Virus record (IMG/VR): IMGVR_UViG_3300029319_000006
Location: 82,763 to 146,762 of that record
Direction: 5' to 3' (one strand)
From: a virus
DNA: 64,000 nucleotides
Shown: positions 1 to 64,000 of the stretch, piece by piece
Numbering within the stretch: position 1 is the first letter of the stretch
Layout: each line of letters starts with the position of its first letter
Position numbers and translations under genes: made by a program
The notes under the pieces: model-generated
Seen by the model: only the letters and a program-made list of their open reading frames with translations
Databases searched by the model: none
What the model was told of the DNA's origin: nothing

Positions 1-319
1 TAACATCTGCACTAAAAGAAACTGTATCTGTGTCAGCATCACCTATTCTTAAGGCTCCTCCAACAACAACATCTCCTTGCATTCTTGCATCACCAACTAC
101 TCTTAATTTACCTCCAACTGTAACATTACCAGCAAATGCAGGTGAACTATCAGCAGCAGTAAATTTTCCTGCAACTTCATTTACAGCTCCTGTAATATTT
201 TTGGAAGTCGTTACTAGAGTAGATACATCACCAACTGAATCAATTAATTGATTGTGTCTTAATCTTTGTAAATTAAGATTGTCTGTAATATTAGTATGTG
301 GTATCTTAGAATTAGGCAT
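1..319 (-). CDS. Virion structural / tail fibre-like protein, N-terminal part (runs off the window start)
   Basis: Not in the ORF track. Manual translation from ATG at 319: MPNSKIPHTNITDNLNLQRLRHNQLIDSVGDVSTLVTTSKNITGAVNEV...GNVTVGGKLRVVGD. Fibre-like N-terminus and GxLxVxG repeats; baseplate context. Confidence 0.7.
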   Translation of the reverse strand, partial: MPNSKIPHTNITDNLNLQRLRHNQLIDSVGDVSTLVTTSKNITGAVNEVAGKFTAADSSPAFAGNVTVGGKLRVVGDARMQGDVVVGGALRIGDADTDTVSFSADV

Positions 320-512
320 TGGAAACTTTCTCTAAAATCGTTTGAAGCATACCCTTCATATCTGAAACTTCTTTTTTTAAATTTTCTATTTCTAATCTTT
401 GAGCATTCTTCCGTTTATTTATATTGACAATCATACCCGTGTCTTCATCTCTTCTTAAATCAGGAAATTCAGCTACTCTTTGTAATTGTCTTGGTTTATT
501 CAATTTCATCAT
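312..512 (-). CDS. Small conserved T4-like hypothetical protein (coiled-coil C-terminus)
   Basis: LRRDEDTGMIVN motif followed by a heptad pattern; overlaps both neighbours in an operon. Confidence 0.7.
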   Translation of the reverse strand: MMKLNKPRQLQRVAEFPDLRRDEDTGMIVNINKRKNAQRLEIENLKKEVSDMKGMLQTILEKVSNA

Positions 513-2209
513 GATGTAGCAATAGTCCTTATATTAGCAAATACTGGAGGATGAGTTTGTCTTGTTGTGTGCATAGTTATTTTTATTTGATACTCATCAA
601 ATGCTTTTAAATCAAAAACACTAAAAGCATATTCTCTAAATGCTGTATAATTATCAGTAGGAGCAATATCGTTATAACCCATACCTTTTACTTGTTTAGT
701 TGTTTTACTAAATTCAACAAAACTTTGATCTGTTAATTTTGATCCATCATCACCAGCTGTTTTTGTTCTAAAATAAACACTAAATTCAGCTCCTTTTGGT
801 CTTACAGCATCCATGTAAACTACAATAGATGTAGCAGATGTTTCTAACTTATAAGGTATAGTTAGATGTTGTGCAGCAGCTGTTCCCCCTGAAGATGCAG
901 AATCAGCTACAAATGATACTGATGATAAAGTATTTTTACCAGTGGCTGCAGCAGCAGCTTGAAAATCAACTAATGCAGCTTCACAACCTACAAAAGATGT
1001 GTTAACATTAAAATGAGGGGCAACATTAGCATCATCAGTAATCATAGTTACAGTAAATTTACCTGAAGGATTACCACTAAGTCTTAAAGTTTCATTTTCA
1101 GTTGTAGCAATCATATGAGGATTTTTAAGTCTTATAGTTTTAAAAGGTAATAGTTTTATATCACTAGTAGTGTTATAAGCTGTTTCAGATCCTGCAAAAC
1201 TTTTACTTGTTGTTAAATCTGCTTTTGCAAAAAGTGAAGTTTTCTTAGGTGTTACATTAGGAAGATTAAGATATATTTGATCTATACCATAATTTTCTGT
1301 AGCAAGTAATCCTGTTCCTCCAGCTCTTATACTTGCAGTAGCATTTGAATCAGCATTGAATGTATATCCAAAAGGATCAGCATTTACAATTGTTCTTTCA
1401 CCTAATACACTTCTTCCAAACATTCCATTTATAGAACCACTACTATCAAAACTATTCACTCCATCAGTTGATAATACAACTTTATCACCAGGTTGAAAAC
1501 CATGTGAAGGATGTCTAACTTTTACTAATGTACTAGCTGCAGTAAATGTTAAAGGATCAAAACTATAGTGACTTAATCCATCTCTAACTGTAGATTCTGT
1601 TAATTTTTTAGGTCCTGGATTATTAGCAAACATAACAGCTGTGTGTTTAGTAGCTGTAGTAAATTGAGCTTTATAAACTTTAAATGTTACATCTTTACTA
1701 TTATCTGCTTCCCAAGAAGTTCCATTAGAAGAACTATAATATGCACCTTGTTCAGTAGATGAATTAAATGTGTAAAATTCTTGTGTACTTCCATATAAGT
1801 AATTTAAATTTTTAGCAATATACATCTGATATTGTCCAGCTGGAGCTGAAGTGTATATTACAAATGAACATAATGTGTTAGCAGGCACATATATTGGATG
1901 TCTAAATTCAAATTTAAATTCTCTAGCAGCAGCAAAAGTTGTACCAGCAAAAGATCCACCAGGATCAGTTTTAGCTCTGATTTGTGCTGCAGTAGCTGTA
2001 ACTCTTGTACCAGGAATATATCTAATAGAAGAAGGTGCACCATCTTCACTTGTTGGTCTCATTTCTATTGTGATTCCATAATCATCATCTGCTGGTGCTT
2101 TGGCAAAGAATATGCCAATTGCAGTTAATGTACTAGCTTGATCAACAACAAAGGTTTGAGCTGTTGGATTTCTTTGTTCTGCTAGTTGAAGTAAACCTGC
2201 TTGAGCCAT
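509..2209 (-). CDS. Virion structural protein, C-terminal portion of a DUF4815-type baseplate protein
   Basis: NPTAQTFVV...IFFAK, S.NGTSWEAD..KDVTFKVYKAQF and F..YQIKI.M motifs resemble the C-terminal half of the large marine T4-like baseplate protein. Confidence 0.7.
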   Translation of the reverse strand: MAQAGLLQLAEQRNPTAQTFVVDQASTLTAIGIFFAKAPADDDYGITIEMRPTSEDGAPSSIRYIPGTRVTATAAQIRAKTDPGGSFAGTTFAAAREFKFEFRHPIYVPANTLCSFVIYTSAPAGQYQMYIAKNLNYLYGSTQEFYTFNSSTEQGAYYSSSNGTSWEADNSKDVTFKVYKAQFTTATKHTAVMFANNPGPKKLTESTVRDGLSHYSFDPLTFTAASTLVKVRHPSHGFQPGDKVVLSTDGVNSFDSSGSINGMFGRSVLGERTIVNADPFGYTFNADSNATASIRAGGTGLLATENYGIDQIYLNLPNVTPKKTSLFAKADLTTSKSFAGSETAYNTTSDIKLLPFKTIRLKNPHMIATTENETLRLSGNPSGKFTVTMITDDANVAPHFNVNTSFVGCEAALVDFQAAAAATGKNTLSSVSFVADSASSGGTAAAQHLTIPYKLETSATSIVVYMDAVRPKGAEFSVYFRTKTAGDDGSKLTDQSFVEFSKTTKQVKGMGYNDIAPTDNYTAFREYAFSVFDLKAFDEYQIKITMHTTRQTHPPVFANIRTIATS

Positions 2210-3424
2210 TTATTTCTCCCTCACAAATAGTCCTACAATAAATGTTTGTAAAACTCGATAATAATATCTTGTTGCTATTTTTAGTTCAAACGGTCTTTTT
2301 CCATTACCCCATTCTAAACACTCTTTGAATTCTTTATAAACTTTTTCAGCTGTTCCATTTGCTATGTGTTTACGACCAAGATATCTATAACCTCTTCTCA
2401 TAGCTTCTCCCCACCATTTATTGTGAAGATTTTTCTTACACCAATCAACTGCATTAGCTTTATCACTAGAAAGAAAAGCACCACTAGATACAGCATGAGT
2501 AGCTATAACACAACTATTATTTGAAGACTCTTTTCCTCCATTACCTTTATCACCTTGAACAGCTTCTGACCATGTTTCAGCTATATATCCACCATCACTA
2601 TGTTTAGCATCTCCTTGTCCAGCTACACCTAATGCAGTAGCACTAGTACCAGTTCCTGCTTGATTATGATAAGCTAATGAATTATTAATATTTTCTATTG
2701 TATCGTGATATGTGTAGGTTCCACTCCAATTTGTAACTTGATAATACCCATATTCTTTATCATTGCCTCCATCATCATTTTTTGAAGTAGTTGTATTTGG
2801 AGTAGCTGTAGGTTGAGCATTAGTAGTAGGAGTTACTTCAGGTTCTTGCCATACTTGTTCTATTGCTGTATAAGTGTATGATGAAGTAGTACTATATTGA
2901 TAATAATTTTCATATTGTCCATAACCTTTAAAAATAGCTGTTCCATAAGATTTACATTTAGCTTTATTTGGAGAGGATATATCAATAGCCATAAAAGTGT
3001 GTCCATCTGTATTCAATGGCCAACTTATGTCCGCATTACTTTGTAAATAAAATACTCCTCTTAGTATTCCATTAGCAGTTGATGTTACTGGAGTATTTAC
3101 AGCTCCTCCATTAGTAGCACCACTGTAAGCTAAATTACTTGCTGAAGGAAATGATGTAGCATTTACATATTGTTCACCAGGTTCTTTTAATGAAGAATTA
3201 CCTGATGCAGAAGTGAAATCTGATTCACTATAAGAAGTATTTACAAATCTAGTAACTTCTTTATTTCCAAAAAATATCCAATGAGGAATATTAGGTCTTA
3301 GTCCGGTAAATTCAAAATATATAAATTTTGGTCTGTGCACTGGAATGGGATCATAACCAACTACAGATTCATGTGTTGTTGTTTGATAACCAGTTTTTTG
3401 TACAGATACGTCTACATATGGCAT
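2210..3424 (-). CDS. Virion structural protein, middle portion of a DUF4815-type protein, with a T/P-rich linker and an extra C-terminal domain
   Basis: IP..RPK.IYF.FTGLRPN..H..FF and T.ANG.L.GVF motifs; C-terminal CVIATH domain. Confidence 0.6.
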   Translation of the reverse strand: MPYVDVSVQKTGYQTTTHESVVGYDPIPVHRPKFIYFEFTGLRPNIPHWIFFGNKEVTRFVNTSYSESDFTSASGNSSLKEPGEQYVNATSFPSASNLAYSGATNGGAVNTPVTSTANGILRGVFYLQSNADISWPLNTDGHTFMAIDISSPNKAKCKSYGTAIFKGYGQYENYYQYSTTSSYTYTAIEQVWQEPEVTPTTNAQPTATPNTTTSKNDDGGNDKEYGYYQVTNWSGTYTYHDTIENINNSLAYHNQAGTGTSATALGVAGQGDAKHSDGGYIAETWSEAVQGDKGNGGKESSNNSCVIATHAVSSGAFLSSDKANAVDWCKKNLHNKWWGEAMRRGYRYLGRKHIANGTAEKVYKEFKECLEWGNGKRPFELKIATRYYYRVLQTFIVGLFVREK

Positions 3425-3433
3425 TTTATTTCC

Positions 3434-6403
3434 TTAGTCGTTTGTAACTACTTCGTTTGTACCCTTAACAATAAGTGAAGAGTTAGAAGTTGAAGAATAA
3501 CTTTGATCAACTTTTCTTCTTACTGTAAAATAATCTCCTTCCGGAATCAATTCACTAGAAGCTATATGTTGAGGTGTTTCAAATTGATTTACATTTTCTA
3601 TTGAAGTAGCTTTTTGTTGGCTAAAGTCTGCTACTGATTCAGTATACTTAGGCCAAATTGTACTTCCTTTTACTACACATAATCCACCAGAAGCTGCTGA
3701 GTCATATGTCATTCCAATTGCTTTATGATATATTTTTGGTGTAAGTACATTTACAGATGGCATTTTATTGATTCTAGCTCTATACTCATCATTATACCAA
3801 TCGGATTGTAATTTATCCTGAAAATTATCTCCTGTCAATCCTTCCATTTGTCTTATTGTACTTTGATTATTAGGATCATACACTTCCATTTTAGCTAAAT
3901 TTAATTCAGCTGCAGATAAGGTATATAATCTTTCTAAGTTACCAAGTCTTCTATCAATTCTATTGATATCAGCCATCTTATATCCTTGGTAATTATATGT
4001 AAAAGTTCCAGCATCATTTTTATTCATAGTAAATGGATTCAAATGTATTTCATGTAATATCATATCAGCTGGATCAATATTATTTGGCATAGTAGGTTTG
4101 ACTGCAGCAGTACCATAATTATAAATTAGTTGACCTTGAGGAGTCATTGTTATAGCATCAGTTCTAGGATTAAAATATTTTGCTGTTCCTATTTGTAAAT
4201 TATCTTGATTCCTTGGTAAAAATTCTATTCTACTGATACCTCCAGAAAAAGTTCCATTGGCTGGATTCTTAGATGGTCTCATATCAATACAATCTGCTAA
4301 TCTATAATTTTGACCAGCTGGACTACTGAATGAAGGTATTTTATCATAATCTAAGTTTACATATGAATTTGGTCCAAAAAATCCAGTATTTCCAGCACTT
4401 GGTGTTGAATGTAAAAAATACCTATACTGTACATTAATTGTACCAGCAGGAGCAGAAACTCCAGACTTTAATGTTCCAGTTCCTGGTCCATAAAAATTAT
4501 CTGTTTGACCATTATTAAAGTTAAATTTATATGTAATATCTTCATTAGTTGTATCATCAATAACTTTATGAAACTTAAATATATCATTTTTAGTAACAGT
4601 GAAAACACCACTAGATAAAGATAAACTTGAATCAGTTTGAAATAATCCAGTAGTAGGATCTGGTGTTAACGTTTTTGTTTTTAAAACAAGAGATCTGTTT
4701 TCAAATGTTAATAATTTTGCATTTCCAGCAGGAACATTTCCAGGAGTTGTTGCACCATTTTTATATCCTGTTGTAATAGTTTTTGATGTGGATGTCCCAG
4801 TCATAGAGAGATTACTATAGATATCTCCACTATCCATCACCCATAACCATTGATCAGTATCGTCAAAAGTTCCTGTTGTAGTTGAAACTGCATTTGAAGG
4901 ATTAGTTAATCCTGTTTTTACTACACCTATCGTACCAGTAACAGATGATGTTTCACTAACTCTTGCTCTTGGCATTCTAAATAATAAATTGTTGTCTTGT
5001 TTATCAATAAGGTCAAAGTTACCTAAAACATTTTTTAAATTAACAAAACTTGTACCACTTGTTCCAACACTTCTTACATCACCTAGATTATTATTACTAT
5101 CTAAACTTATATCAAATACATGAGTTTTAAGAGTAGATCCAAATTTATCAACCATTCTTACTTTAGCAGTTCCAATAGTTGTTCCTCCATGATCTCTAGC
5201 ATTTTTTAAGTTTACTGTTCCATAAGTTGGTATTTCTCCAATCATACCAAAAGAACTATCAATATTTGAAAGAAAATAATTTCCGTAATTAGCACCAACA
5301 AATTCATTAGTTATTATATTAATATTTTCATCTACGTTAGGATCGTTTGGTTTTCTAACTCTGAATGGTAATGGATTATCACGAGTAATTTTATTACCTT
5401 TGATAAATGCAGTACCACTAGATATTTCAATTGATAAAAAGTCTGTACTTGCACTATCATCTTTTATTGTTATATCAAATTCACCTATTGCACTTCTCTC
5501 AATAAAATCTCCAGTAATAGCATCTGTTCTAGCATTTAATATTTTAGCAATATTACCTAAAGTTCTATCTGATGTACTAATATTACTTACAATCTTACCA
5601 TTCTTAATTTCATATATTGAATAGAATGTATCTCCTGCAGATATCGCATCTTGAGTAGTAAGAGTTAATATAATTTGTAATCTATCAGCACCAGGCGAAG
5701 TAAGATTTGGAGTAGCTCCAGCATTATCAAACAATGCTACATTATCTGATGAAGTCACTATTTGTTGAGTTACTTTAAATCCAACTGTTTTAGATGGAGT
5801 GGCACTAAATTTATCAAGAACTAATGTTTGAGCTTCCACATGAATTAAATGACCAGCAGCATAAGTGTCAAAAGATGGTACTTCTATGATTGAACCACTT
5901 CCCACAGCATCACTAACATTCTCAATAGTTATATTACCTAAAGTCGAAGACAGAACAGCTCCTGGAGCAAACTGTTTGGGTTGAGAGGTATCAGTGGCTA
6001 CGGATGAACCTCCTGTTTTACCTTTACCCATTCTTACCATAATTACATCTTGAGCTGCATCAGGTATAATTGCTTTTACTGTAGCAAATAAATCTCCATC
6101 ATTAATTATTGTACCTTTTAAAGCAGCATGACCAGTTGGTAATGAAGTTACTTTGATATATGTGTAAGAAAATGAATCTGATCCTGCGGCTAATGTTCCA
6201 GAATTATTAAATATTGCTCCTTCACTTACAATAAATTTAGCAAGTCTTTCAATTTCTTTTTGTATAATTGTTTGAGATTGAGTTAATTCTCTAGCTTGTA
6301 ATGCTTTACCTGAATTAAATAATATACGGTGGTAATGATCACTGTCTCTATAATCATCATTATATGTACTTAAAAAAGTTGTTTTTGATACGTTAGTAAC
6401 CAT
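3434..6403 (-). CDS. DUF4815-type baseplate/virion structural protein, N-terminal portion
   Basis: YNDDY...YHRILF..GKALQARELTQSQTI.Q, PGADRL, DCIDMRP and GYKMADI..I..R..NLE motifs. Confidence 0.85.
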   Translation of the reverse strand: MVTNVSKTTFLSTYNDDYRDSDHYHRILFNSGKALQARELTQSQTIIQKEIERLAKFIVSEGAIFNNSGTLAAGSDSFSYTYIKVTSLPTGHAALKGTIINDGDLFATVKAIIPDAAQDVIMVRMGKGKTGGSSVATDTSQPKQFAPGAVLSSTLGNITIENVSDAVGSGSIIEVPSFDTYAAGHLIHVEAQTLVLDKFSATPSKTVGFKVTQQIVTSSDNVALFDNAGATPNLTSPGADRLQIILTLTTQDAISAGDTFYSIYEIKNGKIVSNISTSDRTLGNIAKILNARTDAITGDFIERSAIGEFDITIKDDSASTDFLSIEISSGTAFIKGNKITRDNPLPFRVRKPNDPNVDENINIITNEFVGANYGNYFLSNIDSSFGMIGEIPTYGTVNLKNARDHGGTTIGTAKVRMVDKFGSTLKTHVFDISLDSNNNLGDVRSVGTSGTSFVNLKNVLGNFDLIDKQDNNLLFRMPRARVSETSSVTGTIGVVKTGLTNPSNAVSTTTGTFDDTDQWLWVMDSGDIYSNLSMTGTSTSKTITTGYKNGATTPGNVPAGNAKLLTFENRSLVLKTKTLTPDPTTGLFQTDSSLSLSSGVFTVTKNDIFKFHKVIDDTTNEDITYKFNFNNGQTDNFYGPGTGTLKSGVSAPAGTINVQYRYFLHSTPSAGNTGFFGPNSYVNLDYDKIPSFSSPAGQNYRLADCIDMRPSKNPANGTFSGGISRIEFLPRNQDNLQIGTAKYFNPRTDAITMTPQGQLIYNYGTAAVKPTMPNNIDPADMILHEIHLNPFTMNKNDAGTFTYNYQGYKMADINRIDRRLGNLERLYTLSAAELNLAKMEVYDPNNQSTIRQMEGLTGDNFQDKLQSDWYNDEYRARINKMPSVNVLTPKIYHKAIGMTYDSAASGGLCVVKGSTIWPKYTESVADFSQQKATSIENVNQFETPQHIASSELIPEGDYFTVRRKVDQSYSSTSNSSLIVKGTNEVVTND

Positions 6404-6412
6404 TTTTTATCC

Positions 6413-7807
6413 TCAAAGTTGAACGACGAGTTTTATATCGTCTGTACTAGCAGTCGTTCGAGTTTGTGCAGAAGCATTATTAATAAAGAATATTTCACCT
6501 GAATATCTGTCTACATCAGGTCTTATGTTATGTTGTCCTGTTGCAATTGTTCTTGTACTACCCAATCCTTCAACAGTAATTGTTTCTCCTGATCTAAATG
6601 GAGTAAATCCTGATGCTTCATCTTGATGATACCATATTGTAGAATCTTGAATAAAATCTACCCAAGCCTTAGCATTACTGTCTCCTGTTATTTCAACATC
6701 ATTTGCAAAAGCAAAAGAACTAGAAATTGGTGATGTAACTCTAATTTTCTTTAAACAGTTTCCTGCTGTACCTTGAAACTTATTTCTAGATGCACTGTCT
6801 ACTAATGGATTTTTCCATAATGCTATTTGTCTATAATCATTATCAACTATCCAATTACCAGAAACATTTCCTTCTGGTTTAATATGAAACATCATAGCTG
6901 AAGCTCTTAAATCATTTATTGGATTAGCTCCAAGACCGTTACTATCGTGAGCAAAAACTGGAACAACAGTAGCGTTAGTTCCTCCAGGTGAAGTTATTCT
7001 TATATTAGCTTGTTTATAACCAGATCCTAAAAATGGTGATATGTCTGTGGTTCCAGAACTTTCACCAACTTCTACAGCTGTTATAACACCAGATCCTACA
7101 ACAGCGTATGCTTTGGCTCCATTTCCATCACCTACTACAGTCAAAGAAGTAGTTGCACTGTCATATCCAGATCCACCATTAGTTACTCTATATCCTAAGA
7201 TTTGGCCAGACACAGCAGCATTTTGAATTGTAAACTGAGCAAATCCAGGATCAGTTGCTGAAGCAGAATCAACTTTCTTTACAGGCATAAAATTAGATGT
7301 AGTAAAAAAGTTTGTATCAGCAGTAGAAATAGAATACATAAATTTCCAGATATATCCATCTGCTTCAATTGGTAATGATACATTAGTATGATCTGGTTTA
7401 ACAGTAGAAACTTGGTTGTTACCTAAAGAATCTTTACCCACTCTTAAACATACGTATACATTATTTTCTGCTGTTTTTACATAATAAGATGTAGCTGGAT
7501 GTCCTGTAGAATTATCATTATATTGTGCATATTGTGTATTAGTTGTCCAATCTTTGATAGGTACCACATGAGAAAATGCTTCAATAGCTTTTACAGACTG
7601 TAAATTATATCTAAACAATCTAGTTTCTCTATCTGTAACATTTGGTGTTGGTGCAACATCTGTATTTGCTATAGGATCCCATTGTTGTGATCTACCAACT
7701 GCTATATAGTAATTATTATTAGAATCACCAAGTTTTGTACCCGTCGCTTCATCAAACAATTGACTTAGAAATGTTCTTTTAATTTTATCTGTAATAATTG
7801 CTGTCAT
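6413..7807 (-). CDS. gp8: Baseplate wedge subunit gp8
   Basis: YYIAVGRSQ.W, NVYVCL, DGYIWKFMYSI, NDYRQIAL.KNP, C-terminal DDIKLVVQL. Confidence 0.9.
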   Translation of the reverse strand: MTAIITDKIKRTFLSQLFDEATGTKLGDSNNNYYIAVGRSQQWDPIANTDVAPTPNVTDRETRLFRYNLQSVKAIEAFSHVVPIKDWTTNTQYAQYNDNSTGHPATSYYVKTAENNVYVCLRVGKDSLGNNQVSTVKPDHTNVSLPIEADGYIWKFMYSISTADTNFFTTSNFMPVKKVDSASATDPGFAQFTIQNAAVSGQILGYRVTNGGSGYDSATTSLTVVGDGNGAKAYAVVGSGVITAVEVGESSGTTDISPFLGSGYKQANIRITSPGGTNATVVPVFAHDSNGLGANPINDLRASAMMFHIKPEGNVSGNWIVDNDYRQIALWKNPLVDSASRNKFQGTAGNCLKKIRVTSPISSSFAFANDVEITGDSNAKAWVDFIQDSTIWYHQDEASGFTPFRSGETITVEGLGSTRTIATGQHNIRPDVDRYSGEIFFINNASAQTRTTASTDDIKLVVQL

Positions 7808-7819
7808 AATTGTTTCCTA

Positions 7820-8818
7820 TTAAGATACTGTATGTCCTTCACCACCCATCACATACCAGTTTGTTCCGTCCCAGATAAGTGTTGCTGTATCGAATTGTTG
7901 AAATGTTACTCCTGTTGATCCTTGAGGGAATTGAGCTGCAGTGATACTTAATACTAAATCACCAGCACCTGATTGTCTTATTACATGCAAGTTAAGAGTT
8001 TTACTTGCAGGACCATTAGGTAATGTTACTGTACCAGCACCACCTTGTAATAATAATAAACTTTTTGTGAGTGATGCAGTATCACCATTTGATAATGTTT
8101 CTGAAGATAATCCATATTGATTTATGTTTACAATTCCTGTACCTTTGGAAGAAATATCTAAACCTATATTAGCGTCTGTGCTTCCAATAACTGATAAACT
8201 AGGTGTATTACCATTTGATACACCAGTAACTTTTATTCTATTTCTTGTGTTTCCTACATCAGTAAATGAAATAACTGGATTGCCTGTAGAATCAGAAAGA
8301 TGAGTTGTAATTTTAGGAGAGGATATGGTAGGTGAAGCTAAAGATTTATTTGTTAATGTTTGATTATGAGCTTCCATTACCATTACATCATTACTACCTA
8401 AAAGAGGTAAAACAACATTTCTATTTGCTGCCAGATTACTTGGTACAAAATTATAATGATGTGATGAATCTAAATCTTTTATTTTAAATCTATCAAATGT
8501 AGCACTATCTATAGATGGTTGAGTTAAAGTTTTATTAGTTAAAGTTTGAGATGCTGTATTTAATGTTACTTCACCAGATGCATTAGGAAAATCAATATTT
8601 CTTTCTGCAGTTGGATTTACATGACCAATCTTTGTTCTAAAAGATGCTCCAATGAAATCTACACCACTATCAGTAAGAGCAGATACACCAGCACCTCCTC
8701 CGCCAACTAATGTGTAAAGTTCAGTAAAATTTTCATTAATTTTAGTACCAGCAGTTCTTAACGTATCGCCTGTACCATCATTAGCTGAAGTACCAGTATT
8801 AATTGTTTGTCTTGCCAT
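7820..8818 (-). CDS. Baseplate wedge / tail fibre connector, gp9/gp10-like N-terminal domain
   Basis: N-terminal INTGTSANDGTGDTLRTAGTKINENFTELY signature; QTLTNKTL repeats; late promoter upstream. Confidence 0.8.
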   Translation of the reverse strand: MARQTINTGTSANDGTGDTLRTAGTKINENFTELYTLVGGGGAGVSALTDSGVDFIGASFRTKIGHVNPTAERNIDFPNASGEVTLNTASQTLTNKTLTQPSIDSATFDRFKIKDLDSSHHYNFVPSNLAANRNVVLPLLGSNDVMVMEAHNQTLTNKSLASPTISSPKITTHLSDSTGNPVISFTDVGNTRNRIKVTGVSNGNTPSLSVIGSTDANIGLDISSKGTGIVNINQYGLSSETLSNGDTASLTKSLLLLQGGAGTVTLPNGPASKTLNLHVIRQSGAGDLVLSITAAQFPQGSTGVTFQQFDTATLIWDGTNWYVMGGEGHTVS

Positions 8819-8842
8819 GTTTTATCTCTTTTTTCTTAACAT

Positions 8843-8850
8843 TATTTATA
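8843..8850 (-). promoter_or_regulatory. T4-type late promoter TATAAATA
   Basis: Exact TATAAATA in the intergenic gap about 25 nt upstream of the gp9/10-like start. Confidence 0.7.
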
Positions 8851-8859
8851 TGTGTAAAA

Positions 8860-9927
8860 TCAAGGTCCTGTTGGATAATGAGCAGAATCTGCACTATTTG
8901 AAGAAGAATCAAACAATGTCCTATATCTATGCTCATCAAATCTTGGAAGTAGAATAACACCTGATGGTGAATCTCTATCCATTCTAATTGCTGTTGCAGT
9001 TTCAGAATCATCCATTAAGAATGAATTAGGTGTAATCAGTTCTCTAAATGTTAGTGTAGCAGTACTATCCATTATAGTTGTAAGACTTCTTTCTATGTCT
9101 TTTTCTACATCTGCTCTAATCATACCAATAGTACCATCACCTCTTTGAATAAGTGTAGTATCTACACTACCAAGTAAATTCATATTAGCTATAGTTTCTG
9201 TAGAAGTAGTAAATACTGGTTTTGATCCTGGTCCTGATTCTCTTAATGATTGAATAACATTACCATTTACTAATTCTAAAACAATTTGAGCTGCTAGATG
9301 AGCTCCAGCTGGGTGAACAAATAATTTATAAGCATCTTCCCATTGTTGTACAGGAATTGCACTTTTTATGAGAATAGACATTACTTGAAATTGTCCATTA
9401 TCAGTTAAAAACTTTTGAGATTCTGATCCTAATACACCAGCAGCAGTTTTAATTTGCTGACCTGATGAATTAACACTATCTAAATTATAATCTATAGCAG
9501 GACCTACATGAAAAATATTTTCTTTTGGATAGATTACTTGAGGATCATCATTAAAAAATCCACGGAAGAATTGTTGTATACTATATTTGGTACCTTTAGA
9601 TCTATATAATTGATTTGAAAACTTTATTGCTTCTCTTTTATTTAAGAATCCTCCAAATGTAGCATTACCTAATAATAACTCATCTTCTAAAAATTTTAAT
9701 AAATCTTCTGGAACTTGAGTAGCGTCTCTACTTGAATATAAATCATGGATTTGACCAGAAGGTTTTCCAGATGAATCCATATATTCATAATATGCATCAA
9801 ACAATGCTTTTAACTTAGGATAATCAATACCAAAATACTCTGGTAGAATATTATCAACTTCTGCTCTTTGCAGATTTAATAATCTTCTATTAAGATCAGT
9901 AGTAGTTTTATCTTGTTCGTATTCCAT
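8860..9927 (-). CDS. Baseplate wedge initiator gp7-like (short form)
   Basis: LPEYF..DYP.L..LF.AYYEY, LYRSKGT.YSI..FFR.FF and K.FVHPAG motifs; directly downstream of gp6. Confidence 0.75.
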   Translation of the reverse strand: MEYEQDKTTTDLNRRLLNLQRAEVDNILPEYFGIDYPKLKALFDAYYEYMDSSGKPSGQIHDLYSSRDATQVPEDLLKFLEDELLLGNATFGGFLNKREAIKFSNQLYRSKGTKYSIQQFFRGFFNDDPQVIYPKENIFHVGPAIDYNLDSVNSSGQQIKTAAGVLGSESQKFLTDNGQFQVMSILIKSAIPVQQWEDAYKLFVHPAGAHLAAQIVLELVNGNVIQSLRESGPGSKPVFTTSTETIANMNLLGSVDTTLIQRGDGTIGMIRADVEKDIERSLTTIMDSTATLTFRELITPNSFLMDDSETATAIRMDRDSPSGVILLPRFDEHRYRTLFDSSSNSADSAHYPTGP

Positions 9928-11933
9928 TAATTTGCAGCATCAGTTGTTACAGGAGTTGTTACAGACAAAGTTGGATCAAATACAAATCTATCATTTCTTA
10001 CAGGAGCTAGCACACTTTGGTTAGCTGGAACTACAGACAATTTCAATTGAGTTTCACCACCTGATAATGCAGTTGGATTAAAAAATTGTATTGTAACAGT
10101 TCCATCATTAGCATTGTAACTTCCAATGTTATCTGTTATTACAACACCTCCTGCAGCTGTAACTATTTGTAAAGTATTAGAATTTAATAAATTTTTGATT
10201 AAACATAGTTGACTATTAAAAGTAAATTCTGTAGATGTTACTATAAATGTATCATTATCTGGAACAGCAATAGAAGCAGGAAATTGTAAAGTTTGACTTA
10301 TCCTGTTGACAGCTAAAGATAATTTGTTTATATTAAATGTTGTGCTGTTACTAGACAAATTATTATTTTGCATGTAAGTAGCTGCATCATTATATGCTTT
10401 ATTTGTAACAAAAGAAACTATTTTATCCAATTGAGTTGTTGTAACAGTTCCTGGACTAGTTAATAAGGATTTAATTGTTGCAATTAAGTTTGGAACTGAT
10501 GGTGCAAATCTTTGTTGCATTCTAACATTAGCTCTTGATGATAAAATAGCTGTAGAAGATTCATCAATTAAAGATAACATATTTGATCTTCTAAATGATT
10601 GATCAAATTTACCTGTATTATTTGAAAAATAATTTGCTACAGTAGTATCCACATTTGCTTGTACAGCATTCACTGTAAGATCAGTTAACTTAGGATTAAA
10701 TTGAAAAAATGTATCTACTTCAACAAATGTTGTTACTGGATCTACAAATCTTAGATTAAATGATACTACAGCTAATTGTGCAGCTAAATCTAAAATTCCT
10801 AATTTAGTTGCTGATATAGTATCATCAGATACTGAATCTTCAAATAATATAGAAACATATACAGCTCCAAATTCTTGTAATGCATTATCTTGACCACCCC
10901 AAGATGTTATATCACTTATCAAACCTCCATAATTTTTAAGAATCATAGCTGAATAATCAGCTGCAGTCACCATTCTATTTTGAGTAGCATATTGAAATGG
11001 AGCATTTTGTCTCATAGATTCAATGCTTTCCTTATCTTTACCACCAGCAGAATTGATAAATGTTGTTACATTTAATGTAGCTGATATAGTACCAGAATTG
11101 AAAGTAGCTTGGGGAGTAAAAACACTAGCTCCATTTGCTGCAGCACCTTTAGTAGAAAGATACTGTAATTCAATTCTATTTCCTGCACTTGGAGCAATAC
11201 CAAAAGTAGAACCATCACCAAAAGATAGTTCAAAGAATCCATTTGGAGATTCTTTTAATATATAAACTGTTGAATTAGCACTTAGACTTGTTGCCTTAGT
11301 TATATTTTGAAAGGTTGTAGATTGTGTTGATGTAGTACTATCAAATACTTTTACTGTTACAGATTCAGAATTCAAAGTTGTATCTGGAATAATATAAACA
11401 GGATTATCTTCATATTCTCCAACTAAAAATGTTTTAGTTTTTAAAGTACCTTCAGATATTGGAATTCTATTCAAACCATCAGAAGTTTTGAATTCATAAA
11501 AACCACTACCATTATCTGTAGCTTCAAATGGTTCAATAGTTTGGAATACATAACTTATATCATCTACTGTCGTATTAAATTTAGTATATGCTGGTAAACT
11601 TACTTTAGATGCTCTTCCTGCAGCAGTTGAATTGAATGTAAGTCTTACCGTTCCTATAGAAGATGCATCTGTATCAGGAATATAACCTATACCCTCAGCT
11701 AAAGAAACCATAGAAGATCTTAATTGAGCTGTTGGTAAATAAGATTCATTCAATGCAAAGTTTGCTATAAGACCATTTATGTGAGTATTATATGCCAGAA
11801 CATCTAAAATATTATTTAATCCTGAAGCCTCAAAATTATAATCTTTAAACTCTTCTTTATTTTCAAAGAAAGTTTTTAAATTACTTTTTATATTATTAAA
11901 GTCTAACGCTGTTGATCTTATTGTTGTCGCCAT
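9927..11933 (-). CDS. gp6: Baseplate wedge subunit gp6
   Basis: LDFNNIKSNLK...DYNFEASGL...LDVLAYNTH...NESYL.TAQLRSS; QNRMVTAADY. Confidence 0.95.
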   Translation of the reverse strand: MATTIRSTALDFNNIKSNLKTFFENKEEFKDYNFEASGLNNILDVLAYNTHINGLIANFALNESYLPTAQLRSSMVSLAEGIGYIPDTDASSIGTVRLTFNSTAAGRASKVSLPAYTKFNTTVDDISYVFQTIEPFEATDNGSGFYEFKTSDGLNRIPISEGTLKTKTFLVGEYEDNPVYIIPDTTLNSESVTVKVFDSTTSTQSTTFQNITKATSLSANSTVYILKESPNGFFELSFGDGSTFGIAPSAGNRIELQYLSTKGAAANGASVFTPQATFNSGTISATLNVTTFINSAGGKDKESIESMRQNAPFQYATQNRMVTAADYSAMILKNYGGLISDITSWGGQDNALQEFGAVYVSILFEDSVSDDTISATKLGILDLAAQLAVVSFNLRFVDPVTTFVEVDTFFQFNPKLTDLTVNAVQANVDTTVANYFSNNTGKFDQSFRRSNMLSLIDESSTAILSSRANVRMQQRFAPSVPNLIATIKSLLTSPGTVTTTQLDKIVSFVTNKAYNDAATYMQNNNLSSNSTTFNINKLSLAVNRISQTLQFPASIAVPDNDTFIVTSTEFTFNSQLCLIKNLLNSNTLQIVTAAGGVVITDNIGSYNANDGTVTIQFFNPTALSGGETQLKLSVVPANQSVLAPVRNDRFVFDPTLSVTTPVTTDAAN

Positions 11934-11937
11934 TTTT

Positions 11938-12384
11938 CTATCTCAACCTTGTAACTGTAGTAGTAAATGTGATAAATTCGGAAGTATTCACAACTTGATA
12001 TTCTATAGTCACACTTAGATCATTTCTTTCCGCATTTATATTTGTTTCTAATCTCAGCAATTTAGCTCTTGGCTCGTATGTATTACATGCTGATATTATT
12101 TGTTCTTTTAATTCTTCTTCTGAATCATCATCCGCTAATTCAAATAACATTGCTCTAATATTAGCACCAAAAAAAGGTTGGAATGGTTTTTCAAAAAAAT
12201 TAGTTTGTATCAAATTTTTTAATGCTTGCGTAACAGCTGCAGCATCATTTTTTTTAAAAAGTTCACCATTAGGTTTGGCAGTAAAAGATAAATCTACATC
12301 TCTGTATTGACGAGTTCTACTAGTAACAATAGTACTAGTATTTTGCTTACCATCCTGGGTAGAAAAAACTCTAGTTGTTGCCAT
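11938..12384 (-). CDS. gp25: Baseplate wedge subunit gp25
   Basis: YRDVDLSF, NLIQTN..EKPFQP.FG.NIR.MLFE, YEPR. Confidence 0.95.
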   Translation of the reverse strand: MATTRVFSTQDGKQNTSTIVTSRTRQYRDVDLSFTAKPNGELFKKNDAAAVTQALKNLIQTNFFEKPFQPFFGANIRAMLFELADDDSEEELKEQIISACNTYEPRAKLLRLETNINAERNDLSVTIEYQVVNTSEFITFTTTVTRLR

Positions 12385-12406
12385 GTTTAACCTCTTTAAC
12401 CATTAT

Positions 12407-14902
12407 TTATGGCTCTTTGTCCCCAACATTAAATCCTTTTTCTTTAAGAACAAAATATGCCCAAGGATAATAATATAAACTACTTCTTGACAGATTATCT
12501 CCCCAACAAGCCTTGCCTGTTGTTCTTATATCAAAATGAATTAACTCTCCACCTTTACTTCTACCAAAAAATGCAGCTCCTTTATTTGTGTATATTCCTA
12601 TACCAGTCAATCCTTCATCACAAGCAATTCTCAATAGTTGTGCTCTTTGTTGATTATTTAAACCATATACAGAAATATCAACAGCATTTCCAAGTGTATG
12701 TTGACTTGTTAATCCTGCACCTTTACTTTTTGTTTTAGGATTCTTTGGATTTCTAAATCCACTTACAACAGTTAGTTTTTTTCCAAATTTTATAGAAACT
12801 CTTTCCAATTTTTGAATCAAAATAGGATCTACTCTTCTAGCTGCTTCAGGTATACTCCAAATTAAATTATTTGAAGTTCCTGCAACAGGATATGTTATAT
12901 TAGGAATAGGAGATAATGGTTCTCTTAACATACATTCTACTAATTCACCCTGTGATAGTTTATGACCATTATATTCTGTTGATACTTCTCTGTTAAAAGT
13001 TCCTGTATAATCAGATCCTAATTTAGGCATTGTAATTATTAATCTAGCAGTTATTACAGGCCTTCTTGCAAGATCACAATCTAAACTATCATAAGATAAA
13101 ATTAACTGTTCAAAATAAGCATTATCTTTTAAGTAAGCAGCTATGTCAAATAATCTTTCACTTGATTCAAAACCATTTGCATCTATTGCTCTATAAACTA
13201 CAGCTCTACCTTGTGATTTCAAATCATTTATACTATTTTTCTCAATTGTTTCTGTAGGACCAGGTTTATATAATCCTTCAGTGGCTTCTAATGACACACC
13301 AGCAAACTCTTTTTGATTTCTTTTAATTTTATCAAATATAATAGTTTGTAAATATAATGCAGCAGCTATTTCTTTTCTTTTTTGCAAATCTTTTATATGC
13401 AACATATTAGTAGGATCTTCTGTACCTAAAAATTTAGATATAGACATTCCATTAGCTATTTTTGTTGCAATAGTAATATCTGCTTTTGTAAATGGATTAA
13501 ATTTAGGATCTGGAGGAAAAGAAGATAAAACATATCTAGGTATATGAACAGCTGCATGATCAGGATGAATTGGATCAGTAGCAGATCCTGATAAAAGAGT
13601 AGATGATTCTCCATCTAAAACTCTTCCTACTGCAGGAGGTACAGCATCATTATATGTTCTACAAATAGTATCTTCTTCTAATAAACTTTGAATAAATTGT
13701 CTATTGTTTCTATTACTTGAAGCTCTTAACTTGGATCTAGCTGCTTCTACTGTAAGATCAATATTAGATATTCCATTATATCTAACAGTTTTATCCAAAT
13801 TATCTTTTATAAAGTTACCATCATCAATAGCTACATTTCTTATTCCACCTTGAGATTTACTAACAAAATTTGCAACTGTATTAGATGCATTATCTGGATT
13901 TACAAAGGTATCCATTGCAGTATTAGTAGCTGTATATCCAGCAGCAGAACCCTGAGTATTTTCAGCATAGCCTTGGGAATTAGTTTCATCAGCAGTAATT
14001 GCTTGTAAAGCTGTTCCTTGTAAATCACCATGAAATGTTGGAGCAGTAACTGCTGTTTTAACATCTATATTGTTACCTGAGAAGTTTACTCCTTCTCCAC
14101 CTATTATACTTCCACTTCCTCCTTGTATTGTCATATTGTTTGCTGATAAACTTATATTATCTGAAGTAGTATTAATATGTGTTTTTGCAGTAACATTCAT
14201 TTTACCACCAGAAAACATTGATAAGTTTTGTCCTATATTATTTTCTAAGTCTCCTTTTACATTATGTTGATGATTTCCTAATATAACATCAGTTTGTTTT
14301 TCTGTAACATAATTAGTTAGATTACCAATAACTCTATTAATTGATCCTTTAGAAACTGTTTTAAATTCAGAACCAAAAATGTTTTCTGTTTTATTACCTC
14401 TAGTAGTTATATTGAAATCAAGACAATCAATATTAAACTCACCTTTAACTTTCATTGTCACATTACCGTTGTAAACTACGTTAGCATCTCCTTCTACAAC
14501 TAATACTTGATCACCACCAGTAATATCAACTTTATTACCAATTGAGTTTATACTAACTCCTCCATCTGGTCTAAGTTCTACTCCTGCTCCTGAATTGTGA
14601 TAAATTAAAATTCTTTCATTACCTGGTGTATCATCAATTTCAAAACTATGGCCAGTAATTGATTTTTGAATTCTATTTAATCCATATGTTGAGTTTATAA
14701 ACTCATCTGCAAGTGCTTCTTTAGCTTGTGTAGATCCAGAAGCTAATTTTAAATCATTTCTATCTTCACCTCTTGCTTCTTTGTTAGCATTACTAGTGTA
14801 CATGTATTCTGGAACAGGATGTTGACCAGTAACATCTTCTGGTAAATTATTAGTTGTTGTTCTGCCTAAATTTTCAAGCTCTTTATCATTAAAATCAGAC
14901 AT
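12407..14902 (-). CDS. gp5-like hub protein, C-terminal part: beta-helix repeats plus C-terminal peptidase M15-type domain
   Basis: GHSFEIDDTPGNERI.IYH.SG (gp5 motif); V.GD/V.GN repeats; C-terminal SGFR...SQH..G.AVD...GIGIY...IHFD. Confidence 0.85.
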   Translation of the reverse strand: MSDFNDKELENLGRTTTNNLPEDVTGQHPVPEYMYTSNANKEARGEDRNDLKLASGSTQAKEALADEFINSTYGLNRIQKSITGHSFEIDDTPGNERILIYHNSGAGVELRPDGGVSINSIGNKVDITGGDQVLVVEGDANVVYNGNVTMKVKGEFNIDCLDFNITTRGNKTENIFGSEFKTVSKGSINRVIGNLTNYVTEKQTDVILGNHQHNVKGDLENNIGQNLSMFSGGKMNVTAKTHINTTSDNISLSANNMTIQGGSGSIIGGEGVNFSGNNIDVKTAVTAPTFHGDLQGTALQAITADETNSQGYAENTQGSAAGYTATNTAMDTFVNPDNASNTVANFVSKSQGGIRNVAIDDGNFIKDNLDKTVRYNGISNIDLTVEAARSKLRASSNRNNRQFIQSLLEEDTICRTYNDAVPPAVGRVLDGESSTLLSGSATDPIHPDHAAVHIPRYVLSSFPPDPKFNPFTKADITIATKIANGMSISKFLGTEDPTNMLHIKDLQKRKEIAAALYLQTIIFDKIKRNQKEFAGVSLEATEGLYKPGPTETIEKNSINDLKSQGRAVVYRAIDANGFESSERLFDIAAYLKDNAYFEQLILSYDSLDCDLARRPVITARLIITMPKLGSDYTGTFNREVSTEYNGHKLSQGELVECMLREPLSPIPNITYPVAGTSNNLIWSIPEAARRVDPILIQKLERVSIKFGKKLTVVSGFRNPKNPKTKSKGAGLTSQHTLGNAVDISVYGLNNQQRAQLLRIACDEGLTGIGIYTNKGAAFFGRSKGGELIHFDIRTTGKACWGDNLSRSSLYYYPWAYFVLKEKGFNVGDKEP

Positions 14903-16396
14903 TTATTTCTCCAACGTTGCTAATGTTTCTTGATCTAATGGATCAGAAGTTTTAGGATCATAGTCTTCTGAATTAGGCCTCTTCAAACGACTTTTTAGTA
15001 ATACTTGAATATCTAATGCTTCAGTATTTACATCATAAACCCATCCAACATCTTTTGCACTAAAAATTTGTATTCCAGGTTTTGCTGTAATTATTTGTTC
15101 TAACAATTCTACTAAGTTATCAACTTGTCCAGGTTTTATTTTATTATCTTGAGATGTTTCATCTACATTGATTCCAATAATTATTGATTTCTCAAAATGA
15201 TTATTTGTAATACATCTAGTGTTTTTTGATTCAATTTCTAATGGTCTTCCTCTATAAGTTATAGAATCATACCCAATATAAAAATGTTGATTGATACCAT
15301 GATTATAAGCATCAACATACAATTGATGATATTCTTCAACAGTTGTATCTTTTTTAGGAAGAAACATTACAATTACTTCTTTTATATCTCTTTCTAAATT
15401 TAACACTTCAGGAGTTATTTCATTTCCTATAATAGGTTTTAACACTTTACCATCTAATAAAGTATTTTCTTCTCTCCATAAATTTTTAAATATATCTGTT
15501 CTTTGTATTTCTAAATCTAATGGTGAAATATCAGGATTAAGTAAATTATTACTGGCTTTGTTGTTTATTTGTTTTACTAAATCAGATAATTCAAGCAATG
15601 TTTTATCAGAATATTCTGTTAATATAAGAGCAGCTTTATCATATCTTTCATTATTAGCAAACTGAACTACTTTTTGTAAATCTTCTTCAGTGATATTTTT
15701 TGCAATACCATCCTTGTATAAAGCAGGAGATAAAATACTTTCTGCAGATCTAAATGTTTTTTCTACTAAGTTTTCAATTGTAGATCCAAATCCACTTTGT
15801 GATTTTTTTAGTAGTTGAGATGAAGAGTTTAAAATGTTGGCAACAGCTTTATTAGCTACCTTACTTTGAGATGATATAGTTTTATATGCATTATCAATAA
15901 CACTTTGAATATTTGGATCATCATGTTCATCTAAATCAATTAATCTTCTAACAGCAGTTTCAATTTCAACCTTTTCAATATTTTCAACATTATTCTTTAG
16001 AGCAGTTGATAGAGCTTCAGGATAAGGAGCAGATATTACTACATCTAAAAAACCATTTTGGGAATTTTCTGATACTCCTGTTATAGCTGTATAATTAGTT
16101 ATTTCATCACTAGTGAGAGTTTTTATTGTTTTATTACTAGCTGATTTATCTAATTGCATTATACTCAAATCTTCAACTTGAGAAGGTTTAGATTCTTTAA
16201 CTCCATCTACAACATTTTGAGAAGCATTTACTACAGTCTTGAATCCTCCTTTTATCTCACCATCTTCTGTAAATAAATGAGACTTTGCAACATCAAAGTT
16301 TTTTACAACAGTATCAACTTCAACAGCTCTTGTTTCATCATTTAGAGAAGAATTAAGTTCATTTACTTTATCTTGGAATTTTTCTCTGTTACTCAT
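14903..16396 (-). CDS. Hub-associated protein with C-terminal degenerate amidase_2 (T7 lysozyme/PGRP-like) domain
   Basis: QHFYI..D...Y.GRPLE...SI.IG...Q...L..LL..I....PG..IF..KDV aligns by eye with amidase_2, but Zn ligands appear to be missing. Confidence 0.55.
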   Translation of the reverse strand: MSNREKFQDKVNELNSSLNDETRAVEVDTVVKNFDVAKSHLFTEDGEIKGGFKTVVNASQNVVDGVKESKPSQVEDLSIMQLDKSASNKTIKTLTSDEITNYTAITGVSENSQNGFLDVVISAPYPEALSTALKNNVENIEKVEIETAVRRLIDLDEHDDPNIQSVIDNAYKTISSQSKVANKAVANILNSSSQLLKKSQSGFGSTIENLVEKTFRSAESILSPALYKDGIAKNITEEDLQKVVQFANNERYDKAALILTEYSDKTLLELSDLVKQINNKASNNLLNPDISPLDLEIQRTDIFKNLWREENTLLDGKVLKPIIGNEITPEVLNLERDIKEVIVMFLPKKDTTVEEYHQLYVDAYNHGINQHFYIGYDSITYRGRPLEIESKNTRCITNNHFEKSIIIGINVDETSQDNKIKPGQVDNLVELLEQIITAKPGIQIFSAKDVGWVYDVNTEALDIQVLLKSRLKRPNSEDYDPKTSDPLDQETLATLEK

Positions 16397-16397
16397 A

Positions 16398-17342
16398 TTA
16401 TCCTACTACAAATTGTTGTGAAGATTTGTAATTTGCTGTTACCTTCAATGATTCATAATATCCATCAAAGGCTTGTTTAGCATTTTGTTGTCTCTCATTC
16501 AATTCATTATCTGAATAAGCAGCTACTTCATATTTTCTTAAAAAATACCATGTAGCATTAGATTCTCCTGGACCTTGATCAAAGTTAGTAGTTTTAAATG
16601 GATCAGATAAATGATTCCAAACTTTATGAGCTGGATTTGTTTTCATATCTATTATTAAAAATTCTAACTGAGTAAAGAAGTCTTCCCAAGGCTTGTTTCT
16701 AGTTTCAGCAAACGACACTAATTGCTGATATCTTCCAACATTAGCATTCCATTGTGCTAATCCAAAAGAGTTTTCTATTGAACTTCTATTTTCTGCAGTT
16801 GGATCCAGAAGTGATTCTTTCATAAGGTTGCCTGTTATACCAGCTGCAGCTCTTGTAGATAATCCAGCTTTAACTAGATACTGCATTATAATAATCATTT
16901 TTGTATTAAAATCACTGTCACCATTATTATATAATGTTTCTAGTTTTTTGTCAAGTATTATACCTTGAGTAACATATTGAGAAGTTAATGGTTGCCCTGG
17001 ATTTGTTTTATCAATTCTATCTCTTTGTACACTAGAAGGAATTCCTTGATGTCCTAAACTTCCTAATATTAAAGGTTTTTGTGAAGCAGATCCATCTAAG
17101 AAAATTCCAAACACAAAAGCACCTTCTAACAATTGAGGAATAAGTCCAATACCAGATACTCCTCCTTCAGTAGTAGGAATCATACACTTTGCATAAGGTA
17201 AATCTTTATCAGGAACATCTGGAGAATGTAAACCGATTACTCTTATTTGTACTCTATCAAATAAACCATCTTTTGAAGAACCAGTAACACTTCTAACAAC
17301 TCTAGCAAGAAACCATCTATTATTATCACCATAATAATTCAT
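16398..17342 (-). CDS. gp5 N-terminal OB-fold fused to phage tail lysozyme domain
   Basis: WF..RV...RVQIRVIGLH...DLP.A...FVFGIFLDG..SQ.PLILG; AAAGITGNLMKES..DP.A...FGLAQW. Confidence 0.85.
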   Translation of the reverse strand: MNYYGDNNRWFLARVVRSVTGSSKDGLFDRVQIRVIGLHSPDVPDKDLPYAKCMIPTTEGGVSGIGLIPQLLEGAFVFGIFLDGSASQKPLILGSLGHQGIPSSVQRDRIDKTNPGQPLTSQYVTQGIILDKKLETLYNNGDSDFNTKMIIIMQYLVKAGLSTRAAAGITGNLMKESLLDPTAENRSSIENSFGLAQWNANVGRYQQLVSFAETRNKPWEDFFTQLEFLIIDMKTNPAHKVWNHLSDPFKTTNFDQGPGESNATWYFLRKYEVAAYSDNELNERQQNAKQAFDGYYESLKVTANYKSSQQFVVG

Positions 17343-18715
17343 GTTGTTAATGGCCTTTCTGCTATTCTACCAATACTAGCTACCACATTATGTCTACTTC
17401 TTGGTATATCTATTATGTGACGTTTAGCTGTCATAATATAATTTCCTGACCTTTTCTCATCATCTAATTTAAAGTTTTCAGGATCAGAATTTAACATTTC
17501 TAATTCTATTTGATGTCCTACACTTACATTAATATTATTCAATGAAAATAATAAACCAGGAACAGTAATAGTATGTGGATTTCTAAACAGATATTTTATA
17601 AAATTATTTTTTATTATTGTTAATCTTTTTGATATTTCTCCTCCATAGTATCCTTCTAAACTAGATTCAGTAAAAGCATTCATGGAAAATGTAAAATATT
17701 TTCTACTAGTATATTCTTCTAATGGATCTGTCTTTAATCCATCTGGATCTGTTGATTCTCTAAATCTAGTATCAATTGGAATAACATTTTGATCTGCAGG
17801 AAGAATACCAATTGCTGCAAGTTTTTCATATTCTTCTTTCATGTTTATTTGAGCATTCATAAACTCACCAGTGTTAACATCAAGATGAGAATAATTAGAA
17901 CCTATGGCTCCAAGTTTTGCCATATCTAAAGTTCTTTCTAATCTACCAGAAGAATAATCACTTACTATTAATGCTTTTTCTTCTGGTGTTAAATCACCAG
18001 TTCCTCCGGCTAATGGTGTAGCTCCAACAGAATATATAAATGGTTTACCTTTATTAAATGGATCTCTTTCTAAAATACTTTCTAAATCAGTAAGTATTCT
18101 TTCTTTATATCCCAAACTACTAAATAAAAAATATGGAAGACCATTTTCAGTATGCATTTTGTTTACTATATTAGAAGCAGCTTCTAATGGTGTCATCCAA
18201 GGAACAATGTATCTTATTTCTGCTCCTTCTGGTTCTTTACAATAATCAGGAACAAGACTTAAATTTAAATTTTCTGCTAATATTTTGGATACAACTTCTT
18301 TAGATGTTCCAGTGTATGATTTACTGATAGGTCTAAGATAACTAAAGTAAGCACAATTTTCTAATATATCTAATTCTAACAGAGAAGTTGTATCATTAAC
18401 TTTTACAGTTCTTCTTATACTTGTAATCATAAATGTTTTTTCAATTAATCCTTCTTGACTTGCAGGATTTTTCAATACAATTTTTACTCTTTCTGTACCA
18501 GACATTTGAGTAATTCTATACAAATCATTATCATCAGCTATAACTAATTTACCAGTTAGGTAAGGTATCATTATATTTTCAAATATATTAAGTTCTACAG
18601 CAGTAGGAGCAGCTGTTTCTTGACCAGCTATATGTAATTTAAGATTGTCTCTAAATCTTTCTGATGAAATTGATATTTCTACAATTTCAATTTGTTCAGC
18701 TGATAATAGTTGCAT
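17339..18715 (-). CDS. Baseplate hub protein, gp27-like
   Basis: LNIFENI..PYLTG.L.I.D, SG.ERV.I, SGNYIMT..RH; position between gp53 and gp5. Confidence 0.7.
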   Translation of the reverse strand: MQLLSAEQIEIVEISISSERFRDNLKLHIAGQETAAPTAVELNIFENIMIPYLTGKLVIADDNDLYRITQMSGTERVKIVLKNPASQEGLIEKTFMITSIRRTVKVNDTTSLLELDILENCAYFSYLRPISKSYTGTSKEVVSKILAENLNLSLVPDYCKEPEGAEIRYIVPWMTPLEAASNIVNKMHTENGLPYFLFSSLGYKERILTDLESILERDPFNKGKPFIYSVGATPLAGGTGDLTPEEKALIVSDYSSGRLERTLDMAKLGAIGSNYSHLDVNTGEFMNAQINMKEEYEKLAAIGILPADQNVIPIDTRFRESTDPDGLKTDPLEEYTSRKYFTFSMNAFTESSLEGYYGGEISKRLTIIKNNFIKYLFRNPHTITVPGLLFSLNNINVSVGHQIELEMLNSDPENFKLDDEKRSGNYIMTAKRHIIDIPRSRHNVVASIGRIAERPLTT

Positions 18716-18718
18716 ATT

Positions 18719-19753
18719 TTATTGTCTCAAAAGTCTTTGAAATTCAGAATGAATTTGACTTACTACTTCTGGTGTGAATATTTTTATTAATCTTAGATCG
18801 TTATTTTGATTTGTTAATCTATCTATATTTCTTATTTTAGTTAATCCGCTTGTTCCAGATGTTTCATTATCTACACCTCTTCCTGTATCAGTTAAGATAG
18901 GAAGATCTGCATAATTACCATCTGTATCTTCATAATGATGAATTGCTTGGTCTTGATCACTAGTTGATAATATTCTTAAAATAGATGTACTTGCTCCAGA
19001 CCATTGAGTTGTATCAGACACACCTCTTACAGAAAACAAATCAACATTATCAGCAATTGTATTAGATGATAATACAGCAGTAGCTGTTGCTTGATTACCT
19101 GATGGATCTGTTGGACTTGAAATAGTAACTGTAGGAGCACTTACATAATTATCTCCTCCTTCTGTTACAGTAATAGAAGTAATATTTCCTGATGCATTAA
19201 TAACAGCTGCAGCCTTAGCTCCACTACCTGAACCACCAGAGAATGTAATAGTAGGTAAAGAAGTATATCCAGAACCACCTGAATTCAATGTTATAGATCT
19301 AACTTCTAAAATTGGTTTAACAATTATCTGTCCTAAATCTAAATCTTTAGATAAAATTTTTGCTTTGAATGGTGGATTAGAAAAAGGTTCTCTAGCAACA
19401 ATATCTCCAACATAAAATTTACCATGTAAAGATCTATTAGTTGATAATACTGTATTAGGATAATATTTTTTGGATAAAGTAAAAATTTCACTTTCCGATA
19501 ATGGCCATCCTTGTTGTCTTAGTTTATCATTCAGTAAATAAAATGTCCAATAATAATCTTGAGTACCATATAATTGATAAGATAGGTTATCTGGTCTTTC
19601 ATTATCTTTTATGTGATACAGTTCATAAAATGATAAATCATCTTTAAATTGATCTACAATATCTACATAAGCTGTTAAATTTTGAAATGCAGCTGAATTT
19701 ATCTCATCTCCAAAATTATAACTTACAAATGGAAAATTTTTAAAAAAGGACAT
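18719..19753 (-). CDS. gp53: Baseplate wedge subunit gp53, with inserted GGSGY beta repeats
   Basis: FF.NFP.V.Y, Y.IKDNERPD.LS..LYG..DYYW.F.L.N, N..LR.IKI. Confidence 0.9.
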   Translation of the reverse strand: MSFFKNFPFVSYNFGDEINSAAFQNLTAYVDIVDQFKDDLSFYELYHIKDNERPDNLSYQLYGTQDYYWTFYLLNDKLRQQGWPLSESEIFTLSKKYYPNTVLSTNRSLHGKFYVGDIVAREPFSNPPFKAKILSKDLDLGQIIVKPILEVRSITLNSGGSGYTSLPTITFSGGSGSGAKAAAVINASGNITSITVTEGGDNYVSAPTVTISSPTDPSGNQATATAVLSSNTIADNVDLFSVRGVSDTTQWSGASTSILRILSTSDQDQAIHHYEDTDGNYADLPILTDTGRGVDNETSGTSGLTKIRNIDRLTNQNNDLRLIKIFTPEVVSQIHSEFQRLLRQ

Positions 19754-20880
19754 TAATAACCTCCAGTAGCTACTTCACGTTTAGTGAGAGTTCTTACTTC
19801 TGTAAATTGAAGACTTAAATCTGTTTCTTGAACTTCACCATCTGTATGAAATGACATGCCTGTTGGATTATAGTTTACATCAACGGCAGATAAGTGACAA
19901 GGTAAAATTCCTGTAGCAACATTTTTTACCTTTCCTAAATTAGTTTTGTATAATAACTTAATATGAAATTCAGATGGATATCTTAATGCTGCAGATACAC
20001 CAAAATTATTAGTTTGTTCAGGATACATTTCTTCTCTAAAAAATTGTATTATACTTTTTACAGATCTAGCTTCGTCTGGAGAAGTAGGAATCATTTTAAA
20101 CGTAAACCTAAATGATCTTAAATTAGGTCCTTGTAACATAGATCTACGATTAGGGTTTACAGCTATTCCTGTTGTAGTACTTACTGCACCTGATACTTCA
20201 CTACTTACTCTTCTTGATAATCTTAACAATGCAATTTGTGCAGCTTCAGTTTGTGCACCTTTTCTTAACAATTCTGGTAATGCTTCAAAAGATTCTGTAA
20301 TAGTACCATATGCATTAGATAACATTTGCATTCCAGTTTGATTACTCTGTAATCCTTGTTCTATTGCATTACCCAATATTCCTAAATCTATATTAGTGTA
20401 AGATACTGTATCCTGAAACTGTAATGCATTAGGAAGATATAATCTACAAGTTCTTCCTTTACCAATGTATTCAGGTAGTGGAGGTCTATCATCTCTTTTT
20501 GCATCTTGTATTTGTTTAGGAGTAGGTTGAATTGGTTTAATATCAACTTCCTTATTACCTGGTCCTACAGTATTATAATTATCTGAATTATTATCTTTTT
20601 TAATACCTAATAGATCAAAACCACCAGCACCTTTACTAATATCTGTTACTAACGAATCAGCAAATGCACCTAACGGTTTAGGTGTTTTTTGTTTAGCAGT
20701 AAATGTGATATATCCTCCATAATCTTGTACGTTTTCCAATGGAAATCTAAGTTGTTGAGGTGCTGTATCATTTACATTACCAGTACCTGGATTAATTCTA
20801 GCAGTTAATCCACTTGCAACTGTATCGAATACATTTGATAACGGATTTGCTTTTGCAAATAGATTTGTGATATCTACCAT
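19753..20880 (-). CDS. gp48: Baseplate tail tube cap gp48
   Basis: LYLPNAL, NP...M..GP.LRSF.F.FKM.P.S..EA, YP.EF.I, DL.LQF.E..LT. Confidence 0.85.
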   Translation of the reverse strand: MVDITNLFAKANPLSNVFDTVASGLTARINPGTGNVNDTAPQQLRFPLENVQDYGGYITFTAKQKTPKPLGAFADSLVTDISKGAGGFDLLGIKKDNNSDNYNTVGPGNKEVDIKPIQPTPKQIQDAKRDDRPPLPEYIGKGRTCRLYLPNALQFQDTVSYTNIDLGILGNAIEQGLQSNQTGMQMLSNAYGTITESFEALPELLRKGAQTEAAQIALLRLSRRVSSEVSGAVSTTTGIAVNPNRRSMLQGPNLRSFRFTFKMIPTSPDEARSVKSIIQFFREEMYPEQTNNFGVSAALRYPSEFHIKLLYKTNLGKVKNVATGILPCHLSAVDVNYNPTGMSFHTDGEVQETDLSLQFTEVRTLTKREVATGGY

Positions 20881-20891
20881 TTAATTCTCCA

Positions 20892-20921
20892 CTAAATACA
20901 AAATAGTTAACAATATTTATA
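20892..20921. promoter_or_regulatory. Back-to-back late promoters for gp48 (TATAAATA, minus, 20914-20921) and gp4 (CTAAATA, plus, 20892-20898)
   Basis: Both motifs lie in the 49-bp divergent intergenic region. Confidence 0.65.
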
Positions 20922-20929
20922 AGGCAATA

Positions 20930-21439
20930 ATGGCATATTCTGGTCGCTATAAAGTCAAAAACAGATCCAAGTACAAAGGTAATGCTGATGAAGTAGTGTT
21001 TAGATCACTATGGGAAGCTAAAGTTTTCAAGTGGTGTGATACTAATTCTCAAATAAAATTTTGGGGTTCTGAAGAAGTTGTCATACCTTATTTCTATGAA
21101 GTAGATAAAAAATATCACAGATATTTTATGGATTTAAAAATTACTTATAGTAATGGTAAAACAATATTAGTGGAAATAAAACCTGAAAAAGAAACTATTC
21201 CTCCTGATTTCAAAGGAAAGAGAACAAAAAGATATATTACAGAAGGAATGACATATGTAAAAAATATGAATAAATGGGCAGCTGCACAAAACTATGCAGC
21301 AGATAGAGGATGGGGATTTGAAATATGGACAGAAAAACATTTACAAGCCATGAAATTATTACCCAATCCTAAGAATGAACTTAAACCTCTTCCTAAGCTA
21401 AAAAGATTAAAACCACTAAGATCTAAAAAAAGAAGATAA
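20930..21439 (+). CDS. gp4: Head completion protein gp4 (TnsA-like nuclease fold)
   Basis: MAYSGRY...KYKG...FRSLWE...WGSEE..IPY...HRYF.D...EIKP...N..KW.AA. Confidence 0.92.
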   Translation: MAYSGRYKVKNRSKYKGNADEVVFRSLWEAKVFKWCDTNSQIKFWGSEEVVIPYFYEVDKKYHRYFMDLKITYSNGKTILVEIKPEKETIPPDFKGKRTKRYITEGMTYVKNMNKWAAAQNYAADRGWGFEIWTEKHLQAMKLLPNPKNELKPLPKLKRLKPLRSKKRR

Positions 21440-21447
21440 ATACTGTT

Positions 21448-22032
21448 ATGGCAAATTTGTTTAGAAACTTAGAACAACAGGCATTTAAAGCAGGGATTAC
21501 TCCTAGAACTCAACAATCCAGAGAATGGTTTAGGAAAAAAGCTGCTGGTCTTAGAAGAATTAATAGAAATGCTTTGATGAGAGAAAAAGAACTAATAAGT
21601 TCTCCAAAGCATATTATTGGTTCTATGCAAATGTTTTTTTATGATCCAAAGACAAAAGATACATTACCTTATTATGATACATTTCCTCTTTCTGTCATAA
21701 TAGGACCAGCTGATGGAGGATTTATGGGATTAAATTTGCATTATCTTCCTCCAATATTGAGAGCTAAATTTTTGGATAGCTTGTTAGATTTAGCAAGTAA
21801 TAAAACATATGATGAAGATACAAAATTTAATATTAGATATAGTATGTTAAAAAGAGCTGCAAAATTTAGATATTTCAAACCATGTATAAAACATTATCTT
21901 TCCAGTAATGTAAGAAGTAAATTTTCTACAGTTTCTGCTACTGAATGGGAAATTGCAACATTTTTGCCAACAGCTCAATGGAAAAAGTCCAATTCCAGTA
22001 ATGTTTATTCTCAATCAAGAAGGATGATTTAA
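21448..22032 (+). CDS. gp2: DNA end protector gp2
   Basis: FFYDPKTKDTLPYYD.FPL, GLNLHYLPP..RA; GATAAATA late-type motif at 21435-21442. Confidence 0.92.
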   Translation: MANLFRNLEQQAFKAGITPRTQQSREWFRKKAAGLRRINRNALMREKELISSPKHIIGSMQMFFYDPKTKDTLPYYDTFPLSVIIGPADGGFMGLNLHYLPPILRAKFLDSLLDLASNKTYDEDTKFNIRYSMLKRAAKFRYFKPCIKHYLSSNVRSKFSTVSATEWEIATFLPTAQWKKSNSSNVYSQSRRMI

Positions 22033-22769
22033 TGGTACAATCAATTGATCAGTTAAAAAGTTTAGTAAGTGCTAAAGATGGTATAGCACGTCCTAATCTT
22101 TTTAGAATAAAATTTCCATCATTACCAGGAGCATCATCAGAAGAAATAAACATTTTATGTAAAGATGTTCAACTTCCAGGAAGACAAATTTTAAGTAACG
22201 AAAGAAGAATTGGTCTTAAAAGAGAAAAAGTACCTTATGGTTATGCTGTAGAAGATATATCTTTAACATTTCATGTTTTAAATGATTATGGTATAAAAGA
22301 GTATTTTGAATCTTGGCAAAACCTAGCTATAAATCAACAAACACAAGAAGTTGGTTATCAGAGAGGATATGGAGGATATGCTAGACAAGTTGAAATAGAA
22401 CAATTCAAGAAGGTGACAAAACTTCCTAATAAATTTACTTCAAGTATATCTAAAAGTTCTAATTCATTTCTACCTAAGTTAAGTGATCTTGATATAGTTC
22501 AAAGTTTTTTTGGTATACAAGATGAAATAAATGATTTAGTTGTTTATAAATGTAAATTAATTGATGCTTATCCAACTACATTAACAGCTATTCAACTTAA
22601 TAATGAATTAGATGGAGTTGTAGAATTGAACATACAATTGTCTTACACAAATTGGGAATCACCATTTGTACTTTCTCCATCTAATATAAAAGATGCAATT
22701 CAAACTAAAATAAGTTCAACGATAGTAGGATTTTTAAATGACGGGATTAATAATTTAATTAAAATATAA
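22032..22769 (+). CDS. Tail tube initiator gp54 / gp19-like
   Basis: GIARPNLF, C....LPG, F..W...I, L..AYP..L..I.L, ...Y..W pattern of the T4 tube family. Confidence 0.8.
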   Translation: MVQSIDQLKSLVSAKDGIARPNLFRIKFPSLPGASSEEINILCKDVQLPGRQILSNERRIGLKREKVPYGYAVEDISLTFHVLNDYGIKEYFESWQNLAINQQTQEVGYQRGYGGYARQVEIEQFKKVTKLPNKFTSSISKSSNSFLPKLSDLDIVQSFFGIQDEINDLVVYKCKLIDAYPTTLTAIQLNNELDGVVELNIQLSYTNWESPFVLSPSNIKDAIQTKISSTIVGFLNDGINNLIKI

Positions 22770-22781
22770 TAAGGATTTGAT

Positions 22782-23483
22782 ATGGCACTACCCAGACTAA
22801 ATGATGTACCAAAATATACATTAAAAATACCATCAACAAAAAAGGAGATTACTTACAGACCATTTTTAGTTAAAGAGCAAAAAGTTTTACTTATGGCTCT
22901 TGAATCTCAAAATGATAAACAAATATTACAAGCAGTATTAGATACAATTGAAGCATGTGTACTTGATAAAATAAATGCAACTAATTTAGCACTATTTGAT
23001 TTAGAATATGTATTTTTAAAAATTAGATCTGTAAGTGTAGGAGAAGGAGCAGAAGTTACAATAAAATGTCAAAAGTGTGAGAATCCAGTAAAGACTAAAA
23101 TAGATTTAAATAGTATTACTTTTGATAAAATGCCTGAAAATAGAATTAAAATAAATGACAAATATACTATACAAATGATGTATCCAACTTTTAATACTAC
23201 TATATCAGGAGTATCTAATTCTACATTAGCAGAACAAGTATATATTTCTGCAATAGGATGTTTAGATAAACTACTTACAAATGATGAAGTGATAGATTTT
23301 AAAGATGAAACAGAAGAAGAAAAAAAGGCTTTCTTAGAAAGTTTAACTGCTCTTCAGTTTGAAAGTATAATTGAATTTGTAAATAATTTACCACGTTTGA
23401 GAAAAGAAGTAGAATATAAATGTGAAGAATGTAATACTATTAATAAAACTACCCTGGAGGGGTTACAAGATTTTTTATCCTAG
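22782..23483 (+). CDS. gp26: Baseplate hub assembly protein gp26
   Basis: MALP.L..P.Y.L.IPS....YRPFLVKEQK.LL.A, FD.EY.FL.IR..SVGE, two CxxC, C-terminal LEGLQDF. Confidence 0.92.
   Translation: MALPRLNDVPKYTLKIPSTKKEITYRPFLVKEQKVLLMALESQNDKQILQAVLDTIEACVLDKINATNLALFDLEYVFLKIRSVSVGEGAEVTIKCQKCENPVKTKIDLNSITFDKMPENRIKINDKYTIQMMYPTFNTTISGVSNSTLAEQVYISAIGCLDKLLTNDEVIDFKDETEEEKKAFLESLTALQFESIIEFVNNLPRLRKEVEYKCEECNTINKTTLEGLQDFLS
23456..23477 (+). other. Candidate -1 ribosomal frameshift signal
   Basis: GGAGG (23456-23460), 10-nt spacer, then T TTT TTA (23471-23477) in the correct phase of gp26. Confidence 0.7.
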
Positions 23484-23668
23484 GCCTTTCCCATGATTCT
23501 TTGACAAATCATTATCATGTAAATTATCAGTTAATACAAAACCACAAATATTCCTTAACTGATGTAGAAACAATGATACCATGGGAGAGGGAAATTTATT
23601 TAACTATGCTTATTGATGATATTAAAAAACAAAATGAAGAAGCACAAAAACAAAATATGCAAAGGTAA
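23471..23668 (+). CDS. gp51: gp51-like hub assembly catalyst, in the -1 frame of gp26; probably expressed by frameshift
   Basis: Not in the ORF track. Manual translation FFILGLSHDSLTNHYHVNYQLIQNHKYSLTDVETMIPWEREIYLTMLIDDIKKQNEEAQKQNMQR*; N..L.Q.HKYSL...E.MIPWER.IY is the gp51-like signature. Confidence 0.85.
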   Translation, partial: FFILGLSHDSLTNHYHVNYQLIQNHKYSLTDVETMIPWEREIYLTMLIDDIKKQNEEAQKQNMQR

Positions 23669-23671
23669 GTC

Positions 23672-25360
23672 ATGTCTAATTTAAAAAATGTAGTAGAAGA
23701 ACTACAAAATCAGCAGGAAGGTCTTAATGATGTTAATTCTAGTATTCAACAATTAATTAAGATACAAACAGATCAACTTAAATCAGAAAGAAGACAAGCT
23801 GGTGATGACTTAGAAAAACAAATCGAATCTAATCGAAAGAAAAAAGCTGGAACACAGTCAAGAGCTCCTGCTCCTAGATCTTTTGCACAAGGTTTAGGTC
23901 AAGGTACTGGTATTAGTGCAGTACTTGGAGGTGTCCAAGGTTTATTTCCTTCTTTTGCTGGTGCTTTAGGTGGTGCATCATTAGCAGGATTATTAGGAAA
24001 ATTTACTGGAAGATTAGTATTAGGATCAATTGGTTTCTTTTTAGGTAAGGAGTATTTGGATAAACATGTAGATAAACTTACTAATATGTTAAATTTAGAT
24101 ACTATCAATATATTTGGAGAAGATTATGATACATCTAAAATAGTTTCTGGATTAACTGGAGCATTTGCATTAGTATTAGGTCCTGCTGCAATAGGAGCTG
24201 CTGTAAAAAGATTCTTTGGAGGAGCTTCATTTAGAAATCAAATACTTGGAGGTCCTTCTGGTGGTGCTGGTCCAAGAAGAGGATTTGGCTTTATAGGAAG
24301 ATTAGGATTAGGTGCTGCAGTTCTTACAATAGGTAGTTTATTAGGAGATAAAATTGGTGAATTAACAAGCAATCAAGACTTAGATGATGCAGTAACAGCA
24401 GCTGCTTCAACAGCTGGTTTACTAATGATGTTTAACCCAAAAGTTGGTATACTTGCTGGTTTAGCTGTTTTTGCTTATAAAGGTTTTCAGGCTTTAGATA
24501 AATGGCTAGATGGCAAAAAAGCTGAAGCTATGAAAGAGTTACAAAGAGAATTAGATAGTACAGTAATTCCTGGCACTACCAAATATTATTCAGATATGTC
24601 AGCTGAAGATTTTAGAAATTTAGAAGAAAAATCTTTAGGATTTAATGTAGCTTCAAGATTACAAACTAGAGCAGCTGATGCATATACTGGAGGCTATATG
24701 GAAGCATCTGGAAATGAAAGTGCTTCATATAGAACCAGAGCAGCAGAATTAGGAAATGCTGCTAAAATAGCTATGGTTAATATGAGTTTAAAAGATGGTA
24801 ATAATAAAAAAAGAGTTATTGATGCAAAACTAGAAGCTGCTGTTGAAGGTAATGCTTTAGTTGCATCTGAATTAGCAAATTTTTATTATAATAAGTTTGG
24901 TTCGGATTACTTATCAGCTATAGATAATGATTTACAAAGAGCTGATGGTATATTTGCTCCAGGTCTATATGGAATAACTGAAGACAAAAGAAAAGCATTT
25001 TTAAATAATATTAATAATTTACAAATGGAGAGAATGAGAGGTTCAGGAGATGGAAATTATGACTCTCTTATTTTACAAAATACCAGTGGTGCTAAAAAAC
25101 CAGGATATTTAAGTAAAATTACAGGAGCAATTAGTAATTTTATGGGAAGAGGCTTAGCTGATATATCTAATCCTGGAATGACTAATCAACCTTCTGTGTT
25201 TATTGATAATAGTAACAGCAATAATAGTACTGTTAATAACAATGGAAAAACCTCCGCAACAAGTTCTGGATCAAGTGGTTCAGCCACTGACTTTGATGTC
25301 ATATTTGATCCATTAGTTATATACGGAGGTGGTTCTAAAGGAGTTAGTCCAGAATATTAA
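23672..25360 (+). CDS. Tape-measure-like (gp29-position) protein
   Basis: Coiled-coil N-terminus, Gly/Ala-rich hydrophobic helices, N/S-rich tail; follows gp26/gp51. Confidence 0.6.
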   Translation: MSNLKNVVEELQNQQEGLNDVNSSIQQLIKIQTDQLKSERRQAGDDLEKQIESNRKKKAGTQSRAPAPRSFAQGLGQGTGISAVLGGVQGLFPSFAGALGGASLAGLLGKFTGRLVLGSIGFFLGKEYLDKHVDKLTNMLNLDTINIFGEDYDTSKIVSGLTGAFALVLGPAAIGAAVKRFFGGASFRNQILGGPSGGAGPRRGFGFIGRLGLGAAVLTIGSLLGDKIGELTSNQDLDDAVTAAASTAGLLMMFNPKVGILAGLAVFAYKGFQALDKWLDGKKAEAMKELQRELDSTVIPGTTKYYSDMSAEDFRNLEEKSLGFNVASRLQTRAADAYTGGYMEASGNESASYRTRAAELGNAAKIAMVNMSLKDGNNKKRVIDAKLEAAVEGNALVASELANFYYNKFGSDYLSAIDNDLQRADGIFAPGLYGITEDKRKAFLNNINNLQMERMRGSGDGNYDSLILQNTSGAKKPGYLSKITGAISNFMGRGLADISNPGMTNQPSVFIDNSNSNNSTVNNNGKTSATSSGSSGSATDFDVIFDPLVIYGGGSKGVSPEY

Positions 25361-26274
25361 TCTTCGTTAGCTAACTTAGAAAAATAAGCCATAGTGTCAT
25401 CATCATCCAATGCAGTCTCTGCAGTTTTAGCTTTAGGAGCTGGTTCTGATTTTATTGGTGGCTCTGGATCAGTTTTAAAGTTATCATATGGAATCTCATC
25501 ATCTAAAGCAATCTCTTCTTTTACAGTACGAGGAGAGCTTTCTCCTAATACAGAAGCCAATCTTACTTTTAATTCATCATAAGACTTATAATTCTTAGGA
25601 TCAGTCCATTCTGATAGATCTTGTTGTTTGTTATAGATCTCTTCTAACTTTGCTTCATCATCTGATATTGCAGATGGTGATTTAAAAGTAGATGTATCAT
25701 AATTAGGATATCCTTCTACTTTTCTAATCTTTAAAGTAAAGTCTGCACCCTTCCACATATCAAATGGATTGACTGGTGACTCATCTGGAAATTGAGGTTG
25801 CATACTATCCATAATCTTATCAAAGATCTTTTTACCAAATCTAAATAGTTTTACAGTACCATCATTTTCCGGATTAGCAGGATCATTAACAATAAGAACA
25901 TTAGCTACATATCGTAAGTTTCTCTTACGTTGTCTTACTAGTGCCTTAGCAGCATTAGAACCATCTTGATTCCAAAGTCTACTATTCATTTCACCAACAG
26001 GATCTTGTTGTCCAATAGATGTTAAAGATTTCTCAATATACCATTGACCAGTTGGTCCTTTGAAAGCATGTTCCCAATATCTAACCCATGGAGTAGCAGC
26101 TCCTGCATCTCCTGGTAAGAATCGAATAACAGCATAACCATTACCAGCTTTATCTCTAGTAGGTTTCCAAAATCTATCATCAGTGAATGTTTTAGGTTCG
26201 GCAGGTCCATTGCCTGCCATTTCAACTAGTTTAGATAAATCAGTTGATTTACTTTTTAACTCTGCAAAGCTCAT
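25357..26274 (-). CDS. gp32: Single-stranded DNA-binding protein gp32
   Basis: DDRFWKP..DKAGNGYAVIRFLP, HAF.GP.G.WYIE.SLT, FGKKIFDKI, acidic tail DDDDTMAYF.KLA. Confidence 0.97.
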   Translation of the reverse strand: MSFAELKSKSTDLSKLVEMAGNGPAEPKTFTDDRFWKPTRDKAGNGYAVIRFLPGDAGAATPWVRYWEHAFKGPTGQWYIEKSLTSIGQQDPVGEMNSRLWNQDGSNAAKALVRQRKRNLRYVANVLIVNDPANPENDGTVKLFRFGKKIFDKIMDSMQPQFPDESPVNPFDMWKGADFTLKIRKVEGYPNYDTSTFKSPSAISDDEAKLEEIYNKQQDLSEWTDPKNYKSYDELKVRLASVLGESSPRTVKEEIALDDEIPYDNFKTDPEPPIKSEPAPKAKTAETALDDDDTMAYFSKLANED

Positions 26275-26323
26275 ATATATCTCCTATTGTTTATATTCAG
26301 TGTGTACAGTGTATATTATTATA

Positions 26324-26890
26324 TTACTTTTTCCAGATCCAGGCAACTAGTGCATCTCTGGTTCCTTTATTTATTTGATTAACTTTATGGAAAGTTCGTG
26401 AATCAAAAAATAATGTTTCTCCAACTTCCAAAGGTACGGGATGAACACCTTGATCATTTCCTTTAATCCAAAATTCACCACCGGATAAATCATCACTCTT
26501 AGATAAAATAGTAGAAGTAGAAAAAATTCTTCTTAACTTTTCTCCAGGTTGATCAATAGCATCACGATGCATTTTAAAAAAATCTCCTTGAACATACTTT
26601 ATGTATTGAAGCTCACCTATCTTGTATTGATCTTTAAACAGAGAATCATTCCATAAAGGAATTATATCTAAAATTTGATTACACAAATTAGGATAATTTT
26701 CTGGTATAACTGGAGCTATAACACATTTTCTACTAGAAGGATTAACATAACTATTTTTTTGTCCTGTTTGTTCATTATAGTTTACTACAGTTCCAGGACG
26801 AAAATCCAAATTATCAGATATTAGTCGTTTAATATCCTCAGTACTTATTTGTTTTCTTTTTATATAAAGTTTTTGTAAATCATATTCCAT
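26324..26890 (-). CDS. 2OG-Fe(II) oxygenase
   Basis: Y..GDFF..HRD, GGE, FDS...H.V..I.KG.R..LV.W. Confidence 0.9.
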   Translation of the reverse strand: MEYDLQKLYIKRKQISTEDIKRLISDNLDFRPGTVVNYNEQTGQKNSYVNPSSRKCVIAPVIPENYPNLCNQILDIIPLWNDSLFKDQYKIGELQYIKYVQGDFFKMHRDAIDQPGEKLRRIFSTSTILSKSDDLSGGEFWIKGNDQGVHPVPLEVGETLFFDSRTFHKVNQINKGTRDALVAWIWKK

Positions 26891-26891
26891 A

Positions 26892-27152
26892 TCAATCCAC
26901 TGGTAATGTATTTCCTCGAGGCAAAAAATTTAAATTCTGTGCCTCTGCTTCAACTTTTTCTTTAATAGATGGTGCAATGTATTTGTTTACATCCTCTACT
27001 TCTAAATCAACTATAAATTCACAAACATATATGATAGCATCCATATAAGAAAGTTTATGATCTTTTACGGTACTTTCTATTAGTTTTGTAAATCTTACTT
27101 TTGTTAAAAATTGATTTTCTTTTTCTGTAGGGTTTGATTGTTGGGTTGTCAT
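26892..27152 (-). CDS. gp33: Late transcription coactivator gp33
   Basis: F...IE..V....SYMDAI...C....IKEK.EAEA..LNFLP; start probably MTTQQ. Confidence 0.88.
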   Translation of the reverse strand: MTTQQSNPTEKENQFLTKVRFTKLIESTVKDHKLSYMDAIIYVCEFIVDLEVEDVNKYIAPSIKEKVEAEAQNLNFLPRGNTLPVD

Positions 27153-27642
27153 CTTCGTACATTTCCTGTGTATAAACTGCACCTATATCTTCGTAGAAAA
27201 ATCCAACGCTTCTCTTAGGAGTACCATCAGCATTATATGCCATATGATCTTTTCGTACTCTATATTTAATTAAATGTTGATGATGTTCACCATAGAATAG
27301 ATCTTTGTATACACCATCTCTCAAATAACTTTGAAGATTTGATAAATAGGTATCTTCTATATTGAAAGCATCTCTTTGTTTAGAGTCATTAGATTTATTC
27401 CAGTTCTTCATACCAGAAAGTTTATCTTTACAAGTTTTAATCCATCCTTTAACTTTTTTAGGAGATAATGGATGGTCGTCAGGTAAAAATCTGATATCTT
27501 CATGGATAGTTAAGTTAGCTGAAGTTTTTTTGTTTTCTCTAGCTTTATTTATACGGTCTCTTAAAACTTGCCTTTGAGCTTCAGTAAGGTTACGTTTCCT
27601 TCTAATTTTTTTAATTGGTCTGTTCATAATAATATCCTCCAT
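27055..27642 (-). CDS. Hypothetical basic protein (probable start at 27627, MNRPIKK)
   Basis: Long ORF; GGAGG SD before 27627; early promoter immediately upstream. Confidence 0.7.
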   Translation of the reverse strand: MEDIIMNRPIKKIRRKRNLTEAQRQVLRDRINKARENKKTSANLTIHEDIRFLPDDHPLSPKKVKGWIKTCKDKLSGMKNWNKSNDSKQRDAFNIEDTYLSNLQSYLRDGVYKDLFYGEHHQHLIKYRVRKDHMAYNADGTPKRSVGFFYEDIGAVYTQEMYEDDNPTIKPYRKRKSIFNKSKIYKTNRKYRKRS

Positions 27643-27648
27643 TAGATT

Positions 27649-27686
27649 ATTATCGCATAGCTCATTAAAAAAGTCAACAGTTAATT
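27649..27686 (-). promoter_or_regulatory. Early sigma70-type promoter (AATTAACTG-TTGACT-17-GATAAT)
   Basis: -35 at 27672-27677, -10 at 27649-27654, 17-nt spacer; 18-bp core identical to copies at 29.6 and 33.5 kb. Confidence 0.8.
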
Positions 27687-27690
27687 TAAA

Positions 27691-27951
27691 TTATATTTTA
27701 CAAAAGTATTTTACGTTCTCAACTCTAAACGATCTAAATGCTTCTTTGTTAATATCCCAAGCTCTAATAACTTTGTCATTAGGTTGAGTCTCTTTACCTT
27801 TCAATTCATAATTAATTTTATCAGGATTAAGAGTACATATCATGTCTCTCTCTTCACCATTTACTTTTGTAAATATTACATTACAATCAGATTCACGTAA
27901 ATCACGTATCATTTCATCTCTATAGAATTCCATTTTTTTATCCCCAGTCAT
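27691..27951 (-). CDS. Small SH3/Sm-like (WYL_2-like) phage protein
   Basis: V.FTKVNGEER.M.CTL...AWD....FRSFR; probable start MEFYRD. Confidence 0.75.
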   Translation of the reverse strand: MTGDKKMEFYRDEMIRDLRESDCNVIFTKVNGEERDMICTLNPDKINYELKGKETQPNDKVIRAWDINKEAFRSFRVENVKYFCKI

Positions 27952-28159
27952 TATCTAATCCAGTTGTTTGTCTATAACGATCACCATAATACTGTTCAGC
28001 ATATTTAGATTCATCTGTATAATAGAAATCATCATTAGTTAATCCATTATATTGAACACGTTTAGCTCTAGCTTGTCTTTCTTGTTTACGCATAAACTTA
28101 GCTGACTCATTCTTGAGTAATCGTACAAATTTTTCTTGTGGTGTTAATCTCTTAGCCAA
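27938..28159 (-). CDS. Hypothetical protein
   Basis: ORF with GGAGG SD before a TTG start; operonic. Confidence 0.6.
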   Translation of the reverse strand: MAKRLTPQEKFVRLLKNESAKFMRKQERQARAKRVQYNGLTNDDFYYTDESKYAEQYYGDRYRQTTGLDNDWG

Positions 28160-28251
28160 TTTATTAGTCCTCCTATTCCTTCAACAATAATTGTAAGTAT
28201 AATTAGTATGCTTAAAAACATAAAACATCCTACCACTGCTCCCATTATCAT
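28144..28251 (-). CDS. Small membrane protein, 35 aa (not in ORF track)
   Basis: AAGGAGA SD then MIMGAVVGCFMFLSILIILTIIVEGIGGLINWLRD*. Confidence 0.5.
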   Translation of the reverse strand: MIMGAVVGCFMFLSILIILTIIVEGIGGLINWLRD

Positions 28252-28280
28252 ATCTCCTTTCAATAATGTCAACAATTAAT
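28244..28280 (-). promoter_or_regulatory. Early sigma70-type promoter (ATTAATTG-TTGACA-17-GATAAT)
   Basis: -35 at 28267-28272, -10 at 28244-28249; variant of the repeated motif. Confidence 0.6.
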
Positions 28281-28878
28281 TTAATAATTCGAAAATTTCT
28301 TTCCAATTTTTTACTTTTGTAATTTCTTCTTTATTACAATCAAAATTCATATTATGACCATGTTCAATCAATATTGAAGATAATCCCCAATCTCTACCAG
28401 ATATAGCATTATCAATTTTATCTTCTATCCAAAATAATCCTGAATCTTTCCATGGTCTGAAACATTCATCTTTATCAGCAGCAGTTCCTAAAAAAGTAAA
28501 TCCATCAAATACAGTTTCACCAAACATTTTTCTTAGATTCATTTTTCTAAGTTCACATGCATATGGATTTTTAGAAAGAGAAGTAATAACATGAAAGACA
28601 TATCCAAGTTCTTCGTGTAACTTTCTTACATATTGAATTGCATCTCTCTGAGGAGGTAAGAATCCCATTGCTGCAGATTCATTAAAATGTTTAACTAATG
28701 ATTTAGCTACATCACTAGATAACTCATATCTTTCTTTCATATCATAACTGTATTTGTTTACAGGATCTTCACTAATTGTATAACCATTAGCTTGCATCCA
28801 TGTATTGAAAGCATATTCCCAATTTAAAAGTACACCGTCACAATCTACAAGGATTAATCTATCAAGTTGTTTATTCAT
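28276..28878 (-). CDS. HAD-family 5'(3')-nucleotidase-like protein
   Basis: LVDCDGVL (DxD motif I), VITS, WIEDK..N. Confidence 0.85.
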   Translation of the reverse strand: MNKQLDRLILVDCDGVLLNWEYAFNTWMQANGYTISEDPVNKYSYDMKERYELSSDVAKSLVKHFNESAAMGFLPPQRDAIQYVRKLHEELGYVFHVITSLSKNPYACELRKMNLRKMFGETVFDGFTFLGTAADKDECFRPWKDSGLFWIEDKIDNAISGRDWGLSSILIEHGHNMNFDCNKEEITKVKNWKEIFELLN

Positions 28879-29234
28879 TATAGATTTCCTAACTTCTTTT
28901 GCTCAGCAGCAGCTTCCTGCATTATTTGAGTAAATGTAGGCTCAAGTGCTTCCTCGAACCTTTCCCAATCATGTCTACTATACTGATAATGTCTATTTTG
29001 AGCATAAGGCGCCCAACCAAAGAATGTTCTAAAATGAGCTTTTCTATTACAAAGACCATTGTTGAACAAATCGTATATTAGATTCTGAGCTACACGAAAC
29101 TTATCTAGTTTCTTGTTTGTTGATCTTGAATTTTCACATTTACCTGATAAAGGTACTAACTCATTGAGTTGTTCTCTAAGAGCTTCAAATCCTTCGTTTG
29201 TAGCCCATGAATTTTTAAATAATTCTAATTGCAT
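28878..29234 (-). CDS. Hypothetical early protein
   Basis: ORF with SD, TAATG-coupled; YDLFNNGLCN motif. Confidence 0.7.
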   Translation of the reverse strand: MQLELFKNSWATNEGFEALREQLNELVPLSGKCENSRSTNKKLDKFRVAQNLIYDLFNNGLCNRKAHFRTFFGWAPYAQNRHYQYSRHDWERFEEALEPTFTQIMQEAAAEQKKLGNL

Positions 29235-29584
29235 TATTCAATCTCCTTAAATCCAAAACTAGATACTTTAAATCTTTTACCATTCCAAAATGCATTTTCA
29301 TTTTCCATATGCACAACCATTTCATCAAAAGTCATTGTAGATCTAAGACCTAAATATCTTCTATTCTTTTCATCCCAATGTAGTGGAGCTAAAACTTCAA
29401 CATTATCGTTAGCATCCATTCCTATTTTCTTGCTCCAAGAACCACCCAAATTTTGAGTCCAACGATATGCATACTCAAGTACATCATCAATATCTTTAAC
29501 ATTAGACGGATTTGGAATATTAACTAGAGCAACAGGAGTAGGTGTTTCATCTCTCATTGCTTTGTGTATAACTGTGATTTTCAT
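29234..29584 (-). CDS. Hypothetical early protein
   Basis: AAGGAG SD before MKITVIHK; LEYAYRWTQN..GSWS and GLRST motifs; first gene after early promoter. Confidence 0.7.
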   Translation of the reverse strand: MKITVIHKAMRDETPTPVALVNIPNPSNVKDIDDVLEYAYRWTQNLGGSWSKKIGMDANDNVEVLAPLHWDEKNRRYLGLRSTMTFDEMVVHMENENAFWNGKRFKVSSFGFKEIE

Positions 29585-29609
29585 ATTAACTCCTTCATTT
29601 CTTAATATC

Positions 29610-29647
29610 CTTATCACTTATTTTTAAACAAAAGTCAACAGTTAATT
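29610..29647 (-). promoter_or_regulatory. Early sigma70-type promoter (AATTAACTG-TTGACT-17-GATAAG) with upstream A-tracts
   Basis: -35 at 29633-29638, -10 at 29610-29615. Confidence 0.8.
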
Positions 29648-29681
29648 TCAAAAAAACACATTTTTTTTAATTTTTTTTATA

Positions 29682-29689
29682 TATAAATA
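29682..29689 (+). promoter_or_regulatory. T4-type late promoter TATAAATA
   Basis: Exact match, intergenic, 21 nt before the ATG at 29711 with GAGG SD. Confidence 0.65.
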
Positions 29690-29710
29690 GATAAAAAATA
29701 GAGGTATAAG

Positions 29711-30433
29711 ATGTTATTTAAAACTATAATGATAAGAGTAAAAAATGATATAATTTCTGAATCTTATGCTGAATATTGTAAACAATCTTGGGAGTTTGCA
29801 AATATAAGATTTTATGATGCAGTTACTCCATCTCAAGTACATTTACAAGATGGTAAATTAAAATTTGGAAGAAAAAACAATAAAGATTTAACTCCTACAG
29901 AAAAGGCATGTTTTTATAGTCAGTACAATTTATGGAAAAAGTGTGCTAAAGAAAGAATACCTATATTAGTGTTGGAACATGATGCATATTGTACTAATAG
30001 ATCTGCAATTGAATTTAATCCTAATTTAGGTGTTCAGTTTTTTGGTCAACATGCTATGGAAGCTGTAATGTATCATCCAGATTTTTGTAATATAATAGTA
30101 GAACATTGTCAAGGTGATCATTGGGTTACAGGACCAATGAAATTAGTAGATGCATTGTTAGGATATTTCAATCCTGGAGCTCAAAGTAGATATGGAATTC
30201 CTCATGCAAGATATCAAGGAAGATTGGCACCAGTTAAATCTTGTATTGATGAGAGATATGGTACAACAGTAAAACATTTTAATGGTTCTACTACAGCAGA
30301 TAGAGTAAAAGGAGCAGATAGAGAATTATTTAAAATGATTGATCTTAGACCAACTAAAAGAAAAATGGAATTACGTTTAAGAGATGCAAAATTAGTAATT
30401 CCTTCTGAGCAGGAAGTAGTAACAGAAGATTAA
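29711..30433 (+). CDS. Glycosyltransferase family 25-like
   Basis: FYDAVTP, TEKACFYSQYNLWKKC....PILVLEHDA. Confidence 0.8.
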   Translation: MLFKTIMIRVKNDIISESYAEYCKQSWEFANIRFYDAVTPSQVHLQDGKLKFGRKNNKDLTPTEKACFYSQYNLWKKCAKERIPILVLEHDAYCTNRSAIEFNPNLGVQFFGQHAMEAVMYHPDFCNIIVEHCQGDHWVTGPMKLVDALLGYFNPGAQSRYGIPHARYQGRLAPVKSCIDERYGTTVKHFNGSTTADRVKGADRELFKMIDLRPTKRKMELRLRDAKLVIPSEQEVVTED

Positions 30434-31068
30434 TAATAATATCCTATAACCATAAATCTTGTATAATTTTCCATTTTCATACTATCTTGATATAAAATAT
30501 CAGTAATATTATTTTTTAAAGCTAACTCTTCTGTAGATTCAACTAAATTAATATGTCCTTTTACCCCTTCATAATCATTTGATTGTAGTGCATATGTAGG
30601 TCCATAATCAGCAGAAATATCTTTCATGTGTTCACAGCTACAATTAATAACCAAGTCATAATTACTATGAGGTTCTGAATAATCTAATGCATCACATTGT
30701 ATACTATTATAATTTTTTTCCATATTATTAATATCAAAATACAAATCTCTTTGTTTGTGAACTATTGGATTAATATCAACAAAATCATACCAACCAACAT
30801 TACAATTGTATTTCATTAATTCATAAAGAAGAATAGAATTCCAACTTCCAAGAACTAATACATTATCCCATTTTGTTCCAAATTTAGATATTTCTTCAAC
30901 TAACCAAGATTTACATTTTATTTGATTAGGTCTAAAACTTTCTGCAAATTGTTTATCTAATTTTTTAGACATAAACATTTGAAAAGATATTTCAGTTACT
31001 TTTCCTAGTATATCAAACCCTGGATTTTGAAGCATTAAGTAAATACCGTATTGTACTGTTGAGTACAT
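30430..31068 (-). CDS. Class I SAM-dependent methyltransferase-like protein (start uncertain)
   Basis: K.WLVEE, VLVLGSW (motif I-like), [21 protein letters not shown]. Confidence 0.65.
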
Positions 31069-32204
31069 CTAATAAATGTGGTGCACTTACTCAATTGTTT
31101 TAATTTGTTAGCTCCAACATATGTACATGTAGATCTTACTCCACCAAGTATTTCTTGTATAGTAGATTCTACTCCACCTTTATATGGTACCATTACTTCT
31201 CTTCCTTCAGCAGCTCTGTAATCTTTCAATCCTCCAAAGTGTTTGTCATTTGCAGCTTGACTACTCATTCCATAAAATAGAACTTGTTTTTCAATTCTGT
31301 GAATTCTGTTTATAGAACCACCATGATGTAACATTGTTCTATGAGATCCTTCATCTAATATTTCACTAGTAATATATTCTTTTTGTACAATATTTCCACC
31401 ACCTTCATCATGTCCTGCAAGCATACCACCTAACATTACAAAATCTGCTCCTCCAGCAAATGCTTTAGCAATGTCACCTGGGCATGTACAGCCTCCATCA
31501 GCAATGATATGTCCACCAAGGCCATGAGCAGCATCAGCACACTCCATAATAGCACTAAGCTGAGGATAACCAACACCAGTTTGAATACGAGTAGTGCAAA
31601 CGCTCCCAGGACCGATCCCAACTTTAACAATATCTGCTCCACTTAAAATCAACTCCTCTGTCATTTCACCAGTTACTACATTTCCAGCAATAATAACTAT
31701 ATTAGGATAATTAAACCTAAATTTCTTTACAAAGTCAACAAATCTTTCACTATAACCATTAGCAACATCAATACAAACATATTTTAATAATCTATTACAT
31801 TGTTCATATACTTTACGAAACTTTTCATGGTCTTGGTCAGTTATTCCAATACTCATAGCAACATAATCTGCACGTAAACCAATAGGAACTTTATCAGTTC
31901 CTTCATGGTCAAAATAATCTACTAATTGTTGTACTGTATAAGTTTTTACTAAACAAGTCATAATTCTTTGTTTAGCTAATGTGTCAGCCATTGTCATAGT
32001 ACCAACACCATCCATATTACTAGCTATAATAGGAATGCCTCTATAATGTTTATCTTCTTGAAATTTAGGATGACCACTATACTCATAGTTCCGAAAAGTA
32101 AATCCACGAGAAAGTTCTATTTCTTTTCTACTTCCTAGAGTACTTCTTTTAGGACGGATTAATACATCCTTGAAGTCTAACTTCACATCTTGTTCTATTC
32201 TCAT
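31035..32204 (-). CDS. guaC: GMP reductase
   Basis: [55 protein letters not shown]. Confidence 0.95.
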
Positions 32205-32509
32205 TATACACCAAAACTCTCACCACATCCGCAACTTGCTGTTGCATTAGGATTAATCACTTTTAAATAAGATCCACCAAGTTCTTTAACATAATCAATT
32301 GTACATCCAAAAACAAACATTTCTGCCATTGGGTCTAACCACAAATTCTCTACTGTTGGTTCCTTATCTGTTATTCCCCATTCGTATTGGAAACCAGCAC
32401 AGCCTCCACCTCTAACCGAAAGTGATACATTTGGTTTTCCAACAGATTGTAAATACTCTTTTGCTGAGTCTGTCAGCTTAAGAGGTATTTTCAGGGTAGT
32501 GCCTTGCAA
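32204..32509 (-). CDS. A-type Fe-S cluster carrier (IscA/HesB family)
   Basis: [28 protein letters not shown]. Confidence 0.92.
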
Positions 32510-32705
32510 TGGTTTCTATTATCTCCTGGTGTTTAGCTATCTCACATATCTCTTTTTCTAAAGATTCAACAACACAACTATGTTCACCTATTCCGGCTGG
32601 AGCAGAAAGATAAATTTCTACATTTGCTTTATGCACTTCTATCATACCTTGAGCTTTTGCAATTATTGCGTCCAGCATCATTTTTCTTTTCTCGCTGAGG
32701 TTCAT
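32478..32705 (-). CDS. Conserved marine phage hypothetical protein
   Basis: H.ANVEIYL..PAGIGEH motif; AGGAG SD. Confidence 0.75.
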   Translation of the reverse strand: MNLSEKRKMMLDAIIAKAQGMIEVHKANVEIYLSAPAGIGEHSCVVESLEKEICEIAKHQEIIETIARHYPENTS

Positions 32706-32805
32706 TTTTTCTCCTATTTTTCACATCAGTTTTGTCAATTGGTTCAACTTTTCTTGTATTTGTTACGTAATAATTATTAGGTGATATTTGATAAACATTT
32801 ATCAT
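32629..32805 (-). CDS. Possible 58-aa late protein (not in ORF track)
   Basis: TATAAATA at 32811-32818 directly before the ATG; MINVYQISPNNYYVTNTRKVEPIDK...; fills an otherwise empty gap. Confidence 0.35.
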   Translation of the reverse strand: MINVYQISPNNYYVTNTRKVEPIDKTDVKNRRKNEPQREKKNDAGRNNCKSSRYDRSA

Positions 32806-32813
32806 AGTTGTAT

Positions 32814-33110
32814 TTATACCATTCTTAATTGTTTTACTGCACCCTCAACTCTTGGTGGATATCTTCCTAAAAATGTTCCTGCTTTTAAAGCATCTCTTAC
32901 AATATGTTGTTTATGTATATGATCTATAATATCCCAATTTTCATCTATTTTTCTAGCTAATCTATCAAACAATGCATCACTTAATATTGGATTATCTTCT
33001 TCATAGTACGCATAAGCTGCCATAAGATACCATGGTATAGTCATATTAACATTATTATCAACTTTATCTAAACATTCCTTATCGTACAATTTGTTCTCCT
33101 CTTTCGGCAT
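32814..33110 (-). CDS. Stand-alone NAD-dependent ligase domain Ia-like protein
   Basis: AYAYYEEDNPILSDALFDRL matches the YY..D.P..SD..(Y/F)D.L motif of LigA domain Ia. Confidence 0.75.
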   Translation of the reverse strand: MPKEENKLYDKECLDKVDNNVNMTIPWYLMAAYAYYEEDNPILSDALFDRLARKIDENWDIIDHIHKQHIVRDALKAGTFLGRYPPRVEGAVKQLRMV

Positions 33111-33465
33111 AAAAAGCCTCCGTTAATTCTTTTTCTATTCTATACGCTTCCTGTTCAAATGGTCTTTCATAATATGGTAAATCGGTACTCATATCTACCT
33201 TTCTCAGATATTGATTCACATGAACTAATTCATGGAATAAAGTTGTAATGATTTCTAGTGGGGAGAGAGAACCGTCGAATCTGATCGTAAAATCACGATC
33301 ATCTTCATGCATGCAATCGCCATTGACTCCTTGGTTACGTATTCTAATAATATTTATAAAAATATTTTTATGTCTAGGAAATAAAGATTTACTACCAAAT
33401 AATAATACATCTGATATAAGATCTTGTAATTTTTTAGTTCTTATATTTTCAAAACTAATTAACAT
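33079..33465 (-). CDS. Zincin-like metallopeptidase
   Basis: LFHELVHVNQY (HExxH), PFEQEAY. Confidence 0.75.
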   Translation of the reverse strand: MLISFENIRTKKLQDLISDVLLFGSKSLFPRHKNIFINIIRIRNQGVNGDCMHEDDRDFTIRFDGSLSPLEIITTLFHELVHVNQYLRKVDMSTDLPYYERPFEQEAYRIEKELTEAFYAERGEQIVR

Positions 33466-33470
33466 ACTTA

Positions 33471-33508
33471 CTTATCGCATATTAAAACACAAAAGTCAAC
33501 AGTTAATT
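33471..33508 (-). promoter_or_regulatory. Early sigma70-type promoter (AATTAACTG-TTGACT-17-GATAAG)
   Basis: -35 at 33494-33499, -10 at 33471-33476; ATG follows 5 nt later. Confidence 0.8.
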
Positions 33509-34129
33509 TTTAGTTCTTATTTCTACATTTTTTCCGACAGGAAATTTTATCTGGTTATGAGGATGATATAGTATCCACTGAACATTTTGAAACTCATTGA
33601 ATATTCCTTGCCAGATTGGTCTCCATCTATCATTAAGTCTAACATTATTAGTAGCACCTCGATCAGAGTTCAATACAAAGTCTGTATAACTTCTCAGATT
33701 CATATCAAACAAACTATCGAATCCGTACATATGAATTTCATCACATTTTAATTTATTAGCTGTATAATGAGCAGCCATATGTCCACAATTAAAGTTAGTA
33801 TATCCTTGACCTACTTGTCCTTCTTCACCTGGCATTCTTGCATATGGAGGTAACACAGTATAAAATTCTTTAATTTTATGACCAAATCTCATTTTAAAAT
33901 TACCTTGATTTTGATCATACCAAACTTTAGGTCTATATCCTAGAGTCCAATCATATTGAATTTGTACACTTCCCTCAGTTAATGCATTACACATTTTAAA
34001 ATCTACTATACATGAAGTATAAAAATTTAAATGAAAAGGAGGTTGATTACACGCTATATGTAAACCTCTAGCTGGTTTATACATTGCAACTTGATCACCA
34101 TTACCAATAATATGTGCTACTTTACTCAT
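33503..34129 (-). CDS. MptE-like / sialyltransferase-fold glycosyltransferase-like protein
   Basis: AHIIGNG, IACN, VD, N.G..A, EIHMYGFD motifs. Confidence 0.6.
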   Translation of the reverse strand: MSKVAHIIGNGDQVAMYKPARGLHIACNQPPFHLNFYTSCIVDFKMCNALTEGSVQIQYDWTLGYRPKVWYDQNQGNFKMRFGHKIKEFYTVLPPYARMPGEEGQVGQGYTNFNCGHMAAHYTANKLKCDEIHMYGFDSLFDMNLRSYTDFVLNSDRGATNNVRLNDRWRPIWQGIFNEFQNVQWILYHPHNQIKFPVGKNVEIRTKN

Positions 34130-34817
34130 TATGCCAATATTCTTTTATCCATTGTTGGGGTTCATATGTAGCCATTGGTGTTACTATAGTTTCTGTCATA
34201 GCTTGTATAATACTTGGTCTGCCATGAAAACAAATTATAGACACATTCTCTTTAGGAGGTCTTGGATACACATTGTACTTATATGATTTTAATTTACCTG
34301 GATATTTGTTTTGAAGTAATGTTCTATTATAAGGATTCATTTTACTACTAAGGTATTCTCCATCACCTCTAAATCTATCAATAACATGATCATATCCTAA
34401 TACAAATTCATTCCAAAGATAATTGTTAGGATTAAAGTCCCAAGACATTACTCCTGTTTGTAACACTCCTTTTAAATGAGGTTGATGAGCATTAACTGCT
34501 CCAACATCTTCTATACCCATAAACCAACTATCATCTGTTAATAACCAATCTAGGTTTCCTGTAATCAAAGTATCTAAATCCAAATACACCATTCTTTCAG
34601 AAGTTTTTTGAGCAGGATCAAACATTTGTAATTTATTCCACCAACCTTCATATCCAGGTCTAAGAACTTTTACATCTATTCCACTTATTGCTTTATCACT
34701 ATAACATACAAAATTATGATCTATTGTAGTGTTTCGTTTGACTGCAGCTTTTAAATTATAAACATAATCAATTGGAAATTTATTTCCCCAATAAACACAT
34801 GCTACTGTTGGTTTCAT
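34122..34817 (-). CDS. GT-A glycosyltransferase (GT8-like)
   Basis: CV.WG.KF..DYV.NL, GWWNKL.MF, YLDLD, GD..Y, IICFHG.P. Confidence 0.8.
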   Translation of the reverse strand: MKPTVACVYWGNKFPIDYVYNLKAAVKRNTTIDHNFVCYSDKAISGIDVKVLRPGYEGWWNKLQMFDPAQKTSERMVYLDLDTLITGNLDWLLTDDSWFMGIEDVGAVNAHQPHLKGVLQTGVMSWDFNPNNYLWNEFVLGYDHVIDRFRGDGEYLSSKMNPYNRTLLQNKYPGKLKSYKYNVYPRPPKENVSIICFHGRPSIIQAMTETIVTPMATYEPQQWIKEYWHNE

Positions 34818-35335
34818 TTTTTATCCTCCATAATTAAAGATACAATATCAATATCAATTGGTTTAGGTCTTGTATATTTTAAATCTATTATAGTACCAGC
34901 TCCTAAAACCTTAGCTCCTGTTTGTTGTATCAAAGATTTAGTAGCCATAATACTTCCGCCTGTTGCTACTAAATCATCTATAATTATACACCTACTTGTG
35001 TGTCCTAACAACCCTTTTTGTAATGTTAATTCTGATTGACCATATTCTAAATTATATTTTTGATATAGTAACTTACCTGGATAAGCTGAGTTTGGTTTTC
35101 GGACCATTAAAAATGGAATATCTTTTATCATAGATAATGCACTACCAACAACAAAACCTCTACTTTCAATACCAACTATATGAGTTGGTCCTTTAAATTT
35201 TTTTACTTTTTTAGCTAATTGGTAAATGCTATATCTGAATGCACCACTACTAAACAAACTATTCATATCATAAAAATTTACACCTTTGACAGGATAGTTA
35301 GGTATAGTTCTAATATAATCTAATATTAGTTTCAT
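34814..35335 (-). CDS. apt: Adenine phosphoribosyltransferase
   Basis: IR.IPNYP.KGV.F.D, GIESRGF, VRK, Y.LEYG, IIIDDLVATGGS. Confidence 0.92.
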   Translation of the reverse strand: MKLILDYIRTIPNYPVKGVNFYDMNSLFSSGAFRYSIYQLAKKVKKFKGPTHIVGIESRGFVVGSALSMIKDIPFLMVRKPNSAYPGKLLYQKYNLEYGQSELTLQKGLLGHTSRCIIIDDLVATGGSIMATKSLIQQTGAKVLGAGTIIDLKYTRPKPIDIDIVSLIMEDKK

Positions 35336-35979
35336 ACTTCCTCAATAATATAATTTTCATTATACATATGTTTTGCTAGACAACCATACTGTCTTTGAAT
35401 AGTAGAAAAATTTTCTTTTACTTCTACAGGCCATGGATAATATTCTTCTAACCAAGGAAATGTTTGTAAGTTTAAAAATATATCTGTAGGAGCTCCTCTA
35501 GTAATTCCTGTTTCTACCATTATTTTAGCTGCATTAGGTTTGACTCTATATGCATGAGCACCTGGAAAATATGGTTTAGATACAAGTCTATTTCTTCCTA
35601 AAGCCATAGGAGTGTTAAATTTACCATATGATGGTTTTCCAAAAGATATACAACCATTGTGTTCAATTGAAGGGATATTTTCCATTATAACTGCATCATG
35701 TTCAAATATAGTAACTTCTTCTCCAGATTCCATACTATACATCCATAAAGATAAATGAGAACAAAAAGCTGCCATAGCATTATGTTCTCTTGAATATTGA
35801 CTATTATTAAATTGTTCTGTGTTTATTTTATGTTCAGAAATAAAATCAAAACATGTATGAGGGGTGAATGCTTGATAATAATCTATTTCCAAACCAAACT
35901 TTTTTCCAGACTCTACACATCTATCAGCAGCTTGATGAGATTTATCATTATCAATTATAGTTATAACAAAGTGTTTCAT
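35332..35979 (-). CDS. Glycosyltransferase family 25-like
   Basis: FVITI, AFTP, AAFCSHLSLW, IFEHDA, PGAHAY.V.P.AAK. Confidence 0.85.
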   Translation of the reverse strand: MKHFVITIIDNDKSHQAADRCVESGKKFGLEIDYYQAFTPHTCFDFISEHKINTEQFNNSQYSREHNAMAAFCSHLSLWMYSMESGEEVTIFEHDAVIMENIPSIEHNGCISFGKPSYGKFNTPMALGRNRLVSKPYFPGAHAYRVKPNAAKIMVETGITRGAPTDIFLNLQTFPWLEEYYPWPVEVKENFSTIQRQYGCLAKHMYNENYIIEEV

Positions 35980-35981
35980 AA

Positions 35982-37106
35982 TTATCCTTGGGTAGTAGAA
36001 GCAACTCCTTGTAATGTTGTGTAGTATGGATAAACTACTCTCATTAAATGTCCACCCATCAATTGTTTACACATAAGAGCATCATTTGGCCACAATCCAA
36101 CATCATCAATTATTTCAAATAATTTTCTAGCAGGACCTGGGTTCATTAAATATGCTGAATTACCAGCTAAACCTTGTGGTACAGATTTATCATCCACCCA
36201 AGGTACTTCTCTATAAAAATGCTTAGGTTTGTTTTCTCCTGTTACACCATTTTGTAACATATTCATAGCATTATCTAAAGAGCTATTCATATTAGGATTA
36301 AAAAGTTTCTTGTCAATTTGACTAGAAGCTATTTTTTCTCCTTGACTGTTGTGATGTACTCGTTTCATTAAATTAGCTTCTACTATTTCATCACCTACAA
36401 CACTAGGTGAAAAAGCTCCACCCCAGCCATCAGGTATGATTTTATTATCTGCTATACTATTACCAGAATTAAGAACTTTTTCATAGTATAAGTGTGCCTT
36501 TCGTGTTGCTCCTAATGGATTATTCAACCCTATAACACAATTTCTTTTTTCCCAACCAGGTGGCATTTCTTGATAATCAAATTTTCTTGTAAAAATAGCA
36601 TCATGTTCCAATACCATAATTGGTGTGTTTATCATTAAACAGAATCTCCATACATTCATATGAGATAACAAACATGCAACTACTTTTTTTTGATCTTTTG
36701 CGCCATAAGCATGAACTTTCAAACCAGATCTTAAATCTATTTTCTGTGTCCCTGGTTTTACAGGCCATGTCCAATCAGTAATTTTTTTACTAAAACTTTG
36801 TAATGCAGGTTGTAAAGTTTCAGGAGTAACAGCTGGAATAATAAAAGGAGACAACTTAGAATTAGTAGCTTGTATTGATCTAATACATTTACGAGCAGCT
36901 GCAATACTATTTGTATTGTTTATGTCTGTAATGATACCAGCACATATTTCAGATTGAATTCTTCCATCTTGTGGACTAAGTCTTTCAAATTCAGGTACTA
37001 GATTTTTTTTAAATTGTTCTACAGTTTCAGCTTTTGATAAATTCTCACTTCGTCGAATTTTATCTTCATTTTCTCTAGCTGTTGCACCTTTTGTAACATC
37101 TACCAT
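35982..37106 (-). CDS. Glycosyltransferase family 25-like, with internal insertion
   Basis: AVTP, ACLLSHM..W, VLEHDAIF, GLAGNSAY...P..A..L, WPND; cATAAATA at 37125-37132 upstream. Confidence 0.85.
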   Translation of the reverse strand: MVDVTKGATARENEDKIRRSENLSKAETVEQFKKNLVPEFERLSPQDGRIQSEICAGIITDINNTNSIAAARKCIRSIQATNSKLSPFIIPAVTPETLQPALQSFSKKITDWTWPVKPGTQKIDLRSGLKVHAYGAKDQKKVVACLLSHMNVWRFCLMINTPIMVLEHDAIFTRKFDYQEMPPGWEKRNCVIGLNNPLGATRKAHLYYEKVLNSGNSIADNKIIPDGWGGAFSPSVVGDEIVEANLMKRVHHNSQGEKIASSQIDKKLFNPNMNSSLDNAMNMLQNGVTGENKPKHFYREVPWVDDKSVPQGLAGNSAYLMNPGPARKLFEIIDDVGLWPNDALMCKQLMGGHLMRVVYPYYTTLQGVASTTQG

Positions 37107-37127
37107 AAGTTTTCCTTTTTATTGTAT

Positions 37128-37841
37128 TTATGGTTCTATTAATCCACGTTCTACAAGTTCCTCATAATTTTTCATCTTTGCTCCATATACTCCTTGTGAA
37201 TCATCATAAGGTTTTTTTCTTATGTGAATCATATAACAATTTTCTACATTAGGTAAGTAATGACTATAACACCATTTTTCATCTAAACATTTATCGTATA
37301 TACTATAACCTAAATTTCCATGTACGGCAAGCATATGCATAATACCTTCTTCAACATATGGATGTGGACTTATTTGTCTCATCATTGCTCGAGTTACTGG
37401 ATTAATTTGAGCTCTAAATGCTTGTCTTACTTCTCTTGGTAATACATAACAAGCTCCAGACCATAATTGAACATCTCGACTAGTAAAACCTGGAAACAGT
37501 TGAACAAAGGCTGGATGTTGTCTATTTTTATGAACATCATCATAACATGCAACTCCTTTAGCTTCAAATACATTTTCTGTCATCCCTTTACGAACAAACA
37601 TATCTGAGTCTAACATAACAACAGTATCATATTCATCATATTCTTCATTAAGCATAGCAAGTTTTTGACATTGCATTCGAAGATCTTCCATAAATGGTTT
37701 ACCATCTAATAGTTTATATTCCGCACCTAAACTTTTTGCATACCTTTCTATATTAGCTACACTTTTTTCTACAATCGGATGTGAATTTTGACCCAAGTAT
37801 TTTTCATGTGGTTGAAAATGTTGAAGAATAATATTTTTCAT
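37128..37841 (-). CDS. GT-A glycosyltransferase-like (paralogue family)
   Basis: IILQH, YA..LGAEY, QKL..L...YD.YD.V.MLDSD. Confidence 0.7.
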   Translation of the reverse strand: MKNIILQHFQPHEKYLGQNSHPIVEKSVANIERYAKSLGAEYKLLDGKPFMEDLRMQCQKLAMLNEEYDEYDTVVMLDSDMFVRKGMTENVFEAKGVACYDDVHKNRQHPAFVQLFPGFTSRDVQLWSGACYVLPREVRQAFRAQINPVTRAMMRQISPHPYVEEGIMHMLAVHGNLGYSIYDKCLDEKWCYSHYLPNVENCYMIHIRKKPYDDSQGVYGAKMKNYEELVERGLIEP

Positions 37842-38521
37842 AATATTTCTAATCCATATATTTCTCTTACTACTTGAGGTATATTATTTTTTCTTGCATT
37901 ACAAAAGTGTAAAAGAGTAGCATCTTTATGAGCCTCTTCAGGTAAATCACAAAATCTATCATGTGGTAATTGTAATTCCTTATGATCTTTTAATATTCCA
38001 GTTATATGAAATAGATGGTGAGTCAATATCTCATCATTAGGTGGTAATCCATCAGAAGATTTGTTATTATCTATTATATCCTTTTTTAGAGCTTTTCTCA
38101 ACTCTTTTCTGTATTCTTTTTTTAATTTTACACAATTACCAAAGAACATAGGTTGACCTTTATGATATAAGGTAGGCCATTTTCTACCATTTTTACTAGC
38201 ATCTACTTTAGACATACCTTTTAAATGTAATCTACCAATACCTTCATAATTAAATATATTATCTATATTCTTTGTAGCAATCATATCCATATCTAATAAT
38301 AACACATCATCATATGAATCAAATTTTTGACTAAGTACATATAATTTTTGTAGTATTAACCAAGGCTTTTCTTGTTTCTGTTTTACCATATCCATCATTG
38401 GATAATCTTTTAGTAAAAGATATTCACTATTAATTGATTTAGCATATTTCCTTATAGTTTGTTCTGCCATTGATGTCCATTGAGGAAAATCACCACACCA
38501 ATGTTGTACAATTAAATTCAT
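37838..38521 (-). CDS. GT-A glycosyltransferase-like (paralogue family)
   Basis: LIVQHW.G, YA..I..EY, QKL..L...FD.YD.VLLLDMD, LLHF. Confidence 0.7.
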   Translation of the reverse strand: MNLIVQHWCGDFPQWTSMAEQTIRKYAKSINSEYLLLKDYPMMDMVKQKQEKPWLILQKLYVLSQKFDSYDDVLLLDMDMIATKNIDNIFNYEGIGRLHLKGMSKVDASKNGRKWPTLYHKGQPMFFGNCVKLKKEYRKELRKALKKDIIDNNKSSDGLPPNDEILTHHLFHITGILKDHKELQLPHDRFCDLPEEAHKDATLLHFCNARKNNIPQVVREIYGLEIL

Positions 38522-39117
38522 CTTGAAAACACCATCACATATCCTCCATGTCTTGCAAGACCTGGACCTTTGCAGATTGTATCTTTTAACTTAAATCCAT
38601 ATAATTTAATTATATCTGTAATTTCTGATCCTACAGCATTTAAAGGATCTTGTTGAGTAACACCTTTCATATTCTGATAATCAGACCATTCTATAGCTAA
38701 TATACCAAACTCTGAAACTTGATTACACCATGTCTGTAACGTAAGTTTTACATCATTAGTATGATCTAATGAATTAGAATAAACAATATCATGCTGGCCA
38801 ATCCATTCATCTTTTTGTTTATTAAAATCCCAAACTTCTGTCATAGGAGCATACTTAGCTTTTTCACAAATCTCTGTACCAACAATCTCACATTCTGGTA
38901 AATAAAAATTAAAATGTCTTTGTTCTTCTCCACTTCTTGTTCCATGACATAAGACACTTGATATATTAATATTATTTTGTTTTGTATATTCAACTATTTT
39001 TTCAATAGTAGCTTGTCTAACATAAACTGTTCTATTATATTTGAAATCTGTAGTCTTTTTTTGAGAATTTATATAATCATTATAATCTTGATATTCATAA
39101 CTTTTCATAATTTCCAT
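38518..39117 (-). CDS. SAM-dependent methyltransferase-like protein
   Basis: VLCHGTR.GEE, G.EI, DF, DIVYSNSLDH. Confidence 0.7.
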   Translation of the reverse strand: MEIMKSYEYQDYNDYINSQKKTTDFKYNRTVYVRQATIEKIVEYTKQNNINISSVLCHGTRSGEEQRHFNFYLPECEIVGTEICEKAKYAPMTEVWDFNKQKDEWIGQHDIVYSNSLDHTNDVKLTLQTWCNQVSEFGILAIEWSDYQNMKGVTQQDPLNAVGSEITDIIKLYGFKLKDTICKGPGLARHGGYVMVFSR

Positions 39118-39911
39118 TCCGTTACTGGTAAGTTAACAACTCTATCAATTTTTTCAGGGTCAAACTTATTAGCTCCTGCTAATTGTACATGAACAAAATT
39201 ACTTTGATCTCTAAGATCTACTACGGGTCTTGGATCTTTTGTATCTGGTTGATAATGTACACTACTGTTCCATTTATAATCCATTGTTATCCAATTCATT
39301 TTAGCTACTTCTAACATAGCATGTAGATATGGTTGATCACAAGTATAAAATTCTGGTAATCCTGAATTTTGAATCATAGAAGTATATAATTGAAATTTTA
39401 GAAATTTATATTTTGCTTTTAACATTCCAGGTTTAGAATAAACTACAACTCCTGAATTATATACTTTAGGTAAACCAGATTTTGTTCTTGGAAGTTTCAC
39501 GTTAAAGAATGCTTCTATAATTTTTACCCATCTTTCATCATTCATATTATTAATACCAGCAATAGTATGTTTAGTTCTTACATCAGGAGCATTCCATTCT
39601 TCACATATTCCTATATCAATTGGTGTTCCTTTAAATTGATCAAATATATTTTCTGTTAATCCTATTACTGGAAATACATCAGTATCTACATATAAAACAT
39701 AATCATAATGTTCAGACATATAATCATTAAATATAGGTTTAAATGATCCATAATGAGAGGAAAAAGAACCTAAATTAGTAACAAACTTAGGATTATGTTC
39801 GTATACATATTCAGAATTTATTTCCTCAGCATAACGTCTCATACATTTTACGCTATGTTCACTTTCGCTGGTTTCTTCACCATCTCTGTATTGATATATT
39901 AATGTCCTCAT
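39105..39911 (-). CDS. GT-A glycosyltransferase-like (paralogue family)
   Basis: LIYQY, YA..I..EY, YDYVLYVDTD, YNSGVV, DQ.YL, KWN, FVH. Confidence 0.75.
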   Translation of the reverse strand: MRTLIYQYRDGEETSESEHSVKCMRRYAEEINSEYVYEHNPKFVTNLGSFSSHYGSFKPIFNDYMSEHYDYVLYVDTDVFPVIGLTENIFDQFKGTPIDIGICEEWNAPDVRTKHTIAGINNMNDERWVKIIEAFFNVKLPRTKSGLPKVYNSGVVVYSKPGMLKAKYKFLKFQLYTSMIQNSGLPEFYTCDQPYLHAMLEVAKMNWITMDYKWNSSVHYQPDTKDPRPVVDLRDQSNFVHVQLAGANKFDPEKIDRVVNLPVTEWKL

Positions 39912-40603
39912 TAGAAACCCTTGTATCTTTTTTGATAATTATGTATTTGTTGAACTATATCTTTTTTAATAAAAACTGCATCAATTTGATTCCATATTCC
40001 TTTTCTTATTGCTACATGATGTACTCCTGATGGAACAAAATCATGTTCATATAATGTTTCTATATATTGATCAAAACGTGGAGCTCCTTTGTTATACCAC
40101 ATAATAGGCATTTCAGTTATAATAGCTTTTGTATGTTTCAATGCTTCTTTGCTACCATTAAATATATCTATTTCTGATCCTTGAGTATCTATTTTTATAA
40201 AATCAGGTTGAGGTAATTTGTTTTGTTTAATTAAACTATCTAAAGTAATAGTTGTTACATCTATACTATGATTTTCTAAGTAGTTATCAGTCATTTCTTG
40301 ATATACGCTGTTACCGGTAGTTTGTTCTCTATCATTATCTGATAAGTAAAATTTTACTTCTTTATCATCTTTATCAGACAACACAGCATATATTGAATGA
40401 CTATGGTTATCATCTAATAATTTATTTCCTGCAAAAGCCTCAATCAAGTAAAACATAGTTTCTCTTGGAAATTTATGTTTCCATTTTCTGTACCATTTTC
40501 CTTCATTAGCTCCTATGTCATACACATTCTTAAATGTTATTCCAGCATCTAACAATTCTTGAAGAATAAATTCTAATGTTCTTTCTGGGGATCCTGTAAT
40601 CAT
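39911..40603 (-). CDS. FkbM-family methyltransferase
   Basis: YDIGAN.G, IE, TLD, PDFIKIDTQGSE..I..G. Confidence 0.9.
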   Translation of the reverse strand: MITGSPERTLEFILQELLDAGITFKNVYDIGANEGKWYRKWKHKFPRETMFYLIEAFAGNKLLDDNHSHSIYAVLSDKDDKEVKFYLSDNDREQTTGNSVYQEMTDNYLENHSIDVTTITLDSLIKQNKLPQPDFIKIDTQGSEIDIFNGSKEALKHTKAIITEMPIMWYNKGAPRFDQYIETLYEHDFVPSGVHHVAIRKGIWNQIDAVFIKKDIVQQIHNYQKRYKGF

Positions 40604-40604
40604 T

Positions 40605-41747
40605 TTACCACTCCGGTGATGTTAGTATATTATCAGGATCTAAATTATCTTTCATCTTTTCAGCTATAAATTTAATATCATCTATAAGAGTATTTGAAAG
40701 AGTAATTGGTTCAAAACCTAAACTACGAAGACCTTGATTATCTACTTCTAATTCATTTTCTTTTAATTCTTTTCTTGGATTAGGTACATATTGAATATTC
40801 GCACCATATTTTTCAGCACATAATTCTGCTAATTCCTTTACATTTCTTACTTCAGCAACTTGATTAAATATTCTTACTTTATTTCCTTCAGGGATACTTT
40901 CTACTGCTAATTTTATACAATTAGCTGTATCTTGAATATGAATAAAAGCTCTAGTCTGACCTCCAGTTCCATAAACTGTTATATCATTACCAGTTGCTGC
41001 CTGAGAAATAAATCTATTTAATACTGTTCCATAGATACCATCATAATCAAATCTGTTCACTAATTTTGGATCTAACATAGTTTCTTCTGTTTGAGTTCCC
41101 CAACATATACCTTGATGAAGATCAGTAATTTTGATACCCCAGTTTTTATTATAGAACTGAAATAGGATTTGGTCAAGAGATTTTGTCATATGATAAACAC
41201 TACCAGGATTAGTTGGATAAAGTACATCAACATCTTTTTGTGTTGAATTAACTTTTATATTTAAATATCCTTCTGGTATTTTACCAAAATCTTTAGAATA
41301 TCCATATACACCCATAGTACCTAAATGAACTAAATGACATTCAGGAACAATATTAACAATAGCATTTAGAATATTATGTGTAGTCGTAATATTGTTTTCA
41401 ACAGTATATCTTCTATGCATTTCAGAAAGCATTGAATATGGAGCAGATCTTTGTTCTGCAAAATGAATTATAACTTCTGGTTTCATTTTTTGAACATAAT
41501 TCGTAAATCCTAAATAATTTATAGCAACATCAATCTGTCCAAATTTTAATGGCATACCATGTCTTAAAGCTGCATCTATTCTATTCTCCATTGATTCAAT
41601 ATTAGTAAGAGAATTACTATGTGTCTCTTTATCAATTTTCCTTCTGGAAAAATTATCTAATATGTGAACATCATGTCCAGCTTTAGCTAACTTCAATGAA
41701 GTTGGCCAACCACAAAAACCATCTCCTCCTAAAACTAAAATTCTCAT
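40605..41747 (-). CDS. sqdB: UDP-sulfoquinovose synthase
   Basis: GGDGFCGWPT, DN.SRR, HFAEQRSAPYSM, HLGTMGVYGY, IPEGY, YP..PGSVYH.TK, TDLHQGI.WG, NRFDYDG.YGTVLNRF. Confidence 0.95.
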   Translation of the reverse strand: MRILVLGGDGFCGWPTSLKLAKAGHDVHILDNFSRRKIDKETHSNSLTNIESMENRIDAALRHGMPLKFGQIDVAINYLGFTNYVQKMKPEVIIHFAEQRSAPYSMLSEMHRRYTVENNITTTHNILNAIVNIVPECHLVHLGTMGVYGYSKDFGKIPEGYLNIKVNSTQKDVDVLYPTNPGSVYHMTKSLDQILFQFYNKNWGIKITDLHQGICWGTQTEETMLDPKLVNRFDYDGIYGTVLNRFISQAATGNDITVYGTGGQTRAFIHIQDTANCIKLAVESIPEGNKVRIFNQVAEVRNVKELAELCAEKYGANIQYVPNPRKELKENELEVDNQGLRSLGFEPITLSNTLIDDIKFIAEKMKDNLDPDNILTSPEW

Positions 41748-41950
41748 TTTAAATCTGTACCTTCCTCATGGCATGATAATTGAATTGAATAATATTGATT
41801 ACTTTCATGCCAAGACCAATTATCTAAATTAGCCATTGCTTCACATTGTTCTAATGGCATAGGTTGATTAAGAACATATTGATTTCCTATATAAACCCAA
41901 TCCGTTCCTGTATTTCCCCATAAAGAAAATACTAATAAATATTTTACCAT
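41744..41950 (-). CDS. Small hypothetical protein with hydrophobic N-terminus and two Cys
   Basis: Operonic 68-aa ORF overlapping both neighbours. Confidence 0.55.
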   Translation of the reverse strand: MVKYLLVFSLWGNTGTDWVYIGNQYVLNQPMPLEQCEAMANLDNWSWHESNQYYSIQLSCHEEGTDLK

Positions 41951-42906
41951 TGATTGCTCCCATAATAATTTCTATACCATTGTACAAATTCTTTTACACC
42001 TATTTCAATAGGAGTTTTAGGATTATATCCTAACTGTCTTATTTTAGTTGTATCAGACCATGTTTCTTTAGCATCTGCATCATGTTTTGGTCTCATAGTT
42101 TTTGCAGATGTCTTACCTAATTCTTTTTCGATTATTTCTATAAAATCTAATAGCTGAACTTGTCTACCATTACCTATATTATATATTTCTCTTTTACTCA
42201 TGTTATTTGATATGATGTGTATACCGTCTACTATATCATCAATATATGTAAAATCTCTTTTCATATCTCCATGATTAAATACTTCAATAGGTTTATCATT
42301 AAGTATTTTATCAGTGAATCCAAATAAAGCCATATCAGGTCTACCCCATGGTCCATAAACTGTAAAGAACCTTAGACCTATTGCATTAGGTATTTTAGAT
42401 ATATGAAACATATGTTCATTCAATTGTTTAGTATATCCATAAGGACTTAGCTGAGGTCCTAACTTATCTGATTCTTTCCAAGGTAAAGGATTACCATGCA
42501 TAACACAAGATGTTGAAGCATAAATTACATTTTCAACATCATGTTTTTCTAATACTTGTATCAAATTTAAAGTACCAGTAACATTATTATCAACATACTC
42601 TTGAGCGTTATCCATAGAATATCTGACTCCAGCCATAGCTGCTAAATGTATAACCAAATGAGGTTTTATTTTTTTAATATATTTGTCTAAACCATGTAAA
42701 TCGTATAAGTCAAGATTCTTACATTTAATTTCATATTTTTCTTTTAAATATTTGGCTCTGTCTCTTTTCAATTTAGGATCATAATACATATTAAAATTAT
42801 CAAATCCATAAACTTCATATTCACCACTTTCTTCTAAATTAATAGCTGTATGAAATCCAATGAATCCAGCCATTCCTGTTATTACTACTTTAAGAGCCAT
42901 TAACAT
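41944..42906 (-). CDS. NAD-dependent epimerase, UDP-glucuronate 4-epimerase-like
   Basis: TG.AGFIG, YYDPKLK..R, HLAA.AGVRYS, YGYTK, LRFFTVYGPWGRPDMA. Confidence 0.92.
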   Translation of the reverse strand: MLMALKVVITGMAGFIGFHTAINLEESGEYEVYGFDNFNMYYDPKLKRDRAKYLKEKYEIKCKNLDLYDLHGLDKYIKKIKPHLVIHLAAMAGVRYSMDNAQEYVDNNVTGTLNLIQVLEKHDVENVIYASTSCVMHGNPLPWKESDKLGPQLSPYGYTKQLNEHMFHISKIPNAIGLRFFTVYGPWGRPDMALFGFTDKILNDKPIEVFNHGDMKRDFTYIDDIVDGIHIISNNMSKREIYNIGNGRQVQLLDFIEIIEKELGKTSAKTMRPKHDADAKETWSDTTKIRQLGYNPKTPIEIGVKEFVQWYRNYYGSNQW

Positions 42907-43678
42907 CCTCCATTAATTGTTTAATATTTTCTCCTCTATTAGGCAATAAATCTTTCAAAAAGAAATGTACAAAATTGCATTCGTTTATTCTAGTATTAGC
43001 AGTATACAACCCATTCCATTTCCAGTCAAGGTTTTTTATTTTCATGTTTTCTTCTCTAATCCATGTATTAAGAAGTGTCTGATCTGTCGACCATTTCCAT
43101 GCTCCTTGACCATCTATAAAATCTTTAAACCTAGGTCTTCTTAAAAACTCTGTAGGTGTTTGACCTTTTAGATATGGAAGTATTGATTGGTTCATAACCA
43201 TTACACCCATATTCATAAACTCACCACCTAATTGATTCCATTTCCAATCTACAGTTTTAATATTATGATACTGCATTTGTGAATAATTAATTATTTTTGC
43301 CTTATACTGTTCTGTGATAGGCATTTCTCTTTCTACTACAGCAGCAAAATGATAATCACTAGGCACGCTATCAAAAATGGACTCACTGACAGAGCTCCGA
43401 ACAAATACATCAGCGTCAATAACACAGACACTGTCATAGGTTTCAAGATAATTGAACGAATTTTCTTTCTCATAGATTGGAAGGAAGCCACCATATTTTT
43501 CATAAGATTCATTACTCCTATTTGTTGCGAACACATCAGGTTTAATTCTAAGAATTGGTTGGCGCTGTATTGCGTAATAAGCACCTATTCTACTTGCATA
43601 TTGTTTTACTGAATCGGTACAACGATCGTATAGATTGGATCTATTTCCCGTGTACACTTGGTAGATCAATGTCTTCAT
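42890..43678 (-). CDS. GT-A glycosyltransferase-like (paralogue family)
   Basis: LIYQV, YA.RIGA, YD.V.VIDAD, N.GVMV, DQTLLN.W, KWN, FVHF. Confidence 0.75.
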   Translation of the reverse strand: MKTLIYQVYTGNRSNLYDRCTDSVKQYASRIGAYYAIQRQPILRIKPDVFATNRSNESYEKYGGFLPIYEKENSFNYLETYDSVCVIDADVFVRSSVSESIFDSVPSDYHFAAVVEREMPITEQYKAKIINYSQMQYHNIKTVDWKWNQLGGEFMNMGVMVMNQSILPYLKGQTPTEFLRRPRFKDFIDGQGAWKWSTDQTLLNTWIREENMKIKNLDWKWNGLYTANTRINECNFVHFFLKDLLPNRGENIKQLMEDVNGS

Positions 43679-44288
43679 AATCTAAGCCTATAAAATGTCT
43701 TTTTGGAGTGTAATGTTCTATGGTATTTAGTCCTTCAATATTTACTTGTTCTATAAAGTAAAAATCATTCATTTCTTTTTGTTTTTTAGTATTCATAAAA
43801 TTAGCTATATGACCATCACTATTCATTTTTATTGTTTTACATATTGCATTGGAAATTAATCTTTCAGCAAAAAGAGGAGTAATATAATATCCAGATCCTA
43901 CTGATAGATCTTTAGTACCATCTTCTCTTCTTATATAAGATAAAATTTTATATCCTTCAAACAAAATATCTTGTTCTATTGGTTTTATTAATTTTGAATC
44001 GTGTTCAATAATTATCATAGGTCTCCATTCTCTAAGACATTTGCACCACAAATCAAAATGGCTATACCACACGGCTTTTTCAGTAGCAGAAAATTCTCTA
44101 TCTTTCCTTGCTACTGTGCCTTGTTTTAAACCAAATTTTAGTTGATTTCTATAAACTAAATCTTTAGCAGTAGTTGCTTCGTGATAAAATAAATCATAAT
44201 CTCTCCAACTGTGTTTTACATGATTCACATATAATTCAGAAAGAGGATGTTCTGACATCCTTATCATAAATATTTTAAATTTTTTCAC
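43641..44288 (-). CDS. Glycosyltransferase family 25-like
   Basis: EATT, TEKAVWYSHFDLW.KC, IIEHD, GYYITP..A..L. Confidence 0.8.
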   Translation of the reverse strand: MKKFKIFMIRMSEHPLSELYVNHVKHSWRDYDLFYHEATTAKDLVYRNQLKFGLKQGTVARKDREFSATEKAVWYSHFDLWCKCLREWRPMIIIEHDSKLIKPIEQDILFEGYKILSYIRREDGTKDLSVGSGYYITPLFAERLISNAICKTIKMNSDGHIANFMNTKKQKEMNDFYFIEQVNIEGLNTIEHYTPKRHFIGLDYEDIDLPSVHGK

Positions 44289-44974
44289 TACATCCCATGA
44301 ACATTTATTGGAAATGCATATCTTGCCATATTCATTTCTGATCCAAACTTAACAGTATTTAAAAAATCACCATGATTTTCTTCTGCTATCCATCTTTTCC
44401 ATGATCTCGATAAAAACTCATCAAGAGGAATATCGATACCAATTGGTGAATTTTTATACAAATTAGATTTACATATTTGATTAACTAAAGACCAAGCCAT
44501 TTTAGGTGTAATAAAAGTCCCAAAAGAAAATAAAGCCTTGTTGGTCACAGAACCTTTAGCTAAAGGCCAAAATTTAAAGTATCTTGTATCCATGAATATT
44601 TTATCATCAATAAAATCTAAACTACCATATACAAAGGGATCAGATAAAAAATTTCTATGAAGTTTAGCCCCCTGTTGAGTTATTATTACAGCATCATCTT
44701 CAAGCCTTCTTATTTTTCTTAAAATGTTAACATAAGAAAACCATTCTGATATTTTTTGTTTACCCAACATTTTAAATAAAGGAATTTGGTAATCATATCC
44801 ACCTTGATCTAATTTAGATATCCAAGCATATTCTTGTACAATACAATTTGTAAATCCTGATGCATAAAAGGAATTTTTTGTTAAATCAATAGCTCTTTGA
44901 CCTTCAAATGTATAGGGGTCTCCAATAATATATACTTTAATATCTGGATCTAAAAAATGGCTTTTGTAGGTCAT
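44288..44974 (-). CDS. Divergent GT25-like protein
   Basis: VYII, WFSY..IL, FITPKMA..L, D.FL; the EHD motif is replaced. Confidence 0.45.
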   Translation of the reverse strand: MTYKSHFLDPDIKVYIIGDPYTFEGQRAIDLTKNSFYASGFTNCIVQEYAWISKLDQGGYDYQIPLFKMLGKQKISEWFSYVNILRKIRRLEDDAVIITQQGAKLHRNFLSDPFVYGSLDFIDDKIFMDTRYFKFWPLAKGSVTNKALFSFGTFITPKMAWSLVNQICKSNLYKNSPIGIDIPLDEFLSRSWKRWIAEENHGDFLNTVKFGSEMNMARYAFPINVHGM

Positions 44975-45930
44975 CTGTAATCTTCTAAACTAAATTTTGT
45001 TCCATACATCTTATAGTTTTTACGATCGTGATTAGTATACACTAAAACTTCAGGGTCATCAACTAAAAAATCACAAGTTTTACAAAAGTCTGGATAATCA
45101 CCATCTCTATGTTGTTGTCTAAGTTTATTGTATTTATCTCCATTCCATATGTCAACTATTTTATTTTCACTACCATGTCCTAAAACAGCTTCATCATCTC
45201 TTCCAAGCACTTGACAACAAGGGTGAACAGCTCCAGTTTTACCATCAAGACCACCACTGCGAATAACAATATCAGGCGAAAAAGGTCGTCCACAAGTTTT
45301 TTTATTTCCTTTTCTTTCGTATTCTGGTTCATAAACACCACTCCAGTTATGCATTTTCCATATTTCTGTTGAAACTCTTGCAGAATCAACAATTTTTAAA
45401 TACTGTTGTATTTCATATTCTATTTGATTATTATCTAAAATTAAATGATAAGTTGCTACTTTACATGTCGATCTAGTTTTGACAACATATCTTTTCATTT
45501 CATGTAAATTACTTATAACTCTATAAAAATGTTTACTATTCATCCATTGATTGTAAGTATCAAAGTTATATCCAATTATACTAAATCTAAAAAAATCTAA
45601 CCCAGCATCAACACATTCATTCATAAAGTTTCCAAACATTCTCATTCCATTAGAAAATATTACTGCTTGTGCGTTATATTTTTTTACTATGGAAATATAA
45701 TTTGGTAAATTTTTAAGTACTGTAGCTTCTCCAGAACCGTCTAAATTAACTACATTCAATCCAGCTTCTGCACATTGAGCTACATAATTTTCAAATTCAG
45801 ACAAAGGCATACGACCAGTCCAAGCCTTACCTCTAGCTCCTGTTTTACCTTCTGGAGTAGTTTGAGGACACATTTTACAAGTATAATTGCATCCTCCATT
45901 TACTTCTATAACTGCTCTATCTATATACAT
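44971..45930 (-). CDS. Radical SAM protein with SPASM/twitch domain
   Basis: CNYTCKMC (CxxxCxxC), GSGE, SNG, C-terminal C.RPF...PCC...IW......LR..H...CKTC. Confidence 0.92.
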   Translation of the reverse strand: MYIDRAVIEVNGGCNYTCKMCPQTTPEGKTGARGKAWTGRMPLSEFENYVAQCAEAGLNVVNLDGSGEATVLKNLPNYISIVKKYNAQAVIFSNGMRMFGNFMNECVDAGLDFFRFSIIGYNFDTYNQWMNSKHFYRVISNLHEMKRYVVKTRSTCKVATYHLILDNNQIEYEIQQYLKIVDSARVSTEIWKMHNWSGVYEPEYERKGNKKTCGRPFSPDIVIRSGGLDGKTGAVHPCCQVLGRDDEAVLGHGSENKIVDIWNGDKYNKLRQQHRDGDYPDFCKTCDFLVDDPEVLVYTNHDRKNYKMYGTKFSLEDYR

Positions 45931-46760
45931 TAATATCCATTTATTAACTTGAAAAATAACATTTTATAATTATTAGCTTTTTCTGTAGCTGATTCAATAA
46001 AGTAAGTTATCTTTTTTAAATTAGTATCAATAAAAAATTTTTCTCCTCTTATTATATGAGCGGCTGGTGTATGCCAAACAGATAAATTACTATTTGTAAT
46101 AACAATATGAGGTTTAAAAAAATTCTTAGAAATATAATGCCACATACCTTCATAGGAAATGCAGCAATCACAAGTTCTAATGTGATAATAAGCCTCTCTT
46201 ATAGGAGTTCTATAATCAATCTCTACAACATCATAACCAAAGTCTTTTAATAAATTTATTAATCTTTCCCATTCCCATTCAAGTAAAGGAAATTTAAAAC
46301 TTTTTACTTGTTGTTCTGCATTGAATGTAGGCCTCCACAACACTATCTTATTATCTATAGGAGTTGTGTCTATAGATTGATCAAAAGCCCAATACTTATA
46401 AAAAGATGAATTTCTTTCCCAAGGTTTTTTTACACCAGTATACTTTTTTCTGTATAATAAAAAATCCTGAGAATTAAATACATGTGTTACATTTACAATG
46501 TCTTTCCACATGTATCTATCCAATACAAATTTTGCCCTTTCATCTACTGATTCAGGATCTTCAAAATGGTAATAATAATTTTTGGGGAAGTGATAATGTA
46601 GTTCTAAGTTAACTGGTTTTTGATTTATAAATGCTCTAATGTATGCACTATTGAATGCATACATGCTATCGCCAATACCAACAGTGGTTTTCCATTTAAT
46701 ATCGCTAACACCATAATTATCTTTCCAGTTTGAGACAATTATTTGCCACAGATTTTTCAT
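45930..46760 (-). CDS. GT-B (GT9-like) glycosyltransferase-like protein
   Basis: GIGD near the N-terminus; W..LI..L...G..VVEI...I..C...ISYEG..HY. Confidence 0.55.
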   Translation of the reverse strand: MKNLWQIIVSNWKDNYGVSDIKWKTTVGIGDSMYAFNSAYIRAFINQKPVNLELHYHFPKNYYYHFEDPESVDERAKFVLDRYMWKDIVNVTHVFNSQDFLLYRKKYTGVKKPWERNSSFYKYWAFDQSIDTTPIDNKIVLWRPTFNAEQQVKSFKFPLLEWEWERLINLLKDFGYDVVEIDYRTPIREAYYHIRTCDCCISYEGMWHYISKNFFKPHIVITNSNLSVWHTPAAHIIRGEKFFIDTNLKKITYFIESATEKANNYKMLFFKLINGY

Positions 46761-46965
46761 AATATTCTACAATCTCATTAGCAATATGTAATGCTTGTTT
46801 ATAGTTTTTTCTAAATCTATTACTTTTATGACCTGTATTTATAAAGTATTTTAAATTATCAATATCTCCAGAATGGGAGTTTAATTTAAAAGGACGTCTT
46901 GCAGTAATCAAATTTTCATACTGATATCTTAAATTTAATATTTCTGCAAGAGACTTTTCATCCAT
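46717..46965 (-). CDS. Hypothetical protein
   Basis: AAGGAG SD; operonic. Confidence 0.65.
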   Translation of the reverse strand: MDEKSLAEILNLRYQYENLITARRPFKLNSHSGDIDNLKYFINTGHKSNRFRKNYKQALHIANEIVEYYEKSVANNCLKLER

Positions 46966-46969
46966 AAAT

Positions 46970-47572
46970 TTACTCCTTGTTATTCAGACTTTGATCGCTA
47001 ATTCCAATAGTTGGATTCATTTTGGCATATTCGTCTGGTTTATTAAGTTTTATATATTCTCTATCTACTTCATATTTTATATTACATGCTAGAATTGTTT
47101 TTCTTAAATTACTTTCAATAATAGGCGATCTATGAACTAAAAAAGTAGGAAAGAAAAGAATATCTCCTTCTTTAACAGGAAATGTTCCATAATCTAAAAA
47201 TTCTGTTGCTTCTTTTACCTCAGGCAACTCTACATAATATATAACTCCAAAATGGCCGTCATGGTTATGCCATCCAAAATCTGATCCTTGAATATATTGT
47301 TGAAACCAAGGTCTTCCAAGACTATTTAGTTTTACTTTGAGTGAATATATTTCACCCACATCTACTAAATAGTTCCACACAACATTTTGCAAATACATTT
47401 CATAGGGTCTTGGAATATTTGGATCCATATTAAAATCATAATAATATCCTTTTTCATTAGGAACTATATTATTAACTTTTATATATTCTTCAATATAATC
47501 AAGAAGAACTTTTTTATGGATCTCATGGTCCTCAACATGAAATATGTGAACGTGTTCAGGAACGTTTTTCAT
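46970..47572 (-). CDS. 2OG-Fe(II) oxygenase-like protein
   Basis: WFQQY...WHNH...IYY..LP...TEF...EGD...FP....HRSP....R. Confidence 0.8.
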   Translation of the reverse strand: MKNVPEHVHIFHVEDHEIHKKVLLDYIEEYIKVNNIVPNEKGYYYDFNMDPNIPRPYEMYLQNVVWNYLVDVGEIYSLKVKLNSLGRPWFQQYIQGSDFGWHNHDGHFGVIYYVELPEVKEATEFLDYGTFPVKEGDILFFPTFLVHRSPIIESNLRKTILACNIKYEVDREYIKLNKPDEYAKMNPTIGISDQSLNNKE

Positions 47573-47574
47573 TA

Positions 47575-48042
47575 TTACATTAATTCAAAGTGAGGACCGT
47601 CTATAAATGGACGTCTGCCTTGACTGCGTCTTAAATCAACATATTTCATCATTGCATCTTCTGCTGAACCAGGATATGTTCTTATATCTCCTTCAGACCA
47701 TGCAGCACCCCATTTTATTGCAACTCCATGTTGTTCAGCTGCAGCTTTGAATGCGTCACAAATATCATCATATACATTAATTTCCCAAACAACATCTGAT
47801 CCATCATATGCAACAACATCTACTGCATGTGAATAACCAGAGTCTTGAATCAAATGTTTTGATTTCATAGTTTGTGATCTACCAGATGCTACGAGCTTCT
47901 CCTGCTCGGCTTTTGTTCGCACCCCATATGTCACTCCAAAGTCGACTTTAGTCAATCCTATAGCCGTTTCGACAACTTTAACCATATCTGGATGAACACC
48001 TTCAAGTTTACCTTTAGATCTATTACTTAATTTAAAAGCCAT
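47575..48042 (-). CDS. Endolysin, peptidase M15 (L-Ala-D-Glu peptidase-like)
   Basis: S.RS...LEGVHP.., G.RT..EQ..L, SKH....HAVD, WG..W, DGPHFEL. Confidence 0.9.
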   Translation of the reverse strand: MAFKLSNRSKGKLEGVHPDMVKVVETAIGLTKVDFGVTYGVRTKAEQEKLVASGRSQTMKSKHLIQDSGYSHAVDVVAYDGSDVVWEINVYDDICDAFKAAAEQHGVAIKWGAAWSEGDIRTYPGSAEDAMMKYVDLRRSQGRRPFIDGPHFELM

Positions 48043-48050
48043 AATTTCTC

Positions 48051-48281
48051 CTATACATTAATTTTATTATCTTTACTTGAACCTTTTTTTATACTCTTCA
48101 AAACATCTTTCCAACCATCAGAAGTCTTACTTAGCGTACTTCCATGTTGAGTAATAAATTTTGGAGATATAATTTTTTGTTCATATTTACCACTTTTTAA
48201 TTTTTCTTCTCTTTCTGCAAGAGTACAAAAAACTTCTTCCTCTTCTCGAGTTTTTTTATTTATGAATGTGTAAGTAGGCAT
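48051..48281 (-). CDS. FmdB-like small protein
   Basis: MPTYTF N-terminus; SDGWKDVLK.IK. Confidence 0.7.
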   Translation of the reverse strand: MPTYTFINKKTREEEEVFCTLAEREEKLKSGKYEQKIISPKFITQHGSTLSKTSDGWKDVLKSIKKGSSKDNKINV

Positions 48282-48715
48282 TATTTCAATATTAATCCTG
48301 GAAAAGCCTCTTTCACTAAAGACTTAGTGATTCCTTTTAATTTTAAATCTTTATTTATCATTTGCACAACTAATTCAGCATCTTTAGGATGTATAGATTC
48401 AATTATATCTAAGAACATTTTTTCCCTTAAATAATTCTTCATTCTAGATCCAGGACCTCCTTTAGCAAAATTTGATAATTTTTTATGTTGCTGAGTCCAA
48501 GTTGAAGGATGAGTATCTTCTGGTGCTGGTTCATAAGGTACTTTTCCTTTAGGTAAAAGCCAAACAACCACATCATCAAAAGACCCTCTTAAAATATCTT
48601 TCAAAGCCCAATTATTGTCTTCTTTTTTTAAAAGTTCTAATCTTTCTTTTTTAGTTTTTGCTTTAGATATCTTATCTAAAATTTCAAACGTATACCAATT
48701 AGTTTTATTTACCAT
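48281..48715 (-). CDS. Conserved T4-like hypothetical protein
   Basis: EIL.K.SK, FD..V.W.LP.G.VPY, RE.MF...ESIHP.DAEL, V.EAFP. Confidence 0.75.
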   Translation of the reverse strand: MVNKTNWYTFEILDKISKAKTKKERLELLKKEDNNWALKDILRGSFDDVVVWLLPKGKVPYEPAPEDTHPSTWTQQHKKLSNFAKGGPGSRMKNYLREKMFLDIIESIHPKDAELVVQMINKDLKLKGITKSLVKEAFPGLILK

Positions 48716-49557
48716 TATATAAAATCCCTTACATCTTCTAATAATCTACGACATCTTTTTTCTAAAAGATAATTGAATACTTTATTTTTATTTTTACTTT
48801 TATCTTGATTAGTAAAACTATTTATAATTTGTTTTTTTATCTCTTGTGGAGCTTCTTCTAAATCTATAAGTTTTCTATTACGACAATAGTTACGATATAT
48901 ATCTTCACCCATACTTTTAGGATCATTAGAAAGTATATCTAACTGTTTTTTACGAAGAGGTGTTTGTCTAACACCGTCGACAAAACAATTATCAGAACTT
49001 AGTACATTAGGTACACCATCTGCTTGATCTCCACGTAACACTAATTCCATTAATTGTGCTCTAGGAGTATTTTCTTTTATCCATTTTTTGAGGACAGGAG
49101 AATATTGATCTACATTTTCATATTTTTGCAATTGAGCAAAATCTTTATCTGCTGAAATAATTAATACTTTTTCATACTGTCCAAATTCTTGTGTATTTTC
49201 TACTAACGCTGCTATACAATCATCTGCTTCGGCTTTATCATTTATAACAATTTTATATGGAAAATTATTTTCAATTTCTTCAAAAACCATATTGGTTATT
49301 CTAAACACTTCATTCCAATCTAACTTTGATTGTTTACGAGCATCTTTACGTTTGTATTTGTATTGAGGAAAATAATCTTTACGCCAGTTTTTTGTACCAT
49401 CACTACATATGACTAATTCACCATATTTACTGTAATGTTTAGATCTATGCATTCTTAAACTATTAAGAATCATATGTCTGATCAAATCTTCTTCTGGATC
49501 TAATTTTTGAGCTACTATTGTTCCAATTGCTATAGCATTATAATCAATTAATATCAT
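48715..49557 (-). CDS. rnh: T4-like RNase H (5'-3' exonuclease)
   Basis: ILID, IRHMILNSLR, WRK..FP.YK..R, EADD, IS.DKDF.QL, GD..DG.PN.LS. Confidence 0.95.
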   Translation of the reverse strand: MILIDYNAIAIGTIVAQKLDPEEDLIRHMILNSLRMHRSKHYSKYGELVICSDGTKNWRKDYFPQYKYKRKDARKQSKLDWNEVFRITNMVFEEIENNFPYKIVINDKAEADDCIAALVENTQEFGQYEKVLIISADKDFAQLQKYENVDQYSPVLKKWIKENTPRAQLMELVLRGDQADGVPNVLSSDNCFVDGVRQTPLRKKQLDILSNDPKSMGEDIYRNYCRNRKLIDLEEAPQEIKKQIINSFTNQDKSKNKNKVFNYLLEKRCRRLLEDVRDFI

Positions 49558-49672
49558 CTAATTTTTTTTCAAGTTCCTTTAGTTTTTGTTTCAACTCAGA
49601 AATTGTTTGCTGGAGTTTTTTTATTTCTTCCACACCTCTATAACCATATTCAGTATAACTATCTTCTGTCAT
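49544..49672 (-). CDS. Small coiled-coil protein, 42 aa (not in ORF track)
   Basis: AAGGAGG SD; MTEDSYTEYGYRGVEEIKKLQQTISELKQKLKELEKKLDDIN*. Confidence 0.6.
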   Translation of the reverse strand: MTEDSYTEYGYRGVEEIKKLQQTISELKQKLKELEKKLDDIN

Positions 49673-49699
49673 TATACCTCCTTATTTGTTTAATGTCAA
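49671..49699 (-). promoter_or_regulatory. Consensus sigma70 promoter TTGACA-17-TATAAT upstream of rnh
   Basis: -35 at 49694-49699, -10 at 49671-49676. Confidence 0.75.
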
Positions 49700-49701
49700 C
49701 A

Positions 49702-49902
49702 TCATTCAAATCTTATAATTAAAGGATCTTTTATTTGTCTTCTTTCTTCACTCAACTGTATCATTATTTTGTCACGTTCAAAATCAGTATATCTTCTCCA
49801 ATATTGAATCTGATATATTGTTCTTAGACACCCTTTACACCTTTTTGTTTTTGCATTAATCTTGCAGATTTGTACACAAGGTGTCTTTAACGTGTCTTGC
49901 AT
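49702..49902 (-). CDS. DUF1289-like Cys-rich (putative Fe-S) protein
   Basis: TPC..IC......C.GC.RT..QI..W. Confidence 0.8.
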   Translation of the reverse strand: MQDTLKTPCVQICKINAKTKRCKGCLRTIYQIQYWRRYTDFERDKIMIQLSEERRQIKDPLIIRFE

Positions 49903-50281
49903 GAATTTTACAACCTATAAATTCATTATAATATTCATTACTAAAAAGCACATTGCGATCAAATTGTTCTTTGGCTTCATAATAAGACATTTCACCTTTT
50001 GTTTTACATAAACGAATTATTTCTCTTTTAAAATTATCTTTCCCTTTTTGTTCAACGAGTAAGGAAAATTCCTTACTAGATCCATAATATTCACGCCAAT
50101 CAGATTCTGTACGTGTACGTACTTTTCTCTTACGTTTTTTATTGATTGGTAAGGTTTTAGGTTTCCAGAAATTCTTTTTTCCAATATAGTGTTTGTTGGT
50201 ATCAACTTCTGTGATAACATATACGAACCCTTGGTATTGTTCTGGTGTGTGTAAAAATTGCTTTCCATCATATAACCACAT
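49856..50281 (-). CDS. GIY-YIG-like nuclease
   Basis: GFVY.I......YIGKK, Y.GSS, F.REII, E.....YYN. Confidence 0.8.
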   Translation of the reverse strand: MWLYDGKQFLHTPEQYQGFVYVITEVDTNKHYIGKKNFWKPKTLPINKKRKRKVRTRTESDWREYYGSSKEFSLLVEQKGKDNFKREIIRLCKTKGEMSYYEAKEQFDRNVLFSNEYYNEFIGCKIHARHVKDTLCTNLQD

Positions 50282-50289
50282 ACGACTAT

Positions 50290-51075
50290 TTAGTCGTTAT
50301 CTATCATCTGATTTTTACATAGTTTGTAATAAGTTGAAATGTCATGGTCACTAAAACTATCCCATGTTCTCAATGAAAATAATGATCTATACAATCCCAT
50401 AAACCAATTTCTCATCATGTACCAAGAACCTGATCCAGTGTTAACCATGTCTTTGTAATCAAAATAATTAAGTTCTCCATTATGTTTGAATCCTATCCAT
50501 CTAGGAGGTACTCTTGTGACAATATCATTATTATTTCTGAATCTATAATGTGTAAACTTTTGCATTGAATTCCATTTACCATCTCCTACTCTAGGAGATC
50601 CAAATGTATACAAAACTACTGTTGGATCATTTAATCTACCAGCTACAAGAGTTGCTAATGCTGCTCCAAGACTATGACCAGTAATTAAAATATTTTTATC
50701 TTTTGTGTCACATTTTTTCATATGTTTTAAAATATCATCCCAAATTTCATTTAGAGCATCTTTGAAACCTCTATGAACTTTTCCCTCACGAACTCCATCA
50801 CTTGAAATAGAAATCTCTTTTCTAAATTTTAAATCTGCTTTTATATCAGCCCATTGTGTTGGTTGTGTTCCTCTGAATACTAATACAAAGTTTTTCTTAC
50901 CATTCAATGCATATGCTTGAGTTCCACCAAAATCAAAATATTTTACTTTCCAAGAACCTAATGGTTTCATTGCTTTTTTGAAACCAGACTCTTTTTGATA
51001 AGCATGCATAGATAGTTTTGCCATCCATGTTGCTATTTCCCAGTTAAATGATGTTTTTACTTTAGTATCATTCAT
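50290..51075 (-). CDS. Class 3 lipase (alpha/beta hydrolase)
   Basis: FRGT, VHRGF, TGHSLGAALA, YTFGSPRVG, NNNDIVTRVP, DH. Confidence 0.92.
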   Translation of the reverse strand: MNDTKVKTSFNWEIATWMAKLSMHAYQKESGFKKAMKPLGSWKVKYFDFGGTQAYALNGKKNFVLVFRGTQPTQWADIKADLKFRKEISISSDGVREGKVHRGFKDALNEIWDDILKHMKKCDTKDKNILITGHSLGAALATLVAGRLNDPTVVLYTFGSPRVGDGKWNSMQKFTHYRFRNNNDIVTRVPPRWIGFKHNGELNYFDYKDMVNTGSGSWYMMRNWFMGLYRSLFSLRTWDSFSDHDISTYYKLCKNQMIDND

Positions 51076-51214
51076 CCTCTTCTTCCTCTAATGATTCGTA
51101 TGTTACTGGAGATCCACACATTGCACAAAATTGAGGTAGTTCATTAGAATCCATAACTAAAACTTGTGATTCAGTATCACAGGCTTCACAGTGAGTAAAA
51201 TACTCGAGTTCCAT
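51068..51214 (-). CDS. Zinc-ribbon protein, 48 aa (not in ORF track)
   Basis: MELEYFTHCEACDTESQVLVMDSNELPQFCAMCGSPVTYESLEEEEDE*; two CxxC; TAATG-coupled to RNR. Confidence 0.75.
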   Translation of the reverse strand: MELEYFTHCEACDTESQVLVMDSNELPQFCAMCGSPVTYESLEEEEDE

Positions 51215-53442
51215 TAGAATGTAATCTCACAGGCACCACCTTGACAAGCAGCTGATCCCATAGTATCTATGTCTGTGAATCTTTTTTCGTCAAGCTGAGA
51301 TACAAAATCTATTGGAGAGATATTTTGTTGAATCTTAGTCCATTTGTGAAGAAGAAATACATCTTTCAAACAATTACCACATTCTTCCATATCATTCATA
51401 AAATAATTATCTGAAAATTTAACAAATCTTCTGATCCATTCTTTATTAAGATCACTTATTTCTCCTCTATGTTCAGGATTCATTTTTGCATACATTATAG
51501 CTTCCCACAAATCTCTAAAACCTGACTTTCTCGTATCTACAATTAATCCAGATGCAAATAGTGCAGCTTTACCATATTTATCTACAATTTGATCTTCAGA
51601 TAATACTTCTGTCATAGGCGCTTGAGCGTAATCTTTATCTCCTGTACCGCCCAAGAAAGAGATTCCAGCAAACGAGTGACGATTTTTGTAAACATAATTT
51701 TCTACCTTTGCCCACATATGAGGCATAACAGTTACAGTGTTAGATACATTGTGTCTTAGAGTTGGATCTGCACATAATTCTATATCTGTTCCTGCTTCTA
51801 CCCAATTTTGCTGGACCAATTTTACTTTTTCTAATAAATCAGTTCCATATAATTCTTCTCTGTATAATGATCCTTCTGGTGTAATAATTGGAAAGCCAAC
51901 ACAGTAATCTGTATTATTAGCAGACCATACACTTTCTTCAACCATGTATGGATTTGTTTTAGCAATTAATTGACCAACTTCGGTTTCTTTGTTTAGCTGA
52001 ATATGTCTTAGATATCTAGGACTATGTTCAGCATGAATTCCACTAGCTGTCTCTAAAAGTACCGAAGCATTACCAGACGGTTTGACACACGTGGTTCTGG
52101 CTGCAGCATTGATTCCAATAAGTGCCGCAACTTCTTTATTAACTTTCTTAACAATTTCTGCTCCTTCTTTTTGAATTTCAGCATTTAAAAGTATCTCTGG
52201 ATTATTCATCCATCCTGTTACAGACACTCCTAACAATGCTTCTCTTTCAAATATCTCTTTTGATGTTTGTTCAAGATATTTGAAATTTGTATATCCAGCT
52301 TGTAATGTTCCCATAATAGAACCAGCTCTACAAGCCTTAAAAAATTCTTCTTTAGATGTACACTTACCACCATTTATCTCAGTTAGATTACATCCTTGCC
52401 ATCCTGTCTTTCCATCTATCTGAGGAAACATTCCTATCTCAACACAAGGATTAGTAGTATGTTCTTTTGACTCAACAAAGTAGAATCCAGGTTCACCAAA
52501 CTCTTTTATTGATTTCATTATATTTTTAAATTCATCTTCTGTACATTCATCTCTAACAATAACAGCACTATTATTGGAACGGCCACGTTGTGGATTATCA
52601 ATAAACCAGTTTCCTGTTTTTGCATCTAACATTTCCTGATCATCTTTTGAAAATAAACATATAGTAGCTGATCTACGAACACCACCAGCTAGTACAGCAT
52701 CTGATGCATGCATTGCAATATCATATACTTCAATTGGTTTTAATGTATCTCTTCCAGATAATACTACAGTCTGTAATAGATGTTCTATTTTATCTAAAGC
52801 TCTTCTTAGTGGTTCTGGTCCAGGTGCTTTGAATCCTCCTGATATCATTGCTCCTTTAGGTCTAATACCACTTATATCAAAATATACTTTACGTCCTGCA
52901 AACTCAGGAAATTGTTGATTGTCTGTAAAGTAAGATGACATTAGCACACCTAATGAATCAGCCCATCCTTCAATACTATCTTCTACTACCCATCCTTTAG
53001 CAGCTTTCTTTCTTTCTGCTACTTTAGGTAATTTGCTAACATGATGATTTTGCACTGAAAACCCTGCACCAGCCCCGCATAGAAGCACGTAGAACAGTTC
53101 ACTAAAGAACCTTGGTCTGTCTGCATAGGTGGAAGTACAATTGTACATTCTCATCATATGTTTTAGGAGTTGATCACCTCCAAATTGTAAAGCTCTCTGA
53201 GCTCCTAATGCATATTTTAATTTGTATAGATGTTCTGCTTCATCTATAAGTTGAGATAAATCTGGAGTCATTTTATCTGCATAATAGTCTCTATGCATAT
53301 TCATAACTCTTGTTACTGATTCTTCCCAAGTTTCATATCTTGCTTTTTTTTCGTCCCACCTGGAATAACCTTCATAGAACTTAGTTTGTGACATTATATT
53401 TCTGGTATCCCAGTCTTTATTATTTGGAACTACTTTTAGCAT
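51214..53442 (-). CDS. nrdJ: Class II (adenosylcobalamin-dependent, monomeric RTPR-type) ribonucleotide reductase
   Basis: YNC, DS.EGW, IRPKGA, GGVRRSA, TNPCVEI, CNL, TTCVKPSG, C-terminal CQGGAC; no beta-subunit gene adjacent. Confidence 0.9.
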   Translation of the reverse strand: MLKVVPNNKDWDTRNIMSQTKFYEGYSRWDEKKARYETWEESVTRVMNMHRDYYADKMTPDLSQLIDEAEHLYKLKYALGAQRALQFGGDQLLKHMMRMYNCTSTYADRPRFFSELFYVLLCGAGAGFSVQNHHVSKLPKVAERKKAAKGWVVEDSIEGWADSLGVLMSSYFTDNQQFPEFAGRKVYFDISGIRPKGAMISGGFKAPGPEPLRRALDKIEHLLQTVVLSGRDTLKPIEVYDIAMHASDAVLAGGVRRSATICLFSKDDQEMLDAKTGNWFIDNPQRGRSNNSAVIVRDECTEDEFKNIMKSIKEFGEPGFYFVESKEHTTNPCVEIGMFPQIDGKTGWQGCNLTEINGGKCTSKEEFFKACRAGSIMGTLQAGYTNFKYLEQTSKEIFEREALLGVSVTGWMNNPEILLNAEIQKEGAEIVKKVNKEVAALIGINAAARTTCVKPSGNASVLLETASGIHAEHSPRYLRHIQLNKETEVGQLIAKTNPYMVEESVWSANNTDYCVGFPIITPEGSLYREELYGTDLLEKVKLVQQNWVEAGTDIELCADPTLRHNVSNTVTVMPHMWAKVENYVYKNRHSFAGISFLGGTGDKDYAQAPMTEVLSEDQIVDKYGKAALFASGLIVDTRKSGFRDLWEAIMYAKMNPEHRGEISDLNKEWIRRFVKFSDNYFMNDMEECGNCLKDVFLLHKWTKIQQNISPIDFVSQLDEKRFTDIDTMGSAACQGGACEITF

Positions 53443-53456
53443 ACAAAACTCCTTCT

Positions 53457-53474
53457 GCCAGTGCCTTCACCGGC
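53457..53474 (-). promoter_or_regulatory. GC-rich hairpin in the nrdJ leader, next to the SD
   Basis: GCCGGTG-AAGG-CACTGGC (7 bp with one G-U) ends 2 nt before AAGGAG. Confidence 0.5.
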
Positions 53475-53536
53475 TGTAAATATTAACAGTTATTTTTTGA
53501 TAGTATTATATAGGATTATATGATATTCTAAAACAG

Positions 53537-53917
53537 TTATTTTTCTGTTTCTTCTGAAATATTTTCAGATAAATTTTCCTCATAATAAACTATTATTTCT
53601 TTTTGTTGATTTATGTATCTTCTAAGGTCAGCTATATTTAAAGATAAATTTTCATAATCTTTTATACTAATAGCTACATAAACCAACTCACCATTCTTTT
53701 CAGTAAACTCTTGAATAAAAGTATCATAATTTTCAGCCGTAACCACATATATTTTAACATCCGTAAGATTAACAGGCGCAGGCCTAGCTTGAATAGGGAC
53801 ATAAACTTTCTCTATCTTTGTTACAATTTCTACTTCTGGTTCAGTTCGCCAACTACTGCACGACGTTAATATTAGTGTCGTTAGTAATATCATCCCAAAG
53901 TTTATTAGTCGCATCAT
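53537..53917 (-). CDS. o-spanin (Rz1-like lipoprotein)
   Basis: Signal peptide with ILTSC lipobox, Pro-rich segment, Y..LS.N..DL.RYI.QQ..II.YY; overlaps the i-spanin. Confidence 0.8.
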   Translation of the reverse strand: MMRLINFGMILLTTLILTSCSSWRTEPEVEIVTKIEKVYVPIQARPAPVNLTDVKIYVVTAENYDTFIQEFTEKNGELVYVAISIKDYENLSLNIADLRRYINQQKEIIVYYEENLSENISEETEK

Positions 53918-54245
53918 TCATCTTCTTTTCTATCAACGTTGATTTTTTTAAAGCCAACATAGTTAGATTATGTTTCTTTAAAGTATTCTGTAATTGTTTA
54001 CTATAATCTTCTGCTTTTTGTAACTTTATTTGAAGTTCTTTTGCAAGTTCTGTATTTATTTTATTTTGTTGTTGTAGTGCACTTATACTAGCTTCACTTG
54101 TTTCAATAGCTATTTTTAGTTTAGAATTATTTTTTGATAATTGAATAACTTTTTCTTGCATTTGAACATAGTAACTATATCCAGCGTAGCCGATACTTCC
54201 ACAAACTCCAAAAATAATAATAAACAAATATATTCTAGCCGCCAT
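53853..54245 (-). CDS. i-spanin (Rz-like)
   Basis: N-terminal TM helix followed by a long coiled coil; directly upstream of the lipoprotein. Confidence 0.75.
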   Translation of the reverse strand: MAARIYLFIIIFGVCGSIGYAGYSYYVQMQEKVIQLSKNNSKLKIAIETSEASISALQQQNKINTELAKELQIKLQKAEDYSKQLQNTLKKHNLTMLALKKSTLIEKKMNDATNKLWDDITNDTNINVVQ

Positions 54246-54600
54246 GATAAAAATACTGTAGAAACTTTTTTCTCATTTTAGGTGGTTTTTTTGGACTGAC
54301 TCTTCTATCAGTTACATGAATTGGTATACCCATTTTTCGTCTCAGTATACCCATAGGTAATCTGGATCTAGGACCCATATTTTTTGTATCTTGAGGTATT
54401 CCAGCATCTGCAGTAGTTGTTGCTTCTTCAGATGCCAGAACCTCTTTCACTTTTTTAGTATCTGGTTTCTTGTAGGGGTTCTTTACATTCAGATTAGTAG
54501 ATCCAGGAAACATACGTTCCTTATCTTTAAGAGGTTTAAATAACTTCTTCATTAATTTATCGTGATATGCACTAGCCCCTAGAGCCATAACTATCTCCAA
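54235..54600 (-). CDS. Hypothetical basic protein
   Basis: ORF (probable start MALGASA) in the late gene run. Confidence 0.6.
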   Translation of the reverse strand: MEIVMALGASAYHDKLMKKLFKPLKDKERMFPGSTNLNVKNPYKKPDTKKVKEVLASEEATTTADAGIPQDTKNMGPRSRLPMGILRRKMGIPIHVTDRRVSPKKPPKMRKKFLQYFYHGG

Positions 54601-54631
54601 GATATCTTAATATTAACATTTTTCATTTACG

Positions 54632-54871
54632 CTAGGCACCTTTTCTATGCCATATGGCCCATAATATCCATATTGCGATTAAGCCCATAACACCCTGACT
54701 TCCTAGACCAGCTATGATGCCAGATACGTTATCAACTACACTCCAATTCATAGGCATGAAAGGCATATTCTTTAGACCTAATACTTCGAGTATAATTGCG
54801 AGAGCAGCAATACTTACACCAACATCTGCTAGTGATGATGCCCACCCTCTAATTGTACTTAATGTTTCCAT
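54632..54871 (-). CDS. Small two-TM membrane protein (holin candidate)
   Basis: Two hydrophobic helices, basic C-terminus; AAGGAG SD; GATAAATA at 54903-54910. Confidence 0.55.
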   Translation of the reverse strand: METLSTIRGWASSLADVGVSIAALAIILEVLGLKNMPFMPMNWSVVDNVSGIIAGLGSQGVMGLIAIWILWAIWHRKGA

Positions 54872-54909
54872 TTAGTTCTCCTTCTATACTTGCGTAATCT
54901 AGTATTTAT

Positions 54910-55509
54910 CTATCTTGCTAATTCACCAACAGTTACAAACACTTTTTGGTTAGTTTTCACATGAGTTGCATTATATATGTGTAAACCAAAGACATTATCT
55001 ATAGGAAAACTATCTTCTTGTACTTTAACAAGATCTTTTGCTCTTACTACTTCTTCTAATGTAGAATTTACCATTTTACTATTAAGAAGTTTGTAAGTAC
55101 CAGGAGCTAACTGATTATCATCTAATAAAAACCAACTTGTTTTTTCTTCTAAAAAATCTAATGGATCAATGCCAACTTTAGTTAAACTTTTTTTAAGATC
55201 TTTATCGCTTACTCCAAACTTTTCTTTCAACAAATATAAAGCAGCTGCATACGAAGCTAATCTTGAACCACCTCCTGGTGCTTTTGCCATTATCTTTTTT
55301 ATATTAAAAACTAATCTATGAAATGGAGTATAATAATCTCTGTATATTTCTCTATTATCCATGGTATTCAATGTAAAAGATTTTAATCTTTTTCCATCTT
55401 TATCGATAATACCTCTTTTGAATGCTTCTGTTTCTTCAAATGGAGTTGTTAAAAGTCTGAGAAATCTAAAAGTATAGACTAAATCACCAGCGCGTTTGAT
55501 AATACCCAT
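54910..55509 (-). CDS. Conserved T4-like hypothetical protein
   Basis: D..Y.FRFL.LL.TPF....AF..GIID.DG, YT.FHRLVFN.K, AAAL.LLKE. Confidence 0.75.
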   Translation of the reverse strand: MGIIKRAGDLVYTFRFLRLLTTPFEETEAFKRGIIDKDGKRLKSFTLNTMDNREIYRDYYTPFHRLVFNIKKIMAKAPGGGSRLASYAAALYLLKEKFGVSDKDLKKSLTKVGIDPLDFLEEKTSWFLLDDNQLAPGTYKLLNSKMVNSTLEEVVRAKDLVKVQEDSFPIDNVFGLHIYNATHVKTNQKVFVTVGELAR

Positions 55510-55877
55510 TATATTTTTCTTAGTCCTTCTATTATACTTTTATCCATTTCTATATTAGTATATTCAGTATTCTTTATATAATTTAAATAAATTAAAAATG
55601 GTTTCAGAATATACCAATACTTTTTATCAATATGAAATTCTAACATTCTTAAACTTGGCTTTATATCAAATACATTAAATATAACAATTAAATGATTTAA
55701 CACAAGTCTTTCAGATAATTCACCAGATCTATCATATCTATTAAATAATCTTTTTAAATAAATAAATCTTTTCAAATCATTATAAAATTCTTCTGCATCT
55801 ACACAATTTGGTTTATAATAATGTCTAGCAGCAAATAATAATATATTACTGTTAGTTAAAGTATCAAATAATTTCAT
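55509..55877 (-). CDS. Conserved T4-like hypothetical protein
   Basis: EEF..DLKRF.YLKRL..RY...GEL..RL.LNH.I...NVF. Confidence 0.8.
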   Translation of the reverse strand: MKLFDTLTNSNILLFAARHYYKPNCVDAEEFYNDLKRFIYLKRLFNRYDRSGELSERLVLNHLIVIFNVFDIKPSLRMLEFHIDKKYWYILKPFLIYLNYIKNTEYTNIEMDKSIIEGLRKI

Positions 55878-55907
55878 TGGTAATCATCCTAAAGTATTTT
55901 ACTTTAT

Positions 55908-56351
55908 TTAGACACCAACTCTTTTAAGTTTTTTCAATTCTTTAATTAAATCAGCTTTTCTTCTTCGTCTATCAAGTTCAATTCCATGTTCTCTACCTAA
56001 GAGCTCAAGTTCTTTTTTAGACATAGCTTTCAATTCAGAATCAGATACCCACCAAGGAGGATCAACATCACCTGGTTCAGAATCTTCAGAATCATTATGA
56101 TCATGTGGTTCATCTCCACCTTCATGTGAGTGTTTTGTACCATCATCATGTGAATGTTCTAAAGGATCTTTAGGTTTGGTTATTTCTACATCCAGTTTTT
56201 TAGATTCTGTTATAGTTGGAATACCATGCCATTCATCAATTTGTTCTTGAGTATGTCTACGTGAAACTAATACTTCACCAGTATTTGGATCTTCCCAACC
56301 GTTTAATGTAGGTACAGCAAATGGAGCATACCCAGGAGGTTTAATAGCCAT
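55908..56351 (-). CDS. Protein with His-rich segment and C-terminal Rho_N/HeH-like domain
   Basis: GW.DP.TGE.LVS; HSHDDGTKHSHEGGDEPHDH; L..MSKKELE.LGREHGIELDRR..K..LI..L. Confidence 0.7.
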   Translation of the reverse strand: MAIKPPGYAPFAVPTLNGWEDPNTGEVLVSRRHTQEQIDEWHGIPTITESKKLDVEITKPKDPLEHSHDDGTKHSHEGGDEPHDHNDSEDSEPGDVDPPWWVSDSELKAMSKKELELLGREHGIELDRRRRKADLIKELKKLKRVGV

Positions 56352-56374
56352 AATTTATCCTTTCTAATATTATA

Positions 56375-57211
56375 TTATCCTTTTGCAGGCGTTGCAGACG
56401 GAATAACTTTTGTATCACCTTTAGCATTATCACCCTTTCTTTTAGGAGCAACTTTAGCTGCATTTTGAGCCTTAGTCATATCATTACCTGATTCTTCTGG
56501 ATTATCCTTCATTTCAGGTTCATGGTCTTTTCTCATTTTTTTAGCTAGACCAGAATCTTTTGAATCCATTTCCTCAGGTGGAGTAGCACCTTTATAATGA
56601 TGTCCTCCTTTATCAGCTGTAGCTCTAGCCTCTAAAATTCTAGCATATACTGATTCTGCCATTGAATCATTCTCAGCACTTTTGGTTTTATCCTTTTTCA
56701 TTTTAGGATTGATTTCTACTTCATCCTGTTCCATTTTCTTTTTTGTAGGATCTCCAGGAGGTAATGTAACTGCAGCTTTACCTTTAGCTGATGGAGCAGA
56801 AACTTTTGCTAATTTTTTAGCAAGAGCTGCTTTTTGGTTTTCTTTTACTTCTGCATCTTTTGAATTATAAAGACCTCTTTTCATCTTTTCCTTAGATGAC
56901 ATTTCCATTTTTTTCTTCTTATTCTTAGGAAGATTTTCATCATCTGCATATCTAGGATCATTATCTGATACAGGAGTTGCCATAGCTTCATTTGTAGAAG
57001 AATTGACTGCATTTGCAGTATCTTTCTTCATAGTAACAGGATGCTTTTTACCATTCATGGTAAAATGACTTTGTCCAGCTTTATGAGCTGCCGCAGCTTT
57101 TGCCATGAACATATCACGTTCATCTACTGGGATATCTTCTGGTATTACAAACTTAGACTCGTTGACTTTTTTATAAGCGTCAGCCAACTTACGCATGATT
57201 TCATTGCTCAT
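56375..57211 (-). CDS. Lys/Glu-rich probable internal head (prohead core-like) protein
   Basis: L..AY..V.E N-terminus; repeated xxE sites (VNE, VKE, MAE, ILE). Confidence 0.6.
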   Translation of the reverse strand: MSNEIMRKLADAYKKVNESKFVIPEDIPVDERDMFMAKAAAAHKAGQSHFTMNGKKHPVTMKKDTANAVNSSTNEAMATPVSDNDPRYADDENLPKNKKKKMEMSSKEKMKRGLYNSKDAEVKENQKAALAKKLAKVSAPSAKGKAAVTLPPGDPTKKKMEQDEVEINPKMKKDKTKSAENDSMAESVYARILEARATADKGGHHYKGATPPEEMDSKDSGLAKKMRKDHEPEMKDNPEESGNDMTKAQNAAKVAPKRKGDNAKGDTKVIPSATPAKG

Positions 57212-57223
57212 GTTTTATCTCCT

Positions 57224-57523
57224 TTACATCCAAAGTTGGGCTGCATATGCTCCAGCAGCAGCTATAATAGCTACCCAGAACAGCTTGTTAATTACGCCAA
57301 CCGTTTGAGCGTTTGTAGTTACTTTTTGTTCAATATCGTCTAGTTTTTGACTAAAACGATTCATTCTATCATAATGAGAATTTGACTTCTCTTCCATCAT
57401 ATGTAATTTTTCTTCTGCCCTAGCTATAGAAACCATTGCGTCAGTTAATTTATCAATTTTAGCTTCGATTTTATCCAAGCGGTGTTCCATTGTCATTATT
57501 GGTTCCTGTCTTAATTCTGGCAT
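57224..57523 (-). CDS. Coiled-coil protein with C-terminal TM helix
   Basis: RLDKIE.KIDKL..A.VS.AR.EE; FWVAIIAAAGA; TATAAATA at 57536-57543. Confidence 0.7.
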   Translation of the reverse strand: MPELRQEPIMTMEHRLDKIEAKIDKLTDAMVSIARAEEKLHMMEEKSNSHYDRMNRFSQKLDDIEQKVTTNAQTVGVINKLFWVAIIAAAGAYAAQLWM

Positions 57524-57543
57524 ATCAACTACACATATTTATA

Positions 57544-58137
57544 TTACCAAGCCTTACAGGACCAGTATCGTGGTTTTGTTTTAGGGCCAGGATCATCACA
57601 GTTGTGTCTTGCTCTAAAACTTTTTCTTCTTGCTGGTATATTTTTTTTAATTTTCATATTTTTGTCACCAAAATTGACTTTTTTCACATTTCCTGTAGCA
57701 GGATCTTTCACAAAAACTTTTGATTTCTTAACGTCACCAGGCATTGGTTTGTTAAGTTTAACTTCTCTTCCTTGATACTCAGCTTCTTTTATACCAGCTA
57801 ATCTTTTTACTGCATCAATATGAATTTGATGATATGTGTGTCCAGGTAAATCAGCATCAGCAATAGCTTGTTTAGCTGCATTTACTAAATCATCCATATG
57901 TTTTACATTCTCTTCTGTAGCACTACCCTTTTTTTCCAACATTTTCTCATAACCAAGATATTGATCAACAGCTATAACAGCTTCATGGAAACCATCTTTA
58001 TCACCTAAACCATCTTCTTGATTTTGATGAAATGCTTTTAACGCAGATGGACACATATCAAAATGTTTTGTTTTTTCTCCATGATGAACTAATTGTTTTC
58101 CATCAACCTCTTCTTTTATGAATGTTCTAAATTTCAT
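57544..58137 (-). CDS. Probable internal head protein with capsid-targeting-like leader
   Basis: MKFRTFIKEE; C-terminal module EAEYQGREVKLNKP...V.KV.FG...RRKSFRARH.C...YWSC..W. Confidence 0.65.
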   Translation of the reverse strand: MKFRTFIKEEVDGKQLVHHGEKTKHFDMCPSALKAFHQNQEDGLGDKDGFHEAVIAVDQYLGYEKMLEKKGSATEENVKHMDDLVNAAKQAIADADLPGHTYHQIHIDAVKRLAGIKEAEYQGREVKLNKPMPGDVKKSKVFVKDPATGNVKKVNFGDKNMKIKKNIPARRKSFRARHNCDDPGPKTKPRYWSCKAW

Positions 58138-59066
58138 GCTAGATCCTTATCATGGTTTAATGTTCCCTTTTTCTTTTTTGCTATAAATGCATTTACTCTT
58201 GCATGTCCCCATTGTGATGGAGTTGTACCTGGTCTATGACCAGTCTTATGTGCAGCCACACCTCTTTGATATACTTTTTTCAAAGTATTTACAGATATTC
58301 CTGATGCTTTAGACTTATCAGCAAAGCTAGCTTCATCTATATCTTCTTTTGCTTTCTTTTTACCTGATTTCATATTAGCTAACCAGTGAGCCATACGTTG
58401 TTTTTCACCAGAACTATTCTTTGCAGTTTTTCTTAAATCACTTATACTTGCTTTAGTGTCTACACCTGATCTTTTTGCTAGACCTTTTCTTTCTGGATTT
58501 TTTCCATCCTTAAAGTTTTCTCCCATCATATTTCTAACATATGCTGTAAATGGAGAAATTTTGTTACTTTTTTTGCCATCACCTGGAGCTGGACCCTTTT
58601 TTTTATCTTTAAAATGTGCATCACGAGCTTTTTTAGTAGCTACTGACATATCATTTGAATAATATTTTGCTGGTTGAGTACCTTTTCTATCTTTAATATC
58701 AGGATCTTGTCTAACTGATGTAGCTTCTCCTTGAGCTTTTTTAATTTCATCTGGTGTTGGTGCATCCTTATGACCTTTAGGATTCATTGGTTCACCACGT
58801 TGCTGTTTTTGCTTTATATAATACCAAAGACCTTTTTTCTCATTTCTCATAATATCAGATATTTTAGCTCTTTTGATCATATTTGTATGCTTAGTTTTAT
58901 CTCTCTTTTTTTCTTTTTCTATAGATTTTTTAACTCTATCGAATCTACTAGTTGTTTCTTGATTCATTCTTGATAACACAGATATAGCGTGAGTATGCAT
59001 AGGATGATTAGGATTATTAGCTATAGATCTTAATCTTCTTTTGTTCATTAATTCTGGTGTATCCAT
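58134..59066 (-). CDS. Modular basic internal-head-like protein (DUF5824-like C-terminus)
   Basis: KS..SGI....L.KVY.RG.AA..TGHRPG.T..QWG.ARVN.F; several short basic modules separated by xxE sites. Confidence 0.65.
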   Translation of the reverse strand: MDTPELMNKRRLRSIANNPNHPMHTHAISVLSRMNQETTSRFDRVKKSIEKEKKRDKTKHTNMIKRAKISDIMRNEKKGLWYYIKQKQQRGEPMNPKGHKDAPTPDEIKKAQGEATSVRQDPDIKDRKGTQPAKYYSNDMSVATKKARDAHFKDKKKGPAPGDGKKSNKISPFTAYVRNMMGENFKDGKNPERKGLAKRSGVDTKASISDLRKTAKNSSGEKQRMAHWLANMKSGKKKAKEDIDEASFADKSKASGISVNTLKKVYQRGVAAHKTGHRPGTTPSQWGHARVNAFIAKKKKGTLNHDKDLA

Positions 59067-60178
59067 TACACTACCCTCTGTATAAATTTACTAAACTTTG
59101 TTGATTCTTTATTATTTTTCTTCTTTTTATTAATAACAACTGATGCTCTACTTAAACCTTTCTGTCCTGGAGTCATAGATTTCATTAATGCAACTGATTC
59201 AGGTGAACCATAATCAAGTTTGTAATTTTCAGTTGCTTTCTTGGCTACCGCGGTGGCAATAGCCATTTTCTTGTCCATAGGCATGTTTGGATTATCTCTT
59301 TGAATGGCCTTTGCAACTTTCTCCCTTTTCTTTAATTCATTAGGTGTTAGTTTTTTCTCCTCAATCTTTTCAACAGCGTGTAACCATTGTCTTGATTTAT
59401 TGTTAGCCGTTTCAATAATAACATAATTAGAGCCAAGAACACTAATAGTACCAACTTCATCAGTCTTTTTAACTATTACTTGTTCTCCAACTTCAAATAA
59501 GTTACCTTTGATAAATTGTTCCCTTCTATCCGATACTTTTTTTAGTTGTATATGATTCTTGAAGTCTGCCTGTTCTTTTAAACCCATTCCTTTCCGAACA
59601 GCATTAAATAATTGTTTAGCATTTGAGTTAGATACAGCATTAGGTAAACCTTGTGCAAATGTAGTAAAGTTATTATCCTTTGCTGCTTGTCTTTGCTTAG
59701 TTGCTGAAGCTCCAGATGCACCTTCGCCATCAGGATCTCTTTCTCCAGCTGATATAGCATTTATTTTTTCAAAATTATAAAATCCATGTCTAGCTTTTTT
59801 ACCATTATATTTGTTCATAAGAATATCAAATTCATTTACCCTATCAGAACCAACTACCATAACAACTCTTTTGAATCCTTCGTTATATAAAGCAGTCAAC
59901 ACTTCTATAGCTGTTCTTACTTTACTATTAATCATAACAGATCGAGCATGCTTCGGAAACATTTTCCTAACATGCTTAATCTTTTCTTTGTAGTGTAGAG
60001 GGTTTTTTCTTTTATCTTGTGATTGTGAAAGATAAATTCTGTATGGATTACGACCAGATTTAGTAGCTAGTTTATCTAATAATTTTCCATGACCAATAGT
60101 AGGAGGATTCATTCTCCCAAATGTAAAGAAGACCGTCTTCTCTTCTTCGACAAGAAATTGACTAAATCTGTTTATCAT
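59066..60178 (-). CDS. Cytidylyltransferase-like (HxGH) nucleotidyltransferase with capsid-targeting-like leader
   Basis: MINRFSQFLVEE; FTFGRMNPPTIGH.KL; NPL....K; VVGSDR; SAG.RDPD; SATK.R. Confidence 0.85.
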   Translation of the reverse strand: MINRFSQFLVEEEKTVFFTFGRMNPPTIGHGKLLDKLATKSGRNPYRIYLSQSQDKRKNPLHYKEKIKHVRKMFPKHARSVMINSKVRTAIEVLTALYNEGFKRVVMVVGSDRVNEFDILMNKYNGKKARHGFYNFEKINAISAGERDPDGEGASGASATKQRQAAKDNNFTTFAQGLPNAVSNSNAKQLFNAVRKGMGLKEQADFKNHIQLKKVSDRREQFIKGNLFEVGEQVIVKKTDEVGTISVLGSNYVIIETANNKSRQWLHAVEKIEEKKLTPNELKKREKVAKAIQRDNPNMPMDKKMAIATAVAKKATENYKLDYGSPESVALMKSMTPGQKGLSRASVVINKKKKNNKESTKFSKFIQRVV

Positions 60179-60181
60179 AAA

Positions 60182-60589
60182 TTACCCGCTTCGTCTGGCT
60201 ATTGCTGCTTTTCTAATTGATGGTCTTAATTTTTTGGCAAGACGTGTTATACGTGGTGTCATTTTATCAAGACGTTTCTCAATTTCTGCCTTTCTTGCGG
60301 GTGTGAGATCTGCTTTAGAAATACCTTTAGTAAGTTTCTTAGCCATTTGATTTCTGGCTGCTTTTCTAGCTCTTCTATCAACTACCTTAGCACTAGGTGC
60401 TCTTTTCATTGCTTTTTTTCTACCTACTCTTAAACGAGCTTGGTATTTCTTCATTTGACGAGCTTTAGCTCTTCTTTGCATCATATTAAGAGCTTCATTT
60501 ACTGGTTCACATTCACATGGATCACACTGACAGTCTGGTCCACATGGACATGTATCTTCTTTAATAAAGTCTTTAAATCTAAGTACCAT
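60182..60589 (-). CDS. Basic internal-head-like protein with N-terminal Cys cluster
   Basis: Start at 60589 (TAATG overlap): MVLRFKDFIKEDTCPCGPDCQCDPCECEPVNEAL..QR, then an Arg/Lys-rich helix. Confidence 0.7.
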   Translation of the reverse strand: MVLRFKDFIKEDTCPCGPDCQCDPCECEPVNEALNMMQRRAKARQMKKYQARLRVGRKKAMKRAPSAKVVDRRARKAARNQMAKKLTKGISKADLTPARKAEIEKRLDKMTPRITRLAKKLRPSIRKAAIARRSG

Positions 60590-61830
60590 TAATTTCTTCC
60601 CGGTTTGTCCCATCCCTTTAAGATATTAGGTGAAAAGTTGTTATATGAAAATTCCATACGATCAACAATTTTCACCGCATCACCACCAAGTTTATCAATT
60701 GCAACAAAGCCTTCTGCTCCTGTTACTTTAAATCCATTACGAGTTTTAACAAAAGTTTTTACATTACTTAACTTATTAAGAGTATTTATAAGTTTTAATT
60801 TAGCTAATACTATCACTTTTTGAAGGTCAAACATAAACTTCAAAGATGTTTTATTCTTTGCAGAAAAGAATGATAATATTTTATCTAGCTTTTGTTGTTG
60901 TCCAGCTTTTCCTTTATTCGTTTTTCTAGCGTCAATTTCTTTTTGATATCTCTTTGTAATCCAGCTAATGAGGCCAGATACGTGTCTTCCTGTATTTCCA
61001 ATAACTTGTCCTTTTCTGACGTATGTGTTATTATAGGTTTCAATGAGGCCCTGTAACTCTGGCGTTTGCTCCAATTGTCGTAGGGTTGATCCTGCAATTT
61101 TGTTGAACAAAAACCCAGCTTCTGAAAGATATTCATTAACCATCTCCGTATCTTTTTTTGACATAGTTACTTTAGTTAAATCACGAAGCATAGCATCTTG
61201 TGACCAAACTTGTTTTGAGGATTTGAATTGCTTAACATTAACTCCATATGATGCTTTCATTGTATCGAATGTTCTTCCAGTATATGTAGTATGCCAAACA
61301 ATTCCTATTTTAGAAGCCTTTATCATTTTAGCTGCTTCACTCTTCATAGGAACAGCATAAACTATAGTATTAGGATGAAATGTTAAATACTTTTCTCCTT
61401 TTATAACTTCAGATTTTACATCACCAGGACTATATAAAAAATCTCCTTGGACAACACCTTTTATTCCTAATGCTGGTAAATATCTCAAAGCCATTTTTAA
61501 TTTAGCATTAAGTTCACCAGATGTATCATTATCAACATCTGCATTAGTTTTATATACTTTAGGATTCTTATTAAAGATTCCTTTTTTTGCTACAAAAAAT
61601 TTACCATCACCAGGATCAGTACCAGCAAAGATAGCTGGTGCTCCATCCCATTTGACACTAACTGATCCATCATGTACTCCTCTTAACATATCACGTAGTT
61701 CACGTAGAGCTAATATTGCTTGGCGGGTACCTGAGACTCCTCCATAGATTACTTTATCTTCTATGTGAGTCATGTGTGTGTTTTTTTGTTCAGTTATAAA
61801 TTCAGAAAAATTCATCTTATTATCAATCAA
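60589..61830 (-). CDS. DUF6267-like protein with ligase-type covalent nucleotidyltransferase motifs
   Basis: MNFSEFITE leader (start 61815); KNTHM.H.ED; VKWDG (motif I), QGDF (III), EGFV (IV), VKIV (V). Confidence 0.7.
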   Translation of the reverse strand: MIDNKMNFSEFITEQKNTHMTHIEDKVIYGGVSGTRQAILALRELRDMLRGVHDGSVSVKWDGAPAIFAGTDPGDGKFFVAKKGIFNKNPKVYKTNADVDNDTSGELNAKLKMALRYLPALGIKGVVQGDFLYSPGDVKSEVIKGEKYLTFHPNTIVYAVPMKSEAAKMIKASKIGIVWHTTYTGRTFDTMKASYGVNVKQFKSSKQVWSQDAMLRDLTKVTMSKKDTEMVNEYLSEAGFLFNKIAGSTLRQLEQTPELQGLIETYNNTYVRKGQVIGNTGRHVSGLISWITKRYQKEIDARKTNKGKAGQQQKLDKILSFFSAKNKTSLKFMFDLQKVIVLAKLKLINTLNKLSNVKTFVKTRNGFKVTGAEGFVAIDKLGGDAVKIVDRMEFSYNNFSPNILKGWDKPGRN

Positions 61831-62890
61831 ATCTTACTCTAGGTGTAACAGTTACATTAGGCTCAACTCCTAAAAAGTTTATTAAAGAAGATGCTTTACG
61901 TTTCACTCTTGAAATAATATTTGATCCTAACTTTTTTATTTTTTCAAATGCTCTTTTAAAACCACCTTTAGTGAATTCTACTAGTGGATTAATCTGTGTA
62001 GTCTCTTCATCTAAGCTATTAACTATAAGAGATACAACTGACCAGAAATTATACTCTCCAGTTTTTACATTTTTTATTTTTCTTGAAGATGTTTTAAATC
62101 TAGCCTGTAGCTTCATTCGATCAGCTATTTTTGTGCAATAAGCATCATCATAAACTGATTTAATTGAAACTCTAGAACCACTATGATTAGCTACTAACAT
62201 ATATTCTGCTGCAGCATTATTATTTTTTCCAAACTTAATAAAACCAGACATAGCTTCTCTAGCAAAAGCAATCTTAAAGTCTTTATTAGACTCAAATAAT
62301 GAACCAAGAGATTTCATCATTTGCTTATGAGCTTTTTCTCCATCCATAACAACTTTGTTTTTACCTTGTTTTATTAAATCTCTCAATTTACCAGGAGCAA
62401 CAGATGCAGTAACAAATTTATCTAAAATTTCTTTAACTTCTGTTAGTTGAGGTGAGTTTTGTATTTTGCTTTCTTCTAATGCTGCTGCTAATGTTGCTCT
62501 TGTTTCTTCTCTTCCTCCAGACATTAATTGGGCTGTTCCAATTTTTAAAGATAGTCTTTTATTTCCTATTAATATATCTGTCTTAGGAGTCTTATTAGAA
62601 CCTCCATTTTGTTTCCAGAAACTAGAAAGATCAGTCTTAGCTCTACCATATTGTTCAGCTTTTACAAAAGATAATCTAAAATGTTTTTTTACAGCAGCTG
62701 CTATGGCTTCCCCAGATGCTAAAACTTCAGGATGAGAAACTAACATTTTAGCTGTAGCAGCTCCTACTCCTGTCTTTTCAGGATTAAAATTTTGGTTATG
62801 AATTTTATACCAACCTATAACGATAGCAGCTTCGTAATCTTCAGCTTTCAATTTGGCCTCCGTGAGTATATACGATTTAAACCGTTGCAT
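61823..62890 (-). CDS. PD-(D/E)xK nuclease-like protein with capsid-targeting-like leader
   Basis: MQRFKSYILTE; YE helix; TPKTDI......SLK catalytic-like pattern. Confidence 0.55.
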   Translation of the reverse strand: MQRFKSYILTEAKLKAEDYEAAIVIGWYKIHNQNFNPEKTGVGAATAKMLVSHPEVLASGEAIAAAVKKHFRLSFVKAEQYGRAKTDLSSFWKQNGGSNKTPKTDILIGNKRLSLKIGTAQLMSGGREETRATLAAALEESKIQNSPQLTEVKEILDKFVTASVAPGKLRDLIKQGKNKVVMDGEKAHKQMMKSLGSLFESNKDFKIAFAREAMSGFIKFGKNNNAAAEYMLVANHSGSRVSIKSVYDDAYCTKIADRMKLQARFKTSSRKIKNVKTGEYNFWSVVSLIVNSLDEETTQINPLVEFTKGGFKRAFEKIKKLGSNIISRVKRKASSLINFLGVEPNVTVTPRVRFD

Positions 62891-62909
62891 AGAATTCCTA
62901 TTTTCACAC

Positions 62910-62917
62910 TATTTATA
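62910..62917 (-). promoter_or_regulatory. T4-type late promoter TATAAATA heading the internal-protein operon
   Basis: Exact match, intergenic, 19 nt before the ATG at 62890. Confidence 0.7.
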
Positions 62918-62919
62918 TG

Positions 62920-63159
62920 TCAATCTTTTTCTATATAAAGCCTGTTACCATCCTTTTTTACTGAAAATTTGTATTGTTCAAAACCTGAATCTTTTAGATC
63001 TTGATTAAGTACTTTTACCATTTTATCAACATCCATGTAATCTTTACTATTATCCATAATACCTACAAGAGTAGGTTCTTTTATATCATTAATACACTTC
63101 ATTCTATCCTCCAAATTTATAACCAAATTCATCAATCTCTTTTTTACAATAATCTCCAA
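62920..63159 (-). CDS. Hypothetical protein (start uncertain)
   Basis: ORF filling the gap in a contiguous run; GGAGG SD before MKCIND. Confidence 0.55.
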   Translation of the reverse strand: MEIIVKKRLMNLVINLEDRMKCINDIKEPTLVGIMDNSKDYMDVDKMVKVLNQDLKDSGFEQYKFSVKKDGNRLYIEKD

Positions 63160-63664
63160 CTAATTTAATATACTTTTTATCTTTATAATAATCAACATAT
63201 TTTTCATTTTTCACATTAGACACATTAACTTTAAATAATGGAACATCACATTTAGTTCTTCTTTGAACTTCCTTAAAATCTTCTATTAGATTTTCATATC
63301 TTATAACATAATGAACAGCTGTTGTAAACCTTAGTTGGTCACTAGCTGGTATAAGATACTTTCTTCCTTTTGGTCTAGGATGAATATATGACTCAAGTAA
63401 ATATCTTTCAAATGAACAAGTAATTGATTTCTGTCTTACAAAAAATCTATACCAACTTACAGCTCTATCCCAAGGATTTCGTATTACACAAAAAGACCAT
63501 CCAAAGTCATCAAACAAATTATATAATCTTTGTGGAGAATTATGTCTAAGTTCATCAATATAAGCATCACCATTACAATTTCTTACTAACCATTCTTCTA
63601 TAGAAGATCCAGCATTTTTAGCTATATGAAAAAATGTAATATTTAAATCTTCAACTCTTACCAT
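63104..63664 (-). CDS. Sulfotransferase family 2-like protein
   Basis: FFHIAKNAGSSI (5'-PSB), VIRNPWDRAVSWY (3'-PB), RYENL.EDF. Confidence 0.88.
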   Translation of the reverse strand: MVRVEDLNITFFHIAKNAGSSIEEWLVRNCNGDAYIDELRHNSPQRLYNLFDDFGWSFCVIRNPWDRAVSWYRFFVRQKSITCSFERYLLESYIHPRPKGRKYLIPASDQLRFTTAVHYVIRYENLIEDFKEVQRRTKCDVPLFKVNVSNVKNEKYVDYYKDKKYIKLVGDYCKKEIDEFGYKFGG

Positions 63665-63833
63665 CTTCTTCTTTTGATCTTCTTTTTATATACTCATGGT
63701 ATCTTTCATTTTTGTAAGGATATTGTCCATTATGAATTTCAAACAAATTACCATCACTATCAACACCACATATAACAGAAGTAGAGTGGATAAAATCTAT
63801 CCACTCTTTCTCCATATCATACTCCCCTACCAT
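63651..63833 (-). CDS. Hypothetical protein
   Basis: 60-aa operonic ORF. Confidence 0.5.
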   Translation of the reverse strand: MVGEYDMEKEWIDFIHSTSVICGVDSDGNLFEIHNGQYPYKNERYHEYIKRRSKEEDGKS

Positions 63834-64000
63834 TAAGCAGGAGTAAATTCAATAGTGTTTTTTAGATCAGGTATATTGATTCTAGAAACATGTCTAGGTC
63901 TACCTTTTTTACCTTCAACAGCACCTAATTGATTATCTTGATATGTATAACGATTTACTGTCATATGATATTTTCCAAATTCATCTGCAATAATATTAAC
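63833..64000 (-). CDS. C-terminal fragment of a gene entering from beyond the window
   Basis: Open frame ...VNIIADEFGKYHMTVNRYTYQDNQLG...IEFTPA*, TAATG-coupled to the next ORF. Confidence 0.55.
   Translation of the reverse strand, partial: VNIIADEFGKYHMTVNRYTYQDNQLGAVEGKKGRPRHVSRINIPDLKNTIEFTPA

Follow-up and report, generated by a model that had tools for sequence, protein, structure and literature searches.

A leader-tagged gene cluster in a probable marine T4-like phage encodes putative injected enzyme cargo

The window analyzed here (64,000 nucleotides of viral DNA, IMG/VR record IMGVR_UViG_3300029319_000006) contains a cluster of minus-strand genes whose products are, on balance, best explained as enzymes loaded into the capsid and injected: a conserved pair, consisting of a DUF6267 protein with a predicted ligase-like fold and a TxGH nucleotidyltransferase, plus an optional nuclease-fold protein. 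With moderate confidence, we take the source to be a marine T4-like myovirus and this stretch to be the enzymatic core of a late-transcribed, capsid-internal cargo locus. A T4-type late promoter precedes the cluster, a second copy of TATAAATA lies at 57536–57543, after the last leader-bearing gene, and the genome as a whole encodes a gp21-type prohead protease (Peptidase_S77 match, E 1.5e-41). The features are:

62910–62917, minus strand: T4-type late promoter TATAAATA, exact match, 20 nt upstream of the cluster's first gene
61823–62890, minus strand: 355-aa protein, predicted MspI/HinP1I-fold endonuclease-like (ORF, predicted structure, invariant residues)
60589–61815, minus strand: 408-aa DUF6267 protein, predicted ligase-like fold (PF19782, predicted structure, invariant residues)
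60182–60589, minus strand: 135-aa spacer protein, leader-bearing (ORF; recurs in related loci)
59066–60178, minus strand: 370-aa putative CTP_transf_like (T/H)xGH nucleotidyltransferase (PF01467, phrog_395, invariant residues)
58134–59066, minus strand: 310-aa basic protein with C-terminal DUF5824 (PF19141, E 6e-15; synteny in relatives)
57544–58137, minus strand: 197-aa protein, the cluster's last leader-bearing gene (phrog_7595, E 5e-13; recurs in related loci)

The three ORFs that a first-pass annotation had singled out as an enzyme trio are real, lying on the minus strand at 61823–62890, 60589–61830 and 59066–60178. A fourth ORF (60182–60589), absent from that annotation, lies between the DUF6267 and nucleotidyltransferase genes; its product contains a CxC-rich stretch followed by a strongly basic C-terminal domain, and its family occupies the same position in 40 of 52 related loci. 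The 197-aa protein carries a conserved basic Cys-containing C-terminal module, and the DUF5824 protein is, in relatives, either fused to the nucleotidyltransferase or encoded by a separate leader-bearing gene.

Five of the cluster's products begin with a leader of 9–11 residues, in which an aromatic residue is followed by two residues, a second aromatic, Ile or Leu, one further residue and Glu: MQRFKSYILTE (62858–62890) in the 355-aa nuclease-like protein, MNFSEFITE (61789–61815) in the DUF6267 protein, MVLRFKDFIKE (60557–60589) in the 135-aa spacer protein, MINRFSQFLVE (60146–60178) in the nucleotidyltransferase and MKFRTFIKE (58111–58137) in the 197-aa protein; in this phage, the 310-aa DUF5824 protein starts without a leader of its own. 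Across the 146.8-kb genome, the pattern aromatic-x-x-aromatic-[ILV]-x-E at residues 2–7 occurs in 5 ORFs of at least 100 aa versus ∼0.45 expected (binomial P about 1e-4), all five contiguous at 57.5–62.9 kb. T4 ipII and ipIII start with MKTYQEFIAE and ipI with MKTFKEFTST (NC_000866), and in related loci sequences such as MKSFKQYLVE and MKSFKEFTTT open almost every gene of the DUF6267, nucleotidyltransferase, small-basic and DUF5824 kinds, some of these relatives beginning at a TTG start codon. Isolates with the tagged genes include Melnitz, HTVC008M and C48C1. In the T4 capsid-targeting sequence (CTS), residues 4 and 7 serve targeting and residues 8 and 10 processing, gp21 cleaving after L/I-x-E (PMC9026906). 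The capsid-targeting-like leaders perceived at first reading are indeed present on all three enzyme ORFs and fit this CTS pattern, in a genome with a gp21-type protease. Because all three enzymes bear a T4-type head-loading leader, the virion probably carries them and injects them together with its DNA, and we regard the cluster proteins, with good confidence, as CTS-loaded virion cargo.

The proposal of head packaging nevertheless stands only in part. A T4-GC190 ‘citidylyltransferase’ was found in S-SM1 virions (PMC3037559) and S-CREM2 virions contain a cytidylyltransferase (PMC10665884), so that homologs of the 370-aa protein, which is 41% identical to the S-SM1 virion protein (PMC3037559), are present in purified cyanophage particles; the S-SM1 protein also bears a leader, starting MKKFSAFLNE. 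In contrast, S-SM1 GC71 (DUF6267) is leaderless and has no virion flag in the gene-cluster table (PMC3037559). The S-PM2 and S-SM1 pair lies beside gp43, gp41, mazG and nrd genes; since cyanophage DUF6267 is leaderless, set amid replication genes and not virion-flagged, its core function would not need injection.

Like the T4 internal proteins IPI, IPII, IPIII and Alt, the proteins described here combine a ∼10-residue N-terminal leader (aromatics at 4 and 7, Ile/Leu at 8, Glu at 10) with a gp21-family protease and late expression, and both loci are hypervariable, with unrelated cargo behind a constant tag; Alt is a precedent for an enzyme as head cargo. However, no ligase-fold enzyme, (T/H)xGH nucleotidyltransferase or restriction-endonuclease-fold protein is known as T4 head cargo, and the mature parts share no sequence homology with the T4 internal proteins. 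We infer the packaging of this phage's own proteins, their cleavage, their ejection and every substrate.

DUF6267 and the nucleotidyltransferase are a conserved pair, to which the nuclease is an accessory, encoded in a hypervariable slot. In 50 of 52 loci, the nucleotidyltransferase follows DUF6267 at a downstream distance of ≤3 kb, and the two are also found fused in both domain orders, examples being P0246 (DUF6267, CTP_transf_like and DUF5824) and a single leaderless 591-aa protein of S-PM2. All 63 nuclease loci lie inside this cluster; the nuclease itself adjoins DUF6267 in 3 of 65 loci, so the idea of the trio as one system survives for the linked and fused pair but not for the nuclease. 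In some relatives there is also a Zeta-toxin/AAA_33-type P-loop kinase, a PAP2 phosphatase or a Pol-beta nucleotidyltransferase; the kinase can be fused to either partner, and modules fused to the nucleotidyltransferase comprise kinase, PAP2, glucosaminidase and Pol-beta NTase. Given how many unrelated modules the nucleotidyltransferase is joined to, the packaging of cargo as polyproteins, and not only coupled chemistry, may account for the fusions.

The ORF at 60589–61830 encodes 413 aa from a TTG; starting from the ATG at 61815 yields 408 aa with the leader at the N-terminus. The protein belongs to DUF6267 (PF19782, E 2e-102). Translation bears out the four motifs previously listed for this ORF (408-aa numbering): KWDG at 55–58 (motif I, 61642–61653), QGD at 123–125, EGFV at 368–371 and VKIV at 381–384, the last two within EGFVA...VKIVDR (motifs IV–V, 60658–60714). 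Relatives show no variation in motifs I, III, IV and V, the residues unchanged among 85 of them (34–61% identity) being K55, D57, G58, D125, E368, G369 and K382. The AF2 model (pLDDT 94, pTM 0.91) has a ligase-like fold with a ∼130-aa helical insert and, as anticipated, no OB domain. Its best long VIA-align matches are RNA ligases at Z 6.5–7.9 (∼17 of the best 50 entries are ligases), among them NgrRnl (7.9), TbREL1 (7.8), Trl1 (7.5 and 7.3), T4 Rnl2 (7.1) and T4 Rnl1 (6.7), with 156–206 residues aligned and all below Z 8, a range graded ambiguous by the tool itself. The first named match outside the family in a BFVD search is an RNA ligase (prob 0.98). PF09511 is matched by 4 of the 85 DUF6267 members (best E 6e-4) and not by this phage's own protein, Foldseek against the PDB returned nothing at E ≤ 1e-3, and profile–profile comparison with an Rnl1 alignment recovered only the motif IV–V block (E 0.014, probability 3%), which resembles T4 Rnl1 and has a spacing of 14 residues (13 in T4 Rnl1).

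T4 Rnl1 and Trl1 (PF09511), T4 Rnl2, TbREL1 and NgrRnl share with DUF6267 motifs I (KxDG), III, IV (EG[FY]VA) and V in the same order, the nucleotidyltransferase fold, a similar IV–V spacing and the lack of an OB domain, and Trl1 has a fused P-loop kinase, as do some DUF6267 relatives. DUF6267 differs from these RNA ligases in falling below the Pfam threshold and in its ∼130-residue helical domain between motifs IIIa and IV, conserved N-terminal H-x-x-H-x-E-D, motif V of one Lys plus Arg, and capsid tag. The first-pass assignment of a ligase-like covalent nucleotidyltransferase fold is supported, with RNA ligases as the closest structural likeness at scores in the ambiguous range.

By its motifs, the 370-aa protein is a putative TxGH nucleotidyltransferase of the NMNAT/PPAT superfamily. 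It matches PF01467 (CTP_transf_like; E 6.4e-6, 26.8 bits versus a cut-off of 21) and phrog_395 (‘cytidyltransferase’, E 1e-66), its nucleotidyltransferase domain (residues ∼12–200) being followed by appended modules. GRMNPPTIGH is present at residues 21–30 (60089–60118), but its invariant Thr makes the motif TxGH and not the HxGH originally assigned; SATKQR lies at 59690–59707 and a conserved G-L-K-E at the domain end (59573–59584). In 36 relatives, neither G-R-x-N-P-P-T-x-G-H nor S-A-[ST]-K-x-R varies. NadM/NadR and CoaD (PF01467 superfamily) likewise have G-x-F-x-P-x-(H/T)-x-G-H, a C-terminal S-x-[ST]-x-x-R and a Rossmann-type domain of ∼190 residues; the phage protein has Arg after Gly like NadM/NadR, and Thr for the first His like CoaD. 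In contrast to these enzymes, it contains extra conserved GSDR and SAGxRDPD elements, and it has no significant sequence match to solved superfamily members (NMNAT appears only at E 0.43 in a PDB profile search; with hhalign, the alignment to E. coli NadR or CoaD covered the motif alone and was equally weak for both). Cyanophage core T4-GC190 (S-SM1, S-PM2, S-CREM2) belongs to the same family at about 40% identity and is encoded directly after the DUF6267 gene (T4-GC71), the virion-detected S-SM1 copy carrying the same leader. The two enzyme families both belong to the cyanophage core gene set (PMC3037559). The sole role proposed in the cyanophage literature is a speculation that the protein is an NMNAT homolog (PMC10665884); as far as our literature search reached, publications on T4-GC190 mention neither the leader nor the neighbor's ligase fold nor the fusions.

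For the 355-aa protein, a Pfam search returned no family, and the AF2 model (pLDDT 76, pTM 0.72) predicts an MspI/HinP1I-type restriction-endonuclease fold: Foldseek matched MspI (E 2e-3, prob 0.99), and VIA-align matched HinP1I (Z 10.1, rmsd 3.5, 184 aligned), MspI (9.6) and HhaI (6.2), the next unrelated row scoring Z 5.1. The earlier PD-(D/E)xK assignment holds for the fold, but the motif is a D...SxK variant, D105-x8-S-L-K116 (62543–62578, verified by translation). E17, D18, E20, E79, D105, S114 and K116 are invariant in 56 relatives; an invariant L-V-E305 (61976–61984) precedes a disordered basic tail. The type IIP enzymes MspI, HinP1I and HhaI thus resemble this protein in whole-domain fold and in having a variant catalytic motif: D...NxK in MspI and D...QxK, together with an acidic residue provided by the N-terminal helix, in HinP1I, versus D105...S114-x-K116 here, where the first helix contains the invariant E17, D18 and E20. 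Unlike them, the putative phage endonuclease contains a helical insertion, bears a capsid leader and a basic tail, and has no partner methyltransferase encoded beside it; identity is only 13%.

The same genes might instead encode an intracellular replication/repair pair, in which DUF6267 would be a nick-sealing polynucleotide ligase, possibly NAD+-dependent, an NMNAT-like enzyme would recycle NMN to NAD+, and packaging would be incidental or absent. We consider this unlikely, despite several points in its favor: a search of the genome (about 84% complete) turned up neither an ATP-type nor an NAD-type DNA ligase family, and gp30 is a quasi-core gene missing in some marine cyanophages (PMC2993671); the S-PM2/S-SM1 pair adjoins replication genes, the S-PM2 fusion being leaderless, and GC71 occurs without virion flag in all 16 listed cyanophages (PMC3037559); GRF-x-P...GH resembles NadM/NadR, and JGI names some relatives NMNAT. 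However, Stenotrophomonas phage DLP6 has a gp30 DNA ligase besides DUF6267 and the cytidylyltransferase, the DUF6267 model most resembles RNA ligases and has no OB or other DNA-clamping domain, the genes here (the 310-aa DUF5824 protein excepted) bear leaders behind a late promoter, and GC190 is present in virions.

Less probable again is an injected supply of NAD+ or a dinucleotide cofactor against NAD-depleting defenses, with the TxGH enzyme as an NMNAT, accompanied in some lineages by a NadR-like or AvrRxo1-like P-loop kinase, and DUF6267 as unrelated co-cargo. PF01467 membership, the Arg-containing GRF-x-P motif, the kinase fused downstream in many relatives (compare the NMNAT-plus-kinase layout of NadR) and the NMNAT homology already speculated for the cyanophage protein (PMC10665884) are consistent with this proposal. 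Yet an invariant Thr replaces the first His of HxGH, as it does in PPAT, the NMNAT match reaches only E 0.43 in the PDB profile search, and the hhalign alignments to NadR and CoaD are equally weak and confined to the motif; moreover, NMNAT alone does not rebuild NAD+ whose nicotinamide bond is cut, and the near-obligate linkage and fusions to DUF6267 would be left unexplained. A mainly structural or DNA-condensing role in the head core, with the enzyme-like domains as inactive relics, is very improbable: long Lys/Arg-rich tails and attached DUF5824 and linker-histone-like modules recall the small, basic, DNA-associated T4 internal proteins, but the predicted catalytic residues are all invariant in the three families (relatives 34–60% identical), and both enzyme families are core genes of cyanophages (PMC3037559).

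Under the favored reading of injected enzyme cargo, the leader would dock each protein into the prohead core, and the gp21-type protease would cut after the leader Glu; conserved L-x-E sites at the ends of domains are probable further cleavage points. The mature proteins would then stay with the packed DNA, helped by their basic tails, and enter the host together with it, ahead of any phage gene expression. DUF6267, with its Rnl1/Trl1/Rnl2-like fold, would form a Lys55–NMP intermediate and then seal or nucleotidylate a polynucleotide 5'-phosphate, most likely of RNA, the TxGH enzyme would make or regenerate a nucleotide-linked cofactor or substrate, and the restriction-endonuclease-fold protein would be an optional extra cargo. 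Together with kinase, phosphatase or Pol-beta partners, the pair may constitute an injected end-healing and sealing kit, for which RNA/tRNA end repair is our tentative suggestion.

The window covers 64 kb at the right-hand end (82763–146762) of G000, a 146.8-kb viral contig (∼84% complete, 28–35% G+C) from a T4-like marine myovirus, and contains no tRNA genes. The closest relative of its DUF6267 protein is encoded by phage C48C1 (Kyanoviridae; 65% identity), followed by those of Stenotrophomonas phage DLP6, Methylophilales phage Melnitz (47%) and Pelagibacter phage HTVC008M (40%), after which come several hundred cyanomyoviruses. The genes considered here form a single cluster:

61823–62890, minus strand: 355-aa nuclease-like ORF
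60589–61830, minus strand: DUF6267 (ligase-like) ORF, 413 aa from a TTG start, 408 aa from the ATG at 61815
60182–60613, minus strand: small Cys-rich basic gene, 135 aa from the ATG at 60589
59066–60178, minus strand: 370-aa nucleotidyltransferase ORF
58134–59066, minus strand: 310-aa ORF
57544–58137, minus strand: 197-aa ORF

The cluster's first gene is preceded, 20 nt away, by a T4-type late promoter, TATAAATA, and a second copy lies past the last gene. The motifs named for the nuclease-like, ligase-like and nucleotidyltransferase proteins in the first-pass annotation were all found on translation, and their conservation in relatives shows that they are not due to chance; two needed rewording, as the presumed HxGH is really TxGH, with an invariant threonine, and the nuclease motif reads D...SxK. 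The Cys-rich basic gene between the two transferase genes had gone unmentioned. Just upstream of the cluster, an ORF at 63104–63664 (minus strand) belongs to the sulfotransferase family (PF03567, E 8e-7; PHROG galactose-3-O-sulfotransferase).

In T4, the first ten residues of a protein suffice for its encapsidation (PMC9026906); within this capsid-targeting sequence (CTS), targeting depends on residues 4 and 7 and processing on residues 8 and 10, and the prohead protease gp21 cleaves after L/I-x-E (PMC9026906). As read from NC_000866, the T4 internal proteins IPII and IPIII begin MKTYQEFIAE, and IPI begins MKTFKEFTST. Five proteins of the cluster begin MQRFKSYILTE, MNFSEFITE, MVLRFKDFIKE, MINRFSQFLVE and MKFRTFIKE, sharing one spacing of aromatic, aromatic, Ile/Leu and Glu that reproduces the T4 rule (aromatic at 4 and 7, I/L at 8, E at 10; PMC9026906) with a register shift of 1–2 residues. 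Among genome ORFs of 100 aa or more, only five carry the leader pattern at residues 2–7, where 0.45 would be expected (P about 1e-4), and these five genes are neighbors. The earlier description of the leaders of the three enzyme-like proteins as capsid-targeting-like is borne out by their match in spacing to the T4 internal proteins. The pattern extends to 80 related viral contigs, where nearly all DUF6267, nucleotidyltransferase, small basic and separate DUF5824 genes begin likewise (e.g., MKSFKQYLVE, MKSFKEFTTT), and where apparent leaderless exceptions use a TTG start. Outside the window, a small ORF at 17757–18005 (minus strand) of the whole genome, G000, has the CTS-like leader MGAFKNFLKE and directly follows a late promoter, TATAAATA, at 18037; its product is possibly one more protein of the head interior or core.

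The genome also encodes a gp21-family prohead protease (PF03420, E 1.5e-41; G000 52532–52987). Beyond the leaders, conserved L-x-E sequences mark the boundaries between folded domains and basic tails. In the 370-aa protein a conserved G-L-K-E (window 59573–59584), a possible protease site, ends the catalytic domain and precedes an SH3-like module and basic modules; in the 355-aa protein an invariant L-V-E305 (61976–61984) between fold and tail could be a second protease site. Both positions fit internal cutting by the prohead protease.

Evidence from virions comes from cyanophages, in which the homolog of the 370-aa protein is T4-GC190, annotated as a cytidylyltransferase; the window's protein and that of S-SM1 (41% identity, E 1e-54) belong to a common family. 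T4-GC190 is a cyanophage core gene (Sullivan et al. 2010; PMC3037559), and its product was detected in purified S-SM1 virions and not in those of S-PM2 (PMC3037559). The cytidylyltransferase was also detected in S-CREM2 virions (PMC10665884), and such proteins turn up often in cyanophage virion proteomes, with a caution as to possible carry-over (PMC10665884). The S-SM1 GC190 protein has a clear leader, MKKFSAFLNE; GC71, the DUF6267 protein encoded upstream of it, has no leader and is not marked as a virion component. S-PM2 encodes the two domains as a single leaderless fusion: the original record (AJ630128) splits the DUF6267 gene in two at 6992–8771 of locus L002, but read in frame DUF6267 continues straight into the cytidylyltransferase domain, in agreement with a 591-aa UniProt entry recovered by the fold search. 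The lack of a leader on this fusion is consistent with its absence from the S-PM2 virion proteome. Leader presence therefore agrees with virion detection in the few cases available, which is the best current support for a tag function in this phage group and no proof for the phage studied here; for its own proteins, the homologs of the 370-aa protein in S-SM1 and S-CREM2 virions are indirect evidence that would point to packaging.

The DUF6267 protein was modeled with high confidence (pLDDT 94, pTM 0.91) as a beta-rich domain split by a helical domain (residues 220–347). Covalent nucleotidyltransferase motifs I (KxDG, with the predicted lysine nucleophile), III, IV and V occur in order on beta-strands of the model, and all are conserved: in 85 relatives (34–61% identity), K55, D57, G58, D125, E368, G369 and K382 are invariant. 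The model ends about 25 residues past motif V and therefore has no OB domain, in keeping with the first reading, which saw no obvious one. In a full VIA-align scan the long alignments (156–206 residues) were almost all to ligases, including Naegleria RNA ligase (Z 7.9), trypanosome REL1 (7.8), fungal Trl1 (7.5 and 7.3), T4 Rnl2 (7.1), T4 Rnl1 (6.7), archaeal Rnl3 (6.6) and DNA ligases (5.3–6.3); ∼17 ligases score Z 5.3–7.9, a range (below 8) in which, by the tool's own warning, a match may reflect no more than a shared arrangement. Among viral structures (BFVD), the first named match outside the family was a phage RNA ligase (prob 0.98, E 4e-3), followed by further RNA ligases and a capping enzyme. 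A Foldseek search of the PDB returned nothing at E ≤ 1e-3, with DNA and RNA ligases appearing as weak rows amid carbonic-anhydrase noise.

The Rnl1/Trl1 family profile, PF09511, did not match the window's DUF6267 protein at E ≤ 10 and weakly matched 4 of the 85 relatives (best E 6e-4). With hhalign, the DUF6267 alignment gave nothing relevant against T4 Rnl1 alone, and against a 13-member phage Rnl1 alignment gave only the motif IV–V block (E 0.014, probability 3%), in which EGFVAIDKLGGDAVKIV of DUF6267 resembles EGYVAVMKDGSHFKIK of T4 Rnl1 at near-equal spacing. Since these profile–profile tests fail to establish homology, we do not claim membership of the Rnl1 family; DUF6267 would work like an RNA-ligase-type covalent nucleotidyltransferase. 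Part of its helical insert (residues 241–318 of the protein encoded at window 60589–61815) weakly matches three structures of YqeY, a GatB-tail-like member of a tRNA-binding domain family, at Z 6.2–6.9; in a modeled helical bundle this likeness is only a lead. The family is abundant, with more than 8000 close sequences and 2580 clusters at 50% identity, and our literature search found no paper on DUF6267, nor any under ‘cytitidyltransferase’ with cyanophage.

The 370-aa protein scores above the Pfam cut-off for CTP_transf_like (PF01467; 26.8 bits vs. 21) and contains both signature motifs, TIGH and SATKQR. In 36 relatives GRxNPPTxGH, GSDR, SAGxRDPD and SA[ST]KxR are invariant. The arginine of GRF-x-P recalls NadM/NadR and the threonine recalls CoaD, two subfamilies that were separated neither by a profile search of the PDB (NMNAT at E 0.43) nor by hhalign, in which both E. 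coli proteins, NadR (E 0.0065) and CoaD (E 0.0032), aligned over the motif alone. NCBIfam gave a sub-threshold domain match only, and the ESM Atlas viral clusters only.

PDB sequence searches, with single sequences and with family profiles, were unproductive for all three proteins, the nuclease-like one included. In its model (pLDDT 76, pTM 0.72) the core is well predicted and the basic tail disordered. The top Foldseek matches were MspI and HinP1I (E 2e-3, prob 0.99), and an independent VIA-align scan gave HinP1I Z 10.1 (184 residues, rmsd 3.5), MspI 9.6 and HhaI 6.2, the best unrelated row being at Z 5.1; the assignment to a PD-(D/E)xK nuclease-like core fold thus holds. Across 56 relatives E17, D18, E20, E79, D105, S114, K116 and E305 are invariant. 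D105 is at the start of one strand of the model, with S114-x-K116 on the strand that follows. Of the putative catalytic D...(D/E)xK triad, the candidate first acid D105 and lysine K116 are invariant, and the place of the middle acid is taken by the equally invariant Ser114; MspI and HinP1I likewise replace this acid, with NxK and QxK. The acidic cluster E17, D18 and E20 sits within the first helix of the model. Palindrome counts showed no avoidance of GCGC or CCGG beyond general CpG depletion, and are therefore uninformative as to the specificity of the nuclease. Elsewhere in the same counts for the whole genome, AAGCTT (the HindIII site) has 0 copies where about 31 would be expected, TCATGA has one where about 28 would be, CATG and CTAG are also under-represented, and CpG-containing tetramers are 3–10 times rarer than base composition predicts, suggesting restriction avoidance together with general CpG depletion.

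The first-pass annotation had treated the nuclease, ligase-like and nucleotidyltransferase genes as one linked system. This stands for two of the three: in DUF6267-centered comparisons, the nucleotidyltransferase lies within 3 kb downstream in 50 of 52 loci (with the small basic gene between them in 40 of 52) and the two are fused in some relatives, but the nuclease adjoins DUF6267 in only 3 of 65 loci, and a fixed three-gene system was accordingly dropped. Viewed from the nuclease, DUF6267 is the gene directly downstream in 57 of 63 loci, the other six being inside the same cluster, and two isolates, Melnitz and HTVC008M, also have the trio in this order. Immediately upstream of DUF6267 is a hypervariable slot (loci L003–L082), for which 73 loci give at least 25 unrelated families; about a third of the proteins start with a CTS-like leader, and ten leader-bearing ones that were tested had no Pfam family. 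In this the slot is like the hyperplastic loci that encode internal proteins in T-even phages, and may, judging from the leaders, be a pool of candidate injected proteins.

Fusions occur in several arrangements (DUF6267 + transferase, transferase + DUF6267, and DUF6267 + transferase + DUF5824), and in relatives either partner can carry a fused P-loop kinase of the Zeta-toxin/AAA_33 type: it follows a CTS leader and is joined to DUF6267 in one phage locus (L040 5957–8206), and in another lies between the nucleotidyltransferase and DUF5824 (L051 6870–9062). The best PDB matches of this kinase, shikimate kinase and zeta toxin at E 0.3–0.6, do not fix its type. Further fusion partners of the transferase are PAP2, Pol-beta nucleotidyltransferase, glucosaminidase and linker-histone-like modules. 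Given such a variety of modules along a single tagged chain, some of the fusions may represent polyproteins that are cut apart in the head, which weakens inference from fusion to a common pathway.

We consider it probable that a conserved enzyme pair and variable extras would be loaded into the head by their capsid-targeting leaders, trimmed there by the gp21-family protease, and ejected together with the DNA. As to what the cargo does, we tentatively favor end repair of polynucleotides, probably RNA, because the predicted ligase fold resembles that of RNA ligases, because kinase, phosphatase and Pol-beta transferase modules recur, and because there is a precedent in T4, where Pnkp and Rnl1 counter anticodon nuclease. 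The main competing explanation is a module that acts inside the cell, sealing nicks and recycling NAD; the gene context in cyanophages speaks for it, as does the lack of any recognised DNA ligase in this genome, but DLP6 possesses gp30 in addition to the DUF6267/transferase pair. That DLP6 carries both also led us to reject the simpler idea that DUF6267 is a mere stand-in for a missing gp30 DNA ligase. Two further alternatives are that the proteins would provide an injected supply of NAD+, or would be inert structural proteins.

Building on RNA end repair, a bolder proposal, which we regard as speculative and rather improbable, is that marine myoviruses of the most abundant kind (relatives of pelagiphages, OM43 phages and cyanophages) deliver a complete set of RNA end-repair enzymes along with their DNA, neutralizing RNA-cleaving defenses ahead of phage expression. 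Such a kit would comprise an Rnl1/Trl1-like ligase whose helical insert is tRNA-binding-like, a TxGH nucleotidyltransferase partner that would supply or recycle the ligase's nucleotide cofactor and, in some lineages, a kinase, a phosphatase and a Pol-beta nucleotidyltransferase; its target would be host anticodon-nuclease or other RNA-cleaving defenses, before the first phage gene is expressed. If this is true, the T4 Pnkp/Rnl1 pathway would have a counterpart that travels in the virion.

DUF6267 and the nucleotidyltransferase paired with it are very common, both being core genes of T4-like cyanophages, and their role is testable now, given a predicted RNA-ligase-type fold in one partner, the T4 tag on both in many lineages, and the agreement between tag and proteomics. 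Two large families thereby gain clear biochemical assays. The tag offers a simple sequence rule for predicting the injected proteins of uncultured marine phages, and draws attention to a hypervariable cargo slot in which many uncharacterized counter-defense proteins are probably to be found.
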